Positions 1-63,728 of a stretch of DNA of 63,728 nucleotides are shown here, one piece after another. How positions within the stretch are numbered: position 1 is the stretch's first letter; each line of letters begins with the position of its first letter. The position numbers and the translations under genes are program-made. The notes under the pieces were generated by a model that was not told the DNA's origin, searched no databases, and worked only from the letters and a program-made list of their open reading frames with translations. The stretch comes from a virus. Lineage: Duplodnaviria > Caudoviricetes. The stretch lies in the IMG/VR virus record IMGVR_UViG_3300037294_000424, positions 1 to 63,728 of that record; one strand, written 5' to 3'.

Positions 1-12
1 CTAAAGGCGTAT

Positions 13-128
13 ATACAGAATCAAGACAAGCCAACATAGCTTCGCTATGTACGCTATCCATCTCCCACCAAACTAACTCGCTTAGGCTCCTTAGTTATGG
101 TCGGAGAATTTCGCTAATTCCGTTAAAT
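13..128 (+). repeat. Left copy of 116-bp terminal inverted repeat
   Basis: 13..128 (ATACAGAATCAAG...TTCCGTTAAAT) is the exact reverse complement of 63613..63728. Confidence 0.97.
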
Positions 129-166
129 AGTAATTATCGGGCTTAATCGCCCTGATGGAGTAAACC

Positions 167-784
167 GTGGCTTGTATTACCAGCTTTCCCCCGAGAACTA
201 ACAAAGAGTGCCGCCAGATCTTAACTGAGGTCGATACCATTAACCCAGTGATAGCGCTGATGCTTGAGTTTATGGCCCTAACAGGTCTGAGGTATAGCGA
301 TGTATCGCGGCTTAAGTTTACCGATGTGATGATCAATGGCGTGTTTAGAGACTCGCTAGTCGTGATCCAGATAAAGCCTTTTAATAAGCGTATTGCTGCT
401 GGCGTTAAGGCGAGCATTGCCAAAGAGAGATCTAAGGTTACGCTTTACTTAAACCCTCAATGTAAAGACTTGTTGGCTGATGCGTTAGGGCTGTCTAATC
501 GCAATCTAGGCTTGATATTTGAATCATCAAAAAAAGCAGGTTCACCCTATACGGCACAGTACGTTAACAGAACCCTGAAGGTGGTAGCTGGCAAGCTAAA
601 GCTGACCTTTGCATTGTCTACGCATAGCTTTAGAAAGGCGTTCGCTTTGATGCTTATTAATCAGAACGCCAAGATCCATCAAGTGCGAGACGCCCTAGGC
701 CAATCCTCGCTGGCTTCTACTGATGCCTACCTAAAGACGTTTATTTCTGAAAGCCAAGCCCTAAGTAATAAAATCTCATTTTAG
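167..784 (+). CDS. Tyrosine recombinase, catalytic-domain-only (FimB/FimE-sized)
   Basis: TGLRYSD (R), HSFR (HxxR), LGQ in place of the usual LGH, and TDAY (catalytic Y); 205 aa with no N-terminal core-binding domain. Confidence 0.88.
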   Translation: MACITSFPPRTNKECRQILTEVDTINPVIALMLEFMALTGLRYSDVSRLKFTDVMINGVFRDSLVVIQIKPFNKRIAAGVKASIAKERSKVTLYLNPQCKDLLADALGLSNRNLGLIFESSKKAGSPYTAQYVNRTLKVVAGKLKLTFALSTHSFRKAFALMLINQNAKIHQVRDALGQSSLASTDAYLKTFISESQALSNKISF

Positions 785-795
785 CCAATCCCTTA

Positions 796-820
796 AGCGC
801 CGTGGCCTGCGGCGCTTTAT
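796..820 (+). terminator. Probable intrinsic terminator after the recombinase
   Basis: AAGCGCCG-TGGCCTG-CGGCGCTTT hairpin followed by T-rich tract. Confidence 0.55.
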
Positions 821-882
821 TGCCTCAATTTTAATCAAACGAAGCACTAGCCCTAAAATTTGACAAGTGGTATAACTGCAAT

Positions 883-892
883 ATCCTAACAA
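883..892 (+). promoter_or_regulatory. Putative C1 operator overlapping a sigma70-like promoter
   Basis: ATCCTAACAA motif; TTGACA at 860-865. Confidence 0.65.
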
Positions 893-908
893 GTTCCAGT
901 TATAACAC

Positions 909-1649
909 TTGGGCTTTGTTGAGTGTCAGCAATTGGCTGGCCCGCTTGTTGAGAGCACATTGAAAACATTAATTAAGCCATCGTTTAACGGCACTTCATG
1001 GGATGTAGATAATCATTTCTTAATCGCTAACAATATAAAGGACTCTGCCGAAGTCATTGAAATTGTGAAGCAGATACAAGAAAAGGCCGCCTCTGCTGAT
1101 AGAGCAAGGCAGCAAGGCCTCTATTCAACCGAAGTCATGGTCAGGCACCCAAGGCACAGGCTAAAGATGCTTCATGAATACACAGCCCAAGGCCTCATGT
1201 CCGTTGATAAAGCGTGGAAGATTGCCAGAGATACATGGCTTAATCTCGACGAGGTTTACCCGCACATTGAAGGCTGGGAGTTGTTTTTCTCTGAGTTCGG
1301 CAGTGGTAGCGATGTGTTTATGACGGCCCACGAAAAGGCGCACTTAGACCAGCTACCAGACGAAATAAAGATTTACAGAGGTTATGACAGAAAGCTTAAG
1401 CGAATGGGCCTTAGTTGGACGATGAGCAAGTTTATTGCTAGCCAATATGCTGACAGGTTTAAATCCACAATCTTGGCTCAGGGCGTCGTTAAGAAGTCCG
1501 AGGTGATAGCCTACGTTTCTACTCGGGGGCATCATGAAATCATTCTTAAGTCACGGGCGTCCGTCCTAAATCAAAGAGCCGTAAGCTCAGTGAACGGTGA
1601 AGATGCAATGCGTTGGGTGATTAAGTACAAAGGGAAGCGATTACTATGA
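909..1649 (+). CDS. Hypothetical protein with ADP-ribosyltransferase-like C-terminal motifs
   Basis: IYRG...GLSWT...A..YA...RGHHEII resembles the R-S-E ART signature; start uncertain. Confidence 0.5.
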   Translation: MGFVECQQLAGPLVESTLKTLIKPSFNGTSWDVDNHFLIANNIKDSAEVIEIVKQIQEKAASADRARQQGLYSTEVMVRHPRHRLKMLHEYTAQGLMSVDKAWKIARDTWLNLDEVYPHIEGWELFFSEFGSGSDVFMTAHEKAHLDQLPDEIKIYRGYDRKLKRMGLSWTMSKFIASQYADRFKSTILAQGVVKKSEVIAYVSTRGHHEIILKSRASVLNQRAVSSVNGEDAMRWVIKYKGKRLL

Positions 1650-1873
1650 TAGAGACGCCATTGTCTTATGACTGCAAGCGCCTATGCAAAGCCATTGAAG
1701 AAAGCCCCGAGCTTTTCCCAAGCGGCCCCTTTGGTGTCAGTAGGGTTCAACGGGCGCTAAAAATCGGTTATGACCGAGCGATGACGGCCATGGATGAGGC
1801 TGTTGGCCTCGGTATTCTTAAGCGCGGGAAAAAGCCGTGGCAGTGTGAGGTGGCTAATGGACGAACTCATTAA
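1646..1873 (+). CDS. Stand-alone FtsK gamma (winged-helix) domain protein
   Basis: GVSRVQRALKIGYDRAMTAMDEAVGLGIL matches the FtsK-gamma pattern S..QR.L.IGYNRA...E.....G; ATGA overlap with upstream gene. Confidence 0.75.
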   Translation: MIETPLSYDCKRLCKAIEESPELFPSGPFGVSRVQRALKIGYDRAMTAMDEAVGLGILKRGKKPWQCEVANGRTH

Positions 1874-2021
1874 GATTGTTCACAGCGAAGATGGGGCCGT
1901 TATTTGCTTTCACAGCCCCCATAACACCAAGTATGAGTTTGAAAGCCTAGGGGCGGCATTGGCGGCCCTTCCTACTCTGCCTGAAGCTGGTGGAACGGCC
2001 AAGACAAGGCGGCTGTCATAA
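1857..2021 (+). CDS. Small hypothetical protein
   Basis: GAGG RBS before ATG at 1857; stop overlaps the next start (TAATG). Confidence 0.5.
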   Translation: MDELIKIVHSEDGAVICFHSPHNTKYEFESLGAALAALPTLPEAGGTAKTRRLS

Positions 2022-2215
2022 TGGGTAATAGCGCTAGAAAACGGCACGGTGCCGAAGTTCACAATGCTAAGTGTGCCACTGGCAGCTCGAAGCCTTTGCC
2101 CCCGCCTGTGTTTGTTAACGTCGGTACGATTGGGCATGTTGACCACGGAAGGTCAACTTTTGCAACGGTTGCAGGCAAGGCATTAATTACATATTCGCCT
2201 CGATGGCGCAGATAG
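2021..2215 (+). CDS. Small protein containing an EF-Tu G1/P-loop-like peptide
   Basis: VNVGTIGHVDHGRST versus EF-Tu VNVGTIGHVDHGKTT; translationally coupled. Confidence 0.6.
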   Translation: MGNSARKRHGAEVHNAKCATGSSKPLPPPVFVNVGTIGHVDHGRSTFATVAGKALITYSPRWRR

Positions 2216-2555
2216 GCCCGCGCTGGCCGCTTTCTTTATTCCCCTCCCTGTAAAGCCCTTACCTCGCCCTAAATCACCCACCTCATTAATCAGTTGCGCT
2301 ATGGGCGCACCCATAGTGATATCGCTTCATTCGTTACTGGGGTCTTTATCCCATTTATTAGGGGTTTTGCGCCCATCCCCTCGAAATTAACCTTAAGAGA
2401 ATTTCTATACGTGATCTGAAATTTAAAAGCCTTTGAGATAAGAATATAATGTCTGCCGCGGTGGTTAACTTGGCGCGCGCGTTAGCTAAGGCGTTACCAA
2501 TAAAGACGTTTGTAGAATTTCTTTCCCGTTTTTTGAATAAAATTAAAATAAAATA

Positions 2556-2653
2556 TTGACGGTGCGATATAGGTGCGATATATTTAAACCGTTCTCAGGG
2601 AACAACTAAGAAGCCCACTGTATTAGTAGGGCGAAAGTTAAGGAAAAAATATC
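2556..2653 (+). promoter_or_regulatory. Promoter plus structured leader, copy 1
   Basis: TTGACG-17bp-TATATT, GGTGCG direct repeats, two hairpins, AAGGA RBS; homologous to 35442..35537. Confidence 0.75.
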
Positions 2654-2887
2654 ATGGCTAATTTTACAATCAACTCCCGTATATTTGGTTTAACTGAATT
2701 TTTTATGCCTGACAATGGCGGTTATGTGCGCATCGAATCGACAGGTAAGTCGGGCACCCTAGCCTCTCAAATTTGCGAGCGTGGCGGCTTTTCTGGCGGC
2801 ACAATATCTGCAACCCCGTCAAATTTTAAAAAATTCTGCAAGCGTTGGCACAAACAGCGCCTACAAAATCGTATTGACGCCGAATAA
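2654..2887 (+). CDS. Small hypothetical protein (anti-defence candidate)
   Basis: 77-aa ORF with strong RBS, inside the IR cassette. Confidence 0.7.
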   Translation: MANFTINSRIFGLTEFFMPDNGGYVRIESTGKSGTLASQICERGGFSGGTISATPSNFKKFCKRWHKQRLQNRIDAE

Positions 2888-2952
2888 TTAACGCTTAATG
2901 GCAGCACTAGCTGCCTTTTATTTATCTAAAATTAATTTTAAAAGGAATTATC

Positions 2953-3357
2953 ATGGCTATCAAAAAATCAGTGCGCTTAGTCGATGACACTATCCGCACT
3001 TGCAATAATCTAACCCAAAGCGGTGACGTAAATTGGTCAGGTTCGCTTAATGCAATGTCTGAACAGTTCAATATACTCATTGAAGAAAATACGCCTTTCT
3101 TTCAACCAGAGCAGTGGACTGTTTTTTATTGCTTGTACAACGGCTACGTATCTCACCCCGACATAAAAGAAGAAGCAAAAAACCTACCGTGGCATGTCAG
3201 CGAGGGCTATCAGTATGATGAACAAGTAAGGCATTTTCTAGGTGATGAAGCTCAATCGGCGGCGTTCGTTGAGGTGCTTAAGCTTATGCCTCTTTCTCAG
3301 AGGTTGGCTGTCATCTATAAGGCACGCGCTTATTGGAGAAACGGTCCAGCGGTTTAG
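2953..3357 (+). CDS. Hypothetical protein, possible ribbon-helix-helix regulator
   Basis: N-terminal KKSVRL alternating strand followed by helices; AAGGA RBS. Confidence 0.6.
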   Translation: MAIKKSVRLVDDTIRTCNNLTQSGDVNWSGSLNAMSEQFNILIEENTPFFQPEQWTVFYCLYNGYVSHPDIKEEAKNLPWHVSEGYQYDEQVRHFLGDEAQSAAFVEVLKLMPLSQRLAVIYKARAYWRNGPAV

Positions 3358-3514
3358 ATGGGCAACCATTCTTTTTGATTTTCATCATCATAACTTATGA
3401 GATTGGTTGAAAAACACTCTTAAGGTTAATTTCGAGGGGATGGGCGCAAAACCCCTATGCGTTAAGCCCCCCCCTCTTGCATGGCCTGCTTTTGATTGGG
3501 GGCTTAATCGCTAC

Positions 3515-3524
3515 ATCCTAACAA
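3515..3524 (+). promoter_or_regulatory. Putative C1 operator
   Basis: CTACATCCTAACAAAG upstream of the tail/baseplate operon. Confidence 0.65.
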
Positions 3525-3620
3525 AGTGTTTAAACCAAAGATAGCCATTGCTTAATATCCCCGTTATTTGATTGAGCAAAACAGGCAAGCCTACTATCCA
3601 GTTTTTCAATTGGAGGGTTT

Positions 3621-4241
3621 ATGTCTGAAAATCGCGTTATTGCTGTATCAATGGCAACAAAGACGGCTCCCTTGATGGCTTTGGCCTCATCCACCAGCAA
3701 CGCCTTTCACGTTCATTCAGTTGAAGCGCTGCCCACATCAGCGACAGCTCTTGCCGCTAAGATGGCCGAGCTTGAGCAAAAGGCCAAAGAGCTAGGGGCC
3801 GAGTTCGTTGTCGAAGATCCGACGGGGTTGTTTTCTTCCTTTGGTCGCCCTCTTAAATTGAATGACAAGGACAATATGGCTCGGCCTGTGCTGGTGGCTG
3901 CCATGGAGAAATACACTTCATTAAAAACCCTTCAAGCGATCACTTACCCGCCACAAAATCAAAGTGCCTTAAACATCCCTAAAACGCTCTACAACCTTAA
4001 GCACTCAGATAATGGCTCAGTAGGTTACGAGATTGATTGGGACAGCCTGAGGGATGAGCAAAGGGTGTTCCTTCTCGCTATTCACACGGCAATGTGCCAA
4101 GGCGTTTATCAAGCGGACTTTCTCGCTAAAATGTTTTGCTTTGTTGAGCGCTCACATGACCAAGTAAGCAGCCCCGCAAGCGAGGTCTCGCCTTCTATTG
4201 GTGTCACTGGCGGCAATGGCGGTAGGAGTTATGTTCTATGA
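3621..4241 (+). CDS. Phage hypothetical (morphogenesis operon) protein
   Basis: GGAGG RBS; first gene of the coupled structural operon. Confidence 0.65.
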   Translation: MSENRVIAVSMATKTAPLMALASSTSNAFHVHSVEALPTSATALAAKMAELEQKAKELGAEFVVEDPTGLFSSFGRPLKLNDKDNMARPVLVAAMEKYTSLKTLQAITYPPQNQSALNIPKTLYNLKHSDNGSVGYEIDWDSLRDEQRVFLLAIHTAMCQGVYQADFLAKMFCFVERSHDQVSSPASEVSPSIGVTGGNGGRSYVL

Positions 4242-4555
4242 CGCTATCACGCCTATCTGACGAGCAAATAGCTGACGTTATTATCAGGGCATATCTTTAC
4301 AAAGATATCTTGAGCGCCTTGCGTGATAACACAATAGAAAGCACCCCTTATGAGATTAAGCAAGATGAGCGCTTCAGGCCTGATCTTGTGTCCCAGCGTG
4401 TGTATGGCTCAACGGCTGCTAGGTGGCTAGTCAAGCTGCTATGCAATATCGAAGATGAAGAGCAGCCGCTCCCTGTTGGTTCCGTTATTCGCTTTCCTCC
4501 CGTGGGTTATGTGCGTGAACGTATTCGCCACTTTGAAAATGGTGGTGACTTGTAA
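4238..4555 (+). CDS. Baseplate protein (P1 gp26-like, LysM-like)
   Basis: YEI..DERFRPDLVSQRVYG...W motif typical of LysM/gp53-like wedge proteins; P1 synteny. Confidence 0.7.
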   Translation: MTLSRLSDEQIADVIIRAYLYKDILSALRDNTIESTPYEIKQDERFRPDLVSQRVYGSTAARWLVKLLCNIEDEEQPLPVGSVIRFPPVGYVRERIRHFENGGDL

Positions 4556-5772
4556 TGCCAGTTAAGAAGGCAAGCAAGAATGAGCAAGGGCTTTATGACA
4601 CTAAAGCCCTGAGCGAAGCCCAGTTTATTGCGACGTTTAACCGCATTAAGGTTGAGCAGAATGAAAAGCGCAGATCTGCTAAGAAGACGCTTAAGCCCCG
4701 TGGGTTAACACGCCGCACAACTCAAGATCTCGCAAGGCTTGGGCAAAAGGCCGACGGCACCCCTTTTACCGCTAATGACTTGAAACGCTTTGAGTCAATG
4801 AGCAAGAAGTTTTCTAAGCGCCGTGGGACAACGCAAGGCATTACATACCTTGAAGTTGTGGCCCGTGGTCGCTCTATTGACGTTAAACGCGCAAACAATA
4901 ACGTCTCTGATGGCTCAGGCATATCAAGAGCCTCGCTAATAGCCCTCAGGGGCGGCAACGTGGCCCACATAAGGGTAAAGGCTTCAAGCAAGTCTAAACA
5001 CCAAGAGCACATGGTAAGAGTTCGCTTTGAAGAGTGGGACGGTGCCATGAGAAATGCAGGGGGTCATGGTAAAGATAATGACGCTGGTTTTCTTGCTGCT
5101 GCTAAACACGCTTGCCGTGGCCGTGTGTCATTTGATTGTGACTGTGGCCGCTATCAGTTCTGGTATCGCTACCTTGCGACGCTGGGAAATTACCAGCTAT
5201 CCCCGCCTAAAGAATTTGCCTACACAAAGATCAGAAACCCCAACTTAGTGGGTGTTGCGTGTAAGCACATAACCAAAGCCCTAACCATGCTCCAAAGCCC
5301 TACTTGGCAAAAGCCGCTATCTGTTCAGATGGAAAGGCAGGCCACTAGAAACGGTTTTGGCGATGATCACAGGGGCAATACTTACTTTGATAAAGACGAG
5401 CAAAAGGCGGCCAACAAAAACCGCAAGCTAACGGTTAATCAAGACAAGGCCCGTGATGAATATCGTAAGTACATAACCCGCATGGGTGCCTTGCAGAAAA
5501 AGCTTAGGGAAAACCCCGAGGCCAATAAGGCAATGCGTGATCAGCTTAAAAAGGTCAAGTCAGAACGGGCCAAGTTGAGCAAAGAAAACCAAGTGTTAAA
5601 GGTCAGGAATGAGCAGCTTGAGCGCCAAGCTAGAGACGCCATGAAAGTGCGCCTTTCGTCGTTCGTAGACGGGGCCAAAATGGCGGGCCTTGGTGAAGAT
5701 AAAGCGATTAAGGCGTTTGCTGAAATGAACAAGTTAAGCCCTGCGGCAATAAAAAAGTTAAGAGGTAATTAA
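4555..5772 (+). CDS. P1 gp25-like tail protein with SWIM-like Zn motif
   Basis: FDCDC...ACKH motif; position in P1 order 26-25-7-24-6-5. Confidence 0.65.
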   Translation: MPVKKASKNEQGLYDTKALSEAQFIATFNRIKVEQNEKRRSAKKTLKPRGLTRRTTQDLARLGQKADGTPFTANDLKRFESMSKKFSKRRGTTQGITYLEVVARGRSIDVKRANNNVSDGSGISRASLIALRGGNVAHIRVKASSKSKHQEHMVRVRFEEWDGAMRNAGGHGKDNDAGFLAAAKHACRGRVSFDCDCGRYQFWYRYLATLGNYQLSPPKEFAYTKIRNPNLVGVACKHITKALTMLQSPTWQKPLSVQMERQATRNGFGDDHRGNTYFDKDEQKAANKNRKLTVNQDKARDEYRKYITRMGALQKKLRENPEANKAMRDQLKKVKSERAKLSKENQVLKVRNEQLERQARDAMKVRLSSFVDGAKMAGLGEDKAIKAFAEMNKLSPAAIKKLRGN

Positions 5773-6419
5773 TGGATCCTGTTCCCGTTCTTCCACTAAG
5801 GGCTAAAGGTGCAGGCCATGACGCTTACACGGATAAGGTGCGCCGTGATTGGCTGCTAGTGATTAAGAGTCACCCTGATCGCTTTGATGCAATGTTGCAT
5901 AGGCCTGTTATCGCAGTGCCTAGCCCTGATGATATTAATCAAGCCAAGTTTGAGCGCTTAAACGAGCGCGTAGACGACTTAAGTTATGCGGATCCTGTCT
6001 TGGTGTCGGTTGTCGAATCTAGCGGCGATGATGAGGGTTTTACGTCGTCTTACAGTGGCGATGAGTCCCTAGGCTTTGGCGAGACAGCGACAATGCTTAT
6101 TCGCATATCAGAGTTTGAAGTGCCTGAAGGCTCAATTATAGAGTTTTTAGTGTCACTTGCTGGTGGTGAGTTGCAGCGTCAGTTTTGGTACGTCCATCGT
6201 TCCGTGGCAATTGGTAGTCCAGCCATAGGGGTTATTCACTACTGCATACCGTGCGGCGATGTAGAGCAATCTACCTTGCCAGATCTTACCGTGCAGCCCG
6301 TTCCTGTTGAGCCACCTATTTCAGAAGTGGCTCCCGTCGTTCCTATTGCGGTAGAGCTTGATCCTGTTGTCTCACCGCCAGAAAGCGAACTTACTAAACC
6401 TTTATTTACGCCGAGATAG
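5772..6419 (+). CDS. P1 gp7-like neck/tail protein
   Basis: Synteny and size; Pro-rich C-terminus. Confidence 0.55.
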   Translation: MDPVPVLPLRAKGAGHDAYTDKVRRDWLLVIKSHPDRFDAMLHRPVIAVPSPDDINQAKFERLNERVDDLSYADPVLVSVVESSGDDEGFTSSYSGDESLGFGETATMLIRISEFEVPEGSIIEFLVSLAGGELQRQFWYVHRSVAIGSPAIGVIHYCIPCGDVEQSTLPDLTVQPVPVEPPISEVAPVVPIAVELDPVVSPPESELTKPLFTPR

Positions 6420-6422
6420 ATT

Positions 6423-7193
6423 ATGACAAGCAAAATATTAACCAAGTTTGAGCAAGTCGTCATGGTTGAAACTGGTGATAGATACGTCTCAGATCTAGGT
6501 GATCTGGATGTGGGGATTGGCAATCATTTAATGGGCGTGATCAATGCCCTAAAAGAGTTTAACGGTAAGAAGTACCCCAACTTCCATTCGTTTGCTCAAA
6601 GAAAGGCAAGCGAGAAGCTATTTCATTCCACAGAGGCAGATCCTAAGCGGTTTATACGGCAGGTTAGGCAGCGTTTTTTTGGTAAAGATGGGGAGAAAAA
6701 TCAGGCCAATAGAAATGCTTTGCCACTTATCTATTTTCATCGTGCGGGAGGCATGGATCAATCAGTCTCGGGTGAAGAGTCATTAATAAAAGATATGTTC
6801 GAGCTGAAAGATGAGGCGGGGAAAACGATTGCGATAGTAGATCAACTGCCAACAACGGCCACCTACATGCTTTACGTCCTTTCTTGGGATCAGCCAACAA
6901 TGGATAAGCTGGTGGCTGGGATTGCTGCTGGCTTAGCGATCAACCCCCGCAAGCTAACGTATTTAACTGGGGTATTAAATGCGACAGATCAGCCTGAGGC
7001 TTCCATATCCCCCGTTCATTCGTCGTCATGGATAGATATGAGTCCCGCTAACATTGACGACAGGCTGCTGGTGTATCAATTAACGATTGAGGTTAAGGCG
7101 TCTTACTATCAAGCCCGATGTGTTACTGAGCATACAATCCGCTTTGAGGTTGTAGAGCCAGAAGTTTTATATGGAGCCTCAAATGTCCTCTGA
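6423..7193 (+). CDS. P1 gp24-like tail terminator protein
   Basis: LPLIYFHR segment like tail-terminator folds; synteny. Confidence 0.55.
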   Translation: MTSKILTKFEQVVMVETGDRYVSDLGDLDVGIGNHLMGVINALKEFNGKKYPNFHSFAQRKASEKLFHSTEADPKRFIRQVRQRFFGKDGEKNQANRNALPLIYFHRAGGMDQSVSGEESLIKDMFELKDEAGKTIAIVDQLPTTATYMLYVLSWDQPTMDKLVAGIAAGLAINPRKLTYLTGVLNATDQPEASISPVHSSSWIDMSPANIDDRLLVYQLTIEVKASYYQARCVTEHTIRFEVVEPEVLYGASNVL

Positions 7194-8166
7194 TCTATTT
7201 CTTCAAAAGCTAATTATTGACGGTGAAGACGTCGGGACGCATTCAGTGCTAAGGGTTACTTACATCGAGCGCCTAAATCTTACTTGCCCCAAGCTGATGC
7301 TAAAAATTGTCGATAGGAACAAGCTATTTCAAGATAACGCAAAGCTGCATGATGGGGCCAAGCTTGAGCTAGTTATGGGTGATGCTTCAGGCCGTGGTGA
7401 AGAGCTTTTCAAAGATACGTTCATCGTGGGTGCGAATTGGGAAGAGGCGGGTGATGTTGTAATGGTTGAAGCTCTTCAAGCTGATATTCATCGGATCAAG
7501 CAGCCCGTCTCAATACCCCATTTTTTCGTCAACAAGACCGTTAAGCAGATCCTAACTACGGTGTTTCCAGATCATGAAGTGGTGATGGACTCATACGAGT
7601 TAAAGCACACTTATCACGTTCTTACTGGGGCCACTGTGTCCCTCATGCTTGAGCGCTTAAAATGGGATGCTGGGGCCGAGATTTATCTTGCTAGGGGTAA
7701 AGTGTACTTCACACTGCTTAAGTCCTTCTCAGGCCGCAAAGAGGCATTTCAGTTTGATTATGCCCGCAACTCTTCCAGCAACCCCACTATCCAGAGTTAT
7801 AAAAGAGATAGTCCAAAGGGAGCGATTATAAGGCAAGACCTGCGGGATTATATGAGCTGGGATAGGGTGACTGGCTTTTCTTCTCTGGCTGGTGGCAGAC
7901 CTCGGGAGTTCTTGGCCTGTGCTCATGAGTCTCATTTGAGAAATCACAATATCAGTATGGTTCCAGTGATGGAATGCACTATGTCAGGCGATGGCCGCTT
8001 TACCCCCGCCATGGTAATTAAGTTTGAATTAAACAGGGCTACCCCTGATTCGGTTCTCGATGAATCGGTGCCGTCTAAGCAGGTGATGATAGGCGTTAGG
8101 CACTTTCAGGAAGGGATGAAATATATCAGTGTTTGTGAGTTTGGCGAGGTGATAGATGCAAACTAA
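7171..8166 (+). CDS. Baseplate hub protein (P1 gp6-like)
   Basis: Size and position directly before the spike gene; start may be ATG at 7183. Confidence 0.65.
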   Translation: MEPQMSSDLFLQKLIIDGEDVGTHSVLRVTYIERLNLTCPKLMLKIVDRNKLFQDNAKLHDGAKLELVMGDASGRGEELFKDTFIVGANWEEAGDVVMVEALQADIHRIKQPVSIPHFFVNKTVKQILTTVFPDHEVVMDSYELKHTYHVLTGATVSLMLERLKWDAGAEIYLARGKVYFTLLKSFSGRKEAFQFDYARNSSSNPTIQSYKRDSPKGAIIRQDLRDYMSWDRVTGFSSLAGGRPREFLACAHESHLRNHNISMVPVMECTMSGDGRFTPAMVIKFELNRATPDSVLDESVPSKQVMIGVRHFQEGMKYISVCEFGEVIDAN

Positions 8167-8932
8167 AGTTATTGGCAGCTCGTTACTATTTGGGGCTTAT
8201 CGCTGCATAGTTGAAGACGTTGAACATCCTGAAAAGCTACTGCTGGCTAAGGTGAGGGTGGTCGGAGAGTGGGAAGGGGTTAACGTGGTTGATCTGCCTT
8301 GGGCCGAGTACATGCTCCCTGTAGGCGCTCGCCCTAATGATGGCGATTTTAGGCCAGCAAGGAAAGGGGATCTCGTTTGGTGTGAGTTCGACAGGGGCGA
8401 CAGTCGTTACCCAATTATTAAAGGATCCTGTTTCTTCGCTCCCAAAGGGGTGCCTAATGCGCCTCATGAGTCCTTTTCGGGTAGCGAGTCCTTTGAGCAC
8501 AAGCGCACAGCCTCACAGCCAAAGCCTGAGGCGGCTAGATACCATAGGGATAGGGTATCGACACAGTTTAACTTTTTAATAGAAAGAACCGAGGCGGGGG
8601 CGCTCAGGGCGACGCATAAAGGGACTGGTACAGCGATTGAAATCACCAAAGACGGCCAGCTAGTGCTACACGCCGAGAATGATTCTTTCGAGTCCACCAG
8701 CCACAACAAGCTTTTAGAGGCTGAGCTGAAGATATCAGTGATAGGTAAAAAGCAAATTCACATTGACTCAAAAGAGGCGAACGTGAAGATAACGGCAGCC
8801 ACAGAATGCACGGTAAACGCGCCAAAGGTAGCCCTTAATAATGGTAGTCCAATAGTCACAACTGCCCATATATGCCACTTCACGGGATCCCCCCATGGCG
8901 ATGGCTCAAGCACTTGCACGGCGGGTAAGTAA
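8156..8932 (+). CDS. Baseplate central spike (gp5/gpV-like)
   Basis: OB-fold motif PWA...P..GDLVWCEF..GD..YPII, then beta-helix repeats and a C-terminal His motif (CHFTGSPH). Confidence 0.85.
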   Translation: MQTKVIGSSLLFGAYRCIVEDVEHPEKLLLAKVRVVGEWEGVNVVDLPWAEYMLPVGARPNDGDFRPARKGDLVWCEFDRGDSRYPIIKGSCFFAPKGVPNAPHESFSGSESFEHKRTASQPKPEAARYHRDRVSTQFNFLIERTEAGALRATHKGTGTAIEITKDGQLVLHAENDSFESTSHNKLLEAELKISVIGKKQIHIDSKEANVKITAATECTVNAPKVALNNGSPIVTTAHICHFTGSPHGDGSSTCTAGK

Positions 8933-9495
8933 TGCCAATCAGTGCCAGCTCATTAGAAGGGCTAATCCGTGGCAACTTAAGCGGGGCGGGTTTTGTATTG
9001 GGCGGGGATCACGCCAAGGTAGGGATTGCAGCTAAGGCAGTGGCCGTTGGTGTGGTCGGTGAGGTTCTGGCAACGGGCAAGGTGATAGTGCCGCCTCATG
9101 CTGGTGGTACTTACTCGGTTACGGGGCTGTCTGGGTCTGGGATGAGTGCAAAGATCCGCGCTTCACTCGCGGGTCAAGGTATCGTCTTTGGCGCTCACGC
9201 TCAGGCCCATGTGCTGCATAACGCCATAGCTAATGCTGTTACTGCCCAAGTGCTAGCTAAGTGCTCGGTATCAATCCCCTATGACGGCTCAGGCATGTTT
9301 CAAATAGTGGGCCTTTCTCAAGGTGCCTTAGAGAGCTTGCTCATATCCGAGCTTCAGGGTGCAGGGTTTAATACCAGTGCTGGGGATAGTGACAGGTTCG
9401 CTAATGCAGTAGCTAAAGCGGTAACGACTGAGATCAATAATAGCGCCGTCGTCTCTGGTGACTTCTCGGGTGGGGGTACATTCAGCGTAAGTTAA
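8932..9495 (+). CDS. Hypothetical virion protein with internal Gly/Ala-rich repeats
   Basis: Coupled to the spike gene; three similar ~60-aa segments. Confidence 0.6.
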   Translation: MPISASSLEGLIRGNLSGAGFVLGGDHAKVGIAAKAVAVGVVGEVLATGKVIVPPHAGGTYSVTGLSGSGMSAKIRASLAGQGIVFGAHAQAHVLHNAIANAVTAQVLAKCSVSIPYDGSGMFQIVGLSQGALESLLISELQGAGFNTSAGDSDRFANAVAKAVTTEINNSAVVSGDFSGGGTFSVS

Positions 9496-9510
9496 TAATT
9501 AATTAATCAC

Positions 9511-9539
9511 TAAGCCTCGCTTTTTAGCGGGGCTTTTTT
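9511..9539 (+). terminator. Intrinsic terminator
   Basis: AAGCCTCGCT-TTTT-AGCGGGGCTTTTTT. Confidence 0.75.
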
Positions 9540-9545
9540 ATGCCT

Positions 9546-9629
9546 GAAACAAATAACGAAACACATAGTAAATGACATAACGAAACAAATAACGAAACAC
9601 ATAGCAAATTACATAACGAAACACATAAC
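9546..9629. repeat. Seven tandem 12-bp repeats (GAAACACATAAC consensus); candidate ParR centromere
   Basis: Units at 9546, 9558, 9570, 9582, 9594, 9606 and 9618 with 36-bp higher-order periodicity; function inferred. Confidence 0.8.
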
Positions 9630-9631
9630 AA

Positions 9632-9660
9632 AAGGCCTCGCTAATGCGGGGTTTTTTTTG
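9632..9660 (+). terminator. Intrinsic terminator
   Basis: GGCCTCGC-TAAT-GCGGGGTT followed by T-run. Confidence 0.65.
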
Positions 9661-9909
9661 CCTTCCGCCCTCCCATAAACACCCCCTAACAATGCTGAGC
9701 CAAGCCGCTAAGTTAGGGCGTTCAATCGCCATAACCTAATGTTTTAAAAGCTTTTCTGTTAAATCCCCGTTTTTTTGATTTGACGCAATACCGCCGCATA
9801 GACTCGCGCTCGTTGGGGGAATTACCCCTAAGTACGTTGGGGGTCTGCCACCAATGCGTGAGCACTCGAATGTATTCCTAACTTTTTACAGAGAATCAAA
9901 GGAAACAAA

Positions 9910-11604
9910 ATGGATAACAGCAAAAACTTTTTTAAACGCAAGAATGCAATCTCTAATGTTGCTGGCATGGTTAATGCGGCATTGGTTAACTCGCAATTCG
10001 ATGGTAGCTCAGTAATTCAGAATACAGATGCTCGCGTTGAAGCCGTTACAAATGCGGCCATGGCTAGCCCGTTATTTGAAGGCCTAGCAGGCGAGAAATC
10101 GGCTATCGCGACTATTGCAACGTCTTGGTCTTCAGCTATCAAGGACTATTGCGACACACACGGCGTAATGCCTAGACAAGACCTATTAGCGTCTTGTGGT
10201 GAGTCGCTTATGGCGCTAACCAATGGCAACGATGAGTCTAGCCGTTTCATGTTTGAAAGCTTGGGCGGTAAAGCAAACTTTTCATCTTCTGCGGGTATTG
10301 ATATTCGCGCTAAAACGGCAGCCTTAATTCTGCCTGTTTCTTTATCTGCGGTAACAAACGATGCGGCTACTTTCGTTCAAGGTGGCCGTGATGAAGCTGA
10401 ATGCTTTGAAATTCATCGCGTCAGTAACTCATCATTTGGTGATGTTGAAAAGGGCCAGCAATTAGACGAGTTCTTCTACCAGCAATTTAGCGGTATGAAG
10501 CAGGCTTATCTTTTAAGTGGCGGCCCAGATGGCACTAAAGAGCGTTACGTCGTTTATATCTATAACGAAGCGGCCCCTGCTGCTGATCTATCCGCTATTG
10601 TTACCGTTCTAACTAACCACAATCCAAAGCAATGCGCTTACGTGCCTAAGTCTGTGGCGCTTATGTTCAATGGTCGCGCCGTTGCTTCATCTTTAGATAA
10701 TGGCACTCTATTCGGTCAGTTCGATCATGCAGGCACTACATACTCAGTTATGCCAGATGTTGCGGCAGACGTAACAAAGGGCCGTGTGGCATTTAAGATC
10801 TCGCCCGCATTGCCTGCTAACGCTGGTTCATTAACGCTTCAATATGACGTCGATATTGAATCAGGCGCGGCCAACGGTGCGTTCCCTGAAATTAACCACA
10901 CAATGAGTTCGTTCAAGTTGCGTCCTCACCAGTCGGTATTAGCGGCACAGCACACTATCCAGTCTTACTGGGCAATGAACCGCGAATATGGCATTGACGT
11001 TCGTTCGCTACAGACCGCGACACAACGCAATATCATGGCTTACGAAAAAGACATTCGTAACCTACGCGATATGGTCTTGGCATCAAGTGCAAACCCTACG
11101 ACAGCTATTCAGCTAACTGTGACTGCTGGCGCGTACTTCAAAGAGAAGTACGAAGAGCTGCATGAGCACTTGTTATTGCTGTCAAACGTGATGATGACGG
11201 AAACAAAAGTGTCGGGCCTTGTTGGTATGTATGCAGGCATTGGCGCTTCAACCATCTTTAAAGCGTTGGGTGCGCCTTTCTTTGTTCCCGCGCCTAACTA
11301 TCGCCAAGTGCCGCGTATTCACTTTGTCGGTACGTTATTTGGCAAGTGGAAAATCTTTGAATGCCCTCGCCCTATTACACACGGCGGTCAAACGCTTGGT
11401 GAAATGGATGCTGTGGGCTACGCCCGTGGTGATGACTTCTCACAAGCTGGCTTAATCGCTGGTGATGCAGTGTCGCCAACACTTTACAAGCACGGCATGG
11501 ATTCCCGCTTATTCAACCGCGATACATTGTGGGAGTCGTCTTTCGGTGACATTTCACCTCGCGGTGGCGAGAAGTTCTTCCACAAGATCACAATCACTAA
11601 GTAA
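9910..11604 (+). CDS. Major capsid protein (P1 gp23-like)
   Basis: 564 aa, strong RBS, precedes the sheath as in P1 23-22-21; probable maturation site MFES near residue 116. Confidence 0.85.
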   Translation: MDNSKNFFKRKNAISNVAGMVNAALVNSQFDGSSVIQNTDARVEAVTNAAMASPLFEGLAGEKSAIATIATSWSSAIKDYCDTHGVMPRQDLLASCGESLMALTNGNDESSRFMFESLGGKANFSSSAGIDIRAKTAALILPVSLSAVTNDAATFVQGGRDEAECFEIHRVSNSSFGDVEKGQQLDEFFYQQFSGMKQAYLLSGGPDGTKERYVVYIYNEAAPAADLSAIVTVLTNHNPKQCAYVPKSVALMFNGRAVASSLDNGTLFGQFDHAGTTYSVMPDVAADVTKGRVAFKISPALPANAGSLTLQYDVDIESGAANGAFPEINHTMSSFKLRPHQSVLAAQHTIQSYWAMNREYGIDVRSLQTATQRNIMAYEKDIRNLRDMVLASSANPTTAIQLTVTAGAYFKEKYEELHEHLLLLSNVMMTETKVSGLVGMYAGIGASTIFKALGAPFFVPAPNYRQVPRIHFVGTLFGKWKIFECPRPITHGGQTLGEMDAVGYARGDDFSQAGLIAGDAVSPTLYKHGMDSRLFNRDTLWESSFGDISPRGGEKFFHKITITK

Positions 11605-11654
11605 TCACCAAGGCTAGGCCCAATCGGGCCTAGCCTAACTTGGAGTTTTACCAA

Positions 11655-12086
11655 ATGAAAAAAATAAAAGTGCATATCGTCAACTCATCGACCACTGAAG
11701 CGTTTGGCGCGTCAGGGCTGGTAATTGAACGAAACCATGATGAAAAGCGTGATATGACAATGGAAGAGGCCAACAAGCTTGTAGCTTCATTGTCAGGCAT
11801 AGCGGCTGTATCAGTCTCATTCATATCAGAAGGTGAAGATAGCCCGTTAAGCGGCTTGGACGTCGCGGTTGCGGCGGCGAATGAAGCCCTTCAAGCGGAA
11901 TTGGCTTCTTTGAAATCGGAGCTAGGTGATCAGGTTGCCGCTTTGCAGGCCACGGTTGAAGCTCGGGATCTAACCATCGTTGAGCTAGAAGCTGTGATCA
12001 ATAAGGCTGCAACTTTAGAGCCTGTTACCGCTGCTGAAGCTGAAACGGTAAAGACAGCCGAGACTAAGAAAAAGGCGGCTAAATAA
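11655..12086 (+). CDS. Hypothetical coiled-coil virion protein
   Basis: GGAG RBS before ATG 11655; coupled to the sheath gene. Confidence 0.6.
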   Translation: MKKIKVHIVNSSTTEAFGASGLVIERNHDEKRDMTMEEANKLVASLSGIAAVSVSFISEGEDSPLSGLDVAVAAANEALQAELASLKSELGDQVAALQATVEARDLTIVELEAVINKAATLEPVTAAEAETVKTAETKKKAAK

Positions 12087-13654
12087 TGAATATCCCACTT
12101 GGTTTAGGAAAGGCGGCGGGGGTCGGCGCGGCTCCTGTAAATGCTAGTGCAACCGTTGCGGCTGGTGGATCAGGCGGTCTGTCGGTATTTGCTGGCGTAG
12201 TTATCTCAGACAAGGGCAAGCCCTTTGAGTTAATGCGTTTAACTAAGCAAAATTGGCAAGGCCTTTTAGGTCGTCCATTGCGCCCAAGCTTAGGCGCTCA
12301 TGCTGGCTCGTTGCGATGCCTAGATGAAGCGTTAAGCGGCGGCGATGGCTACGTGGTACGTGTGGTGCCAAAAACGGCTAAATACCCTGTGCTATCAATT
12401 CTGGCGGTTGATGTTGGGACTGGTAAAAACACCACGACGTCCACAGCTCTTGCTTTCGGCGCTGTCGTCACCTTCTCGGCTGGCGATCAAATGGCGTTCT
12501 ATATCGTTGATGGCTCTACTTCAGCGCGTTCCCTATCTCTGCTGTCTATCGTTGGCGAAAACGGTTATTTCACGCTTTCAGCCTTTGGTACTGATGCGCT
12601 AGGGTCTGAGTACCTAGAGAAAAGCTGGCGCGTATCGTTAGATAGATTGGCCGTTGATGATAACGGTGACTCGCTATTCATTGCTGATGTTTTGGCGCGT
12701 TCAGGGGGCTTTTTACGCTGCGACGTATCAAGCGAGTTTTCATCTTCCACCAGCATTGCGTCCATTGATAAGACGCCCTTTATAGGCGCAACAAGCGGCT
12801 TAGCTAGCGACATAGATCAAGAAGACTGGGCCAAGTCTTGCGCTGTGATTAGCAACGCCATGGTGGGTTACACCGCCGTTGTGGGCTTAGGCATTACTGA
12901 TGCGGCGGTCATAGAAAAGCTGGTTTCTATCGCTAACGCTCGTCGCATTGATGCTTTCATGGATGTGGCAGGCACAAGCTATGCGTCGGCGGTTGCGGCA
13001 GTTAAAGCCATGGCGTTTAACCACGAAAACCTGTGTTTGTACTTCTTTCCGTACAAGTCAAAAGATCCACACTTTGGCGGTCATGCTCACTGGGGGATCT
13101 CAGGCATAGCATTCACGGCTAAAGCGGCGGGCGTTGCCAAAGTAGAAGGCGCTATCGGCGGCTGGCATTACTCGCCTGCTGGCGTTGACCGCGCAATCAT
13201 CCCGCGCAAAGAACCTATCCCGTTTGACAACTTAGACGCCCCTGATGAAGAGCTGATGTATAAGGCTCGCCTTAACAAGCTTGGCCTGTCTGATGGCGGC
13301 CTGTTGATGATCGATGATGCTATCACTACGCGCCAGAAAGAAGATTACCTTCGCTTCCAGCATGTGGGTTCAGTAATGAACGCTATCGTTCGTGACTTCT
13401 ACGCGCTTGCCAAGGCTATGCAGCATGAGCCTGATGGCGTAGCGGGTGACGGCTTGCGTAAACGTATGAAGAACATTCTTGATGGCTACGTCGCCTCTGA
13501 AGCCTTGGTGAAGCCAAGAGATCCAGAAGATGGCACAGAGCCATACGTACTCACTGTTGAGCAAACCGAGTTCGATCTCTGGACTGTGAAATGGTCTGTG
13601 TGCGTGACAGGTACAAGTCGTCGAATCATGGGCATTCCAGCTCTATTCCGTTAA
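12086..13654 (+). CDS. Tail sheath protein (P1 gp22-like)
   Basis: 522 aa; C-terminal sheath motifs (SPAG..R, HEP, final beta hairpin). Confidence 0.88.
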   Translation: MNIPLGLGKAAGVGAAPVNASATVAAGGSGGLSVFAGVVISDKGKPFELMRLTKQNWQGLLGRPLRPSLGAHAGSLRCLDEALSGGDGYVVRVVPKTAKYPVLSILAVDVGTGKNTTTSTALAFGAVVTFSAGDQMAFYIVDGSTSARSLSLLSIVGENGYFTLSAFGTDALGSEYLEKSWRVSLDRLAVDDNGDSLFIADVLARSGGFLRCDVSSEFSSSTSIASIDKTPFIGATSGLASDIDQEDWAKSCAVISNAMVGYTAVVGLGITDAAVIEKLVSIANARRIDAFMDVAGTSYASAVAAVKAMAFNHENLCLYFFPYKSKDPHFGGHAHWGISGIAFTAKAAGVAKVEGAIGGWHYSPAGVDRAIIPRKEPIPFDNLDAPDEELMYKARLNKLGLSDGGLLMIDDAITTRQKEDYLRFQHVGSVMNAIVRDFYALAKAMQHEPDGVAGDGLRKRMKNILDGYVASEALVKPRDPEDGTEPYVLTVEQTEFDLWTVKWSVCVTGTSRRIMGIPALFR

Positions 13655-13702
13655 CAATCCCGTGGTGGCCATGGCCCCCGCTTTAAATCATTGGGTAATT
13701 TT

Positions 13703-14386
13703 ATGTCATTTGAAAGTGTACACCTTGCTAGCGCTCTAGGTTTAGCGATGTTCGAGGCTGTTGACAAGCTATCTGTCGTGCCTGAAGAAAAAAATGAAGA
13801 AGACAAGCCAAAAGTGCAAACCGAAGAGGCGATGTATGAAGCGATTGAGACTAACTCAATTGTAAATACTCGCACACTAGGTATGGCTGCTGTGCTGGCT
13901 TGGGCTGGTTATGGTGAGCCTACGGCTGAAGACTTTGATATCACAGCTCAGGCGATGGCTGACGTTGATGAAGATGGTGAAGTGTCAGATGAAGAAGAGG
14001 GAAGCTACAACGAGATCCTTTTCGCGATGGTTCAGTCTCTACAGTATCTAGGTGTTTCTGCTGATGATGCCGCCAAGATCGTGGATGGTGACGATAAAGC
14101 CGCCTCGGTTGCCTACGTTCAGGTGTCTGAGAAAATAGAAAACTCGGATATTTCTGACGATGAAATCATTGCTGAGTTTTCAGTTCAGGAACAAGGCATG
14201 ACCGAAGCGAAAGTGAAGGTTATCCGCAATGGCGAAACTAAGTGGGTGAAAAAGCCACTTAAAAAGCGTCGTATGAGTGCAGCCCAACGTGCAGCGCTTA
14301 AGAAAGCCCGCATGAAGTCCAATACTGCTGGCGCTAGAGCTAAGCGCAAGAAATCAATGCGTAAGCGTAAATCGGCAGGCATGTAA
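13703..14386 (+). CDS. P1 gp21-like protein; probable prohead core/scaffold
   Basis: Acidic body with several M-F/Y-E-A/S motifs and a very basic C-terminus reminiscent of T4 gp68. Confidence 0.65.
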   Translation: MSFESVHLASALGLAMFEAVDKLSVVPEEKNEEDKPKVQTEEAMYEAIETNSIVNTRTLGMAAVLAWAGYGEPTAEDFDITAQAMADVDEDGEVSDEEEGSYNEILFAMVQSLQYLGVSADDAAKIVDGDDKAASVAYVQVSEKIENSDISDDEIIAEFSVQEQGMTEAKVKVIRNGETKWVKKPLKKRRMSAAQRAALKKARMKSNTAGARAKRKKSMRKRKSAGM

Positions 14387-14398
14387 GGGGAGTAGCCA

Positions 14399-14986
14399 AT
14401 GGGGGTAACTGTCGGAATGACGCGCCAAGATGGCATAAGTGACTTTTTAAAAGTGGCGATTGAGCAAGGCGATGTGACGGTCATTGGCTATATCGGTGAT
14501 GGAGCCGCAAAGCAGCTATCTAACTTCTGGCAGAACCCTTTTGAGGGCGACACAGTAGGGCAAGCTGGTGGCGGTGGCTCAAAGGTTGCCGACTTAATGC
14601 AGGTCGGCAGCGACGTAACAAGCAAAACCGTTATGAATACAGCCATCGTGTGGGAAGGGATAGGGCCGCATGAGTTAACGCTCCCTGTGTACTTTAAGGC
14701 CTACAGCAACGCCAAGAGCGAAGTTAACGACGCCATTATGTACCTAGAGAAGTTCGCTTCGCCTGAGTTGTCAGAAGGCATGGTGGGTGCTGGCGTGATC
14801 CCGCAATCATGCAAGGTCAATGTTGGGCGGCGCTTATTACTGCCTAATTGCCAGATAAAGGACGTTTCAAGTGAGCTGGATGCCCCAAGGGACAAGCAAG
14901 GCTACATGACCAGAAACACGGTACAGCTCAGTATCACCATGGACAAAATGACAAACCGTTCTCAAATTCAAAATCTTTACACCTAA
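14399..14986 (+). CDS. pmgG: Tail tube initiator/baseplate protein (P1 PmgG-like)
   Basis: Tube-fold-like sequence; synteny 21-pmgG-bplB. Confidence 0.55.
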   Translation: MGVTVGMTRQDGISDFLKVAIEQGDVTVIGYIGDGAAKQLSNFWQNPFEGDTVGQAGGGGSKVADLMQVGSDVTSKTVMNTAIVWEGIGPHELTLPVYFKAYSNAKSEVNDAIMYLEKFASPELSEGMVGAGVIPQSCKVNVGRRLLLPNCQIKDVSSELDAPRDKQGYMTRNTVQLSITMDKMTNRSQIQNLYT

Positions 14987-14998
14987 GAAGAGGTATTT

Positions 14999-15502
14999 AT
15001 GTCAGGACACAGTAACGCAAAAGGTAATGCAGGCTTTCTTAAAAAGCACTACACACAAAATAAGAGTATGGGCGAAAAGGCCATGGGCTTTGAGTTCAAG
15101 CTTTCGGTAGCAGGCTTTCCTAATTGGAGCGTGTTGTGCCGAACCTCCCAAATGCCCGCAATGGGCCGCTCTGATGTTGAAGACTTTGGCGCTGGTGGCA
15201 TTAAGTTTGTGCAACACGGTGCACTGGAAAACTCAGGTGAAATTAGCATTTCCTGTGTTGAGACGGTCAAGGGCGACATGATCAAAGACCTCCGTAAAAT
15301 TATCCGCGAAAAGAAATATGTGGATATCACGATGGAAATGACCAGTGAATCATTGGATGGTGCGATTGGCGCTGGTCAAAAGGTCATAATGCTTGATTGT
15401 AAGTTGCGCTGTGATGTTATCGAGTTTTCTACTGAAGACACGGCGGCATTGGTTAAGCCAACAATGACAGCAATTTATAACTTTATCGATCTAGAAGACT
15501 AA
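14999..15502 (+). CDS. bplB: Tail tube protein (P1 BplB-like)
   Basis: 167-aa tube-like sequence; synteny. Confidence 0.65.
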   Translation: MSGHSNAKGNAGFLKKHYTQNKSMGEKAMGFEFKLSVAGFPNWSVLCRTSQMPAMGRSDVEDFGAGGIKFVQHGALENSGEISISCVETVKGDMIKDLRKIIREKKYVDITMEMTSESLDGAIGAGQKVIMLDCKLRCDVIEFSTEDTAALVKPTMTAIYNFIDLED

Positions 15503-15519
15503 CCGAGTCAGGGGCCGAA

Positions 15520-16086
15520 ATGAAAATTTCACAAATAGTAAACAACGCTAAATCTCGCTTCACTGTGCTGCTCACTGAGGACACAGCGATCCAAGCTTAT
15601 TTAGTGCAAGCGCTAACGGCTTACCAAGACTTAGCGGGCTGTTTGCGAACAGTAGTAATGGAAGCCCCTTTAGTCGGCCCGTATGAAGCCCCACCGTCTT
15701 TTCTCGCTCATGCAATGTGTAAGGACGTTACGGGTAACTTTGTCCCTGTCAGGGTCAGCGAGGATGACGACGGCAGCACAAAAATATACTTCGACTCGGG
15801 CGCTATTTACCCTATCGAATATGAGTTTCTTGTTCACTTGGCTTTCTTTGCTGACAACCCCGAGGCCCATATCCCTAACCGCATATCAGGCATGGTCATT
15901 GATTATCTAGAGTGCCTAATCGCTATGGATAACGACGACCGCATGGCCCGCATTGAAACGGGCGGCAAGATGGACTCATCCAGAACCCCCACAAGATTAG
16001 ACCGAATAGCACAGAAAACGGCACTAGAAGAGCAGTTCAGGGCTAACAGGGCCATTATATCCATGGCGAGTATTCACCCGCTTTAA
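15520..16086 (+). CDS. Head-tail adaptor-like protein (P1 PmgC-like)
   Basis: Helical termini around a beta core; synteny before tub. Confidence 0.5.
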   Translation: MKISQIVNNAKSRFTVLLTEDTAIQAYLVQALTAYQDLAGCLRTVVMEAPLVGPYEAPPSFLAHAMCKDVTGNFVPVRVSEDDDGSTKIYFDSGAIYPIEYEFLVHLAFFADNPEAHIPNRISGMVIDYLECLIAMDNDDRMARIETGGKMDSSRTPTRLDRIAQKTALEEQFRANRAIISMASIHPL

Positions 16087-16096
16087 GGGCCAAGTA

Positions 16097-16618
16097 ATGG
16101 GAATGACATTTAATGGCAAGCCTCTTAAGGGACTTGCTAATAAGCTAGTCCATACCAAGTTTCAAATGGGCTGGCAGTGGGTTTTAGAGTTCTCGGGGAA
16201 GGGGATTAACCCACCTAGCGACTTTGAGATCTACGCCAAGTCCGTGGAGCACGGCGGGGCAACGCTTGAGTATGAAGAGAAGCAGATCGGGGCCAACACA
16301 ATCAATTCACCGACACATAAAACGGCGGGAACCATAACGCTCATCATTAGAGATAACGAGGACGGGCGCTGTGAGAAGTTCTTTGCTGAGCTAATAAAAA
16401 GAGTCGTGAATGATGACGGAACCGTCAACCTCCCCGCAGAGTACCTTTTTAGCCTGCGTATGTACCGCCTAATGGACGATGACAGAAAAGAGCTGTATCG
16501 AGACTGGATGGTTTCAATTGCCGAATACGGTAGCTTCACGCGCTCAAATGAAGAGGTAGGCCAGTTTGTTACATACCCTGCCATTTTTAAGAAATACCAA
16601 GCCTTAGGGAAAGAATAA
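16097..16618 (+). CDS. tub: Tube-family protein (P1 Tub-like)
   Basis: gp19-like tube fold pattern; synteny. Confidence 0.55.
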   Translation: MGMTFNGKPLKGLANKLVHTKFQMGWQWVLEFSGKGINPPSDFEIYAKSVEHGGATLEYEEKQIGANTINSPTHKTAGTITLIIRDNEDGRCEKFFAELIKRVVNDDGTVNLPAEYLFSLRMYRLMDDDRKELYRDWMVSIAEYGSFTRSNEEVGQFVTYPAIFKKYQALGKE

Positions 16619-17424
16619 TGCCAATACCTACTATCAAACTGCCTAGCTCTGGTAAGGCTGTTACGTTCAGAGAAGCAACTATCGAGGACTGTCTGAACTA
16701 TTGCGACGTTAACGATGCGCTTGACGAGCTAATAACAACGGAATATTTAAACTCTGTCCAAGTGGGTGAAAAGAGTGATTCGGCCCTGTGGACGGCAGAA
16801 GACCGCCGCTTGGCGCTCTGGTGGATCTTTGTGACAACAAGCAAAGACACGACAATCGCTTATGAATACCCCTGCGGCCACTGCGGCGAAACTCATTTAC
16901 AGGCTGTCGATTTAGTTGATCTAGATGACGAAGCCACCAGCTTAAAAATCAAGCCTTATCTTGATGACCGTATTTTATTTGACGATAAGATCAGGCTCGT
17001 TAGGTTTCACCCGTATAACGGTTTAGCCATGATGAACATGGAGCAAGCCGCCAATGAGTTAGATGAGCTAGAAGATGGCACCAATGAGCACAAAAGGGCT
17101 GCGGCGAGGCTAAAAGTGCTTGAGGTCGCCCATGCCTTTGACTTTACCGACACAGAGCCTAGCGACTTTGACGCAGAGCTTGCGATCAAGTTGGAGGCTA
17201 TCTCATCCATGAAGCGCACCACAGAGTTTCCTGATTTGGTCGCGGCAGCCATTGCGGCCAGAGAGAAACTTAGGCACGGCCTTAATTGCACCCATGAAAA
17301 TGGTCGGGTTTCCCTCGTATCCCCTGAACTTCAATGTGAAAACAAGACAGGTGAAAAGGGGGAGGCTCTGCATTCGCGATTGCTTATTCCCTTTCGCGGT
17401 GCCGTCTTTATTCCGACGGTTTAG
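16618..17424 (+). CDS. Tail/baseplate assembly chaperone (P1 PmgB / T4 gp26-like)
   Basis: LPSSGK.V.FR..T..D N-terminus and CGHCG zinc knuckle; directly upstream of the tape measure. Confidence 0.7.
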   Translation: MPIPTIKLPSSGKAVTFREATIEDCLNYCDVNDALDELITTEYLNSVQVGEKSDSALWTAEDRRLALWWIFVTTSKDTTIAYEYPCGHCGETHLQAVDLVDLDDEATSLKIKPYLDDRILFDDKIRLVRFHPYNGLAMMNMEQAANELDELEDGTNEHKRAAARLKVLEVAHAFDFTDTEPSDFDAELAIKLEAISSMKRTTEFPDLVAAAIAAREKLRHGLNCTHENGRVSLVSPELQCENKTGEKGEALHSRLLIPFRGAVFIPTV

Positions 17425-17569
17425 TTATGCGTCTCTTACGCTAATCATTAAAAACCTAACCGTCTATGGCGGCCAGCCTATTGATGCTGTTTATAAGTCC
17501 AGTGTGAGCCTGATAGAAATCGTGAATGACGGGCTTATAGAAAAATACAAAAAGAAAGGGGCGCGATAG
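17390..17569 (+). CDS. Probable frameshift-accessed extension of the tail chaperone (G/GT-like)
   Basis: Open +1 frame fills the gap to the tape measure with no in-frame ATG after 17424; CCC TTT C at 17389-17395. Confidence 0.45.
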   Translation, partial: PFAVPSLFRRFSYASLTLIIKNLTVYGGQPIDAVYKSSVSLIEIVNDGLIEKYKKKGAR

Positions 17570-20148
17570 TGGAAAAGTTAACAGTTGGACAGCTAGAAGC
17601 CAAAGAGCTAAGCCTCGGTTCTATATCGACCGCTTCTATAAAAGGCATGGAAGAAATAGAGCTTGCTGGCGTCATTGAGGCTATAGAAAAAGCCTCTAGG
17701 CATGGGGTCGAAAGCGTGGCTCAGGGTTTTGACGATCTTAAGTCTGCCATAAAAGCGGAATATTCACGCTCAAATGATGGCGATAACATCCAAAAAAAAG
17801 CCATATTAACGCAAGAAAACCCCACGAGCGTTAGTAGCCTAGGCACCGCCACCGCTAAAGAAGCGACTAACCCGCAAGAAATTGCGGAAAAAAAGCGTGA
17901 AACATCCACTAAAAAGGATAAAGGTAGCGAGCCTGTAGCTAAGAAAGAAATCCCACAAAATGAGCTTGAGTTAGTAGAAGTTCCAACTAACAAAGTGAAA
18001 AGTCCCACAGTTAAGCCCGTAACAGACGCGCCAAAAAAAGCGGTAGAGGCTAAGCAAAGTGCAACAGTTGTCACCAGTGGCATAGCGCCATTAATGACAG
18101 ATGAAGCCACAAGCAAGTTTAAAAAAGGTCTTGATGGCCGCCTCCGAAATGAAAAGGGAGCGTTTGCATCAAAGGCAGAAGAAAAACAGTTTAATAAAGC
18201 CAACGGCAGCAATAGCGACAATAGCCCAAGCGGCGACACTAAAGAGCCAGAAAGGCAAACATCCATTTTAAAGCAGATCCTTTTCTCTACTGGAAAGCTG
18301 GCCCTTCTTGGGGCTGGGGGTATGGGCCGTGGTGATGGGGCTATTAATAATACGGCAGGCCTTGCCCTAGGCGGATCTTACTTTATGGCAGCTCAAGAAA
18401 TTGGGCAGATAATGGGGGAGGTAAAAGAGTCACTTTCTAACTCTGGCATTAACTCGTTCGGTGATGCTGTAAACAAGGCAAAAGAGAGCGCCGCCAAAGC
18501 TAAAGACTCGGTTATAGGCTTTGGTGGTAAGGCTGTTAATTTAGTTCGTGCCGTTCAAATGCGCTCAACAGGTGAAGTCAAAGAAAAAGATGAAGCCAGT
18601 GAAGACAAAAAGCCAAGCTTGTTATCCCGCATATTCTCTAGGGCCGAGCCTAAGCCTGACGAAGCCAGTGAAGGCAAAAAGCCAAGCCTGCTAGCTCGCA
18701 TTAAAGACCGTTATCAAGCGTTGTCGGCGCGGCCTGATGAAGCCAGTGAAGGCAAAAAGCCAAGCCTGCTAGCTCGCATTAAAGACCGTTATCAAGCGTT
18801 GTCGGCGCGGCCTGATGAAGCCAGTGAAGGCAAAGAGTCGGCAGCCAAGAAAACCCCTCCCGTCAAATCCTCGCCGCCATGGCTTAAAAGTCGTGGCAAT
18901 CCTCTGTTTAGGTTTTTTGGAAAGCTGAAGCCTGTCCCGACAAAAACCGATGAGGAACTTTTGAAGGTTTACAAGTCAGAGGCTCAAGCGACAGATCAAC
19001 GCCATCAAGAAACAATAATGGCTCTGGGAGATATAAAAGAAGGGATCAAAGGGATCAGTCTTGATGGCGGTGGCGGTGGCTTGCTGGGGGATATGCTCGA
19101 TTTTGCAGGTGATAGACGTAAAAAAAAGAAGGCTAAAAAAGGGGCTAGAGCGCGAACTGGTGGGCCATCAAATCTTTCTCGAACTAACGAGCTGCCTTCT
19201 AGATCTTCTCGGGTTACTCATGCCGAACGGCGGGGGTCTGCATTTAGATCAGCGGGTCGCCCTATCTCTTCAGTCGCTAATGCTGGTGGTGCCTCGCTGG
19301 CTGGTCGGACAATGGGAGGCGCTGCGAGCATTGGCGGTGCTTCAGTAGCAAGTAAGCCTATTGGTGGGATGGCTAAAGCGGGCGGAATGCTTGGCGGCGC
19401 GGCTAAAGCGGGTGGGGCGGTCTTATCCAAACTAGCATTGCCATTGACTATCGCTATGGCCGCTTATGATGGCATTTCGGGGTTTAATGATAGCGAGGGG
19501 CAGAAGAAGGCTTTTAATTTAAAAGAAGGTGAAGAGGCAAGCTTAGGCCAAAAATCCGCTATGGCTGCTGGTTCAATGCTATCTATGGGCGGGTTAACTG
19601 AGCTTGTTGGGTTTAGTGGTGAAGACATTGCTAAGGGGCTGTACGGGCTTTTTTCTGATGATGCCCCGAAGAAAGACGCTAAACCATTAGCGAAAGAAGG
19701 CGAAAAAGAGAAGGCCGAAGCCAAGGCCATTAGCGATTATCCTCCCTCTGGTGCAATTCCTCCCGTTATTGGGGCTTACCCTGCTGCTGGTGCCGTCCCT
19801 GCTAGTGCTGGGGTCGCTTCCCCTGCCGCAATGGCAACTGTCAGCGGTGCCGTGGCAATGAGCGCATTAAAAAACGTCGATGACATAGAGCAAATTGAAT
19901 CGGTCAATAAGTTAAAAGAAGGCGTAGCAAAAAAAGAGGGGGGGAACCGAAACCCTTCAGCGAGCTTTAAACCCCAAGTTATTAGCAACTCAGATCCCGA
20001 AGTCGTTAAGCTTCTCAAGTCTATTGATAAGAAAATGGACTCAGGGGCCACAAAGAAAGCAGGTAGCTCTGCTGGGCAGCCTAGAGCTTCTATCCCCTCA
20101 GACTTTTCGGATCCGTCACATAGACGCCAAGCCAACAATTTAGGGTAA
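17569..20148 (+). CDS. sit: Tape measure protein (P1 Sit-like)
   Basis: 859 aa, Ala/Gly/Lys-rich with glycine-zipper hydrophobic segments; position between chaperone and gp25-like gene. Confidence 0.75.
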   Translation: MEKLTVGQLEAKELSLGSISTASIKGMEEIELAGVIEAIEKASRHGVESVAQGFDDLKSAIKAEYSRSNDGDNIQKKAILTQENPTSVSSLGTATAKEATNPQEIAEKKRETSTKKDKGSEPVAKKEIPQNELELVEVPTNKVKSPTVKPVTDAPKKAVEAKQSATVVTSGIAPLMTDEATSKFKKGLDGRLRNEKGAFASKAEEKQFNKANGSNSDNSPSGDTKEPERQTSILKQILFSTGKLALLGAGGMGRGDGAINNTAGLALGGSYFMAAQEIGQIMGEVKESLSNSGINSFGDAVNKAKESAAKAKDSVIGFGGKAVNLVRAVQMRSTGEVKEKDEASEDKKPSLLSRIFSRAEPKPDEASEGKKPSLLARIKDRYQALSARPDEASEGKKPSLLARIKDRYQALSARPDEASEGKESAAKKTPPVKSSPPWLKSRGNPLFRFFGKLKPVPTKTDEELLKVYKSEAQATDQRHQETIMALGDIKEGIKGISLDGGGGGLLGDMLDFAGDRRKKKKAKKGARARTGGPSNLSRTNELPSRSSRVTHAERRGSAFRSAGRPISSVANAGGASLAGRTMGGAASIGGASVASKPIGGMAKAGGMLGGAAKAGGAVLSKLALPLTIAMAAYDGISGFNDSEGQKKAFNLKEGEEASLGQKSAMAAGSMLSMGGLTELVGFSGEDIAKGLYGLFSDDAPKKDAKPLAKEGEKEKAEAKAISDYPPSGAIPPVIGAYPAAGAVPASAGVASPAAMATVSGAVAMSALKNVDDIEQIESVNKLKEGVAKKEGGNRNPSASFKPQVISNSDPEVVKLLKSIDKKMDSGATKKAGSSAGQPRASIPSDFSDPSHRRQANNLG
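18592..18835 (+). repeat. 78-bp in-frame tandem repeats in the tape measure
   Basis: EASEGKKPSLLARIKDRYQALSARPD at 18661 and 18739, partial copy at 18817, degenerate copy at 18592. Confidence 0.9.
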
Positions 20149-20152
20149 GACG

Positions 20153-20503
20153 ATGGAAAGTAAAGAGATTGATTATCTGATGGGGTTCAGTGAGTCAGGC
20201 GTGGTCACTCACTCTGACGCCAGCGCTGACATTAACAATGTGCTTGAGTGGTTTGATACGCCTATAGGCAGTGTGTACGGGAGGCCTAATTGGGGTAATG
20301 AGCTAGCTCAATTCAAACATGAGCCTGCCAATTCATCGGTAACAGCCATGAATATTGAGTTTAGCGTGGTAGGAACCATTACCCGAGATCTCCCCCACAT
20401 AGTCCTAAGCAGTATTTTTTGTGAGCCTAGCAATGACGAACCAGATTTATATGTAATAAGGCTGGGCATTCCTTCTGGTGAAGTAGTTAAAACAATTAAA
20501 TAA
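20153..20503 (+). CDS. pmgA: Baseplate sheath initiator, gp25/GpW-like (PmgA)
   Basis: TPIGSV.GRPNWG motif of the gp25 family. Confidence 0.8.
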   Translation: MESKEIDYLMGFSESGVVTHSDASADINNVLEWFDTPIGSVYGRPNWGNELAQFKHEPANSSVTAMNIEFSVVGTITRDLPHIVLSSIFCEPSNDEPDLYVIRLGIPSGEVVKTIK

Positions 20504-20518
20504 CTTTGGTGATAAAAA

Positions 20519-21922
20519 ATGAGTGACAACAAAAACTATAAAGCGGAATTTGAAGAAAACATAACTCGCTTTAGCTGGTGGGAAAGGCTGCAAGGATCTC
20601 AGTTTGTGTCGATGATATCCACATTTGTAGGCCAAATGGTTTACAAGTCTGTTGCGGCCTCAGACCGAAATTTACAAGAAGCCTTTTTAAGTACCGCCGT
20701 AAAGCGGTCGTCCATTCTTGCTGCTTCAGAAGACAAGGGGTATATCGGAAGGAAAATAATGCCATCTTCAGGTTTTGTTCGTGCTACCAATTTAACGAAC
20801 GAATTACTTTCACTTCCAAGAGATACGCCATTAATTTCAAAAGCCGCATTAAGTTACGTCTTAACTAATGCCGTCGAACTCCCGCCACTTTCCTTTGTTG
20901 ATATTCCTACGTCTCAACTCGTGCTTAAAGTGTTCAAGACTGTCGTCACTAAAGAAATTAAATATCTAAGCATGTTACTGCCAAAAGACATAACCGCTCA
21001 AACGCACAGGGTAGAAGTGTATGTTTCAGCATTGGGTGGTGGCGCGGAGCTTTGGGAGAAACGCTATATGTTTAGGCGAACAGATGCCAAGACCAAGTGC
21101 TATGCCGAGTTTTACAAACCTACTGAGCAGCTTGGGATCCGCTTCGGTAGCGGTGTAAATGGGAGAATACCGCCATTAAATTCAGAAATAACACTGCGAG
21201 TATGGACAACAAGTGGTGATACTACGCTAATTAACAACCAAGCCTTAGAGATAACAGGCCCACTAGCCTATCTAAATGACCGTATCAGTATTACAACGCT
21301 CACGCCGATAGTAGGCGGGGCTAAAGCTGAAAGCGATGAAGAAACACGCTCAGGGGCGCTTTACATAACCCCTTTTGATAATCAGATTGTCTGGGATGAT
21401 GATTACGCTCATTACATCAAGCAAAACATCGCGAATATAACATGGGTTGTGGCATGGGGTGAGCACGAACAAGAAAAGCAAGACGGCCAGCCTAATGTTG
21501 CAAATATCAACAAGATTTTTGTGACTGCATATTCACCAGTTCATGATCAGCCCAGCCTAGAAAATATAATTGTTGGGCTGCTAAATGGCACTGACTATCT
21601 AAATAAAAGCTACCAGTACAAGCCCGCCAGCCTCAAGCCTTTTGCCATTAATATAACGGGCAAGGCCAAAGGGGATAAAGACTTGCAGCAAGTGAAGAAG
21701 GCTATAAAAGAGATGGTCAGCGCTACCTATGGCCTAAATCCGACGAAAAACAGGCCAGTAGAAATACTTGAAAAAGACGTAAACACTCTAATAAGAAACC
21801 TAAACTTATTGCATGACTTCTCATTGAGCTGGGTCGCATTTCCGTCTCTGATAAAGCTAGATGACTACATTTATATTGATATGGACGCCTCTGTTGTTGA
21901 TATTAAATATTGGGAGGCTTAA
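20519..21922 (+). CDS. bplA: Baseplate wedge, J-like (BplA)
   Basis: FLSTA..RSSI, IRFG.G..G..P, GG...ESDEE.R motifs. Confidence 0.85.
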   Translation: MSDNKNYKAEFEENITRFSWWERLQGSQFVSMISTFVGQMVYKSVAASDRNLQEAFLSTAVKRSSILAASEDKGYIGRKIMPSSGFVRATNLTNELLSLPRDTPLISKAALSYVLTNAVELPPLSFVDIPTSQLVLKVFKTVVTKEIKYLSMLLPKDITAQTHRVEVYVSALGGGAELWEKRYMFRRTDAKTKCYAEFYKPTEQLGIRFGSGVNGRIPPLNSEITLRVWTTSGDTTLINNQALEITGPLAYLNDRISITTLTPIVGGAKAESDEETRSGALYITPFDNQIVWDDDYAHYIKQNIANITWVVAWGEHEQEKQDGQPNVANINKIFVTAYSPVHDQPSLENIIVGLLNGTDYLNKSYQYKPASLKPFAINITGKAKGDKDLQQVKKAIKEMVSATYGLNPTKNRPVEILEKDVNTLIRNLNLLHDFSLSWVAFPSLIKLDDYIYIDMDASVVDIKYWEA

Positions 21923-21924
21923 TC

Positions 21925-22773
21925 GTGGGTAATCATTTTCTTAAGTCCCAGCTCACAACGGCAAAGCAAGCAAGCCCAATGTGGGCAGGGCTTGCAGATG
22001 CCGTGCAGCAAATATTCGACTCACAAGTTAAACCTTTAAGTGATCGAATTGCCGCGCTTAACTCTTACTTCACTATGCACAAAGACGATCTACAAAAGCG
22101 CCTTGATGAAATGGGATCGTTTTTCTATTTCAGTGGAAATATCAATCAAGCAGATATGCCGCTAGCAGTTATGCAAAAACTGGATGAAATACATTTTAAG
22201 CGCACAGATTTACCAATTAAAAATGCAATAAGTCGCGAGTTCCAAGGGTTAAAAGTTGATTGGGCCGCGCTCTACGCCCCCAAGGTGATAACCCCAGATG
22301 GCAGCACTGATTACACGAAAAAGCTCTATAACGGGGCGCTCGTTAATGCGTTAAGAACCAAGGCTGAGATCTCAGACAACAGCGAGTCAGTATCTGATTA
22401 TTTCTTAACGTCGCGGGGTGTGCTTTTAGTGTCGTCAACACTACTAGCGAGCAGCGGCTACGAACCTAGCGAGTTCTCATTAATGGTTGAGCGAATAATC
22501 ACGCCGCTTGTCCCTACAGATATTGTGTTCGACGGTGAGCAAATCCTCATTCATTACGACATTATCGAACCCCTAGAGCGTTTATTTTATTACGAGCAAA
22601 CCGTCACTGAGATATTCAATGCCATTCACGATCCCAAAGTGAAGATCACTGGCAAACCCGAGGTATTGCAAGCGGGCATTATGCTGAACAACAGAGCGCC
22701 TGAGATAACAGGCTATATGAACCGTATTGATGCTATAAGTCTCGATTTTTGGCCTTTAGACATAATCAGTTAA
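21925..22773 (+). CDS. Baseplate wedge protein (P1 gp16-like)
   Basis: Follows BplA; GGAGG RBS before GTG 21925. Confidence 0.65.
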   Translation: MGNHFLKSQLTTAKQASPMWAGLADAVQQIFDSQVKPLSDRIAALNSYFTMHKDDLQKRLDEMGSFFYFSGNINQADMPLAVMQKLDEIHFKRTDLPIKNAISREFQGLKVDWAALYAPKVITPDGSTDYTKKLYNGALVNALRTKAEISDNSESVSDYFLTSRGVLLVSSTLLASSGYEPSEFSLMVERIITPLVPTDIVFDGEQILIHYDIIEPLERLFYYEQTVTEIFNAIHDPKVKITGKPEVLQAGIMLNNRAPEITGYMNRIDAISLDFWPLDIIS

Positions 22774-22806
22774 TACAATTCTGACACATGAAACCAATAA
22801 GGGTAT

Positions 22807-23241
22807 GTGCCAGTGCCAAATTTAGTAGCAAGAGGCGTACTGCTAGCCAATTACTTTAATAAAAGGGCTTTATCTATGATAAGCCCTACGCCTACTTTCA
22901 GACTTAAAACCGTCCAATTCGGACTGGGTTTTTTGGATAATACAACCAACCCCCCGCTTGTAACTGAAATCCCAATCACTGCTAATAAAGCAGACATAAC
23001 AAATGTTTATATAGATACCGTGCCGACCTTTTTTTATGACACGACGCTAAGGCAGATAAAGGTCAGGGCAGAGATCCCTTCTGGTGCGGCTGGGATCCCC
23101 CCCGAGGGCGTGAGTGTAAATGTGGCGTGTATCCTTGATGGAGAAGGTAATGCCGTTGCTATGCTGGCAGGTCAGCCAACAGTGGTTAACTCTGGCAGGG
23201 GTTACATCGTTGTGGGTGTTATTGAAACCGACATAAATTAA
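22807..23241 (+). CDS. Tail fibre attachment protein (P1 gpR-like)
   Basis: 144 aa; synteny 16-R-S. Confidence 0.55.
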   Translation: MPVPNLVARGVLLANYFNKRALSMISPTPTFRLKTVQFGLGFLDNTTNPPLVTEIPITANKADITNVYIDTVPTFFYDTTLRQIKVRAEIPSGAAGIPPEGVSVNVACILDGEGNAVAMLAGQPTVVNSGRGYIVVGVIETDIN

Positions 23242-23253
23242 TGAGTAAACCTG

Positions 23254-24306
23254 ATGGCAATCAAAAGCATTAACTCAATGCGCCCCCCTAATTTGTCTAC
23301 AAAGGCGCTTATTGCCGACGTTCAAGCCTATGAGCCTTATGGATCTTCGGCATTCAACAGGCAATTAAGGGGCGTTATCCCAAAAGGCATTTATCTAGGC
23401 TTCAATCTTTCGCCCGCCCCCTCTGGCCTTAGTGTTGTAGTCTCATCAAGCGGCGCTTCTGCTGCGGCTATTGAGGTGGCGCAAGACTGGCTAATTAACG
23501 TGCGGCAAAGATTAGCTGTAACCCTCGCAGTCCCAGCGGGCCGAATTTCATCGGTTGTGCTTACTGCGTTTTATGATGGCTCCACATTTACGGATCAAGT
23601 TGATGCTGACTCGACAGTAAAAGCCGCTCAATTGCTCGTTGTTAATGCAGGTTCAGAACCTGTGGGAAGCCTTATTCTTGGACAGCTTAACGTGCCATCT
23701 AATGCAGCAAATATAACTAATCAAATGATAAACCTTGATTTAAGGGCCTCCGTGTCATTAGAAGGCTTTTGGCGAGAGACTGAGCAAGACCATGTTTCGT
23801 CAAGCGGTAAGTGGATAAGAACCGCTTTTGACAAAGGGATTAAGCCCTCGCTTGATAAAGTAAGGGCGCTGGCGACCGATTTTCTCGGTACTCCAACAGC
23901 TTGGTTTAAAGAGTCTTGGGTTAACACCTACAGGGGCGGTTCTATTGATGTTGAAGGCAACATTAAATCTGGCGGCAAGCTCTTATCAGTGTCAAATAAT
24001 GTCACTACAGCAGCGAATTTAGCTGTGACGGGTAGCGCGTCAATAACAGAGCATAGAATTACTTTTAACGGCGTTGAACCAGTCACGTTAACGATTAATG
24101 GCGCTTGGTCGGTTGATCAGCGTGTCACTGTGACAAAAACAAGATCAGATAGCGGATTGTTAACCATAGCAAGCTCATTAGATTTGTTTGTTAGAACAAA
24201 TGTCAATGCAGGCAAAAACCATACCTTTAAGGGTGCGGGGCAGTTCGAGCTAACGGTTAACGGTGCAGGCGCATTTGAGCTAACAAGAATATCAGGGGTT
24301 AAGTAA
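23254..24306 (+). CDS. Tail fibre protein, proximal part (P1 Sc-like N-terminus)
   Basis: ADVQ.YEPY.S.A.NR.L.G....GIY.GF N-terminus recalled from P1-type fibres. Confidence 0.7.
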   Translation: MAIKSINSMRPPNLSTKALIADVQAYEPYGSSAFNRQLRGVIPKGIYLGFNLSPAPSGLSVVVSSSGASAAAIEVAQDWLINVRQRLAVTLAVPAGRISSVVLTAFYDGSTFTDQVDADSTVKAAQLLVVNAGSEPVGSLILGQLNVPSNAANITNQMINLDLRASVSLEGFWRETEQDHVSSSGKWIRTAFDKGIKPSLDKVRALATDFLGTPTAWFKESWVNTYRGGSIDVEGNIKSGGKLLSVSNNVTTAANLAVTGSASITEHRITFNGVEPVTLTINGAWSVDQRVTVTKTRSDSGLLTIASSLDLFVRTNVNAGKNHTFKGAGQFELTVNGAGAFELTRISGVK

Positions 24307-25988
24307 TGGAAATTAGCACTTTAATGTCAGGCGGTGGTGGTGGCTTGCCTGTTTCCGCTAGCATAGGGTTAAAGCAAGACCGTTTTGTTGTTGGAATTAA
24401 TGATGAAATATGGCTGCGATCTGGTGTGCTGGAAACTGATGTTTCAAAGTATCCTTTAGCGCCAGTTTCACCTTATCTTAGGACGGCTGTCATTCCTTAT
24501 CAGTTGCAATCTTTCAACGGCAGTTCTGCAACTATAAAAAACACTTATGGTCTGCATAATCGAGTTTATTTAAACACAAAAAAGGACTTGTTATGGACGC
24601 CTTCAGGGGCAATAATTTTTGAATATAAAATAGATGGTACGCCAACTGGCCGTACAATCTTTAATGGGCAGTCCGTTTCCCATATTTGCTACAACCCTTA
24701 TCGTAACTCTATTGTTTCAATTGATTCGATAGGGCAGCTTGCAGAAAACGATATTGATACGGGTGCTATTTTGCGTTATCAAACGCAACTGTTTGTTAAT
24801 GGAACGACAGTGTCAATGGCTGACATGATCGGGTTTAGTTTTGACGGTACTTATTACGTAGCGGCGTATTCTCATGGCAATCAGAACGTAGCGGCGTATT
24901 CTCATGGCAATCAGAACATGTTATTAGTTTACTTTGACTTGGACTTAAATTATATCACGGCAAAATCAATCGTCCTTACTGAGTCAAGTAGTAAAAGTTA
25001 CAAGGCTATTGGGTTCGATATAGATATAAAAGCAAAGATAATTATCGTAACTCGACGCAATGACAGCGGAGAATCTTATTCATGTGGTGTTTCTGTATTT
25101 GATTACGATGGTAATTCGTTGTTTTTATTTGACAAGGGCAAGGATGTTGATGACACTATTTTGGGCGGGCTTTTAGTGCCCCCAGTTGTGTTAAGGGATT
25201 ATGGTTTAATCATGCTGGTGGGGCAGATTGGCAATGCGTTATTGAACACCAACAAGGTTATTTATAGTCGACCTGTGAGTAATACCTTTGCAGCGGGAAT
25301 CACCTTGTTTACTGATGCTGGTGGTTTTGGTTGGGGGCTAAATCCAGCCACTAAGACTATATTCAAATATAGTGGTAGGAGAGGGAAAATTTCATATTTC
25401 GGGCAAAACTATGCGCTAGCAGGCATTACGTCAGCAATACAGGATTTTTGCGGGGCTTCCAATGGGTGCTTATGGGTGCTTGATGGTTTTAGTTTGGTTA
25501 GAGAGTACAATCTACTTGGTGTTGCAACAGGGAAAACTATTACATTAAGCCGGCCGTGCCGCGCAATGGTTACTGACGGTGAATTTGTTTACACGTTAAC
25601 TTATGGCCTTGCTACCACGGAGGTTACAAAGTTTGACAGTAGTGGGGCAATTGTTGAGGTCTTTTTAAGACCTAATATGTTCAATATGCATGACGCTAGT
25701 AGGCACTTAGCCTTTACTGGTGAGTTTTGGGTTGCTCATGCTGGCAACTCCATAGCAATGATTTTAGATAAGGATTTTAACTACCTAGGGCATGAGCACT
25801 CAATCCTCGAAGCATACTATCGGCCCACTCTTTATAACGGCTACAGCGTTCTAGGTAACATTCTTTTTGTAGCGAGAGACCTTGTCCACTATGCCTATGC
25901 CGCAGGTCGGAGCTTTATTCCCGTCATAGGCGAGATGTACGAATCAAAAGATACTAATGGATTACCTAATTACATGAGGATTAAGTAA
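24306..25988 (+). CDS. Receptor-binding/tail fibre distal protein with beta-propeller-like repeats
   Basis: Collar-like termini (WLRSG...YP; GLPNYMRIK) around an AT-rich, beta-rich middle. Confidence 0.65.
   Translation: MEISTLMSGGGGGLPVSASIGLKQDRFVVGINDEIWLRSGVLETDVSKYPLAPVSPYLRTAVIPYQLQSFNGSSATIKNTYGLHNRVYLNTKKDLLWTPSGAIIFEYKIDGTPTGRTIFNGQSVSHICYNPYRNSIVSIDSIGQLAENDIDTGAILRYQTQLFVNGTTVSMADMIGFSFDGTYYVAAYSHGNQNVAAYSHGNQNMLLVYFDLDLNYITAKSIVLTESSSKSYKAIGFDIDIKAKIIIVTRRNDSGESYSCGVSVFDYDGNSLFLFDKGKDVDDTILGGLLVPPVVLRDYGLIMLVGQIGNALLNTNKVIYSRPVSNTFAAGITLFTDAGGFGWGLNPATKTIFKYSGRRGKISYFGQNYALAGITSAIQDFCGASNGCLWVLDGFSLVREYNLLGVATGKTITLSRPCRAMVTDGEFVYTLTYGLATTEVTKFDSSGAIVEVFLRPNMFNMHDASRHLAFTGEFWVAHAGNSIAMILDKDFNYLGHEHSILEAYYRPTLYNGYSVLGNILFVARDLVHYAYAAGRSFIPVIGEMYESKDTNGLPNYMRIK
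24856..24917 (+). repeat. Perfect 30-bp in-frame tandem duplication (VAAYSHGNQN x2)
   Basis: ACGTAGCGGCGTATTCTCATGGCAATCAGA at 24856 and 24886. Confidence 0.95.
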
Positions 25989-26312
25989 ATGGCTCTGATA
26001 GTTGTTAATGCTGGTACAAATTTAGACTCGTTTAAAATAACACGGCTCGCCTTTTTTTCCCGATTTAGTACAGATGAGCTTGTCGCTGTTGATCTTGCTG
26101 GCTTGCTGCCTGATACAAGCGGCGCATACGTCAGGACGTTTATGCTAAAAGTTAATTCAGCGGCTTACATTGATTTAAGTCGTGATGATACGAAAGATGG
26201 TGTTAATTCACTTGTGACATTGAATTTGCTAACGGCTGACCGCGCCAACGAGGTTTTAGAAAATCCCATAACAGATATAGAGCGGCCTACTTGGTCACAA
26301 GGGAGAATATAA
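25989..26312 (+). CDS. Tail fibre-associated small protein
   Basis: ITRLAF..RF..DE pattern common after fibre genes. Confidence 0.55.
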   Translation: MALIVVNAGTNLDSFKITRLAFFSRFSTDELVAVDLAGLLPDTSGAYVRTFMLKVNSAAYIDLSRDDTKDGVNSLVTLNLLTADRANEVLENPITDIERPTWSQGRI

Positions 26313-26743
26313 TGGAAAAAGTACCCGTTATTTTTGGTCGAAACTGGCTACCGTTCAGCGTGTTAATTCGCGTTGTTACAATTAGTCGTTGGAGTCATTG
26401 CGGCTTAATTTCTGATTGCGGCCTGTATGTTTATGAGTCTACATTTATAGGCGGCGTCCAAAGAGTACCTATTGCAGATTTTAAAAAGCGCTACGGTAAG
26501 ACTGCTATGGGGTCTATGTATTGTGTTTCACGTAAAAAGGCATATGAAATCGCACAGTCAAAGCTAGGCCATCGGTATGACTTGCTGGCTGTGTTTGGTA
26601 TTTTATTTAAAACGGGCTGGGGCCGAGATAATCAATGGTTATGCAGTGAATACTTAGCTGAATGCACCCAACTGTTCAGAAGTGACAAAACAGCCTCTAT
26701 CTCGCCAGAAGGGTGTTACAGGCTAACACACGACATAGCGTAG
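26312..26743 (+). CDS. Permuted papain-like NlpC/P60 (YiiX/YebB-like) hydrolase
   Basis: SRWSHCGL (His) N-terminal, YD, and WLCSEY (Cys) C-terminal. Confidence 0.8.
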   Translation: MEKVPVIFGRNWLPFSVLIRVVTISRWSHCGLISDCGLYVYESTFIGGVQRVPIADFKKRYGKTAMGSMYCVSRKKAYEIAQSKLGHRYDLLAVFGILFKTGWGRDNQWLCSEYLAECTQLFRSDKTASISPEGCYRLTHDIA

Positions 26744-26830
26744 TCGCTTATTTCCCAATAATTAACAATCAAAAAAGAAGTCCCTTATCATTCGCTGGTA
26801 AGGGACTTTTTTTATGGGGCTACGAGAAGA

Positions 26831-27124
26831 ATGTTTGTATTAGCTATGTTGCCTCTGGCGGTTGCAGTGATGGTGTTGTCCGTGTTTTCGGGGTTCGCGT
26901 CCTACCTTCAAGGCTTAAGGGAAGAGCGCTTTGAACGTGGGTGGTTAAATTTGTCGGGAGAAATAACCTCGGCAGTGGTTGCAGGTATGGCGGTGTTGTT
27001 TCTTGGGACTTGGCAAGAGCACCCAGAGTCGCTGACTTGTTTAGTTTCATTGGTTGCAGCCTCAAAAGGCAAAGAGTCTCTTTGTGCGCTGTGGGATATG
27101 TTTTTTAAACGAAAGGTTGGGTAA
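26831..27124 (+). CDS. lydA: Holin, LydA-like
   Basis: 97 aa, multiple TM segments, basic C-terminus; first gene of the lyd-dar operon as in P1. Confidence 0.7.
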   Translation: MFVLAMLPLAVAVMVLSVFSGFASYLQGLREERFERGWLNLSGEITSAVVAGMAVLFLGTWQEHPESLTCLVSLVAASKGKESLCALWDMFFKRKVG

Positions 27125-27127
27125 GGT

Positions 27128-27562
27128 ATGGAATTTAATCTAAGCGAGCTATCGGCGTATTCCGTCATTGCTGCGTTGGTATTGGGGTGCATAGGGGATA
27201 GATGGCTGCTGGCAAGAGCTGCGGTAACGATAACGAAAGTTAAGCAGCATAAAAACATGGATGGCATGATCCGTTTTGCTCTGCATTACAAGATGAAAAA
27301 CTTACCTGCATGGTCAGAAATAAGGTATTCACTGGTAGACAAAAAGAACCCTGCGACCATTATCAGCGGCAAAACTCGCGGCCTAGACTTTAGCAAACTA
27401 GGGCTTAATGCCGAGTACCTTTTGCTAAGAGAAGATATTGTCAGCGGCGGCGATTGGGAGCTTAAAATCAAGATAACCACGGTAGCGGGCCGTCTCAATC
27501 CGTTATACAGCCTTTTCCCCTCGCAAACCTTTCACATTCAATCATTAAGGATCGCCAAATGA
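27128..27562 (+). CDS. lydB: LydB-like antiholin
   Basis: N-terminal TM segment; synteny lydA-lydB-hdf. Confidence 0.6.
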   Translation: MEFNLSELSAYSVIAALVLGCIGDRWLLARAAVTITKVKQHKNMDGMIRFALHYKMKNLPAWSEIRYSLVDKKNPATIISGKTRGLDFSKLGLNAEYLLLREDIVSGGDWELKIKITTVAGRLNPLYSLFPSQTFHIQSLRIAK

Positions 27563-28185
27563 GTGATGAACTATTCAGTAAGAACAAGCAACGGTATTTC
27601 ACGCTCGACTATGATAACGCCACCGAGTCGGGCCTGAAGCCGTTAATTGCGGCCTTTGGCAAGGCGGGTGAAAAGGTTGTTGAAGTTGTCGCAAGTAACA
27701 TGAAAAAGCGCACGGATGGCAACTTTCAAAAGCAAGCCCAATTCATTTTCGAGAACGGCCAATCACTTGTTATCACCATTGGCGAGCTGGGCGATGTGGC
27801 ACTAACAAAGCTTAACAGCACAATCATTCCCATTAGCGACTCAGGCACGATAAATGCCTATGCAAAAGACGTATCTAACGCCATGGGTAAGAATCAGGTT
27901 AAGTTTGAAAAGGCTTTGGCCCGTAAAGCTGCTGCTGCCATTAAAGATGTGTCTAACGTCAAGCCAGCGTCTAAGTCGTTAGCGGCCCGAGTCGTGGAAG
28001 CCCAGCAAGCCATGAGTGCGGCCACCAGCAATATTGAAGCGGAAAGTAAGCGCTTAGCAGAAGCTAATTTATTGAAGAATAAAAACAGTGAAGAGCTTGA
28101 TCGCTTAAAGAGCCAGTTATCCGCCGCCAAAAGTGAAGAAAACAGCTTGGCCGATGCCATTAGTGAACTAGAAGGTAAAGCATAA
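27559..28185 (+). CDS. hdf: Hdf (DarA N-terminal homologue)
   Basis: F.F.NGQS..I motif shared with the DarA N-terminus, followed by coiled coil; synteny. Confidence 0.75.
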   Translation: MSDELFSKNKQRYFTLDYDNATESGLKPLIAAFGKAGEKVVEVVASNMKKRTDGNFQKQAQFIFENGQSLVITIGELGDVALTKLNSTIIPISDSGTINAYAKDVSNAMGKNQVKFEKALARKAAAAIKDVSNVKPASKSLAARVVEAQQAMSAATSNIEAESKRLAEANLLKNKNSEELDRLKSQLSAAKSEENSLADAISELEGKA

Positions 28186-31079
28186 TGTTAAAGACAAGGA
28201 TCATACTTAATGGCTTAGTACACGGCTTGTCTGCCATGACCATTAAAGATTATGAGTATGAAGCGCTACTTGAAACAGATGGCGACTTGATGTTTGAATC
28301 TGTCACGCTCGAAGAGCTGGATAATACTTATCTGTATGGCAAGCCAATGGCCCCCGCGCCAATGTTTGAAGCGATAACGACGACTAAAAACCGTATTGAT
28401 AGAACCATGATGGCCTTTCATCGTGAGCTTACTCGCCAGTTTACAGGGACAGATATTGCGCCTGAAGTGGCCGAGATATCAAAGCCTAAGATCTCTGCGG
28501 GCTTTGCCACGTTAACGGCTCGCTTCCCGCTTAGTGACGGCCAGAGTATTGGCATTATCTTTCACTCACCCTCGGGTGATCCCGCTAAAATCGTTGAGGC
28601 TGATGTGCTGGTGGCCTTCCGTTTCGTGCTTAATAAGCGCGATGTAACGCCAACGGTCGCGCCTGCTGGTGGCGTTGATGTGTCACTAAAGCAAGTAACG
28701 CTTAAGCTCGCCAACTTAGCCGAGCGCAATTCTGCTAAATTCCAAGCGGCTCAGGCAAAGAACAAAGCCAAGAAGGCTGAACTAACCACTATCCAAAATG
28801 AGACTGAGGCCAAAGGGCTAGAGCTAAGCGAATTGTCGTCAAGAGCCGATAGCACTGAATCTGAGGCGGTATTACTTGTGGATCGGGCAAAGACGTACAC
28901 GTTAGCACTTAGCAAGGCAGGCGAGCGTATAGGCGTACTCAAGAAGCGATTAGCAGCCCTTCAGGCACAGGCCAAGCCCGCTAAGCCAGCCGAACAAACA
29001 GGTGACACGCCCGAGGCAAGCCCTACGCCGTCGGTTGCGATGACTGAAAATGACAATGCCGAGATAAAACACTTCATCAAAACAATCGCAAGAGATATCA
29101 AAGTCTATGAAATGATAAACACGGGCGATCCTTCTATGGCGGGGATGGATGCAAGAGCATTCTCAACGTCCATTAGCAATCGCGTTAAAACCCTGCATAA
29201 GAATGGCAAGCAAGCCGTTGTTGATGGTGTTTTAGCCCATATTGCACAGGTTAACCCCTCGCTGACTAAGCCCTTGTTTACCGACAGGCATAAAATTTGG
29301 ACGCTAGGCAGCGGTAAGCCCATTGAAGAAACCGCTAAGCCAGCTTCACCCGCTAAGCCCGTGCAAGATAAGGCTACTAATGAGGTGTTGGCATATCGCC
29401 ACTACGCTAAGCTAAGCGGCAACCTAGAAGAGCGCCCAAGCGATGCGGTAGGTGTTATGAAAGGCAACCAGCTATCAGCCGCGCCTGAGGTTGTCACTAT
29501 GGTTGCAGCCAAAGCGCTGGGAGACGTTGCTGGCGTTCTGGTTTACACCAAAAAGCTCACTGATGCCGATATCACCAAATACGGCCTTGTTGATATCACG
29601 CCTGATGCAGTAGAGCTAGGTAGCGATGGCAGTCTTGCTATCGACTTTAAGACAGAGGTTAGCAATTTAATCTCTACCCACTTTGGTAAAACGTGGCATG
29701 AAATAGGCTTAGAAGATCCTTACTCATTGCCCAAAATTATAAGTGGAGATCCCCGTTTCAATACCGCTCAACGCGATGAGCTTATGAAGGTGGTAGCTCA
29801 GTACCAGATTGATAAGCGCATTGCTGACTCACAAGCCATCTTTGGCGCGGGTGATTTACATTGGTACGGTCTGCGAGCTAGGCCGCTTTCGTTTGGTGCT
29901 TCCCCTAAAGCTCAGGTTGTTGTGCAGCTTGATAATGCCATGGCCTCGGTAAAATTCCCTTTGCTTCAAAACAGCAATTCACTTCGTCACGGCGCGGTGG
30001 CATACCTTGAACCGCTATCTCAGGAGGACATTAAGAGTTATGAATTTGTTGATCTAGCGGCTGGGAGCGGTCAGCTTGATGATGAAGATTATGAATACGC
30101 CATGGCCGATCTGGTAACGGCGCTTTTGGATCGACACGGTGAAAGCTCAATGCGGATAGCGCCTGAGGTTGTTGAGTCGATAATTCAGGGGTTTAATGAT
30201 AACCGTGTAATGTTCATAGCAAAAATAACCCGTAACGTGGAAGCCTTTAAAAGTCGAAAGGTCGATCCTGAAACTTACGAGAATTTCAAAATATTTTCAG
30301 AACAAGTCACGGCTAAAGCTTTGGAAGAAGAGTTGATGAAGTGGGCCATAGATAGCGACGGTGAGCGTATTGCTTCAGAACCCGCGCAAACGCCAAAATC
30401 AACCGTGATAAAGTTACTCGACGGGTTCACGGGTTATAACGGTGTGTCGCTACAGTATGCGGAGAACAAGGGTGAGTACATTGTAATTTATAACCCTTCC
30501 GATAAGCGCGAGCCTGAGTTTGCCCTTTATAAGAATGATCAGATGGCTAAAGACTTCACTTTTGAAGGCTTTAACGAGTTTGTTCGGTCGGATAAAGAAT
30601 TGCCTGTATTTATTCTTGACGCTCTGAAGTCTGTCGATATGGGAAAACATATTGATGCGAGCGGTAAAATGACCAATAGCGGTCAGGATGCAATTTTAGA
30701 CGCTTTCTTCAGTGAAGAAAGAATACAAGCATACTTTGGCGGGCTAGGAGAAATGACTAAGTTTGTCCAAGATGTGAAAGCGGATCATAACAATGGCAGC
30801 AAGCCATTTATGCAAACCTATCAAGGCGCTGAAGGTGAAGAGTTCACGCCCGCTCAAGAAGGCACTGGCGAGCTACCCCCTGAACAAGTGGAGAATGAAG
30901 TGATTAAGACGCTAGAAGACGCGCTAGTTAATGAGAGTGATGTTGAGGCGCTAATCAATATTCTTGAGAAGGCCATTGAAGATCTAGAGCAAGCAGGCAC
31001 TTATGATGAAAACGAGGCCTTAGTTGAGAAGGTGTCCGACCGCATTACTGAGCTTCTAGTCCAAGAGGGGCCAAAATAA
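28185..31079 (+). CDS. darA: Defence against restriction protein DarA
   Basis: PLSDGQSIGIIFHSPSGDP N-domain and YGLRARP...RHGAVAY..PL DarA-C-like domain. Confidence 0.85.
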   Translation: MLKTRIILNGLVHGLSAMTIKDYEYEALLETDGDLMFESVTLEELDNTYLYGKPMAPAPMFEAITTTKNRIDRTMMAFHRELTRQFTGTDIAPEVAEISKPKISAGFATLTARFPLSDGQSIGIIFHSPSGDPAKIVEADVLVAFRFVLNKRDVTPTVAPAGGVDVSLKQVTLKLANLAERNSAKFQAAQAKNKAKKAELTTIQNETEAKGLELSELSSRADSTESEAVLLVDRAKTYTLALSKAGERIGVLKKRLAALQAQAKPAKPAEQTGDTPEASPTPSVAMTENDNAEIKHFIKTIARDIKVYEMINTGDPSMAGMDARAFSTSISNRVKTLHKNGKQAVVDGVLAHIAQVNPSLTKPLFTDRHKIWTLGSGKPIEETAKPASPAKPVQDKATNEVLAYRHYAKLSGNLEERPSDAVGVMKGNQLSAAPEVVTMVAAKALGDVAGVLVYTKKLTDADITKYGLVDITPDAVELGSDGSLAIDFKTEVSNLISTHFGKTWHEIGLEDPYSLPKIISGDPRFNTAQRDELMKVVAQYQIDKRIADSQAIFGAGDLHWYGLRARPLSFGASPKAQVVVQLDNAMASVKFPLLQNSNSLRHGAVAYLEPLSQEDIKSYEFVDLAAGSGQLDDEDYEYAMADLVTALLDRHGESSMRIAPEVVESIIQGFNDNRVMFIAKITRNVEAFKSRKVDPETYENFKIFSEQVTAKALEEELMKWAIDSDGERIASEPAQTPKSTVIKLLDGFTGYNGVSLQYAENKGEYIVIYNPSDKREPEFALYKNDQMAKDFTFEGFNEFVRSDKELPVFILDALKSVDMGKHIDASGKMTNSGQDAILDAFFSEERIQAYFGGLGEMTKFVQDVKADHNNGSKPFMQTYQGAEGEEFTPAQEGTGELPPEQVENEVIKTLEDALVNESDVEALINILEKAIEDLEQAGTYDENEALVEKVSDRITELLVQEGPK

Positions 31080-31405
31080 TGAAGCTATCCTCAAAAGAAA
31101 AGCTGGCTATTCAGCGTGAAAACCTCGGCATTAAAAAACAGCTTGAGGCTGGTGGCCTGAAGGCGAAAGATAAAACCCCCCTGCAAAGATTGTGGAAGGA
31201 AAACCTTAAGCGCCTTGAAGTTAAAGCGCAGGGTCAAACAGAAGGCGGGATGATTGATAAGTACGTCTCAGGGGGCTTTAACAGTGTGGATATTATGAAG
31301 TTTTTAGAAGTGATTGATCAGGTCAGTGCTGAAGGGGCAGATCTCGACCAGCTAAAGACAGGTGCAAAGTCTTGGGCCGAGGCTAACGAACCCTTACTTT
31401 CTTAA
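31079..31405 (+). CDS. ddrA: DdrA-like protein
   Basis: 108 aa between darA and ddrB. Confidence 0.55.
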   Translation: MKLSSKEKLAIQRENLGIKKQLEAGGLKAKDKTPLQRLWKENLKRLEVKAQGQTEGGMIDKYVSGGFNSVDIMKFLEVIDQVSAEGADLDQLKTGAKSWAEANEPLLS

Positions 31406-31459
31406 TTAATCGCCATTAACAGGGGGCTATCATAGCCCCCTTATTCTTGCAGGTATCCC

Positions 31460-33703
31460 ATGAATAAAATAATCCTCCCCCAAGCGCAAACAGGGGATTC
31501 TAAAAGCATTACAACAGTCACAGGTCGCGCCGTTCAGGTTCAATTTGCCGCCGTCGAGTTATCAAGCCTAATCACCTCAAATCATCTTAACGGGGCCGTT
31601 AATGAGTTTTACCCCCAAGAGCTTCAACCAAGAAATAGAACCTCGCTAGCAAGCATACAGAAGGTTTCCGCTAGTTCTAGAGTCGTGTCGCTGGGTTGGC
31701 TATCTACCTCTGACACAAGCGTTTCAGGTGCGCCTATCATCGGTGAAGATATGATTGTTGAGTCAGGTAATGGCCGAGTGATGGCAGTTCGCAAGGCATA
31801 CGCTGAAGGGGGTTGTGATAATTATAGAGAACGGCTTGCATTGGCTGCTGAGCAGTTTGGCCTTGCTGAAGCCACAATAAGAAGCATGAGAGCGCCTGTC
31901 CTTGTGCGTATAAGGCTCACAGAAATGGACAGGGCTGTATTTGCTCAAGAGTCCAATCATGACGATGAGGCAACTAGACAATCGTCTCATCCAGACATAA
32001 TTAATATGTTTGAGTCTATTGGTAGCGATATTGATAGAACCCGCGATGCAGGCAAAATTAAGGCGATGCTGTATCACAGCTATTTACAGTCTAGAAGGAC
32101 AACAAAGGAGCAGGTAGAGGATGCTATAGCCACAGTGCTGGAAAGGTCTATAAAAAACCGAGACGGCAAGGCATTCAGCTATGACTACACGCTGCTAGAA
32201 AAGCTGGTTGACAGAGGTCAGTTAGCGGGACTCAACTTGCACAGCGAAATATCGCGGTTCTGGCACCGCATAGCTGAAAAGATCCTCCCTGATGAAATGG
32301 GCAGTAATATATGGCTATCGGTTATGGCTAGAATTAGCGGCATACTTAATATTGCTGAAATGCTTGCAGCCATTGAAAGTAAAGATTTTGACCGAATAAA
32401 GCCCGTTTACGAATGGATAACGAAAAATAAAGAACAACTTAAAAACGGGTCGTTCGGGTACGAAATGGCTAACGCCTTTGCAGATAGGCCGCTTTCACAG
32501 CAAGAGTATGACGACTTTCTTGAAACAACTATCGACACGGCGCTATACATTGACGCCCCTATTAATGCGCTGGTTGACGACCAAAGGGCGCTAATAGAAT
32601 ACATAACCAATGGATATGGAGAGTTGCCAGTATCAAAGGAAGAGCTGCTTAGGGAGTTCAAGGCCGCGCTAGTAAGAAAGGATTTATTACCGAAAGACAA
32701 CACGCTAGAAGGCGATGAGTTAATTAAAGCCCTCACCTCTGGCCTGCCAAAGAGCAGTACCATAGCTAAAGAGGCTAGCCTTCAAGCAATGAAGGATAGA
32801 AACAAAAAAGATCCTACTGATGTGTCTGATTGGAAACTGCATTCTTTTGAGCGAGATCTAGAAAGAGGGGCGAAATTCTTTAAGGCGCACAACTTGTCAA
32901 AGTCAGTCATGAATACGACAGAGGCGGCGCTCACGGAGTACCTTGATGGTGGCCCAATACCGCTCTTTGGTTTAGTTGGATTGGAGATAGGCAACGCTAT
33001 GATTGCCGCCGATAAAAAAACAAAGCGGCACTCTGAGGTGGCAGATAAGGTGAGCGAGTATGTAAGCGGGCTGATTGATGGCTATGAGCATACAGACAGC
33101 AAGATAGGCAGCCTCACAACTAAGGCAGTGAAAAGCCTGAAAGCAGAAAATAAAACCCCTCAAGATTTACAGGGGTATGTTGATAGCTTCAGTGCGCTGG
33201 TAGGCGGTAATATAACTAAAATAGCGTTTGAAAATGGAGAATCAGTTAAGGGATCTGGTGGCCGTGCTTATGCCTTGTTTAATCGCCCAACAATCAGCAT
33301 AGGGAAAGAACCGTGTAAAGCGACAATATGGCATGAAATGGGCCACGTAATTGAGAATACAAACCCAATAATACACAATGCCGCGCTCGCGTTGATCAGG
33401 CGTCGCCACCTTCAAGCCATAAAAACGCCTAAAGTGACCAAGCTAAAAACTTATACTGAGTTAGCAACTAACAAGGAATACATAGTAAACAACTTTATTG
33501 AAGAGCCGTATTGCAGCAAGTTTTATACGCCTTCGACTGAAGCAGACAGTGATTTTGCTCATGCCATGGGAACAGAGCTTATTTCTATGGGCTTTGAGTG
33601 GTTATCAGAAAAAGCGTTAATGCCTAAGCTGGTGATGGACAAAGAACTGCTTTCTATTATACTCGCGGCTGTAGGCACTCTAAATGAAAGCGGGGCATCA
33701 TAA
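31460..33703 (+). CDS. ddrB: DdrB-like polyvalent protein (ParB-like N-domain, C-terminal zincin motif)
   Basis: YPQELQPRNR...GAPII...VESGNGR; C-terminal WHEMGH. Confidence 0.8.
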   Translation: MNKIILPQAQTGDSKSITTVTGRAVQVQFAAVELSSLITSNHLNGAVNEFYPQELQPRNRTSLASIQKVSASSRVVSLGWLSTSDTSVSGAPIIGEDMIVESGNGRVMAVRKAYAEGGCDNYRERLALAAEQFGLAEATIRSMRAPVLVRIRLTEMDRAVFAQESNHDDEATRQSSHPDIINMFESIGSDIDRTRDAGKIKAMLYHSYLQSRRTTKEQVEDAIATVLERSIKNRDGKAFSYDYTLLEKLVDRGQLAGLNLHSEISRFWHRIAEKILPDEMGSNIWLSVMARISGILNIAEMLAAIESKDFDRIKPVYEWITKNKEQLKNGSFGYEMANAFADRPLSQQEYDDFLETTIDTALYIDAPINALVDDQRALIEYITNGYGELPVSKEELLREFKAALVRKDLLPKDNTLEGDELIKALTSGLPKSSTIAKEASLQAMKDRNKKDPTDVSDWKLHSFERDLERGAKFFKAHNLSKSVMNTTEAALTEYLDGGPIPLFGLVGLEIGNAMIAADKKTKRHSEVADKVSEYVSGLIDGYEHTDSKIGSLTTKAVKSLKAENKTPQDLQGYVDSFSALVGGNITKIAFENGESVKGSGGRAYALFNRPTISIGKEPCKATIWHEMGHVIENTNPIIHNAALALIRRRHLQAIKTPKVTKLKTYTELATNKEYIVNNFIEEPYCSKFYTPSTEADSDFAHAMGTELISMGFEWLSEKALMPKLVMDKELLSIILAAVGTLNESGAS

Positions 33704-34005
33704 TGATAATTATAGCAATGGGTAACGCCGACACTGTGCTGGTGGACTCTGAGGCGACAAATGCACGAAACAGAGCAGGGTACAAAAGTGCTGGCGAGCA
33801 CAGCGATGAAGCGATTAAAGAGTTGCTAGTCGGTGGCCCTGATGTTGGCGGCCTGAGCATTAACAGCGAACAGGCTTCGCCATTAGGCATTAAGGGTGTT
33901 CTTGAGCGGAATGGCTATGTAGTCACTATGCCAAAAGAATACGAAGACAGTGAAGACGATGAGTATGAAGGCACGGCCAAAGACGGCTCGCTAGTCCTGT
34001 ACTGA
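33703..34005 (+). CDS. hxr: Hxr-like small acidic protein
   Basis: 100 aa, last gene of the dar operon as in P1. Confidence 0.5.
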   Translation: MIIIAMGNADTVLVDSEATNARNRAGYKSAGEHSDEAIKELLVGGPDVGGLSINSEQASPLGIKGVLERNGYVVTMPKEYEDSEDDEYEGTAKDGSLVLY

Positions 34006-34026
34006 TCTTGAACTGTTAATTGAAGT

Positions 34027-34050
34027 AGGCCGCCGAGTGCGGCCTTTTTT
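34027..34050 (+). terminator. Intrinsic terminator of the dar operon
   Basis: AGGCCGC-CGAGT-GCGGCCT TTTTT. Confidence 0.75.
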
Positions 34051-34075
34051 GTGCCTGCCAATTACTGGTGGGCGG

Positions 34076-34402
34076 TATGGGAAACGCCCCAAGTAGCCAT
34101 AAAAAACGCCCTTGTTTCACCTATAAAAAAACGCCCCGTTAAAAGGTGTCAAACTGGAATAGGCACGAATGCCGCCTTATCTGTTATCCACATATCAACA
34201 GCCTATTTTTAAATTATTTTACTGTTTTTTTCTTTTTAAAGCTTTTTAGGTATCGCTGTAGCCCTAGTGCTGCAAGGCTTTCAGGGGGGGTGGTATGGGA
34301 TATAGCTCAAGTTACTATGGGAAATAGCTCAAGTTACTATGGGAAATGGCCCAAGTTACTATGGGAAATGGCCCAAGTTACTATGGGAAATGGCCCAAGT
34401 TA
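34076..34402 (+). promoter_or_regulatory. Plasmid origin: DnaA box, AT-rich tract and five 22-bp iterons
   Basis: TTATCCACA at 34184-34192; CTATGGGAAATGGCCCAAGTTA x5 at 34293-34402; degenerate copy at 34076. Confidence 0.9.
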
Positions 34403-34476
34403 AATTAATTTTTACTAACACCCCTGTATCGCGCTATTGTGGGGGAAATAAAAACACCCCATAGCGCAGTGATACT

Positions 34477-35190
34477 ATGAATAATGTAACCCCGCATAAG
34501 AGCAAAAAAATAATCAGTCAGTCTAACGAATTGACTGAGGCGGCCTACTATCTAGGGCTGAAGGCAAAGCGGGTACTGTGGATCTGTTTATCTCAAATTG
34601 GGAAAAAAGATAATCACGACGGGGTGTTTACTGTGTTGGTTTCTGATTACCAAAGCTTATTTGAAGTGGGGATATCCACAGCCACTAACGATGTTAGGGA
34701 TGGACTAAGAGAGCTTGGCAGAAGCACAGTTATCTTTCACCCTAAGTCTGGGGAATACTCAGAAGTAGAGCGCCCTTGGCTATCTGAAATAGCGACTAAA
34801 AGCGGTCGAGGCAAGTACCTAGTTGAGTTTAACTACAAGCTTGTGCCTTACATCGTGGGCTTGACGCAACAATTCACCACATTCAACTTGCAAGATTGCG
34901 GCAGGCTGAACAGTGTAAGGACAATCAGGCTTTACGAAAGCTTATGCCAGTATCGCTCATCGGGCGTATGGGCTGTGGGGGTGGACTGGCTAACGCGCCG
35001 TTATCAGTTGCCCACTTCTCAAAGGGATAATTTTGCCGAGCTTAAAAGAAGCTTTCTAGATCCGTCCATTAAACGCATTAACAATGAAACGCCTCTTACA
35101 GTGTCTTACATCGAGAATGCCAAAAACAACAAGGTCGTGTCGATAGTCTTCAATATCGTGGATCAGAAGTCGCTCGAAGAAACGCATTAA
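34477..35190 (+). CDS. Plasmid replication initiator, Rep_3 (RepB/RepE) family
   Basis: QSNELTEAAY.L, IRLYESLCQYR and LKR.FL.P.I..IN..T motifs; flanked by iterons. Confidence 0.92.
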   Translation: MNNVTPHKSKKIISQSNELTEAAYYLGLKAKRVLWICLSQIGKKDNHDGVFTVLVSDYQSLFEVGISTATNDVRDGLRELGRSTVIFHPKSGEYSEVERPWLSEIATKSGRGKYLVEFNYKLVPYIVGLTQQFTTFNLQDCGRLNSVRTIRLYESLCQYRSSGVWAVGVDWLTRRYQLPTSQRDNFAELKRSFLDPSIKRINNETPLTVSYIENAKNNKVVSIVFNIVDQKSLEETH

Positions 35191-35354
35191 CTTGGGCTAT
35201 TCCCCATAGCTAACCAATTCCCCCTGACGGTGCGATTTTTTATAGCAAGGCAAGGCGTTAACTTGGGCCATTTCCCATAGCTAACCAATTCCCCCCGACG
35301 GTGCGATTTTTTATAGCAAGACAAGGCGCTAACTTGGGCCATTTCCCATAACTA
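35188..35354 (-). repeat. Downstream control iterons (incA/incC-like) within 71-bp direct repeats
   Basis: Inverted iterons TAACTTGGGCCATTTCCCATAG at 35188, 35259 and 35330. Confidence 0.88.
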
Positions 35355-35441
35355 ACTAAGCACCCTCTGCGCTGACCTATAAAAAAGCACATAGATAAAA
35401 GGCAAATCCAAGGGGATATGCCGATTATTTTACTAAATCAC

Positions 35442-35537
35442 TTGCAGGTGCGGCATGGGTGCGATATATTGAATCCGTTCCCAAGGAACAGCTAAGAAGC
35501 CCACCGCATTGGTAGGGCGAAAGTTAAGGAAAGAATC
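35442..35537 (+). promoter_or_regulatory. Promoter plus structured leader, copy 2
   Basis: TTGCAG-17bp-TATATT; homologous to 2556..2653. Confidence 0.75.
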
Positions 35538-35843
35538 ATGAAAAACTTAAATGACCTAAAAGTAACTAACATCGAATCCAACACAGAGTTCGGTTTCTTT
35601 TTTGTAGAATTTAGCAATGGGAAGTCGTTGCAGTGCTGCTTAAAGGCTTTACGCCAAAGCGAAGAAGAACATTTTGAAAACGGCCCAATATTTTTAAATC
35701 AAATTGAGCATGATAATAGCGGGTTTTCCGATGGCTTATGCGCAGACTGTAACGAGTGGGCGGTTGTAGATGGTGAGTGGGGCCATATTATTGACTTCTT
35801 AATCGAACGCGCGCGAGAAAATGGCGTTCAGATTGTAGCGTAA
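35538..35843 (+). CDS. Small acidic hypothetical protein (anti-defence candidate)
   Basis: 101 aa, own promoter and RBS, followed by terminator. Confidence 0.7.
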   Translation: MKNLNDLKVTNIESNTEFGFFFVEFSNGKSLQCCLKALRQSEEEHFENGPIFLNQIEHDNSGFSDGLCADCNEWAVVDGEWGHIIDFLIERARENGVQIVA

Positions 35844-35859
35844 AACGTAAACCACAAGA

Positions 35860-35890
35860 AGCTAAGCCAGCCTATAAAGCTGGCTTAGTT
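35860..35890. terminator. Terminator between convergent genes
   Basis: CTAAGCCAGC-CTATAAA-GCTGGCTTAG hairpin. Confidence 0.65.
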
Positions 35891-35899
35891 GTTTTGAGG

Positions 35900-36415
35900 T
35901 TAACGATAGTTGGGCCTGTATTGTTCAGGAATAAGCTCTACAGGAACATAGCGCAAAGCCTTTTCAAGATAATCACTGATCTCACCGTCGCCCGCTCGGG
36001 TGTTATAGTTAGCCTTCCAATATGCGGCCCGTCCCGCCAGCGTCTTAGGGATCTGGTCAGTCAGCACTAGGTAGCGTAACCGAGTGAAGGCAAAGGCCAG
36101 TAAGGGGCTTAACTCTAGCTCTGGATAAGTCACATTGGATAGCGTGAACCCAAACGCTTTAAATAGCGCCTTTTCTTCTTTCTTCCCTGTGAATTTTTCC
36201 TTTAACCATTTGAAGGTGCCTTCATCCACTTGAGTAGCGCCACTGCCCGCATAGCGCTCTGTTGGATCTCTGAAGTTGCCTAGGTTGGTTTCAACCGCGC
36301 TCGTCTCTAATAGCTGCTGTACGGCGGTATTATTCAAACCGTGGCCCAGTACGTCACACACTGCAATTGATAGGTCTACAGCGTGTTTAAGTGTTACCAA
36401 TCCATATAAAAGCAT
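35900..36415 (-). CDS. Probable endolysin (lysozyme-like fold)
   Basis: LLET.AVET.LG, G..Q.D and RAAYWK..YNT..G motifs typical of small phage lysins. Confidence 0.65.
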   Translation of the reverse strand: MLLYGLVTLKHAVDLSIAVCDVLGHGLNNTAVQQLLETSAVETNLGNFRDPTERYAGSGATQVDEGTFKWLKEKFTGKKEEKALFKAFGFTLSNVTYPELELSPLLAFAFTRLRYLVLTDQIPKTLAGRAAYWKANYNTRAGDGEISDYLEKALRYVPVELIPEQYRPNYR

Positions 36416-36629
36416 AAAGCCCCCTAAATGTAGATGTAAATAAAAGCGGGAGGCTATAGGTAAATGCGTGGTAGGGATAATTCAGAGGGTATTTGTGCTG
36501 TTAAGTGCTTTTTTAGCAATAAAAAACCCGCCACTTCACAGGCGGGTTTTTGCTTTATAACAATGCTGGAATATAAATGCGATCACGCAGGCATTGTTTT
36601 TGAAGCTTTGTGGAAGCTGTAACCTAGGC

Positions 36630-37055
36630 TTACCCTAAAATAAGCGACTCCATTTCTAGGTCGTGTAAATGGTAGTCGTAATCATCGCTATCGGCTATCG
36701 CTATTTTGTGAGAAGCACTAAAAACATTGCCATTGTCCACGTTGTAGGTGTGATACGCCCAAGCAGAGCAGCAAAGTAGGTGCGCCCCGTCCATTCTAAA
36801 TACGGTTAATGCGCCCGCTTCAACACTATCACCAAACTCACTGTGACCATGGTTTATCAATAGCTCTTTTAAGGGCCACCAATACGGGCCATAGGCGCGG
36901 TACATAATTGGCTTACCCTTGAGTATGCCAGCAAGGTTTTTAATGTACCCACTCACAAACTCGGCCTCTGTTTGTGTTTCTGTGGCTTCTGCGACTAATT
37001 CAGTCAATTGCTCTGCCGTCGGCACGATTGCTTTATCTAACATACTAAGCTCCAA
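36630..37055 (-). CDS. ulx: Ulx-like protein
   Basis: Directly downstream of darB as in P1; YRAYGPYWW motif. Confidence 0.65.
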   Translation of the reverse strand: MELSMLDKAIVPTAEQLTELVAEATETQTEAEFVSGYIKNLAGILKGKPIMYRAYGPYWWPLKELLINHGHSEFGDSVEAGALTVFRMDGAHLLCCSAWAYHTYNVDNGNVFSASHKIAIADSDDYDYHLHDLEMESLILG

Positions 37056-40000
37056 TTATTTCTTTGATTTTATCTAGCCCGATACTAGCAGGGATAAACC
37101 ACCAACTGCCAGCAAAGCTATCAGTAAGATTGACCGTATAAAATGCGCCGTCCAACTCTTTAATTTCTTTCCTGATTTTAATTAAATGCCCGTCTTTGCC
37201 GTTCTTATCGTGCAAGCAGATAAGATCAGATGCTTTAAAGTTTCTGGCGGGGTTGTTGTACCATCGCTTACCTGATTCTACCTTCTTTGCTGGCTCGTTG
37301 ATCTCAACAGGGTTAAGCATGTAAGTAATGCCCGTGTCCGTCTCGCCTTTGCTAGTAATAACATCAAGCTCAGTTTTAGCCTCGGCGTTCACTTGCTCCC
37401 TGAACGCTTCAACTTTCTCGGTTTCGCTGGTGGCCGTTTCGACATCTTCAGGTAGCCCCAAAAGTGCGGCCTGAAGTGTTGCGGCGTTGTGAGATATCGC
37501 CATGGCGGCATTGGTCACGGCTGAAGTAAACCCACCTACGGCAATGTTTACTACATCGAGATCACTATCAGAAATACGCTCTAAGATTGCCAAGGCTGGG
37601 CCGTGCCAGTAATCCACGGTTCCAATCTCAACAGCAAAGCTACCCTCTTGGTTAAGGCTGCCTACTGTGGTTCGCACTCCGTCGCTCATAATGGCCTCTA
37701 ACAGCTCTTTGGCATGTTTCAACTGAGTATCATCATTAAGTGACTTTGTGACCTTGTAGGCTGCGTTTATGCCCTTATAAGTCGCTTCGCGCCTGTCGCT
37801 CTTCATTTGTTCCGCAAGCTTTTCAAAGTAGGATTTAGCCTCTTTAATGCCTGCCTCAAATGCGGAGACGTTATCAAACTCGGCTGGGATTGCCTTTTCT
37901 GCAAAGCTGCCCCATTCCCACGATGAGCTATAAGCGCCACTAGCAACCTTATCAAGTGCTGCTTTGCCCTCGTCGGTTTCAAGCCAAAGGTGATGCGTTT
38001 TCATCGCCCAAGAGTTTATCTGTCCGTCGGTTGCCGAGTTGCCGTAAGCTTCACAGTTAAGCAGCCAAGACTTGCCCAAAATGGCTTCATAGTAACCTGT
38101 GGGAGAGCCGTAACTTTTAGCTCTATTGGCACGGTCAGCAAGGATCCATTTAGCGAGCTTCTTTTTGAGGCTTGCATCATTTGGATCTGGGTAGACGTAG
38201 CGCTTACCTTCGACTTTATCAACCTCACCATATCCAGCGAAGAACGGCTCAAACTCGCCGTCTTCCATTATCAAAGCGTAGTAATTGCTGCTATTGCCCG
38301 CGCCACTGCCGTTTAGGCCAAGTCTTAGCTTCCCGTTTTCAATAGCCCAATAGAATTGCTTTTTAGTCAGCTTGTCACTTAGGCCTACAACGCTAATGCT
38401 TTGAGTGAGCGCGTTTTGTAAGTCAAGCTCGCTTTGTTCGATGTTGGTTTCACTTCTTAGCATACTAAGAGGGAGTGATTCAATTGAGCCTATCGTGTCG
38501 CGGCTATAGCTGCTTGATGTGTAAAGCAGGCGGGCAGTCACGGTCTTAAAGTCAAAATTAATCGACTCAATTTGGTAAATCTTGTCCTTTGTATCTACAT
38601 TTTTAGCAAAGACCTTAACTTCATACTTTTTACCAACGGCAAAAGTACGGCCCTCAAAAACAATAAACTTATCACCTTGGTCAATAACTCTGGCGTCAAT
38701 GTCGATTAGGCCCGTCTTAATAGCTTTCTCAACGGTCGGTCGCAAGCGTTTAATCTGAGATTCAGCCTTGTCGATGCGCTGCATTACCCGTGAAAGCGCA
38801 AGCTCTTTTTCTTGCGCTAGCTTTAGCCTCCCGTTTAATTCGTTAAGCGTTTTTCTTTCGTCCTTGGCTTGGTCTAAATACCAGTTCCCCATTGATTCAA
38901 TGGTTTTTGAGCGGGTGACATACCTATCTAACACCTCTTGACTGCTGGCAACTTGGGTTAGAAGTGTGGCGATTTCAGATCTTCTAGCTGCTAAGTCTGT
39001 GCGGATCTGTGTTGGGTCGGCCTTAATGTCGTGAGCTGCTTTGATATAGTTATTAAGGTCAATGCTGGCTCTAACTTTTTGTGCAGTCCTTACCTTCTCA
39101 AGCGCGGCCTTTTTGTTTTCAGCGATACGGGCTTCACGTTCGTCGGCGTCTTTCGCAAGTAGCAAGCTCATTTCTTCATTGTTGCTAGCGTCAGCATTGG
39201 CTAGGCGGTCGGCGTCAGAAGTGAATAGTTCATTCATCCATTCAGCCTTGCGCTTAAGGGCGCTTAATCTGAACTCATCAAAAGAGCCTTTACCTACATA
39301 ATAATGTGCTCTGACTTTCTTCTGCTTGGCCCCGACGCGAGCGCCACGGCCATTCCTTTGCTTGAGGCTGGCGGGTGCCCAAGGTAAAGTAAGATGATGG
39401 ATATCGGTTGTGCCGTGATGAAGGTTAACGCCTACCTCTGCCTTTTTGTTGGCAATAAGTACCTTGTATTGGCCCTCGTTATACGCCAACGCAATCTTTT
39501 CAAGGGATGCTTGCTCATTGTCAGCGTCTTTGCCGCCAACGGTATCAGCATTGATGATGGCAATATCCGCCGCCTTCATGCCCAGATGATTGGCGATAAT
39601 TCGCTTCAGTTTGTTGTGCTGGGTTTTCTCTTCGGTGAAGATAATTTGTTTTCCGTCTTCCAGTCCCGCCTTAAGATTCTCAATCAGTCGAGCATACTTA
39701 GGCGTGATAGGGTGGCTCACTTCCTCATCTTTAATCTTGAACTTAGCCAAGCGCTTGATCACTTCCTCTTCAAAGTCTTGGCGAACAACTAGCGTCACGG
39801 CCTTTGATGTAGTGTTAATCTTTGCGTTGTGCTCAAGCTTTATTGATGTGGTTTCGGCGTCTTCATCGTCCTTGTCCTCATCTTTCATCTTGAGGGTAAG
39901 TGAGTCGGGCAAGTCCTTCACAAGCTCCGCTATGGCTGCGGCTTGGCTGGCTGGAAAGACAAAGGTCATTTCTTTGTTATAAAGGTCAATGTCCGTCGTC

Positions 40001-43000
40001 ACGCGATCCATTTCACGGATGATCCTGAATACGCTATCAACGTCTTGACCTTGGGCCTTCAATGCGTCTTTGTCTGCTGCGCTAAGCTTACTTAGTACTT
40101 CAGCTCTGACTCGAAGATCTTCATAAATCGTTTGTTGCTCGGCGGTCATAGGGCATTCTTGCTCAATGTCCACAATATCAGGCACGGCAACCGTCTCGGA
40201 AACGTCTTTGGCCGTCTTCAGGTTAACGTGCTTATGGAATATGCCCCTAAGCCCAGAAAGGTTTCTGAAGCCAACTAGCGCGGTCTTCATTTCTACTTCG
40301 CCCGATAGCTTTTGTACTGGCACCTCATCGGTATCACCAAACACTTTGATAAAATCGTCAACGTCGGTGATCCCTAACTGGCTCCATTGATCAGGGGTCA
40401 TAACGTGAGAGAGCATGTTGAAAATATCGGTAGGGCTGTTAACGGTAGGTGTAGCAGATAGCATGACAACGCCACGGCCATCATTCTTAGCTTTGATTAA
40501 TTGGCCCTTGATTGCCATATCAACAGAGACTTGAGCACTGGCCTGAGTGGGTAGATAAGCAAGCTTTGACGACTCGCGGCCCGCTTTGTAGCTGTTGCGG
40601 TAGTTGTGGCCCTCGTCGATGATGACGTTATCAAAGCCCATATCCTCAAAGTAGGGGATATCGTTAGCTTTTTGAGTGCCTGTGTCGGCGTACTTCTCTT
40701 TGAACTTCTCGTTTTTAAGTGCTTCCCTGTGCTTCTTAGCTGCTGCAACGTACTTGCCGCCTAACATGCCAGCGTCAACCATTTTAGAAACGTAGTCGCC
40801 AACAGACTCAGGGCGCATAGGGATAGAAGCGTATTGCTCTTTGGTCAACACAACAGTAGTGAAATTAGAATGAGGTATTTGGTTTAACCTGATCTTAATT
40901 TCTTTGCTAGATAAGAATCTCACCTTATCCCTGAACATAGGCTCGCCCGTGTGCTTGTTGATCTTCACTTCGCCATTTTCATCAAGCACTTGCTCTTGGG
41001 CTACTGTGCCGTCTTTCCCCTGTACTGGGTCAATACCAATGAAGAGCATTTGGCTCATGTTCTCACGCCCAAAGAAAGCCTTTGATTCGTGATACCAGTT
41101 TTCTATAACCGCTTTAGGCACGACAAGGCCCGTTCTTCTGGCTCGGCCTAGCTCGGTGTTATAAGCAATTAAGCCCAATGCTGTTGCTGACTTGCCTAGG
41201 CCTGTGCCAAAGCCACAAATACCGCCGCCTGTTTCGCTCAGTCTGCGTATTTCAGCACATTGATAATCAAAGTTAACTATCTCACCTGAAACATTCTTAA
41301 GGGCTATAGGAGCGCCTGAGTGCTCAATAGGAATAAAGCCGTTAAACTTATCGTTATAGCGGTTAACAAGCTGGTCTATGTCGTCATGCTGGCGTAACCA
41401 GATAGCAAAGTCAGCCTCGACGTCTTTGATCCGAGACTTGTAAGCTGAAGCTGCGGCGGCGTCAGAGCTGCGAACTGGGAGGCCGTTTAGGTAGTTTTCA
41501 ATCTGTCGCTCAAATTGCTCATGCGTGTTGTTTCGCTTTTTGCCGCCTCGGGTCTGGTAGCCAGAGAATAAGCCATCGTCGCCCGTGTAGTTTTCATTAT
41601 CGAACTGATCGCCAAATTCATCTTCTTCAACTTTTGAATAGGCAATATCAGCGTATCCATTCTCTTTTAAAAACTCGGTGACATAAGAGCGCGGCAACCA
41701 TTTTGCATTCATGGTCATATCAATAGAATCAACGCCTGTGCGAATGCGCTTACGCTCAATCTCATCTAACTGGCGCTGATAGTTATCAAGCATTGCCTCG
41801 CTGGTTTCTGCGGCCATTGCAGCCAATAAGCGATCCTTTGTTTTTACGATATCGCCGCTGGTGGCCCTATCAAGTGGTGCAAGCAGTCCGTCGGGCGTGA
41901 TGGCTATCCCTTCAATGCCTGCCAACTCTTCCAAGCTGGTGGCCGTGCCTGTGTATGCTGCTAGAAACTCATCCATGGGTACGGGGATCAAGTCTCTAAC
42001 TGCAAACAGATGGCCCACGGTCTGGGTTGCGTCGGTAGAGTCAAAGGCTATCGTTTCACCCTTAACGACTAAGCCGTTAAGTAGCTGGGAAAACTCGCCA
42101 TTCTTATCAAGTGATGATGAGAACGCATTCCAGTAATTAGCATTCTTGCCAGTGAGCACAGCTAGCTTGCCACTTTTAGCGGGTATGCCGTATTTCTGAG
42201 ACTCGGCCAGTACAAGGGATCTTGCTTCCGCTAATAGTGTTTCATCGGCTTCATTAGAGAACTGAAGCGCTTGAATGCTCATTCCTATAATTGAACCCCT
42301 AACAACTTGCGGGCGGTACTTCTCATCTAATTTAGACGCCAGCTTGATAAAGTCGCTTACTGGGCCTTTTGTTAGGAACGGAAAGTCTTTGTGAACGGCA
42401 AGAAGCTGATCGTGTGTTAGTGACAATGCGCCTGAAGGCCTTGCGAGTAGCGCGGCTAATTGTTCGGTACTCGATGCGCCGTAAAGATCAGGGTTTAATG
42501 TGCCGTCGCTATTTTCGCGTTTAATCGGCTCCCAGTTGCCGCTAACAAGCTGCATCCAACGGCCATTGATAAGCTTCTCATCGCCTTCAGTGTAAGCAAT
42601 GGGTAGCGGCTCAGAAGCTTGCAGGCTTTCCCAGTCAATGCGGCTTTCAAACTTGTGGCCTAATTTCTCTTTAAGTGCGGCATTAGTTAGGGCGTTGCTG
42701 TTATTAACGACAAGCTTATTCTGGAACGCTAGGCGCTCAGATTCGCCATGGACAAAGCGCTTACCTTCGGGGCTATCAAACCACTTACCGTTAATGAACG
42801 TGTCCCATAGGACGTTAGCGGTCTTTAAATCAGCGTCCTTGAGGTTAGGCAAGGTGCCTGCTAGCTCTTCAGAGTGTTTTCTCAGGAATATGATATCGGT
42901 AACTACATCGGTGCCTGAGTCGCTAAATACGCCCGATGGCAAGCGGTGAGCGCCTAGGAACTCTGCTTTACGGCTAATGAGGCGGCGCATTTTCTTAGTG

Positions 43001-43800
43001 TCGCTACCGCTAATGATGCGAGTCGGTACAACTAGGCCTATGAGGCCACCAGCTTTAACCTTGTCTATAACGCGCACAACAAAGTAATCGGCAATGTTTG
43101 AAAACTCTTTGGACGCTGGATCAGGATCCATAACTGCCGTCGCGCCTCTGGCTGTACCAAATGGCACGTTACCAATGCAGCTATCAAAGGTGCCGTCTTC
43201 AACGTCGGCGGCCAGCTTTTCAAAGGGTTGGTTTAATACCATATCTTCAGGGTGCAATAGCTGATTAACCGAGCTTGATGTTTTATCAATCTCACTCGAC
43301 GTCATGAGAGTACCTTTAGGCTTGGTCGCTTGGAATACGCCTGTGCCTGCTGATGGCTCTAAGCCATTGCCGCCACTAAAGCCCATAGCGGTTAAGCCGT
43401 CCCATACGCCCGCCGCAATCTCTGTCGGCGTGTAGTATTCATGGATATGGCCGCCAGTGTCACTAACGGTATCGGTGCCGCCAATACCTGAGTATTTTCT
43501 CAGGGTCAGCTTGTCGTCTTCAGTTAGCTTGCTGTGATCCCCTTTAACACGATCAATCACTTCAAGGGCCGCTTCATTGGCCTCTTTTCTTAATCGGTTA
43601 ATGGATACGCCGCTCACCTTTGACACGCCCATAACTGGCGCATTGTCGGGTGTATTGGTTGTTTCAGGATCTTGGCTGGTGGGTTGTTCTGTTGCGGTTA
43701 ATGGGGTGGGTAATGCGTATATTTCACTAAGCGTCGCTTTAAGCTCAGTGGCGTTTTTAACGCTTAATATACGGCTGATAACGTCTTTTAATTCAAACAT
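37045..43800 (-). CDS. darB: DarB: N6-adenine methyltransferase plus SNF2 helicase antirestriction protein
   Basis: 2251 aa; LEPSAGTG and GNVPFG MTase motifs; GTGLGKS, IIDEGH, SAT and QRNGRGAR helicase motifs. Confidence 0.92.
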   Translation of the reverse strand: MFELKDVISRILSVKNATELKATLSEIYALPTPLTATEQPTSQDPETTNTPDNAPVMGVSKVSGVSINRLRKEANEAALEVIDRVKGDHSKLTEDDKLTLRKYSGIGGTDTVSDTGGHIHEYYTPTEIAAGVWDGLTAMGFSGGNGLEPSAGTGVFQATKPKGTLMTSSEIDKTSSSVNQLLHPEDMVLNQPFEKLAADVEDGTFDSCIGNVPFGTARGATAVMDPDPASKEFSNIADYFVVRVIDKVKAGGLIGLVVPTRIISGSDTKKMRRLISRKAEFLGAHRLPSGVFSDSGTDVVTDIIFLRKHSEELAGTLPNLKDADLKTANVLWDTFINGKWFDSPEGKRFVHGESERLAFQNKLVVNNSNALTNAALKEKLGHKFESRIDWESLQASEPLPIAYTEGDEKLINGRWMQLVSGNWEPIKRENSDGTLNPDLYGASSTEQLAALLARPSGALSLTHDQLLAVHKDFPFLTKGPVSDFIKLASKLDEKYRPQVVRGSIIGMSIQALQFSNEADETLLAEARSLVLAESQKYGIPAKSGKLAVLTGKNANYWNAFSSSLDKNGEFSQLLNGLVVKGETIAFDSTDATQTVGHLFAVRDLIPVPMDEFLAAYTGTATSLEELAGIEGIAITPDGLLAPLDRATSGDIVKTKDRLLAAMAAETSEAMLDNYQRQLDEIERKRIRTGVDSIDMTMNAKWLPRSYVTEFLKENGYADIAYSKVEEDEFGDQFDNENYTGDDGLFSGYQTRGGKKRNNTHEQFERQIENYLNGLPVRSSDAAAASAYKSRIKDVEADFAIWLRQHDDIDQLVNRYNDKFNGFIPIEHSGAPIALKNVSGEIVNFDYQCAEIRRLSETGGGICGFGTGLGKSATALGLIAYNTELGRARRTGLVVPKAVIENWYHESKAFFGRENMSQMLFIGIDPVQGKDGTVAQEQVLDENGEVKINKHTGEPMFRDKVRFLSSKEIKIRLNQIPHSNFTTVVLTKEQYASIPMRPESVGDYVSKMVDAGMLGGKYVAAAKKHREALKNEKFKEKYADTGTQKANDIPYFEDMGFDNVIIDEGHNYRNSYKAGRESSKLAYLPTQASAQVSVDMAIKGQLIKAKNDGRGVVMLSATPTVNSPTDIFNMLSHVMTPDQWSQLGITDVDDFIKVFGDTDEVPVQKLSGEVEMKTALVGFRNLSGLRGIFHKHVNLKTAKDVSETVAVPDIVDIEQECPMTAEQQTIYEDLRVRAEVLSKLSAADKDALKAQGQDVDSVFRIIREMDRVTTDIDLYNKEMTFVFPASQAAAIAELVKDLPDSLTLKMKDEDKDDEDAETTSIKLEHNAKINTTSKAVTLVVRQDFEEEVIKRLAKFKIKDEEVSHPITPKYARLIENLKAGLEDGKQIIFTEEKTQHNKLKRIIANHLGMKAADIAIINADTVGGKDADNEQASLEKIALAYNEGQYKVLIANKKAEVGVNLHHGTTDIHHLTLPWAPASLKQRNGRGARVGAKQKKVRAHYYVGKGSFDEFRLSALKRKAEWMNELFTSDADRLANADASNNEEMSLLLAKDADEREARIAENKKAALEKVRTAQKVRASIDLNNYIKAAHDIKADPTQIRTDLAARRSEIATLLTQVASSQEVLDRYVTRSKTIESMGNWYLDQAKDERKTLNELNGRLKLAQEKELALSRVMQRIDKAESQIKRLRPTVEKAIKTGLIDIDARVIDQGDKFIVFEGRTFAVGKKYEVKVFAKNVDTKDKIYQIESINFDFKTVTARLLYTSSSYSRDTIGSIESLPLSMLRSETNIEQSELDLQNALTQSISVVGLSDKLTKKQFYWAIENGKLRLGLNGSGAGNSSNYYALIMEDGEFEPFFAGYGEVDKVEGKRYVYPDPNDASLKKKLAKWILADRANRAKSYGSPTGYYEAILGKSWLLNCEAYGNSATDGQINSWAMKTHHLWLETDEGKAALDKVASGAYSSSWEWGSFAEKAIPAEFDNVSAFEAGIKEAKSYFEKLAEQMKSDRREATYKGINAAYKVTKSLNDDTQLKHAKELLEAIMSDGVRTTVGSLNQEGSFAVEIGTVDYWHGPALAILERISDSDLDVVNIAVGGFTSAVTNAAMAISHNAATLQAALLGLPEDVETATSETEKVEAFREQVNAEAKTELDVITSKGETDTGITYMLNPVEINEPAKKVESGKRWYNNPARNFKASDLICLHDKNGKDGHLIKIRKEIKELDGAFYTVNLTDSFAGSWWFIPASIGLDKIKEIIGA

Positions 43801-43956
43801 TTTAAGCCTCCAATCTAAGGTTTAAGGATGCTAACACTTGGGGCTATACAGCCTTTAAAAGACGGGGATTTAAGGGCGTTGACGCTTCATTGGATTGGTA
43901 TATAATTAGTATGTAGCGTTGCTATATACTTCCAAATAAAAGATTGAGAGGTTGTT

Positions 43957-44187
43957 ATGTTAAAAGGTTCAGTGTTTGTGGCTAACCGTACTCAGGCGGT
44001 ACGCTTGCCTTTAGAGGCTCGCTTTCCTGTAGATGTAAAAAGTGTTCTGGTTAGGATTGTCGGAGCAGAGAGGGTGCTGACGCCTGCCGATAGTAGTTGG
44101 GATAGTTTCTTCTTTGGCCCAGAGGTGTCTAATGATTTTATGAGTGAGCGCTCAAATCAAGAGCAGAAAGAAAGGGAGGCGTTTTAA
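43957..44187 (+). CDS. vapB: VapB antitoxin (AbrB/SpoVT-type)
   Basis: VF..NRTQAVRLP...RF...SWDSFF. Confidence 0.92.
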   Translation: MLKGSVFVANRTQAVRLPLEARFPVDVKSVLVRIVGAERVLTPADSSWDSFFFGPEVSNDFMSERSNQEQKEREAF

Positions 44188-44585
44188 TGCTCAAGTTCAT
44201 GCTTGACACAAATATATGTATTTACGTAATAAAAAGAAAACCCTTGGAAGTGCTGAAAAAGTTTAATGATTGTGCAAGTGAATTGTGCATTTCCTCAATC
44301 ACATTAGCTGAACTGTTACACGGGGCTGAGAAGAGTGAGCGAAGGCTGGAAAATTTGAGAGTAGTTGAGGATTTTGTATCAAGGCTAGACGTATTGGATT
44401 ATTCAGCTAAGGCCGCCGCTCATTACGGGGATATTAGGGCGTTTTTAGAGAAGAAAGGACAGATTATAGGTGTAAACGACCTGCATATAGCCGCTCATGC
44501 AAGAAGCGAGGCTTTAGTAGTTGTCAGTAATAATCTAAAAGAGTTTGATAGGGTTGACGGCTTGCGCTCGGTCAACTGGATTTAG
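44187..44585 (+). CDS. vapC: VapC PIN-domain toxin
   Basis: MLDTNICIY, EL..G, IG.NDLHIAAHA and N.KEF.RV.GL motifs. Confidence 0.95.
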   Translation: MLKFMLDTNICIYVIKRKPLEVLKKFNDCASELCISSITLAELLHGAEKSERRLENLRVVEDFVSRLDVLDYSAKAAAHYGDIRAFLEKKGQIIGVNDLHIAAHARSEALVVVSNNLKEFDRVDGLRSVNWI

Positions 44586-44691
44586 CTCCGCGCAATGCGG
44601 CTACCTTCTAGGCGCTAATAGCCCTGTTTTTTCGTGTGCTTACTGTCAGTTGTTATTATCTCGGCCATTATGTTTAAGGGCTGGGGTTAAA

Positions 44692-46362
44692 GTGGATAAG
44701 AACAAAGAGGGAGTAGGGCTGGTTTCCATTTTTAAGCAGCTCTTTACAGGCTTTAATGAAGACGACAATAACGACTTATCAGCTAACTACGAGACGGGTT
44801 CAAGCGTGTCTAGTCGTGCGGTGCCTGAAGGCTCAGACGCAGGGTTAGATCCTAGTGGCGTGAAAATGTCGGGGGCGGGTAGCAATCATTTGAGCGAGTT
44901 TAAGCTCCCCCGTGATAGAGAAGCCCGCTATGACATTTACCAAGAAATGGCCCGTACAGAGTTAGTATCTGCCTGCCTTCAAATGCACATTGCCTATGCT
45001 CTGGCCCCTGATATGGAAACGGGGAGCATTATTGATATCCGATCCAATGATCCAGCGTTTGCAGATTTAGCCAAAGAAATTAACGAAGACTTGGGCCACT
45101 TGCTCAACGCCAATTTAACGAGCTGGGCTTGGTTAATGTGCATTTACGGTGTGCATTATGTGAGGCCGTTCGGTGAAGTGGGTAAGGGAATTACTGATAT
45201 TGAATCAAACTATTTCACGCTGCCAAAGCACATAAAAGAGTTTATGCGCGGGGATCGCCTGTGTGGCTTCACCTCTGAGTACCTAAAGGAAAAAGAGGGT
45301 GAAGATATACGACTGGCTGAGCCGTGGGCCTTGGTAGCGCTTAAGGTGCCGTTCTGGTCGCCTGATCTTGATGATGAACCCGTTCGGGCTGGTTCAGAAA
45401 AGTACAGCCTCTACACAGACCTACACAGGCGCAAGCCTATTGAGACTCAAAACTATGGCACTTCATTTTTAGAGTGTGCGTATTCCGCTTGGGGTGAACT
45501 GTCCGAGTCGGTGAAGTCATTGCGTGGATCACGTTATAACGCCAGTCGAGTGGATCGTTTTATTGCAGTAGGTATGGAAGGACTTGATCCAGCGTCTTCT
45601 AGCCGCTACATGAATGTTATCTCTAATCAGATGAGGCAAGACGAGCAGGCCGAGTATAGCGTCGCTAAGCGAAAAGGCTTGATAGCCACGACTTGGAATA
45701 AGATTATCCCTGTGCTTTCAGGCGGCAAAGGCGGCGTGACAATCGACACTAGCCAAACGTCACCCGATATCAACGGCATTGAAGACACCATGTTTAACCT
45801 GAAGCGCTTTTGCTCGGCCATGGGCGTTGATCCATCGCTAATTGGTTGGAGCGATATGATGCAAGGTGGCCTAGGTGATGGCGGTTGGGCTAGGACTAGC
45901 ATTATTGCGGCCCTTCGCGCTAACTGGATCAGGATAGGTATCAGAGAAATGACCATGCGGCTCATTGATATTCATCTTGCGTACAAGTATCAAAAAACAT
46001 TCCCACGGAATAAATCCCCCTTCACGGTTCACTTCCATTCTATCAACACGGCCCTAGCGATTGAAAAGGCTGATGAGCTGCAAGCTAAGGTTGATTTCTC
46101 AACGTCGGTAGCCACGGTGCTGGATATGATTAATCAAGGCTCTATGGCCCATTCAGAGACGTTCAAGCGCAACACAATGAGCGAGCTTGGGATCTCGGAT
46201 GACGATATCAAACTAATCCTTGATGAGCTTGAGAAAGCCCCTAAGCCTGATGAGGGCATGTATGAGTCAGTAAAGGGTGAAAGCATAGATCAGCGAGTAG
46301 AGCGATTAGTTAATTCGAGATTAGAAGCAATTTTTTCAAGTAAAGGTGATCATGATGAGTAG
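44692..46362 (+). CDS. prt: Portal protein (P1 Prt-like)
   Basis: About 556 aa from GTG 44692; divergent from darB and followed by pro as in P1; T4 gp20-like features (R..RY..Y.EM). Confidence 0.8.
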   Translation: MDKNKEGVGLVSIFKQLFTGFNEDDNNDLSANYETGSSVSSRAVPEGSDAGLDPSGVKMSGAGSNHLSEFKLPRDREARYDIYQEMARTELVSACLQMHIAYALAPDMETGSIIDIRSNDPAFADLAKEINEDLGHLLNANLTSWAWLMCIYGVHYVRPFGEVGKGITDIESNYFTLPKHIKEFMRGDRLCGFTSEYLKEKEGEDIRLAEPWALVALKVPFWSPDLDDEPVRAGSEKYSLYTDLHRRKPIETQNYGTSFLECAYSAWGELSESVKSLRGSRYNASRVDRFIAVGMEGLDPASSSRYMNVISNQMRQDEQAEYSVAKRKGLIATTWNKIIPVLSGGKGGVTIDTSQTSPDINGIEDTMFNLKRFCSAMGVDPSLIGWSDMMQGGLGDGGWARTSIIAALRANWIRIGIREMTMRLIDIHLAYKYQKTFPRNKSPFTVHFHSINTALAIEKADELQAKVDFSTSVATVLDMINQGSMAHSETFKRNTMSELGISDDDIKLILDELEKAPKPDEGMYESVKGESIDQRVERLVNSRLEAIFSSKGDHDE

Positions 46363-47347
46363 AGAGAAAGTAGGGGTGTTAGAGACTGTGACCGACAGCT
46401 TTAACCTAAAGGATCATGGCCGCTCAGATGGCAATGGCCGTGGCTACCTTGTTGATTCGGTCAAGCGAGTTATCAACTCTGATTTTTATAAAGAGCGATT
46501 AAAGCTAGGTGAGTTATACGGGTACTTTGGTCACTCGTTGCGTCAAATGGCCGATAAGATGGATCTTGATGAGGTCACAGTGATCCAGTACAAGGGCAAA
46601 CCCGTTGTTATTGAGTCAGTGCCAAGTAACAGAACAGTATTTTTTGACGTAACCCCTGATGGCATTGTTACGCACACGCAAGAGATCTTAGATACGCCCG
46701 CTGGCCGAGCAGTAAAGGCTATGCGTGATGCTGGGGTAGGCGGTTGGTCTTGGGCAGTGAAAGGCGTCCCTACTGCCATGGGCGCTATTGCTCGCTCATT
46801 CCACGGTTTCGATTTCGTTAAACATCCAAGCTATATCAATGTAGAAAAGCAGCAAGCCATGTTTGAAAGCGTGGGCGTCGATAATGAAGATGATTTATTG
46901 CAATCTTTGTTTGAGTCTGCGGGGTTTGATGCTGGTCAGGCTGGCAAGTTGTTAGGGGTGTTACATCGCAGAGCGCCGACGGCAGAAGATCATGATGAAT
47001 CGGTAATGGAAATTATGATGCTTGAGTCTGCCTTATCGTTCAAAGATAAAGAGCTGGCTACGTTGGTAACGGAAAACGAGCAGCGAACTTTTAGAATGTT
47101 TGAGGCTCTGAAGGCGTTGCCAATCTTTACCAGCGAGCGCCAGCTTCAAGCGCTATGCAATATGACGACGGATGAAGATAAAGAAATTGCTCTGAGCTTG
47201 TTTGAGTCAATCAGCAAGGGCTTTGGAGACTTGCCCATGGGCGTGGGTCAATCGGTAATGATAAAGCCAGCTAGTGGCAAGGTTGACGAGGAAACTCAGG
47301 CTCACGCGATTTCATTCTCAAACTTGGGTCTATCGCCGTTCGGCTAA
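46352..47347 (+). CDS. pro: Prohead protease (P1 Pro-like)
   Basis: GYFGH, ILDTPAG, GGWSW and GFDFV..PS motifs of T4 gp21-type proteases. Confidence 0.85.
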   Translation: MMSREKVGVLETVTDSFNLKDHGRSDGNGRGYLVDSVKRVINSDFYKERLKLGELYGYFGHSLRQMADKMDLDEVTVIQYKGKPVVIESVPSNRTVFFDVTPDGIVTHTQEILDTPAGRAVKAMRDAGVGGWSWAVKGVPTAMGAIARSFHGFDFVKHPSYINVEKQQAMFESVGVDNEDDLLQSLFESAGFDAGQAGKLLGVLHRRAPTAEDHDESVMEIMMLESALSFKDKELATLVTENEQRTFRMFEALKALPIFTSERQLQALCNMTTDEDKEIALSLFESISKGFGDLPMGVGQSVMIKPASGKVDEETQAHAISFSNLGLSPFG

Positions 47348-47366
47348 CCCAGTTATTAATGTCTGA

Positions 47367-47407
47367 CAACAATAAGGCCCAGTTTAATAGCTGGGCCTTA
47401 TTGTTTT
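47367..47407. terminator. Bidirectional terminator
   Basis: AACAATAAGGCCCAG...CTGGGCCTTATTGTT. Confidence 0.75.
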
Positions 47408-47612
47408 AGTACCCAGCGTCCATGCTGAAGGTTACGTCAATCCCGCTGCTTTTCATTACCGTGAAAAATATAGAGTCCTCGGATAGCTCTGATATAAAGG
47501 TATTAGCAAAGATTTCGCCTTCTTTTGACATATAATCTGCTGAAACCATAACAGCAAAGTGCTCGCGCTTAAATGCGGGATAGAAAACCCCCTGTTAGGG
47601 GGTTTTTATTGG

Positions 47613-47894
47613 TTAATCATTCCCTGAATTAATGGCCCATTCTCTTAGCTTGTCCATGCGCTGGTTGTGCTGCTGAATGATTAGCTTAAGCGTCTCGGCG
47701 TATGCTGATGCGTCTATCCAATCAGTACCCGTGGGCGTGGGTATGTCACTTTTAATTATTAGGTGTGCTGGTGGCACTAACTTGATTGTCTTCACCTCTT
47801 TGAGTGCCACGGTCTTTGGTGTCGTCGGTGTTGAAGAGCAGGCCGATAATGTGAGCAGGCATAGGGCTAAAGCTGCAGTCGTCTTGGGTGTCAT
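47613..47894 (-). CDS. o-spanin (Rz1-like lipoprotein)
   Basis: Lipobox LTLSAC, Pro-rich, overlaps the i-spanin 3' end. Confidence 0.8.
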   Translation of the reverse strand: MTPKTTAALALCLLTLSACSSTPTTPKTVALKEVKTIKLVPPAHLIIKSDIPTPTGTDWIDASAYAETLKLIIQQHNQRMDKLREWAINSGND

Positions 47895-48207
47895 TTTGTG
47901 CTGTCCTTCTGGCTTGTGCTAATCGGTTTTGAAGCTGGGCGTTATCCTTGGCGGCCTTCTCGGTTAAGTCTCGGGCCAGTTGCTGATCCTTGTCGAACTG
48001 AAGCAATAAGCTTCCTAGCTCGGTCTGCTGCCTGATCGTGTCTTTGCCTGCTTGCTCAATGTCACTGGCTAACGCTGCATTGTCACTCGTTAGCTCGGTC
48101 ACGGTCTTTGCCATGGTCATGTTGTCTTGCTGAAGGTCAGTAACAAATACATAGCCCCCAATTGCGCCCAGAGCGATGAGCAGGTACGGCAATAACTTTA
48201 AAAACAT
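47752..48207 (-). CDS. i-spanin (Rz-like)
   Basis: N-terminal TM helix, coiled coil and C-terminal C...PMP. Confidence 0.8.
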   Translation of the reverse strand: MFLKLLPYLLIALGAIGGYVFVTDLQQDNMTMAKTVTELTSDNAALASDIEQAGKDTIRQQTELGSLLLQFDKDQQLARDLTEKAAKDNAQLQNRLAQARRTAQNDTQDDCSFSPMPAHIIGLLFNTDDTKDRGTQRGEDNQVSATSTPNN

Positions 48208-48273
48208 AAAATCCCCTTTGGTCAATGGTTGTAAATCTCGGGGCTGATGTTATCGCCTAGGCCTTCAAATGGC

Positions 48274-49116
48274 TCAAAACAGGGCGTTATGCTGGGCTGC
48301 AAATTTGCTCAGTACAATTTTAGCCATCGGGTTGCTTACCATTGATTGGTAGACGGTCGTTAGCTCGGTATACATGGCCTTGGTAAATCCTGTCTTAGTG
48401 GCATTCCAAGTCAGTAGGGCGGTTTCATAGGATCTAACCTTGTCAGAAACGCTCATGGCCTTGGCACGTACAGGGGCATTCTTAGCCGCCATGGCTTTAC
48501 GTCTAGCGGCTTCCTCATCGCTTAGGCGTTCGCCTCTGGCTATCTGGTTGCGCTTTGTAACGGCTTTATAGGCTGAGTCAGTGGCAATCTTACCTAAATG
48601 CTCAAGCTCGCTTCTAATCGCTTCATAGCGCTTTTCAAGAAAACCCCGTGTAGCGTTTACGCTCACAGTGTTCTTTAAATCTTTTCCTTGTTCGTAAGAA
48701 CTGTTTATGTGATCTTTTTTCGAGGGGGCTAAGTGATCTTTTAGCGCTTTCTTCTTTGCAGCTTCCTTAAGTACCATGCGGGCTTTCTTGAACATGGCCC
48801 CTATGAAACTTTCAATGATTTCATAGACCATTGTTTGGCGTACTTGCTGGCCGTTGATAATGATGTTCGGACGCTTTAATACACGGATAGCGCCAGCGTC
48901 TTTAAGTAGCTGGATATGTGTAACGATGGTTCGACGGTCTAAGCCAGTGAGTGCAGCTAAGCGGTCTTGTGATGGGAATATCTTACCTTTAGGACTCCAA
49001 TGTATAGCAAGCGCTTGGAGTGTGCGGCCTAAGCCTTTTTTAATGACTCGGGTATCAATAATGGTTTCTATAGCAGATACAAGGGGTGCAGAGTGTCGGA
49101 TCTTAAACGTATTCAT
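48274..49116 (-). CDS. HTH replication initiator, putative lytic replication protein (RepL-like role)
   Basis: IFPSQDRLAALTGLDRRTI..HI..L...G.I winged HTH; internal GTGATCTTTT repeats at about 48709 and 48733. Confidence 0.65.
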   Translation of the reverse strand: MNTFKIRHSAPLVSAIETIIDTRVIKKGLGRTLQALAIHWSPKGKIFPSQDRLAALTGLDRRTIVTHIQLLKDAGAIRVLKRPNIIINGQQVRQTMVYEIIESFIGAMFKKARMVLKEAAKKKALKDHLAPSKKDHINSSYEQGKDLKNTVSVNATRGFLEKRYEAIRSELEHLGKIATDSAYKAVTKRNQIARGERLSDEEAARRKAMAAKNAPVRAKAMSVSDKVRSYETALLTWNATKTGFTKAMYTELTTVYQSMVSNPMAKIVLSKFAAQHNALF

Positions 49117-49154
49117 AACTATCCCTGCTTACCTGACTTATTTTCAGGCAAGAC

Positions 49155-49343
49155 TTGACGTTCTAAGGCAGTCAGAATACAATTCGATTGGTTAGATCGT
49201 ATTTGTATTCTGACTAGATGTGATATTATATTATTTTAAATTAAATTAAATGGTTGGCTAAAACTGTGCTTGGTAGAGCGTGTAACTCTTCTTGCAATAA
49301 GGTGTAAGCCTTGAAAGAGGACTCTTAGGAGTCCTCTTTTTTT
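49155..49343 (+). ncRNA. Putative antisense RNA to the rep leader (promoter to terminator)
   Basis: TTGACG(49155)-17bp-TACAAT(49178) and terminator AAAGAGGACTC-TTAG-GAGTCCTCTTTTTTT; no ORF between. Confidence 0.5.
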
Positions 49344-49633
49344 GTCTGTTTTTTATTATTTTCATTTCCAATTCCCTTAATTCATTCGGATTTTCTCTTC
49401 TGACGGGGCAAATGATAGATCCCATTGGGGATCAAAGTCACTAACTATCTAGATCACCTCACACTGATCATTCATGCAGTGCTTGTTTACCCCTTGTTTT
49501 TTAAAGTTATTTAATTCACCCCTCGCGATCCCGTCTCACGCTGTTTGCTCAATTATCCCGCTTTACTTCCCAGTTGAACGATCAAATAAAGGTGTTAGGA
49601 TATAGGTTCTAAATAAACCTGAAAGGCCTAGCA

Positions 49634-50500
49634 ATGCTTGATTGTGATGAACCCAGTAAAATTGTAAAAACTGAAGCTAATACTTCTGAATTATGTCGTT
49701 TTGATCACAAATATGAGGTTATTAGTGCGGATATCCCTTGGAAGTATAACGATAAGAAGATGAACAGGGGCGGCGCGGCGCGGTATTACGACACGTTAAC
49801 GATTGATGAAGTTAAGAGCATTAACGTCGGATCGGTTGCTGCTGACAACTCACTGCTTATGCTCTGGGCCACTGCGCCGCTATTGCCTGAAGCGCTTGAG
49901 GTTATCAAGGCATGGGGGTTTACCTATAAGACTGTTGGCTTTGTGTGGGTGAAGCGTTCTAGTCGATTCTGGGAGGGGTTAGCCAAGCGAGCCAGAAAAG
50001 ATATTGTTGATTATTCAAAGCTTTATTCTGATGTTGACGAGTTAGATCCTTACTCGCCTTCTGCTGCAAAGTCTTGGTTCGGTGCTGAGTGGGCTAAGTC
50101 ATTATTCAATAGGGCGTCGTATTATATCGGTATGGGGTCATACACTCGGGCTAATGCTGAGTTTGTTCTCTTTGCGGTTAAGGGCAGGGGTGCATCATTG
50201 ATAGACGATCACTCTATTAGTCAGGTCATTGATGCTTGTAAGCAAGAGCATTCTAGAAAGCCTGAAGAGTACCTAGAGCTAGTAGAAAAGCTAACAGGGG
50301 GGTGCAGTCGCTTTGAAATGTTCGCCCGTCGTCGTCGCGAGGGCTGGCACGTATTGGGTGATCAAGTCGATTCCGACTATTATCTTGATGAAAACATGCA
50401 GTTACAGAGATTTTTAATCCCTACAAAATTGAAGAGTAAGCCCACAACTAAGCCGTATGTGAAGAAAATAGCCAGTATGTTTAGTCCTGAAAAGGTGTGA
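49634..50500 (+). CDS. MT-A70 family N6-adenine methyltransferase
   Basis: ADIPW, LMLWAT, AWGF.YKT..FVWVK, GMG.YTRANAE and HSRKP motifs. Confidence 0.92.
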   Translation: MLDCDEPSKIVKTEANTSELCRFDHKYEVISADIPWKYNDKKMNRGGAARYYDTLTIDEVKSINVGSVAADNSLLMLWATAPLLPEALEVIKAWGFTYKTVGFVWVKRSSRFWEGLAKRARKDIVDYSKLYSDVDELDPYSPSAAKSWFGAEWAKSLFNRASYYIGMGSYTRANAEFVLFAVKGRGASLIDDHSISQVIDACKQEHSRKPEEYLELVEKLTGGCSRFEMFARRRREGWHVLGDQVDSDYYLDENMQLQRFLIPTKLKSKPTTKPYVKKIASMFSPEKV

Positions 50501-50536
50501 TGATTGTCGCGGGTCGCTTATTAGTTGTTGAATATT

Positions 50537-50585
50537 AAGTTGTTAGGATGTAAATTGCGCCTCAATAGTTACATCCTAACAACTT
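50537..50585. promoter_or_regulatory. Inverted pair of putative C1 operators
   Basis: AAGTTGTTAGGATGTAA (50537-50553) and TTACATCCTAACAACTT (50569-50585) are perfect reverse complements. Confidence 0.75.
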
Positions 50586-50598
50586 CGGGCGGCAAGAT

Positions 50599-51525
50599 AT
50601 GGCGATAAACTCAGATATATGGGGGGCTTCATGCGCCCATAGTGGTGAAGATGACTTGGTTTTTGATTGCGTGAATGATAGTGGATCCCGTGGTTTTTCG
50701 GTTGAGGTTACTCGTTCAGCCATAGAGCCAATGCTCGGTGGTGCCGATAGCGCTGAAGTTGATGCGGTTGATCTCTATGAAGTCATGCTTGCAGATCTAA
50801 AGATCAAGCTTGATGCTTCGATTTATGTTGGTGAGGCCCACAAAGGGCGGGTTGAAGTATTGGCGGCAGAATTAGCCAAGTTTAAATCCAAGGTTCGCGA
50901 CCAGAAAGCGGGTTCTGTGTCTGCGCTTGAGACGTTGAAGACGGCAAAGCGCATACGAGACGAGATCACCGATGAGCTATCAGACGTCCGTAACGATAGG
51001 CGTTATCTCACAATGCTGGTGGACTCAATCATTCATGACGACTTCTTCACTTGTGATGAGGGCAGTGCTTCGCTGTTTTCCTTCAGCACTTATAACGTCT
51101 CTTCTACTGAAGATGGCTTTGCCATAGATGAAAACTTCCCTATCGCGCTCTGGCTCAATAAAAATGGCTTTGCCTGTATCTTGGGCGTTTCTGCTGACGT
51201 AGATGAAAACGGCGAGCGCTCGCTTGTCATGCCTGATTCACCCAGCCTTTCAAGAAAGCGGATAGCCTACCTTTGCCCGCCTAAAAAATATCACAATGAG
51301 ATAGCCGAAAAGCTTATGCAGTATGACGTTAAGGCCTGTAACGAAGCGTTAGCTAGGAGCCGACTTATTTTGTCAACGCTCGCTATTAAGGGTGAGTATG
51401 AAGAAAACGGCAAGCTCACTAACAAAGAGTTAATCGCTGTGTCCCGCACTCGTCGCGAGTCTGTGGCTGCCCACTTTGCTAGCAAGTCAAAGAGAAAGGT
51501 TAAAGCAAAAAAGGGAGGCCGTTAA
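50599..51525 (+). CDS. Hypothetical early protein
   Basis: 308-aa ORF following the operator pair. Confidence 0.7.
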   Translation: MAINSDIWGASCAHSGEDDLVFDCVNDSGSRGFSVEVTRSAIEPMLGGADSAEVDAVDLYEVMLADLKIKLDASIYVGEAHKGRVEVLAAELAKFKSKVRDQKAGSVSALETLKTAKRIRDEITDELSDVRNDRRYLTMLVDSIIHDDFFTCDEGSASLFSFSTYNVSSTEDGFAIDENFPIALWLNKNGFACILGVSADVDENGERSLVMPDSPSLSRKRIAYLCPPKKYHNEIAEKLMQYDVKACNEALARSRLILSTLAIKGEYEENGKLTNKELIAVSRTRRESVAAHFASKSKRKVKAKKGGR

Positions 51526-51720
51526 ATGCCTGAGTTCGTTTTTGCTATTAAGCCGATGTTCGCCATGGCCGCGCTTGTCGTGGCTATTGAAGCTATCGCC
51601 ATCTTTGTGCAGTGCATGTTTTCAGAATTTAACCCAGTAAAAATAGGTGTCAGCGTCGGCGCTGTTGTCACTGCTGTTGAGGTGTTTCTTTTAACCGTCC
51701 CTATCCACTGGTTTATTTAA
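51526..51720 (+). CDS. Small two-TM membrane protein
   Basis: GGAGG RBS; two hydrophobic segments. Confidence 0.55.
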   Translation: MPEFVFAIKPMFAMAALVVAIEAIAIFVQCMFSEFNPVKIGVSVGAVVTAVEVFLLTVPIHWFI

Positions 51721-51724
51721 GGTA

Positions 51725-52723
51725 TTGATTATGATTAGTAAGAATTTCCCGCGCTCTGTGAGCCTGTACTCAATCAAGCAGGGCTTTGTTTTCGACACGC
51801 AAGCCCTAGCCGAACAGTTGCCCGCTTTCTCGTTCACGCCTTGCCTGCCTGATAGCGGGCAATCACTCGGCTTTGTTGGCCCGCTGGGCGGTGATGAGCT
51901 TGTGCATCATTTAGTTGAGGGTGCGTTTGTGTTGGCCATTCGCCATCAAGAGAAAGTTGTCCCCGCTGCTGAAGTGGAACGGGCGTTAAAAGAGCGCACT
52001 GACCATATTGAAAAGACTGAGCTTAGGCTTGTTCGCGGTGCAGAAAAACAAGCTCTTAAAATAGAGGTTATTTTGGAGGCGAGAAAGGTGGCATTTAGTC
52101 GTTATAAGAACGCTTCGATAATGGTTATTCCTTCAAAGGGCTTGCTGTGCGTATTCGGTGTGAAGGCGGCCTTTGCAGACCAGATAACGGTATTGCTTAG
52201 TAAGGCTATTGGGTCGCTGCCTATTCTTGTGGCCGAGGTGCCAAAGCTTGATCTAAACGGTCTGTTTAAAGGCCTGTTTAGTAGTCACCTAGTTGAGCCG
52301 TTGGGCAATATCGCTTTGCAGCACACAGATCACGGCAAGGCTCACTTTGAAATACTTGATGCGGATATTCGCATTAATGAAATGCTGACAGAAGGCTATA
52401 TGGTGGATTCGATAAGGGTTGACTTGGTGGGGCTTTTCTCATTCGTGATTAAGTCCAGCTTTGCTATCTCGGGCCTTAGATGGCATGAGTCGATCGCCCT
52501 CAAGTCTGAAGAGTATGAAGCGCCTCTTAATGAGGAAGGTGTGGATGCTGCTGAAGCCAAGGAGGTTGCCCGCCGCCTGCAATTAGCCGCTAACTTTCTG
52601 CTTGTTCAGGTGGCTTTCAGTCGATTTGTGGACAATTTCTTAGCGCTGTTCGGCGGTCTAACAATAAGGCATCTGGCAGAGAAAGGCCAAAATGAAGCAG
52701 AAAGCGGCGAGGGCGTTAAATAA
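51725..52723 (+). CDS. rdgC: Recombination-associated protein RdgC (P1 HrdC-like)
   Basis: FTPC......LGFV.PLG, EKVVP, AFSR and IGSLP motifs. Confidence 0.85.
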   Translation: MIMISKNFPRSVSLYSIKQGFVFDTQALAEQLPAFSFTPCLPDSGQSLGFVGPLGGDELVHHLVEGAFVLAIRHQEKVVPAAEVERALKERTDHIEKTELRLVRGAEKQALKIEVILEARKVAFSRYKNASIMVIPSKGLLCVFGVKAAFADQITVLLSKAIGSLPILVAEVPKLDLNGLFKGLFSSHLVEPLGNIALQHTDHGKAHFEILDADIRINEMLTEGYMVDSIRVDLVGLFSFVIKSSFAISGLRWHESIALKSEEYEAPLNEEGVDAAEAKEVARRLQLAANFLLVQVAFSRFVDNFLALFGGLTIRHLAEKGQNEAESGEGVK

Positions 52724-53187
52724 TGTCACTTCAACCAAGAACAAAAGAGGCCGTGTTTTCCGCGATGCGCTTTGCCGTTGAAAACTTCGGTGGGTTTTTT
52801 GAAGCCGCTAAGGCCTTAACCATAAATGAGCTGCGCTTTTCCTCGGTGATAGATGAAAAGTGTGATGTGCCGCCTCAGTGGGTGGATGCGTTCATTGCTT
52901 ATGGTCAGGGCCATGTAGGCGCTCATGGCTTCAAGGTCGTAAGGAATAAGTATCTTGAATCTATTAACGTCGCTAAAAGCACTAAGAGCCGTGCAGGGAT
53001 AATGAAAAGAAGCGGGTCTACAAACAAGTTAATCAGAATAGGCGGCCAGCTTAGGCTTTTACCAAAAGAAACGCCATTGCCTGCTGGGGCTGTGTATGTG
53101 AGCGTTGTAGCGGGTAGCTCGGTGTACTTGGATGGCAAGCTCAAGGCCAAATACCAAAGCATGGCGATGTGTGAAAAAAGTATTTAA
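52723..53187 (+). CDS. Hypothetical protein
   Basis: Coupled ORF, 154 aa, followed by terminator. Confidence 0.6.
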   Translation: MSLQPRTKEAVFSAMRFAVENFGGFFEAAKALTINELRFSSVIDEKCDVPPQWVDAFIAYGQGHVGAHGFKVVRNKYLESINVAKSTKSRAGIMKRSGSTNKLIRIGGQLRLLPKETPLPAGAVYVSVVAGSSVYLDGKLKAKYQSMAMCEKSI

Positions 53188-53290
53188 CGGCCTTCGCTAC
53201 TAAATAGCGCTAGGCCACCAGCCACTAACTCGCCCTGTCTTTGATGGGGCTTTTTTATGCCTGAATACCGCCTAATTCAACTGGCGTTAC

Positions 53291-53300
53291 ATCCTAACAA
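53291..53300 (+). promoter_or_regulatory. Putative C1 operator
   Basis: TTACATCCTAACAAAA, intergenic. Confidence 0.65.
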
Positions 53301-53448
53301 AAGCTAATTGCAAGAGTTGGCGTAAAGTGCCAGAATATCTGCTTGTTTTTGGCAAACTAATTCGGGTGAATAAGATGCTAGTTAAGAGAGAAATTAAAAA
53401 GATCACATACCTATTCCCATTGGGCTTGAGAGCCATTAAGGGGGCCAT

Positions 53449-53940
53449 GTGAGCATACTTGAAAACCTTTTTACTCAAGATGACTATGTGATATTGCATC
53501 ATAACGGGAGATTCGTTTTATACAGTGTGAGCGCTGGCCGTCCTATCGTTACTGAGTCTTTTACTGAGAAGCCTTTACTAGCCTATCTGTTAGAGTTTCA
53601 TGATTGTGAGGATGAGGGCGATGAAGACGAGGCCTTTGTTGTGAGTGTGACTATTGATGAGGCTAAAGAGAGGGGCGTTACTGGTAGCTATGACAGCCTT
53701 GAGCATTGCATAGAGGCCAATACGCTAGGAGAAGGCGGTATACCTATCTCTTACGTGCAGTTCCTTTTAACGTATTTCCAGAGAGGCATTAAGAATGTCC
53801 ATCGTTGTGAGCAATGCAATGAGGCGGTACGTATAGCTGATAGTGTGAGTGAGTTCATTGGCAATGGCGGTGAGTTGTTAGTGTCGCATTATTGTAGTCA
53901 CTGTTCGTCATTTAATGGCATGAGCGTGGGTGTTATCTAA
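53449..53940 (+). CDS. Hypothetical acidic protein with CxxC...CxxC
   Basis: 163 aa; CEQC and CSHC motifs. Confidence 0.6.
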   Translation: MSILENLFTQDDYVILHHNGRFVLYSVSAGRPIVTESFTEKPLLAYLLEFHDCEDEGDEDEAFVVSVTIDEAKERGVTGSYDSLEHCIEANTLGEGGIPISYVQFLLTYFQRGIKNVHRCEQCNEAVRIADSVSEFIGNGGELLVSHYCSHCSSFNGMSVGVI

Positions 53941-53962
53941 GCTTATTTTTGCGCTTAAATTC

Positions 53963-53972
53963 ATCCTAACAA
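53963..53972 (+). promoter_or_regulatory. Putative C1 operator
   Basis: TCATCCTAACAAAG adjacent to TATAGT/TACAAT. Confidence 0.65.
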
Positions 53973-54009
53973 AGTATAGTTACAATAATTAATTTGTGAG
54001 TGCCTGATT

Positions 54010-54237
54010 ATGACGATAAAGAACAGACGTAGAGCCTCTTTGGATAATGATATTAGCCTGCTATCTGATGCGGTTAAGTTTACGTTCCTTAATGAGCTGC
54101 CCAATGGATCACTTGGTAGAGCTGATGTATTGAGTGGTATTAACGATATGTGGGTTTCTGCCCGCTTGGCTAGTCGCCTGCTTAATACCGATTACATGCT
54201 AGAGGTTCAGGCTAAGGGGGCGGCTAATGGCCTTTGA
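54010..54237 (+). CDS. Hypothetical protein
   Basis: 75 aa, overlaps the next gene. Confidence 0.55.
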   Translation: MTIKNRRRASLDNDISLLSDAVKFTFLNELPNGSLGRADVLSGINDMWVSARLASRLLNTDYMLEVQAKGAANGL

Positions 54238-54925
54238 TGAGCAATTTCTGAGGGAGAGGCAAGCTAAGCAAGCTGATTGGGGTAGAAGGGGCGTTAGAAC
54301 AGGTTCGGGCCGTATGTTCACTTCTGAGGTTGATGCTCGCTTAGCTGCTGGTGGTTTTGGTGTTACTGCAAAGCCTGAGCAAAGAGGGCGTATTAAGAAG
54401 AGCGGCAAGAAGAAGGTTCGCCCTATTGGTTCCCCTCACGCTATGGCACTAGCCAAGCAGGCTGCTAACCCTGCGCTTAGGACTGGTGCAATCGTTAACG
54501 GTAAGAAGAAAGCTGCTAATCATGAGCATTGGGAGCAAGTCATGGTATTTGATTGGCTCTATAGAATAATGCCCGCTTATTACGATGACTTTGCCGCTAT
54601 CCCAAACGGTGGCCTTCGAGATAATAAAACGGCTGGCGAGCTTTATGATGAGGGCGTTAAGTCAGGTTATCCAGATATAACGGGTGATGTGCCTTGTGGC
54701 ATTTATCACGGCCTTTACATCGAGCTTAAGTATGGCAAGGGGAAACCCAGCGATAACCAGAAAGCAGCATTGAGCCGCAAAACGGCAAGGGGTTACTTTT
54801 GCGCTCTGTGTTACGGGCATGAAGAGGCAATCGCAGTGATAAAAGAATATTTAGCTTTGGCCGCTGGTGGCGTGATGGTCAATAACAAATGGGCCGAGCT
54901 TTGGAGTGTTGAAAGTGATCAATAA
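54227..54925 (+). CDS. VRR-NUC (PD-(D/E)xK) nuclease
   Basis: E..EQ, AIPNGG.R, GVKSGYPD, LYIELK and S..Q motifs. Confidence 0.88.
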   Translation: MAFDEQFLRERQAKQADWGRRGVRTGSGRMFTSEVDARLAAGGFGVTAKPEQRGRIKKSGKKKVRPIGSPHAMALAKQAANPALRTGAIVNGKKKAANHEHWEQVMVFDWLYRIMPAYYDDFAAIPNGGLRDNKTAGELYDEGVKSGYPDITGDVPCGIYHGLYIELKYGKGKPSDNQKAALSRKTARGYFCALCYGHEEAIAVIKEYLALAAGGVMVNNKWAELWSVESDQ

Positions 54926-55577
54926 TATTAGCGAGCTGGTGGCCCGTCTAAAAGATGAGGCTGAATCATTAGAAGGGCTAGGCGCTTCAGAGCTTGCCTG
55001 TGGTGTGCTGGCTGCAATTAGAGTTATCAATGATGAGCTAAGCCCATACGACCAGATCGGCGGCGAAGCCAGCGAGCAGGCCGAGCCGTTAGATACCGCC
55101 GAGCTTGATGCTGTAAAAGGTGAGCTTGAAGCAATGGCTACCGCTCATGGCTCGCTGTCAGTGAAGCACGAGCGGCTGATGAAGAGTGTCGGGGCCATTG
55201 AGGCTAATAGGCATTTGGCGGCAGATTACGGCGGCAGGCTGGCCCTAGGGTTTAACGGTTACAAAGTGCTTCAATCCGATGTGAATGCCGCTGAGCAAGG
55301 CATTAGCCACCTTCTAAGGTGTAAGGCCTGTCGTGGCGGCGGTAAGGTTAGGCCCATGTTCTATGTTTATGATTGCGATGTTTGCGGCGGCTCAGGTTGT
55401 AACATTAAAGCCAAGGGGGTGATAGTGGCCCAGCAAACGCTAATCCGCACTCAGAAAACAATGATAACTAAATTGCTGCATGAGATTTTCATGCGGGCAT
55501 TATCCCAAAAAGAGAAAGAGGCCATATCTATTGAGGCCTTTTACGAAGACTCTAAAACGAATGTGAGGTGCGACTAA
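54906..55577 (+). CDS. Hypothetical protein with DnaJ-type zinc finger
   Basis: CKACRGGG...CDVCGGSG. Confidence 0.7.
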   Translation: MLKVINNISELVARLKDEAESLEGLGASELACGVLAAIRVINDELSPYDQIGGEASEQAEPLDTAELDAVKGELEAMATAHGSLSVKHERLMKSVGAIEANRHLAADYGGRLALGFNGYKVLQSDVNAAEQGISHLLRCKACRGGGKVRPMFYVYDCDVCGGSGCNIKAKGVIVAQQTLIRTQKTMITKLLHEIFMRALSQKEKEAISIEAFYEDSKTNVRCD

Positions 55578-55688
55578 TGACGAGAAGGCTTCTAGTAAGG
55601 CGAAGGCGGGCGAATGTGGCTAAGCGCCTAGGGCTATATAATGCGTTTAAATAGGGGTTATGGCCCTTATTTTTTTATCAAATAACTT

Positions 55689-55698
55689 TTGTTAGGAT
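55689..55698 (-). promoter_or_regulatory. Putative C1 operator
   Basis: TTTTGTTAGGAT, intergenic. Confidence 0.65.
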
Positions 55699-55746
55699 GG
55701 TTTTTGGCGGTAATATACATGCTCATATATTTCATGGGGGTGTAGT

Positions 55747-56310
55747 TTGATATTGACGGCAGCAATTTTTTCAGCAATAGGCTATGGGGATGCTCACTTA
55801 ATTGTAGAGCGCCACTTTCCTGCCTCTACAGTCGCCCGCAATAAGCAGGCGATATCTAGCGCGGCGCTGGTGAAGTTTAACCCCGAATCTCTGGGGTTAG
55901 AAATTGTCGATGCCATAGACTACAGGGTAATAGTTGAAATGCTGTCAAAAGGTGTTTTACTGCGGCGTGGTAGTGATGGCTATGGCCTATGCACTTACTA
56001 TGAGCTAGCAGAAATGCCAACTTACGACAGGCTAGTGTCAAATAGATGCACGTTTGAAGTAAACCACGTTCCCTCGGCAGCGAAGATCACAACAGTTAAT
56101 AACATGGCTGCGGAGTTCGGTTTTAAGATTGTGTTTATCAAACCTATCAGGGCGTTTAGGCTTGAGAGTATTGCTGATAGTGAACTAAAGCTAAACGATC
56201 CCTACATACATGGAATAGTTAGAATTAGAGAATTTAACGTGGCCCAGTGGAAGCGGGCCATTGTTGACACCTTGCGACGTGAAGGTGTTGAGATAAAGCC
56301 GATAAAGTAG
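55747..56310 (+). CDS. Hypothetical protein
   Basis: 187-aa ORF. Confidence 0.6.
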   Translation: MILTAAIFSAIGYGDAHLIVERHFPASTVARNKQAISSAALVKFNPESLGLEIVDAIDYRVIVEMLSKGVLLRRGSDGYGLCTYYELAEMPTYDRLVSNRCTFEVNHVPSAAKITTVNNMAAEFGFKIVFIKPIRAFRLESIADSELKLNDPYIHGIVRIREFNVAQWKRAIVDTLRREGVEIKPIK

Positions 56311-56343
56311 GCTTATAACTTTAATTTTGATGGAGGCTGCCTC

Positions 56344-56697
56344 ATGGCCGAGCTAAGAGAAACAACGAGAAGACAACGGATCCTGAGGGCGCGGGACAAA
56401 GCCAGTGGCATTAAAGGGCTTAAGCTGCGATGCACCGAGAATGAAAGCAATATGATTGATACGGTACGGGCCGCGCTTTCAATGACCAGAGCAGAAGCCT
56501 GTATGGCGCTGTTTTTTGAGAAAGCCAAAATTCTTAATATCCCCGTGGTGTGCCAGAAACCTGAAGTTAGGGTTGTATGTAATACTCGCGACTCAGAAAC
56601 CGCGCGGCTGTTAAACGAGCTGGTAGAGTTAACGGGCGCGGCCCCTGCTAATATCCTTGCTGACGCATTGAAGCAAATGAAAGCGTCGCTTTATTGA
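56344..56697 (+). CDS. Hypothetical protein, possible tandem RHH regulator
   Basis: GGAGG RBS; two strand-helix-helix-like halves. Confidence 0.55.
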   Translation: MAELRETTRRQRILRARDKASGIKGLKLRCTENESNMIDTVRAALSMTRAEACMALFFEKAKILNIPVVCQKPEVRVVCNTRDSETARLLNELVELTGAAPANILADALKQMKASLY

Positions 56698-56702
56698 AAA
56701 CT

Positions 56703-56712
56703 ATCCTAACAA
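56703..56712 (+). promoter_or_regulatory. Putative C1 operator
   Basis: CTATCCTAACAAAG, intergenic. Confidence 0.65.
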
Positions 56713-56728
56713 AGATTAGATATCATAG

Positions 56729-56974
56729 ATGACTGAAGACATTGTAAGAACAAATAACCACTTACCTCTTTGCTCACAGCAAGATGCAGGTACGTTAAGT
56801 GCTCATTTTATTAATCAGTACCTAACCAATTGCCGCGCAGTAACTAAAGCCGAGGCGGTTGTGTGCCTTGATGTGCTCAAGGGTGTGGCAGATGGAGCGC
56901 TAAAGGATCTTAGCGTTGATGTAGGGGGTGAAGGTGCGCCAGCGTTAGAGCCAAAGGGTGGGCTTGTTGAGTAA
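56729..56974 (+). CDS. Hypothetical protein
   Basis: 81 aa after an operator. Confidence 0.55.
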   Translation: MTEDIVRTNNHLPLCSQQDAGTLSAHFINQYLTNCRAVTKAEAVVCLDVLKGVADGALKDLSVDVGGEGAPALEPKGGLVE

Positions 56975-57158
56975 AGGCTTGAAGGGTGGCGAGTGCGCGG
57001 GTAGGTGTTGTAATACCGTCGGCGCTCAGTCTTACAGTATTGATTTTTTCCCTCTGGTTTACTATTGCCAAGATTGTGCAAAGCACGAAAATGATTCGAA
57101 GCTTAGAAAGGCGGAAAGCCCTAGTTATTCAGTCAGGCCCAACGGGACAGATAGATAA
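56958..57158 (+). CDS. Small Cys-rich protein, possibly TraR/DksA-type zinc finger
   Basis: CAGRCC...YCQDCA; ends at a bidirectional terminator. Confidence 0.35.
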   Translation: MGLLSKGLKGGECAGRCCNTVGAQSYSIDFFPLVYYCQDCAKHENDSKLRKAESPSYSVRPNGTDR

Positions 57159-57188
57159 GAAAAGGCCAGCTTAGATGCTGGCTTTTTT
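57159..57188. terminator. Bidirectional terminator
   Basis: AAAAGGCCAGC-TTAGAT-GCTGGCTTTTTT. Confidence 0.75.
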
Positions 57189-57206
57189 GTTTGTGCGTTA
57201 AGGCTG

Positions 57207-57569
57207 TTACTGGCCGAGTTTAGGAAGGGCAGCCTTTGGAACGGCTATTTCCTTGGGTGCCGCCACTGCTTGAGGTGCGGTTGTTGCTAGATCTTCTATG
57301 GGCAACCCCTGTGCCTCTGGCAGCTTTTCCCCTGACATTAGCGCGATAATATTTTCTCGCTTTGCCATGGGCGGTAGGTCGTGAAAGCTCGGGCTTAAAT
57401 CAAGCATTTTAAGCAGGTCGGTAAACCCCGCTTCTTTCATCATGAAACCCACACTTAGGCAGTCGCCTATGAATGAGCTTTTCCCGAACGCCCCCGACTT
57501 GTAAGCCTCGGCCATTCTGGCCTCTGCTGTTTTGGTATTGCCTTTGGTCTTGTAGCGTATTTCAGCCAT
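57207..57569 (-). CDS. ParR/StbB-like centromere-binding adaptor
   Basis: Small gene directly downstream of the actin-like ATPase; low-complexity C-tail. Confidence 0.6.
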   Translation of the reverse strand: MAEIRYKTKGNTKTAEARMAEAYKSGAFGKSSFIGDCLSVGFMMKEAGFTDLLKMLDLSPSFHDLPPMAKRENIIALMSGEKLPEAQGLPIEDLATTAPQAVAAPKEIAVPKAALPKLGQ

Positions 57570-57572
57570 TCG

Positions 57573-58628
57573 TTAAGCCTCTTGGTTTTGCAGTAATAAC
57601 CTAACACCTCTGACGATTGCCATTTCTGGCTGTTCAGGAATGTCTACAGTATGGAACCAAGCTTGCGCTTGTTCTTTGAGCCAGTTAGCGCCGCCACCGA
57701 CAAAGACTATTCTAGTCAGCGTGTTTAGGTTTGAGTCGAGCAGCTTCATTATATCTTTGAGCACAAGATCGGATAGGTGCTGAGCAGCCTCAGTGACCAA
57801 GTGAGAAACGTCTATGCGGGCTTTCACGGCATTTTCTTGGGTGCTTGTTGAGCCAACGTAGCCTAGATCAATGATTATCCTTAAATCGGATGCTGAGAGC
57901 GCCTTGACTGCATGTAACCCTAGCGCTTCTGTGTTGCGGTGTAAAAGGGTTTGAAAGTGGTCGATCATGTTGTGGACGCCGTTCTCACTTGTCGCGTAGT
58001 CGATAACCTCAAAGTTGCGGCCCATTAGCGCTAAGTCATTAGAGAACTGGCCCAAGTCTACAATCAGCGTTTTGATATCGTTGGCGTATTCTTCTTTAAT
58101 AGAGCCGTCGCTATTGAGTGCCACGTAAACGTAAGCGGGGATAGCTTCAGGGAAAACAAGAATATTCTTTATCTTAGCTGCGGTCTTTGCTCCGTTGATG
58201 TTAGTCACGGGTGAAAGTATGGACGCCTTTTTCTTGTTAACGAGATCTGTATTGATGGGGGCCACAGCGTCGCCCTTGTTGTAATACTGGGTAGTTGGGA
58301 TTGTGCAGCCTATGATGCACTCTACGCCCCCAAGGCCTGCGGTGGATAGTGTGTCATGGACTAATACCCTGTTAGCTTCTGATATCTGGTATTCACGGTA
58401 GCATGTGGCTTCTGGGTCGCTTGACGCATTACGAACCGTATAACGCTCACCACTTTCACACGCCCATGCTGAGTCGCTTATTCCCGCGACGCCCATTTTT
58501 ACGCCTTTCTCAATTATGGACGGTTGATGGCCTTCAATAAGCGCCCCGTCTTTGTCGGTAAAAGAGTAGGCGATATTGCCCGAGCCGTCGTCTATAGCCA
58601 CTAAAGGTATAAATATTGTGTTTGTCAT
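57573..58628 (-). CDS. parM: ParM/StbA actin-like partition ATPase
   Basis: AIDDGSGN, FPEAIPA, IVDLG and VGGGA actin-fold motifs. Confidence 0.9.
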   Translation of the reverse strand: MTNTIFIPLVAIDDGSGNIAYSFTDKDGALIEGHQPSIIEKGVKMGVAGISDSAWACESGERYTVRNASSDPEATCYREYQISEANRVLVHDTLSTAGLGGVECIIGCTIPTTQYYNKGDAVAPINTDLVNKKKASILSPVTNINGAKTAAKIKNILVFPEAIPAYVYVALNSDGSIKEEYANDIKTLIVDLGQFSNDLALMGRNFEVIDYATSENGVHNMIDHFQTLLHRNTEALGLHAVKALSASDLRIIIDLGYVGSTSTQENAVKARIDVSHLVTEAAQHLSDLVLKDIMKLLDSNLNTLTRIVFVGGGANWLKEQAQAWFHTVDIPEQPEMAIVRGVRLLLQNQEA

Positions 58629-58930
58629 AAGTAAATCCCCGATTAATTGATTGCCAAAAAGCAGCGACAATATAGCAGAAAACACCCTAACAAAAATACA
58701 TATATACGCGAGTTAGTGGCGGGTTTGTTCCACTGTGCCGTGTGGACTATCCAAAATAAGGTTATAAGTGCGCGTGAATACGGAAGAGTACCGCATGTTT
58801 TATGCGGCTTATTGCCGTGTTTTGCCGTCCAAGCTTTGACGCTCTAAGTCGCCACTTGGCCGCTTGGAGTGGATCACGAGCACAAGTCACTGATGGCAGT
58901 AAGCTTGCAATCATGTAGGATATAAGCAAC

Positions 58931-58940
58931 TTGTTAGGAT
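58931..58940 (-). promoter_or_regulatory. Putative C1 operator upstream of pacA
   Basis: ACTTGTTAGGATAT. Confidence 0.65.
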
Positions 58941-58966
58941 ATGCGTACAAAGGCGAAGCGTAAAGA

Positions 58967-60292
58967 ATGTCTAGCAGTCCCAAAAATACGGCTTCTGTCG
59001 ATTGGTGCGCTCATCGAATTGACTACATGGAGAATCACGCTCCAAGTGGTATAAGCGCTAGAAAATACCTAGATAATCAAGACCTTAATGTTAACTCAGG
59101 ACGGCGGCATTTTGCCGCCATGGCAAAGCTTGAGCAAGAGGGGCTTAGCTATGAAGAGATAAGTAAACAGCTCTTCAGCAAGGCCTCAGGGGCGTCTGAG
59201 AGTGGATCAAAAACAAAGGTTAAAAGTGGATCAAAAAGTGGATCACAAAAGAAAGCTGATCCACTTCCTAATAAAGTACGATCCACTTCCAATCCAGCAA
59301 AAGCCTTAAAAAACAAGGACTCTACAGGGGGGGAAGCAGAGAAGGCTTCGCCCCCCGAGAATAAACGATCCAAAACAAGGACACGGTTAACAACTCCGTT
59401 ACAACTGGAATTTATAGACCGTTCCAGTGATTCGCAGATAGGCAACGGCGGGCGGTTTGACTCGGGTAATACGGCAGGCGTTAGAACAGCCGCTTACTTG
59501 AATTTGGTACACGCTCAATCTGACATTGTTGAAACCGTCCTTAGGGCCCGTCTCGGTGATGTGTCGGGTTTAGTGAAGCTAGCAGAAATTAGGTATATCC
59601 AAATGGAGCGCCTGCTAGTTGATCGGCTTGTTGATATCAAGGTGCAGGCTAAAAAGGGTCTGCTTCCCAAAGACCATGAAGGCAATGAGAGAAGTGAAGC
59701 CGACTTAACGCGAGAAGCTATCTGGGGTTCCTCTGGTGTGATGACGGGCTTACTTGGCACATTGACCATGGCACACACTCAGGCCAGCAAAGCGCTTGTT
59801 GATAATGAAATCAAGACGTATCGCTTTGATAGAGATAACTCAGATAGAGCGTTCATGATTGAAATTGCCGAGCGCCGCGCAAATGAAGAGATCACAGCCC
59901 TTACCGCCGCTACCTTGATTGAGGCCAGAGGCTTATCACCTTCCCCAATCATTACTGCTGAAGCACTGAAAGAAATCGAATTGATGAAGCCTAAGGTCGA
60001 TACGTCGGGCATTAGTGATGCCGAGCTTGACGCCTTGGTCGAAGGGTTCATGCAAGAAAAGACTGAAGAAGTCCAAAGCATGGCCGCACGTTCCGCAATT
60101 CTTGAAAGGCTCATATTACAAAGCAATGCTGAGTTAGAAAGCGACGGCTTAGAGGAAAACGAGTTCGCGGAATCAGCTTACACGGGCCTAGAAGACGATG
60201 ATGTGAGTTTTGAGGGCATAGAGGGTGAGCTGCTTGATGATGACGACGAGGATTTTGAATGGGCTGATGATCCCCATAAAGGTAGTGCTTAG
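58967..60292 (+). CDS. pacA: Terminase small subunit (PacA-like)
   Basis: Precedes the large terminase; F..GN motif, acidic tail, internal GATC repeats as in P1 pacA. Confidence 0.8.
   Translation: MSSSPKNTASVDWCAHRIDYMENHAPSGISARKYLDNQDLNVNSGRRHFAAMAKLEQEGLSYEEISKQLFSKASGASESGSKTKVKSGSKSGSQKKADPLPNKVRSTSNPAKALKNKDSTGGEAEKASPPENKRSKTRTRLTTPLQLEFIDRSSDSQIGNGGRFDSGNTAGVRTAAYLNLVHAQSDIVETVLRARLGDVSGLVKLAEIRYIQMERLLVDRLVDIKVQAKKGLLPKDHEGNERSEADLTREAIWGSSGVMTGLLGTLTMAHTQASKALVDNEIKTYRFDRDNSDRAFMIEIAERRANEEITALTAATLIEARGLSPSPIITAEALKEIELMKPKVDTSGISDAELDALVEGFMQEKTEEVQSMAARSAILERLILQSNAELESDGLEENEFAESAYTGLEDDDVSFEGIEGELLDDDDEDFEWADDPHKGSA
59201..59288. other. Putative pac site
   Basis: AGTGGATCA at 59201, 59225 and 59237; inverted GATCCACTT at 59258 and 59280. 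Confidence 0.7.
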
Positions 60293-60294
60293 CT

Positions 60295-61782
60295 GTGGCG
60301 GTAATTAAATCAATAAGAACAGATCCGCGCTGGGTGGAGCTGGTTAAGCGGTATCGCCATAACTGGACGTTGGCCCCTGTTGAGCTTTTTGGCTTTAAGC
60401 CGAAGGTGCAACAGCTAGAGCTTTTAAGTGCAACTCAAAAAGTAGGGTGCCGTGTAAGCGTGTCGTCGGGCCACGGTACGGGTAAATCTTCTCAGATCGC
60501 GATTGTCGTTATCATCTACATGCTAGTTTACCCTGAGGCCCGTGTGATTCTGGTAGCTAACAAGCTAGATCAGGTCAAAATTGCGGTAATGAAAAACATC
60601 AAGATTTACTGGCTTGAGCTAATAAAGTTTCACCCGTGGATAGAGGGCTATTTTGTCTTAACTGGGCAGACTTTTTATGAGCGGGCCAGTAAGGGTATAT
60701 GGGAGCTTTCCCCTAAAGCGTGTAAAGTTGGCAACGAAGAGGCATTAGCGGGTGAACATGCTAAACACATGCTATGGATTGTTGATGAGGCCTCAGGTCT
60801 CAGCGATAAGGCCTTTGGTGTTATCACTGGCTCATTAACAGAAGATGACAATAGGTTGGTGTTGCTGTCACAGCCAACACGCGATAGCGGCTTCTTTTGG
60901 CAGACTCACAACGATCCGTCAATCATGAAAGACTGGGTTAGCCTTGTATTTAACGCTGAAGATTCCCCGCTCGTTACCATGAAGTTTCTCATGGAGAAAT
61001 TCAGGCAGTACGGTAATGATAGGGACTCGCCCGAGTACATGATAAAAGTGCGTGGCCTGTTCCCCAAAGATTATAAAGGCTACTTGCTTACTGCTGAAGA
61101 TATGCTTAAGGCCACTAGGGCTAGACCTAAGCTGTTGAAATCGTCTTGTGGCTGGGTTATTACCTGTGACGTTGGTAACGGTCGTGATAGCTCTGTGGTT
61201 AACATTAACCGTGTCTCAGGCGATGGTGACGAGCGACGTTCTATAAACCATGAAGTGATAGAGTTTACGGGTAGCATGGATCCTGTTGATTTTGGTCGTG
61301 AGATTATCAGTATCGTTCGCTCGGGGCTTTACCCTAATGTGTCCATTGGTATTGATGCTGACGGCGCGGGAGGCTCAACGTGTAAGATTGTCGAAGAGGC
61401 GGGGATTGCCGTTACTCGTATTCACTGGGGCGATCCTTGTTTCTCTAAAGAAGAAAAACGACGGTTTTATAATAAGCGAGCGATGGCGACCGTTTACGCT
61501 AAGGACGCGATACGATCAGGCCGTATGCGTATCGACAAACACATTAAAACACGCCTGCAAGGGTCTAGGATCCCGTATAAAATTGATGATATGGGCCGTT
61601 ATCTTATTGAGCAAAAGAAAGTCATGCGCGAGAAGATGAACTTGCCATCGCCAGATAGGTTCGATACCTATTGTTTTGTGTTCTTGATGGATGTGACGCC
61701 AGCAAACGCAGAAGTTGAAGAATACACGATGGAAGATAGAGAGGCTGCTGGTGGGTGGACTAAAGAAGTTACCCGCGCCTAG
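60295..61782 (+). CDS. pacB: Terminase large subunit (PacB)
   Basis: SGHGTGKS Walker A, WIVDEASG Walker B, nuclease DVG/IDADG/SPDRFD. Confidence 0.93.
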   Translation: MAVIKSIRTDPRWVELVKRYRHNWTLAPVELFGFKPKVQQLELLSATQKVGCRVSVSSGHGTGKSSQIAIVVIIYMLVYPEARVILVANKLDQVKIAVMKNIKIYWLELIKFHPWIEGYFVLTGQTFYERASKGIWELSPKACKVGNEEALAGEHAKHMLWIVDEASGLSDKAFGVITGSLTEDDNRLVLLSQPTRDSGFFWQTHNDPSIMKDWVSLVFNAEDSPLVTMKFLMEKFRQYGNDRDSPEYMIKVRGLFPKDYKGYLLTAEDMLKATRARPKLLKSSCGWVITCDVGNGRDSSVVNINRVSGDGDERRSINHEVIEFTGSMDPVDFGREIISIVRSGLYPNVSIGIDADGAGGSTCKIVEEAGIAVTRIHWGDPCFSKEEKRRFYNKRAMATVYAKDAIRSGRMRIDKHIKTRLQGSRIPYKIDDMGRYLIEQKKVMREKMNLPSPDRFDTYCFVFLMDVTPANAEVEEYTMEDREAAGGWTKEVTRA

Positions 61783-61804
61783 AGCCTCTGGCGTCCTTTC
61801 CGCC

Positions 61805-62590
61805 CTATTTTTTTGCAGTGGTGAGGTCGTCGGCTTCCTTTGCCGCCTGATTGCGCTCTGCCACGGCTGATAGTTTGGCGTTTTCTAAGTCTGATATTCT
61901 AAATAGGCGGCACCTTCTAACAAGTGAGTACCTTACCGCCTTCACTCCGAGGTTTTTAACCTTGTCGCCACGGTTGCGGCCCTTGGTGGATTGAGGCTGA
62001 TTAATCTTACATGAGTTATTAGGGTCAAAGATAAAGATACCAGCGAATGGGACTCTTATCTTTTCAAACTCTACGTCTTTATCTGAACGAATGAGCAACA
62101 AGATCTCAGTGTAGCCCTCAGAGCGTAAGCGATAAGTCTCTTCTGTTTCAGCCTTAAAGAAGGATATTTCCCTGTCTAACCTAGCTATTGCTGTGCTTGT
62201 CTCTTTACCGCTACTAATTTTTTCAGCCGTCCGTGCCTTCCTCAGTCGCCTGAGAATGTCGTCCCTATTTATTTTACGGGTGCTGGTGGCCTCATTAACG
62301 ATAATGTTAGCTTCACTGAGTCCGTAGAGCACTTTAGGCTCAGGCGAGAAGATGACAGATGAGCGGTTAAATCGGTGTGGCGATTCATCGCATAGCTGGT
62401 CAGCTAAGACTTGCCACTTTGCGATAAGCTTGTTTATTTCTGTTAACTCTTTTGCTGCTGTTATTCTAACCACTGGGCGCACACGTTCCCCGTCTCGCTT
62501 TTCGCTAAATACGGCGTTAGATAAGGCGTTATCAATGAGTTGCTTCCGCAGTTCCAAGAACTTTGAGTATGCTGTGAATTGTTCCATCAA
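61805..62590 (-). CDS. c1: C1 primary repressor homologue
   Basis: DGERVRPVV, KW, YRLRSEGYTE, GIFIFD and LFRISDLEN align with recalled P1 C1 segments (DGRPVRPVV, FRMRVHGFSE, GVFICD, IYRLADIEN); convergent with pacB as in P1. Confidence 0.85.
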   Translation of the reverse strand: MMEQFTAYSKFLELRKQLIDNALSNAVFSEKRDGERVRPVVRITAAKELTEINKLIAKWQVLADQLCDESPHRFNRSSVIFSPEPKVLYGLSEANIIVNEATSTRKINRDDILRRLRKARTAEKISSGKETSTAIARLDREISFFKAETEETYRLRSEGYTEILLLIRSDKDVEFEKIRVPFAGIFIFDPNNSCKINQPQSTKGRNRGDKVKNLGVKAVRYSLVRRCRLFRISDLENAKLSAVAERNQAAKEADDLTTAKK

Positions 62591-62621
62591 GCCCCCTGTT
62601 TGCCACTGTCGTTTATGTTAC

Positions 62622-62631
62622 ATCCTAACGA
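62622..62631 (+). promoter_or_regulatory. Putative autoregulatory C1 operator
   Basis: TTACATCCTAACGAAA about 35 bp upstream of c1. Confidence 0.65.
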
Positions 62632-62715
62632 AATGTTGCAACTGTAACAAGGGGTGATGGTTGCGCTAGGCGTGAGCGCTCACGAAAAAAAACATGGGCG
62701 TCGTTAACTCGTTGT

Positions 62716-63051
62716 TTAAGTGAGCTTTTTCATTATTACGTCACAGATAATGAACGCAATAAAAAAAGAAGTCAGTCCTATGGTGAAATGCAACCCGCTC
62801 GCAGTCTGCGCTATAACCTCACTCGCTATCGCGGTGATAAAAAAACAGGCTGAGAACAAGGCTAGTTCGATTAATCGTATGTTTAGCACGGCTATTATAA
62901 ATAGCAATAATCCCACAATGATCATGGCGAATGTTTCACGCACTATAGGGGGCATTGCCACAGCTATAATATTTGAGGTTGCCAGTCCAATGAGGGAGCC
63001 TGCAATCATAGAACAAATAACATTGATTGCTGTAGGCTTGGCTTTAATCAT
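62716..63051 (-). CDS. Four-TM membrane protein (possible superinfection exclusion)
   Basis: ATG at 63051 overlaps the upstream TGA; almost wholly hydrophobic 111 aa. Confidence 0.55.
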   Translation of the reverse strand: MIKAKPTAINVICSMIAGSLIGLATSNIIAVAMPPIVRETFAMIIVGLLLFIIAVLNIRLIELALFSACFFITAIASEVIAQTASGLHFTIGLTSFFIAFIICDVIMKKLT

Positions 63052-63290
63052 AGATAGGTTATCTCGTACTCTATTGCTGTTAGATAATCCGTCAAATGTC
63101 GTGAGAACTGCTGTATCTGACAAATAGCTTCTTTTGTGGTCAGGTGCTCTGCTAGCCCCTGTGTAAAGCACTGTAATATTAAATTAAATGTATTAGACGG
63201 AGGTTCGTTCATATCCATAGCATTTTTAAACAATGTATCAATGTCGCAATCCGACGCCTGAGCGTAGCTAGTTGTGTTCGGGTCGTGCAT
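63048..63290 (-). CDS. Small acidic protein in the position of P1 coi
   Basis: AGGGA RBS; upstream of c1, below an operator at 63504. Confidence 0.5.
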   Translation of the reverse strand: MHDPNTTSYAQASDCDIDTLFKNAMDMNEPPSNTFNLILQCFTQGLAEHLTTKEAICQIQQFSRHLTDYLTAIEYEITYL

Positions 63291-63503
63291 CGTAATAGTC
63301 CCTATTCCCTGATTTAGTTAAGTATTTTCGCGCACTATGCGCCCTCTAACATTCTCGGCCCCGCTGTAATTATTTTGACTGATGACACATGCTAACACCA
63401 TAAATTAGAAATAGAAGGGGTGGGTAGCCAGAATTTTACCCGCTGACACTGGCCGTTTATGTCGATGTAACAAAAGTTTCATTATATTTCTTATATATAG
63501 AAT

Positions 63504-63513
63504 TTGTTAGGAT
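63504..63513 (-). promoter_or_regulatory. Putative C1 operator
   Basis: TTTGTTAGGATAAA in AT-rich promoter region. Confidence 0.6.
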
Positions 63514-63612
63514 AAATATTTATTGCCCACTTTACATATCGGGGTTAACTTAGTCGTCAACGCAGGTTCGCGTTTGGCAGATGTGAGGTTTCTCGGGTGA
63601 AATCATTAGACG

Positions 63613-63728
63613 ATTTAACGGAATTAGCGAAATTCTCCGACCATAACTAAGGAGCCTAAGCGAGTTAGTTTGGTGGGAGATGGATAGCGTACATAGCGAA
63701 GCTATGTTGGCTTGTCTTGATTCTGTAT
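63613..63728 (-). repeat. Right copy of 116-bp terminal inverted repeat
   Basis: Exact reverse complement of 13..128. Confidence 0.97.

Follow-up and report, generated by a model that had tools for sequence, protein, structure and literature searches.

The window (the whole 63,728-bp stretch analysed here, an IMG/VR virus record) is very probably the unique part of a circular phage-plasmid, with ends formed by two inverted copies of a multicopy repeat that broke the assembly. According to the mechanism proposed here, a unique part of 63.5 kb in a circular P1-like phage-plasmid would end in two inverted, identical repeat copies of at least 1.37 kb. The copies would be impassable to the assembler, so that each contig end would keep only a k-mer-sized overhang, and the two overhangs together would give the appearance of a '116-bp terminal inverted repeat'. 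The copies would bracket a segment missing from the contig, at the position where relatives join the c1 side to a recombinase gene, and where the closest relative (G001) carries 14.8 kb of accessory genes.

Results

Gene content of the window

IMG/VR classes the record as 'linear', and CheckV puts its completeness at 64%. The ten largest ORFs were scanned against PHROG and Pfam, which identified tail sheath, baseplate and portal proteins, DarA_N and DarA_C domains, a ddrB-ParB protein and a DarB-like methyltransferase/helicase of 2250 aa. With the PacB-like and C1-like ORFs (Table 1), the window has, arranged as in P1, P1-type genes for structure, anti-restriction, packaging and immunity, which bears out the P1-like character that a sequence-only reading had assigned to the genome. 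Further ORFs encode a ParM/StbA ATPase, a RepL/O-like initiator with an HTH_36 domain, RdgC and an MT-A70 methylase. The likeness to P1 itself is at the profile level only, and there was no DNA-level match to the window among 50,697 phage records. Judged from its genes and relatives, the element is best described as a distant P1-like phage-plasmid, predicted to be circular and of marine or salt-lake origin. P1-like plasmid prophages of marine bacteria (Vibrio pVv01, p0908) have been published before (PMC4132613).

The C1-like ORF scores 42.5 bits, far under the 500-bit cut-off of its family, and is therefore termed a distant homologue; in this form, the c1 gene expected near the right end is present. 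C1-like homologues occupy the equivalent position in all five related virus records. The PacB-like ORF had no match in Pfam and NCBIfam scans, and the ORF in the equivalent position carries a 'terminase' annotation in the circular plasmids pMR24a and p1_510. The neighbouring 441-aa ORF was likewise without a family match in Pfam and NCBIfam.

The motif TTGTTAGGAT occurs in 10 exact copies in the window, compared to 0.13 expected, at positions 883, 3515, 50540, 50573, 53291, 53963, 55689, 56703, 58931 and 63504. Most copies are intergenic, and two of them lie in inverted orientation inside a palindrome (50537-50585) whose arms are 19 nt long. The motif is also present in the c1-side intergenic regions of relatives, and is a candidate operator of the C1-like repressor.

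Table 1. Features at and near the ends of the window
Feature	Position	Strand	Evidence or remark
Repeat terminus, left copy (final 127 nt; whole repeat at least 1374 nt)	1..127	.	Logan contig record 1
Tyrosine recombinase, 205 aa, catalytic domain only	167..784	+	PF00589, residues 11-190, E 7.8e-16
ParM/StbA-type segregation ATPase	57573..58685	-	PF06406, E 2.3e-19; 74% identical in closest relative
441-aa ORF in PacA position, by position only	58967..60292	+	colinear with closest relative
PacB-like large terminase subunit	60295..61782	+	79% identity to closest relative, 47-50% to four others
C1 repressor, distant homologue	61805..62590	-	NCBIfam phage_rep_C1 NF041318, whole length, E 5.4e-11
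Two small ORFs (151-aa membrane-like, 80-aa) between c1-like gene and repeat	62716..63290	-	conserved with closest relative
TTGTTAGGAT copy, candidate operator, intergenic beside right repeat copy	63504..63513	+	1 of 10 exact copies
Repeat terminus, inverted right copy	63613..63728	.	reverse complement of 13-128; interior past right contig end

The inverted match of the contig ends

A repeat search found inverted arms at 13-131 and 63610-63728 (119 nt, 99% complementary, one mismatch), and blastn aligned 13-128 with 63728-63613 at 116/116 identity, confirming the inverted match from which the sequence-only reading had started. A perfect inverted match of 116 nt within 64 kb is far beyond chance. 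The 116-nt sequence has no further copy inside the window, according to blastn. Bases 9-16 are GTATATAC, and the right end halts at the base that pairs with position 13, so that it does stop at the centre of a GTAT/ATAC dyad as had been observed. Bases 1-8 are not a fold-back of bases 17-24.

The left contig end comprises exactly 127 nt of the repeat. This number is, as we assume, the usual largest k in JGI metaSPAdes settings, and it fits an overhang left where the assembly graph broke at a repeat. The right contig end falls 12 nt short of the left one, a fact that counts against an assembly break at the repeat. A promoter scan of positions 1-166 found no sigma-70-like promoter.

Contigs of a separate assembly at the left end

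The sole public DNA run that holds the window is X1, a salt lake metagenome, which is stored as Logan contigs, a separate k=31 assembly. As this run may be the window's own source sample, it provides an independent assembly, not independent data. Its contigs were compared with window positions 1-2000 (Table 2).

Table 2. Logan contigs of run X1 that match the left end of the window
Record	Length (nt)	Depth	Window positions	Relation to the window
1	1374	43.5	1-127	extends 1247 nt past position 1
2	31	33	98-128	31-mer common to both window flanks
3	5406	15.5	98-127	third flank, joined at 127
4	2290	17.7	99-2000	left unique sequence, continues past 2000
5	27075	14.2	99-128	window's right end, joined at 128

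Three different flanks diverge at 127/128, namely the left side of the window, its right side (record 5, whose loose end matches 63583-63612 in reverse complement) and a third contig. Because the repeat extends past the contig end and has three flanks, the 'terminal inverted repeat' consists of the final 127 nt of a repeat that measures at least 1374 nt. Moreover, both unique ends meet the same terminus in inverted orientation, and the replicon would therefore have two inverted copies that bracket a missing part.

The depth of the repeat is 43.5, compared to 14-18 in the flanks, about threefold, although depth is a rough guide only. The two window flanks sum to 31.9 (17.7 + 14.2), compared to 33 for the shared 31-mer, and all three flanks sum to 47.4, compared to 43.5 for the repeat. 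A summed contig depth is not a copy number, but the depths fit three repeat copies and the presence of both window junctions in every molecule. An amplification chimera was considered as the origin of the right end, and is unlikely because both junctions are at full depth. The flank in record 3 is absent from the window, from the viral contigs and from all relative loci retrieved; it could belong to a strain variant or to the chromosome of the host. With three flanks and a roughly threefold depth, the repeat is the case that the sequence-only reading had named as grounds for giving up its proposal, namely a multicopy repeat that broke the assembly.

Nature of the repeat

The size of the repeat, the identity of its copies and their several contexts, with three flanks at one terminus, suggest an insertion sequence, and 127 nt of it are visible in the window. 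A possible minus-strand ORF has its start at window position 61 and runs on into the repeat, with 20 codons visible. With one terminus visible, there was no convincing target duplication at the inner boundary of the repeat.

Searches for related sequences returned nothing. A blastn and tblastn comparison of 131 nt of the repeat and two reading frames with plasmids gave no match, and blastn did not find the repeat sequence in any of the relatives. A 42-aa repeat frame had no relative among 5.8 billion proteins. A 22-mer of the repeat was absent from 185,579 species genomes, and longer exact words were absent from viral and metagenome contigs, in scans that possibly did not include the window's own record. 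The idea that the repeat tip is a diverged half-site of the palindromes of the recombinase family (see below) was dropped, since the two have only a hexamer in common.

Relatives and the missing segment

By tblastn, the recombinase family is present in 34 plasmid records, of which 27 are from Vibrio, 3 from Photobacterium, 1 from Moritella and 3 from other sources. Two circular plasmids, pMR24a (72.9 kb) and p1_510 (88 kb), share the order terminase, minus-strand ORF of ~265 aa, spacer of ~1.2 kb, small recombinase, and tail/baseplate genes. PacB, a c1-like gene and the recombinase gene are adjacent in all five related IMG/VR records, three of which have direct terminal repeats. The gap between the c1-like gene and the recombinase gene is 1.6 kb in two records, 2.8 and 3.2 kb in two others, and 15.6 kb in G001. 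Going by this gene order, the two contig ends of the window correspond to neighbours in the circular relatives.

G001, a record of 80.9 kb with direct terminal repeats, is the closest relative and has a recombinase 72% and a PacB 79% identical to those of the window. By tblastx, it is colinear with the entire window except for 27.3-42.1 kb of G001, exactly at the window's break. This 14.8-kb cargo, between the c1 side and the recombinase gene, contains a second, degenerate recombinase-like ORF, a 999-aa ORF, DndB, a ParA-like ORF with seven 24-bp repeats, the palindrome of the recombinase family and a toxin-antitoxin-like pair that is named from translations alone. The window already holds ParM and a RepL/O-like initiator, and hence its missing segment need not be large.

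Several details of the cargo may be added. The second recombinase-like ORF (L035:4690-5313, 207 aa) is degenerate (PF00589 E 1.4e-4, under the cut-off) and lies at the c1 side, so that the G001 cargo is flanked by two small recombinase genes in direct orientation. The seven 24-bp direct repeats (L035:14932-15145) follow the ParA-like gene and are likely a centromere. The palindrome of G001 (L035:15470-15499) lies 325 bp beyond these repeats, which places the candidate resolution site next to the partition locus within the cargo.

The non-coding motif TTTCTCGGGTGA occurs at window positions 63592-63603 and in the Moritella plasmid pMR24a (L003:7113-7124), in both cases in the c1-side intergenic region. 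A lox-like palindrome follows ~30 nt on in pMR24a, and the repeat terminus follows 10 nt on in the window. Given this spacing, the insertion point of the repeat may lie close to the ancestral site.

The 205-aa recombinase

The recombinase ORF has a GTG start 39 nt from the left repeat, as had been reported, and is the sole PF00589 match in the window. Its family, of ~204 aa, comprises 35 proteins with E <= 0.001 among 434 candidates, 30 of which are 43-78% identical to it. In an alignment of 31 members, R42, K70, H153, R156 and Y188 are invariant, and position 179 is Q in the window and H or Q in the relatives. By alignment and PF00589 match, the protein thus has the complete catalytic set of a tyrosine recombinase. 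A core-binding domain at the N-terminus, as in Cre, is absent, since the catalytic domain starts at residue 11 of 205.

The AlphaFold model of the recombinase has a pLDDT of 88. Its best fold matches in the PDB are catalytic domains, those of XerA (5hxy, E 4e-8), staphylococcal integrase, XerH, IntI4, lambda Int and Cre (3crx, E 7.6e-5), and a sequence-profile search against the PDB agrees with them. The targets aligned by Foldseek are 60-150 residues longer than the recombinase. The best NCBIfam matches are XerA, XerD and XerC, all far under cut-off, and none is specific for Fim proteins.

The recombinase gene lies between the c1/pac genes and the next block, in the position of cre. The sequence-only reading had seen there a replacement of the P1 module; the 205-aa recombinase at the cre position stands, and the inverted ends are an assembly break and not a part of a replacement module. 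The recombinase is unrelated to the repeat, and nothing links the two. By analogy, its role is on balance probably Cre-like, in the resolution of multimers or the cyclisation of infecting DNA.

The Vibrio plasmid p0908 encodes two tyrosine recombinases, one of 380 aa (L203:10456-11598) and one of 213 aa (L203:15641-16282). The smaller is 26% identical to that of the window, and the larger is without BLASTP similarity to it. As p0908 encodes both, a small enzyme can occur side by side with a Cre-like one, and the small enzymes may act otherwise, which weakens the simple view of a 'Cre replacement'. Small recombinases may be widespread in marine P1-like plasmids beside Cre-like enzymes.

Lox-like palindromes of the family

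Ten relatives, with recombinases at least 42% identical to that of the window, had enough upstream sequence for analysis (L003, L004, G001, L006, L007, L008, L009, L010, L039 and L121). All ten have a palindrome within 3.7 kb upstream of the recombinase gene, with arms of 12 to 18 nt and a centre of 0-6 nt. A TTCAAG...CTTGAA core is present in seven of them (the right arm in G001 is CTAGAA), and a TTAGTTTCA...TGAAACTAA palindrome is common to three. The palindrome of G001, TAGGTTCAAGAATAccTATTCTAGAACCTA, belongs to the class TAGGTTCAAG..CTTGAACCTA and occurs once within the ~78 kb examined of 81 kb. In a FastTree phylogeny of 13 recombinases, in which G001 is the sister of the window, the type of palindrome follows the recombinase clade, with only about four independent contrasts. 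The sequence-only reading had raised the question of whether homologues of the recombinase abut long inverted repeats. In the relatives examined, there is no long inverted repeat upstream of the gene, and short palindromes are found instead.

In contrast to the ten relatives, the window has no palindromic target site beside the gene. The pattern TTCAAGN{6,14}CTTGAA has no match in the window, and neither does the 28-nt palindrome motif, even at 3 mismatches. Since the relatives carry the palindrome and the window does not, the recombinase site of this phage probably lies in the missing segment. Independently of the repeat, the recombinase would then pair with a single lox-like palindrome of ~30 bp, and would resolve multimers or cyclise DNA. 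A small recombinase family with co-varying palindromes was not found in the open-access papers searched.

We also consider a further, tentative proposal, namely that the ~205-aa recombinases and the clade-specific palindromes of ~30 bp form a minimal Cre/lox-like system, and that with the site of this phage in a repeat-bracketed cargo the maintenance and cargo module as a whole could flip or be swapped like a cassette. We regard this as possible, but less likely than not.

A probable mini-element at 2359-3457

The window contains, at 2359-3457, a 46-nt inverted repeat pair (96% complementary) that encloses 1.0 kb of sequence and, in it, two small ORFs (77 and 134 aa). Each arm begins with GGGG and ends with TAAG, which we take to be like the ends of the Tn3 family. 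Matches to the arms, of 35-97 nt at 89-100%, occur in 8 marine plasmids, and in 3 of these the match lies under a 'recombinase family protein' gene. The region is probably a miniature Tn3-derived element. Its flanks, TATTA and TATGC, do not form a clean 5-bp duplication. The left arm is also where Logan record 4 ends, near window position 2388. In a plasmid and phage megablast of both window ends, the sole match was to an unrelated short mobile element, at 2357-2454.

Discussion

The inverted ends of the window invite several other explanations. Native long inverted repeats, and not an insertion sequence, could enclose a segment that either homologous recombination or the small recombinase inverts, similar to the 2-micron plasmid or the P1 C-segment. 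Both unique ends do meet the same repeat terminus in inverted orientation, and a FimB-sized tyrosine recombinase does start right beside one copy. However, the third flank at this terminus indicates a dispersed element, and each unique flank has one junction at full depth at the visible terminus. In addition, relatives with the same recombinase lack a long inverted repeat, G001 having one short palindrome, and the repeat sequence is found in none of them. Such a flip is therefore unlikely. Of the earlier suggestion that an inverted-repeat-bounded segment missing from the contig is flipped by the recombinase, the missing segment is retained; its link to the enzyme is not, as the repeat is multicopy and unrelated to the likely site of the recombinase.

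The contig could also be a complete circle whose closing junction is a ~244-bp palindrome around a 12-nt centre, as had been proposed. The distance from the c1-like gene to the recombinase gene would then be ~1.06 kb without the overhangs (~1.3 kb with them), compared to 1.16 kb in pMR24a, and replication and partition genes are inside the window. Nevertheless, the 12 'centre' bases turn out to be further repeat sequence of the 1374-nt contig: left of position 13, 1259 nt continue as one contig and do not enter the right end, and no contig in the Logan assembly of run X1 joins 63728 to 1. The lox-like site of the family would moreover be absent from such a circle, which we consider highly improbable. 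A linear prophage whose inverted terminal repeats end in hairpins or protein caps, suggested by the inverted repeats at the contig ends and the dyad at 9-16, is just as hard to maintain. The sequence continues unbranched past the contig end, and bases 1-8 do not fold back on bases 17-24. The sequence-only reading had noted that no protelomerase is encoded, and indeed the ResT/TelK catalytic domain PF16684 is absent from the window. Furthermore, the relatives are either circular plasmids or records that carry direct terminal repeats, and PacB-type headful packaging is present. An assembly break at two inverted copies of a multicopy repeat is the explanation that we retain, and an unusual maintenance system for a P1-like phage-plasmid, which had been expected from the inverted ends, is not seen.

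An inverted layout of multicopy repeats is a classic cause of contig breaks. In Tn10 and Tn5, segments are bounded by inverted insertion sequence copies, in the geometry of a composite transposon. The window resembles them in that two identical inverted copies of at least 1.37 kb would enclose a segment, and another copy lies in a third context. It differs in that its visible 127 nt are without a match in the collections searched, and that no transposase, terminal inverted repeat or target duplication was seen. The similarity to telRL and TelN of N15 is only a superficial inverted symmetry of the contig ends, as the window is without a protelomerase, its ends are not physical, and the centre is not palindromic. 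With the FimB and FimE invertases, the recombinase shares its size of ~200 aa. The catalytic arginine of FimB is near residue 45, and that of the window's protein is R42. In contrast to the two inverted sites around the fim switch, the relatives of the window show one palindrome.

A further system for comparison is Cre/loxP of P1. The recombinase of the window adjoins the c1 and pac genes and has kept the catalytic R, K, H, R and Y, and its relatives carry a single palindromic site near the gene. Cre has ~343 aa. The protein of the window, in contrast, has 205 aa and no N-terminal DNA-binding domain, and the candidate sites of the relatives have arms of 12 to 18 nt around a centre of 0-6 nt, unlike the 13+8+13 arrangement of lox; in the window, a site is missing. 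VCre/VloxP (from Vibrio p0908), SCre/SloxP, Vika/vox and Nigri/nox are Cre-like systems of marine phage-plasmids (PMC4957104). They are likewise recombinase-plus-palindrome modules of marine P1-like phage-plasmids, but VCre, SCre, Vika and Nigri are full-size enzymes (Nigri has 460 aa; PMC4957104), compared to 205 aa in the window.

The main value of the analysis is negative. The terminal inverted repeats are an assembly break in a multicopy repeat, and not a new telomere or maintenance mechanism. 'ITR' signals at the ends of metagenomic virus contigs should be checked against reads before they are interpreted. Contig breaks at repeats are routine, and neither marine P1-like phage-plasmids nor the Cre-like systems that they carry are new. 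A modest lead comes from the tyrosine recombinases of ~205 aa that, together with co-varying short palindromes, lie at the position of cre in marine P1-like phage-plasmids. Provided that they are active, these recombinases and their palindromes would be unusually small pairs of a site-specific recombinase and its target.
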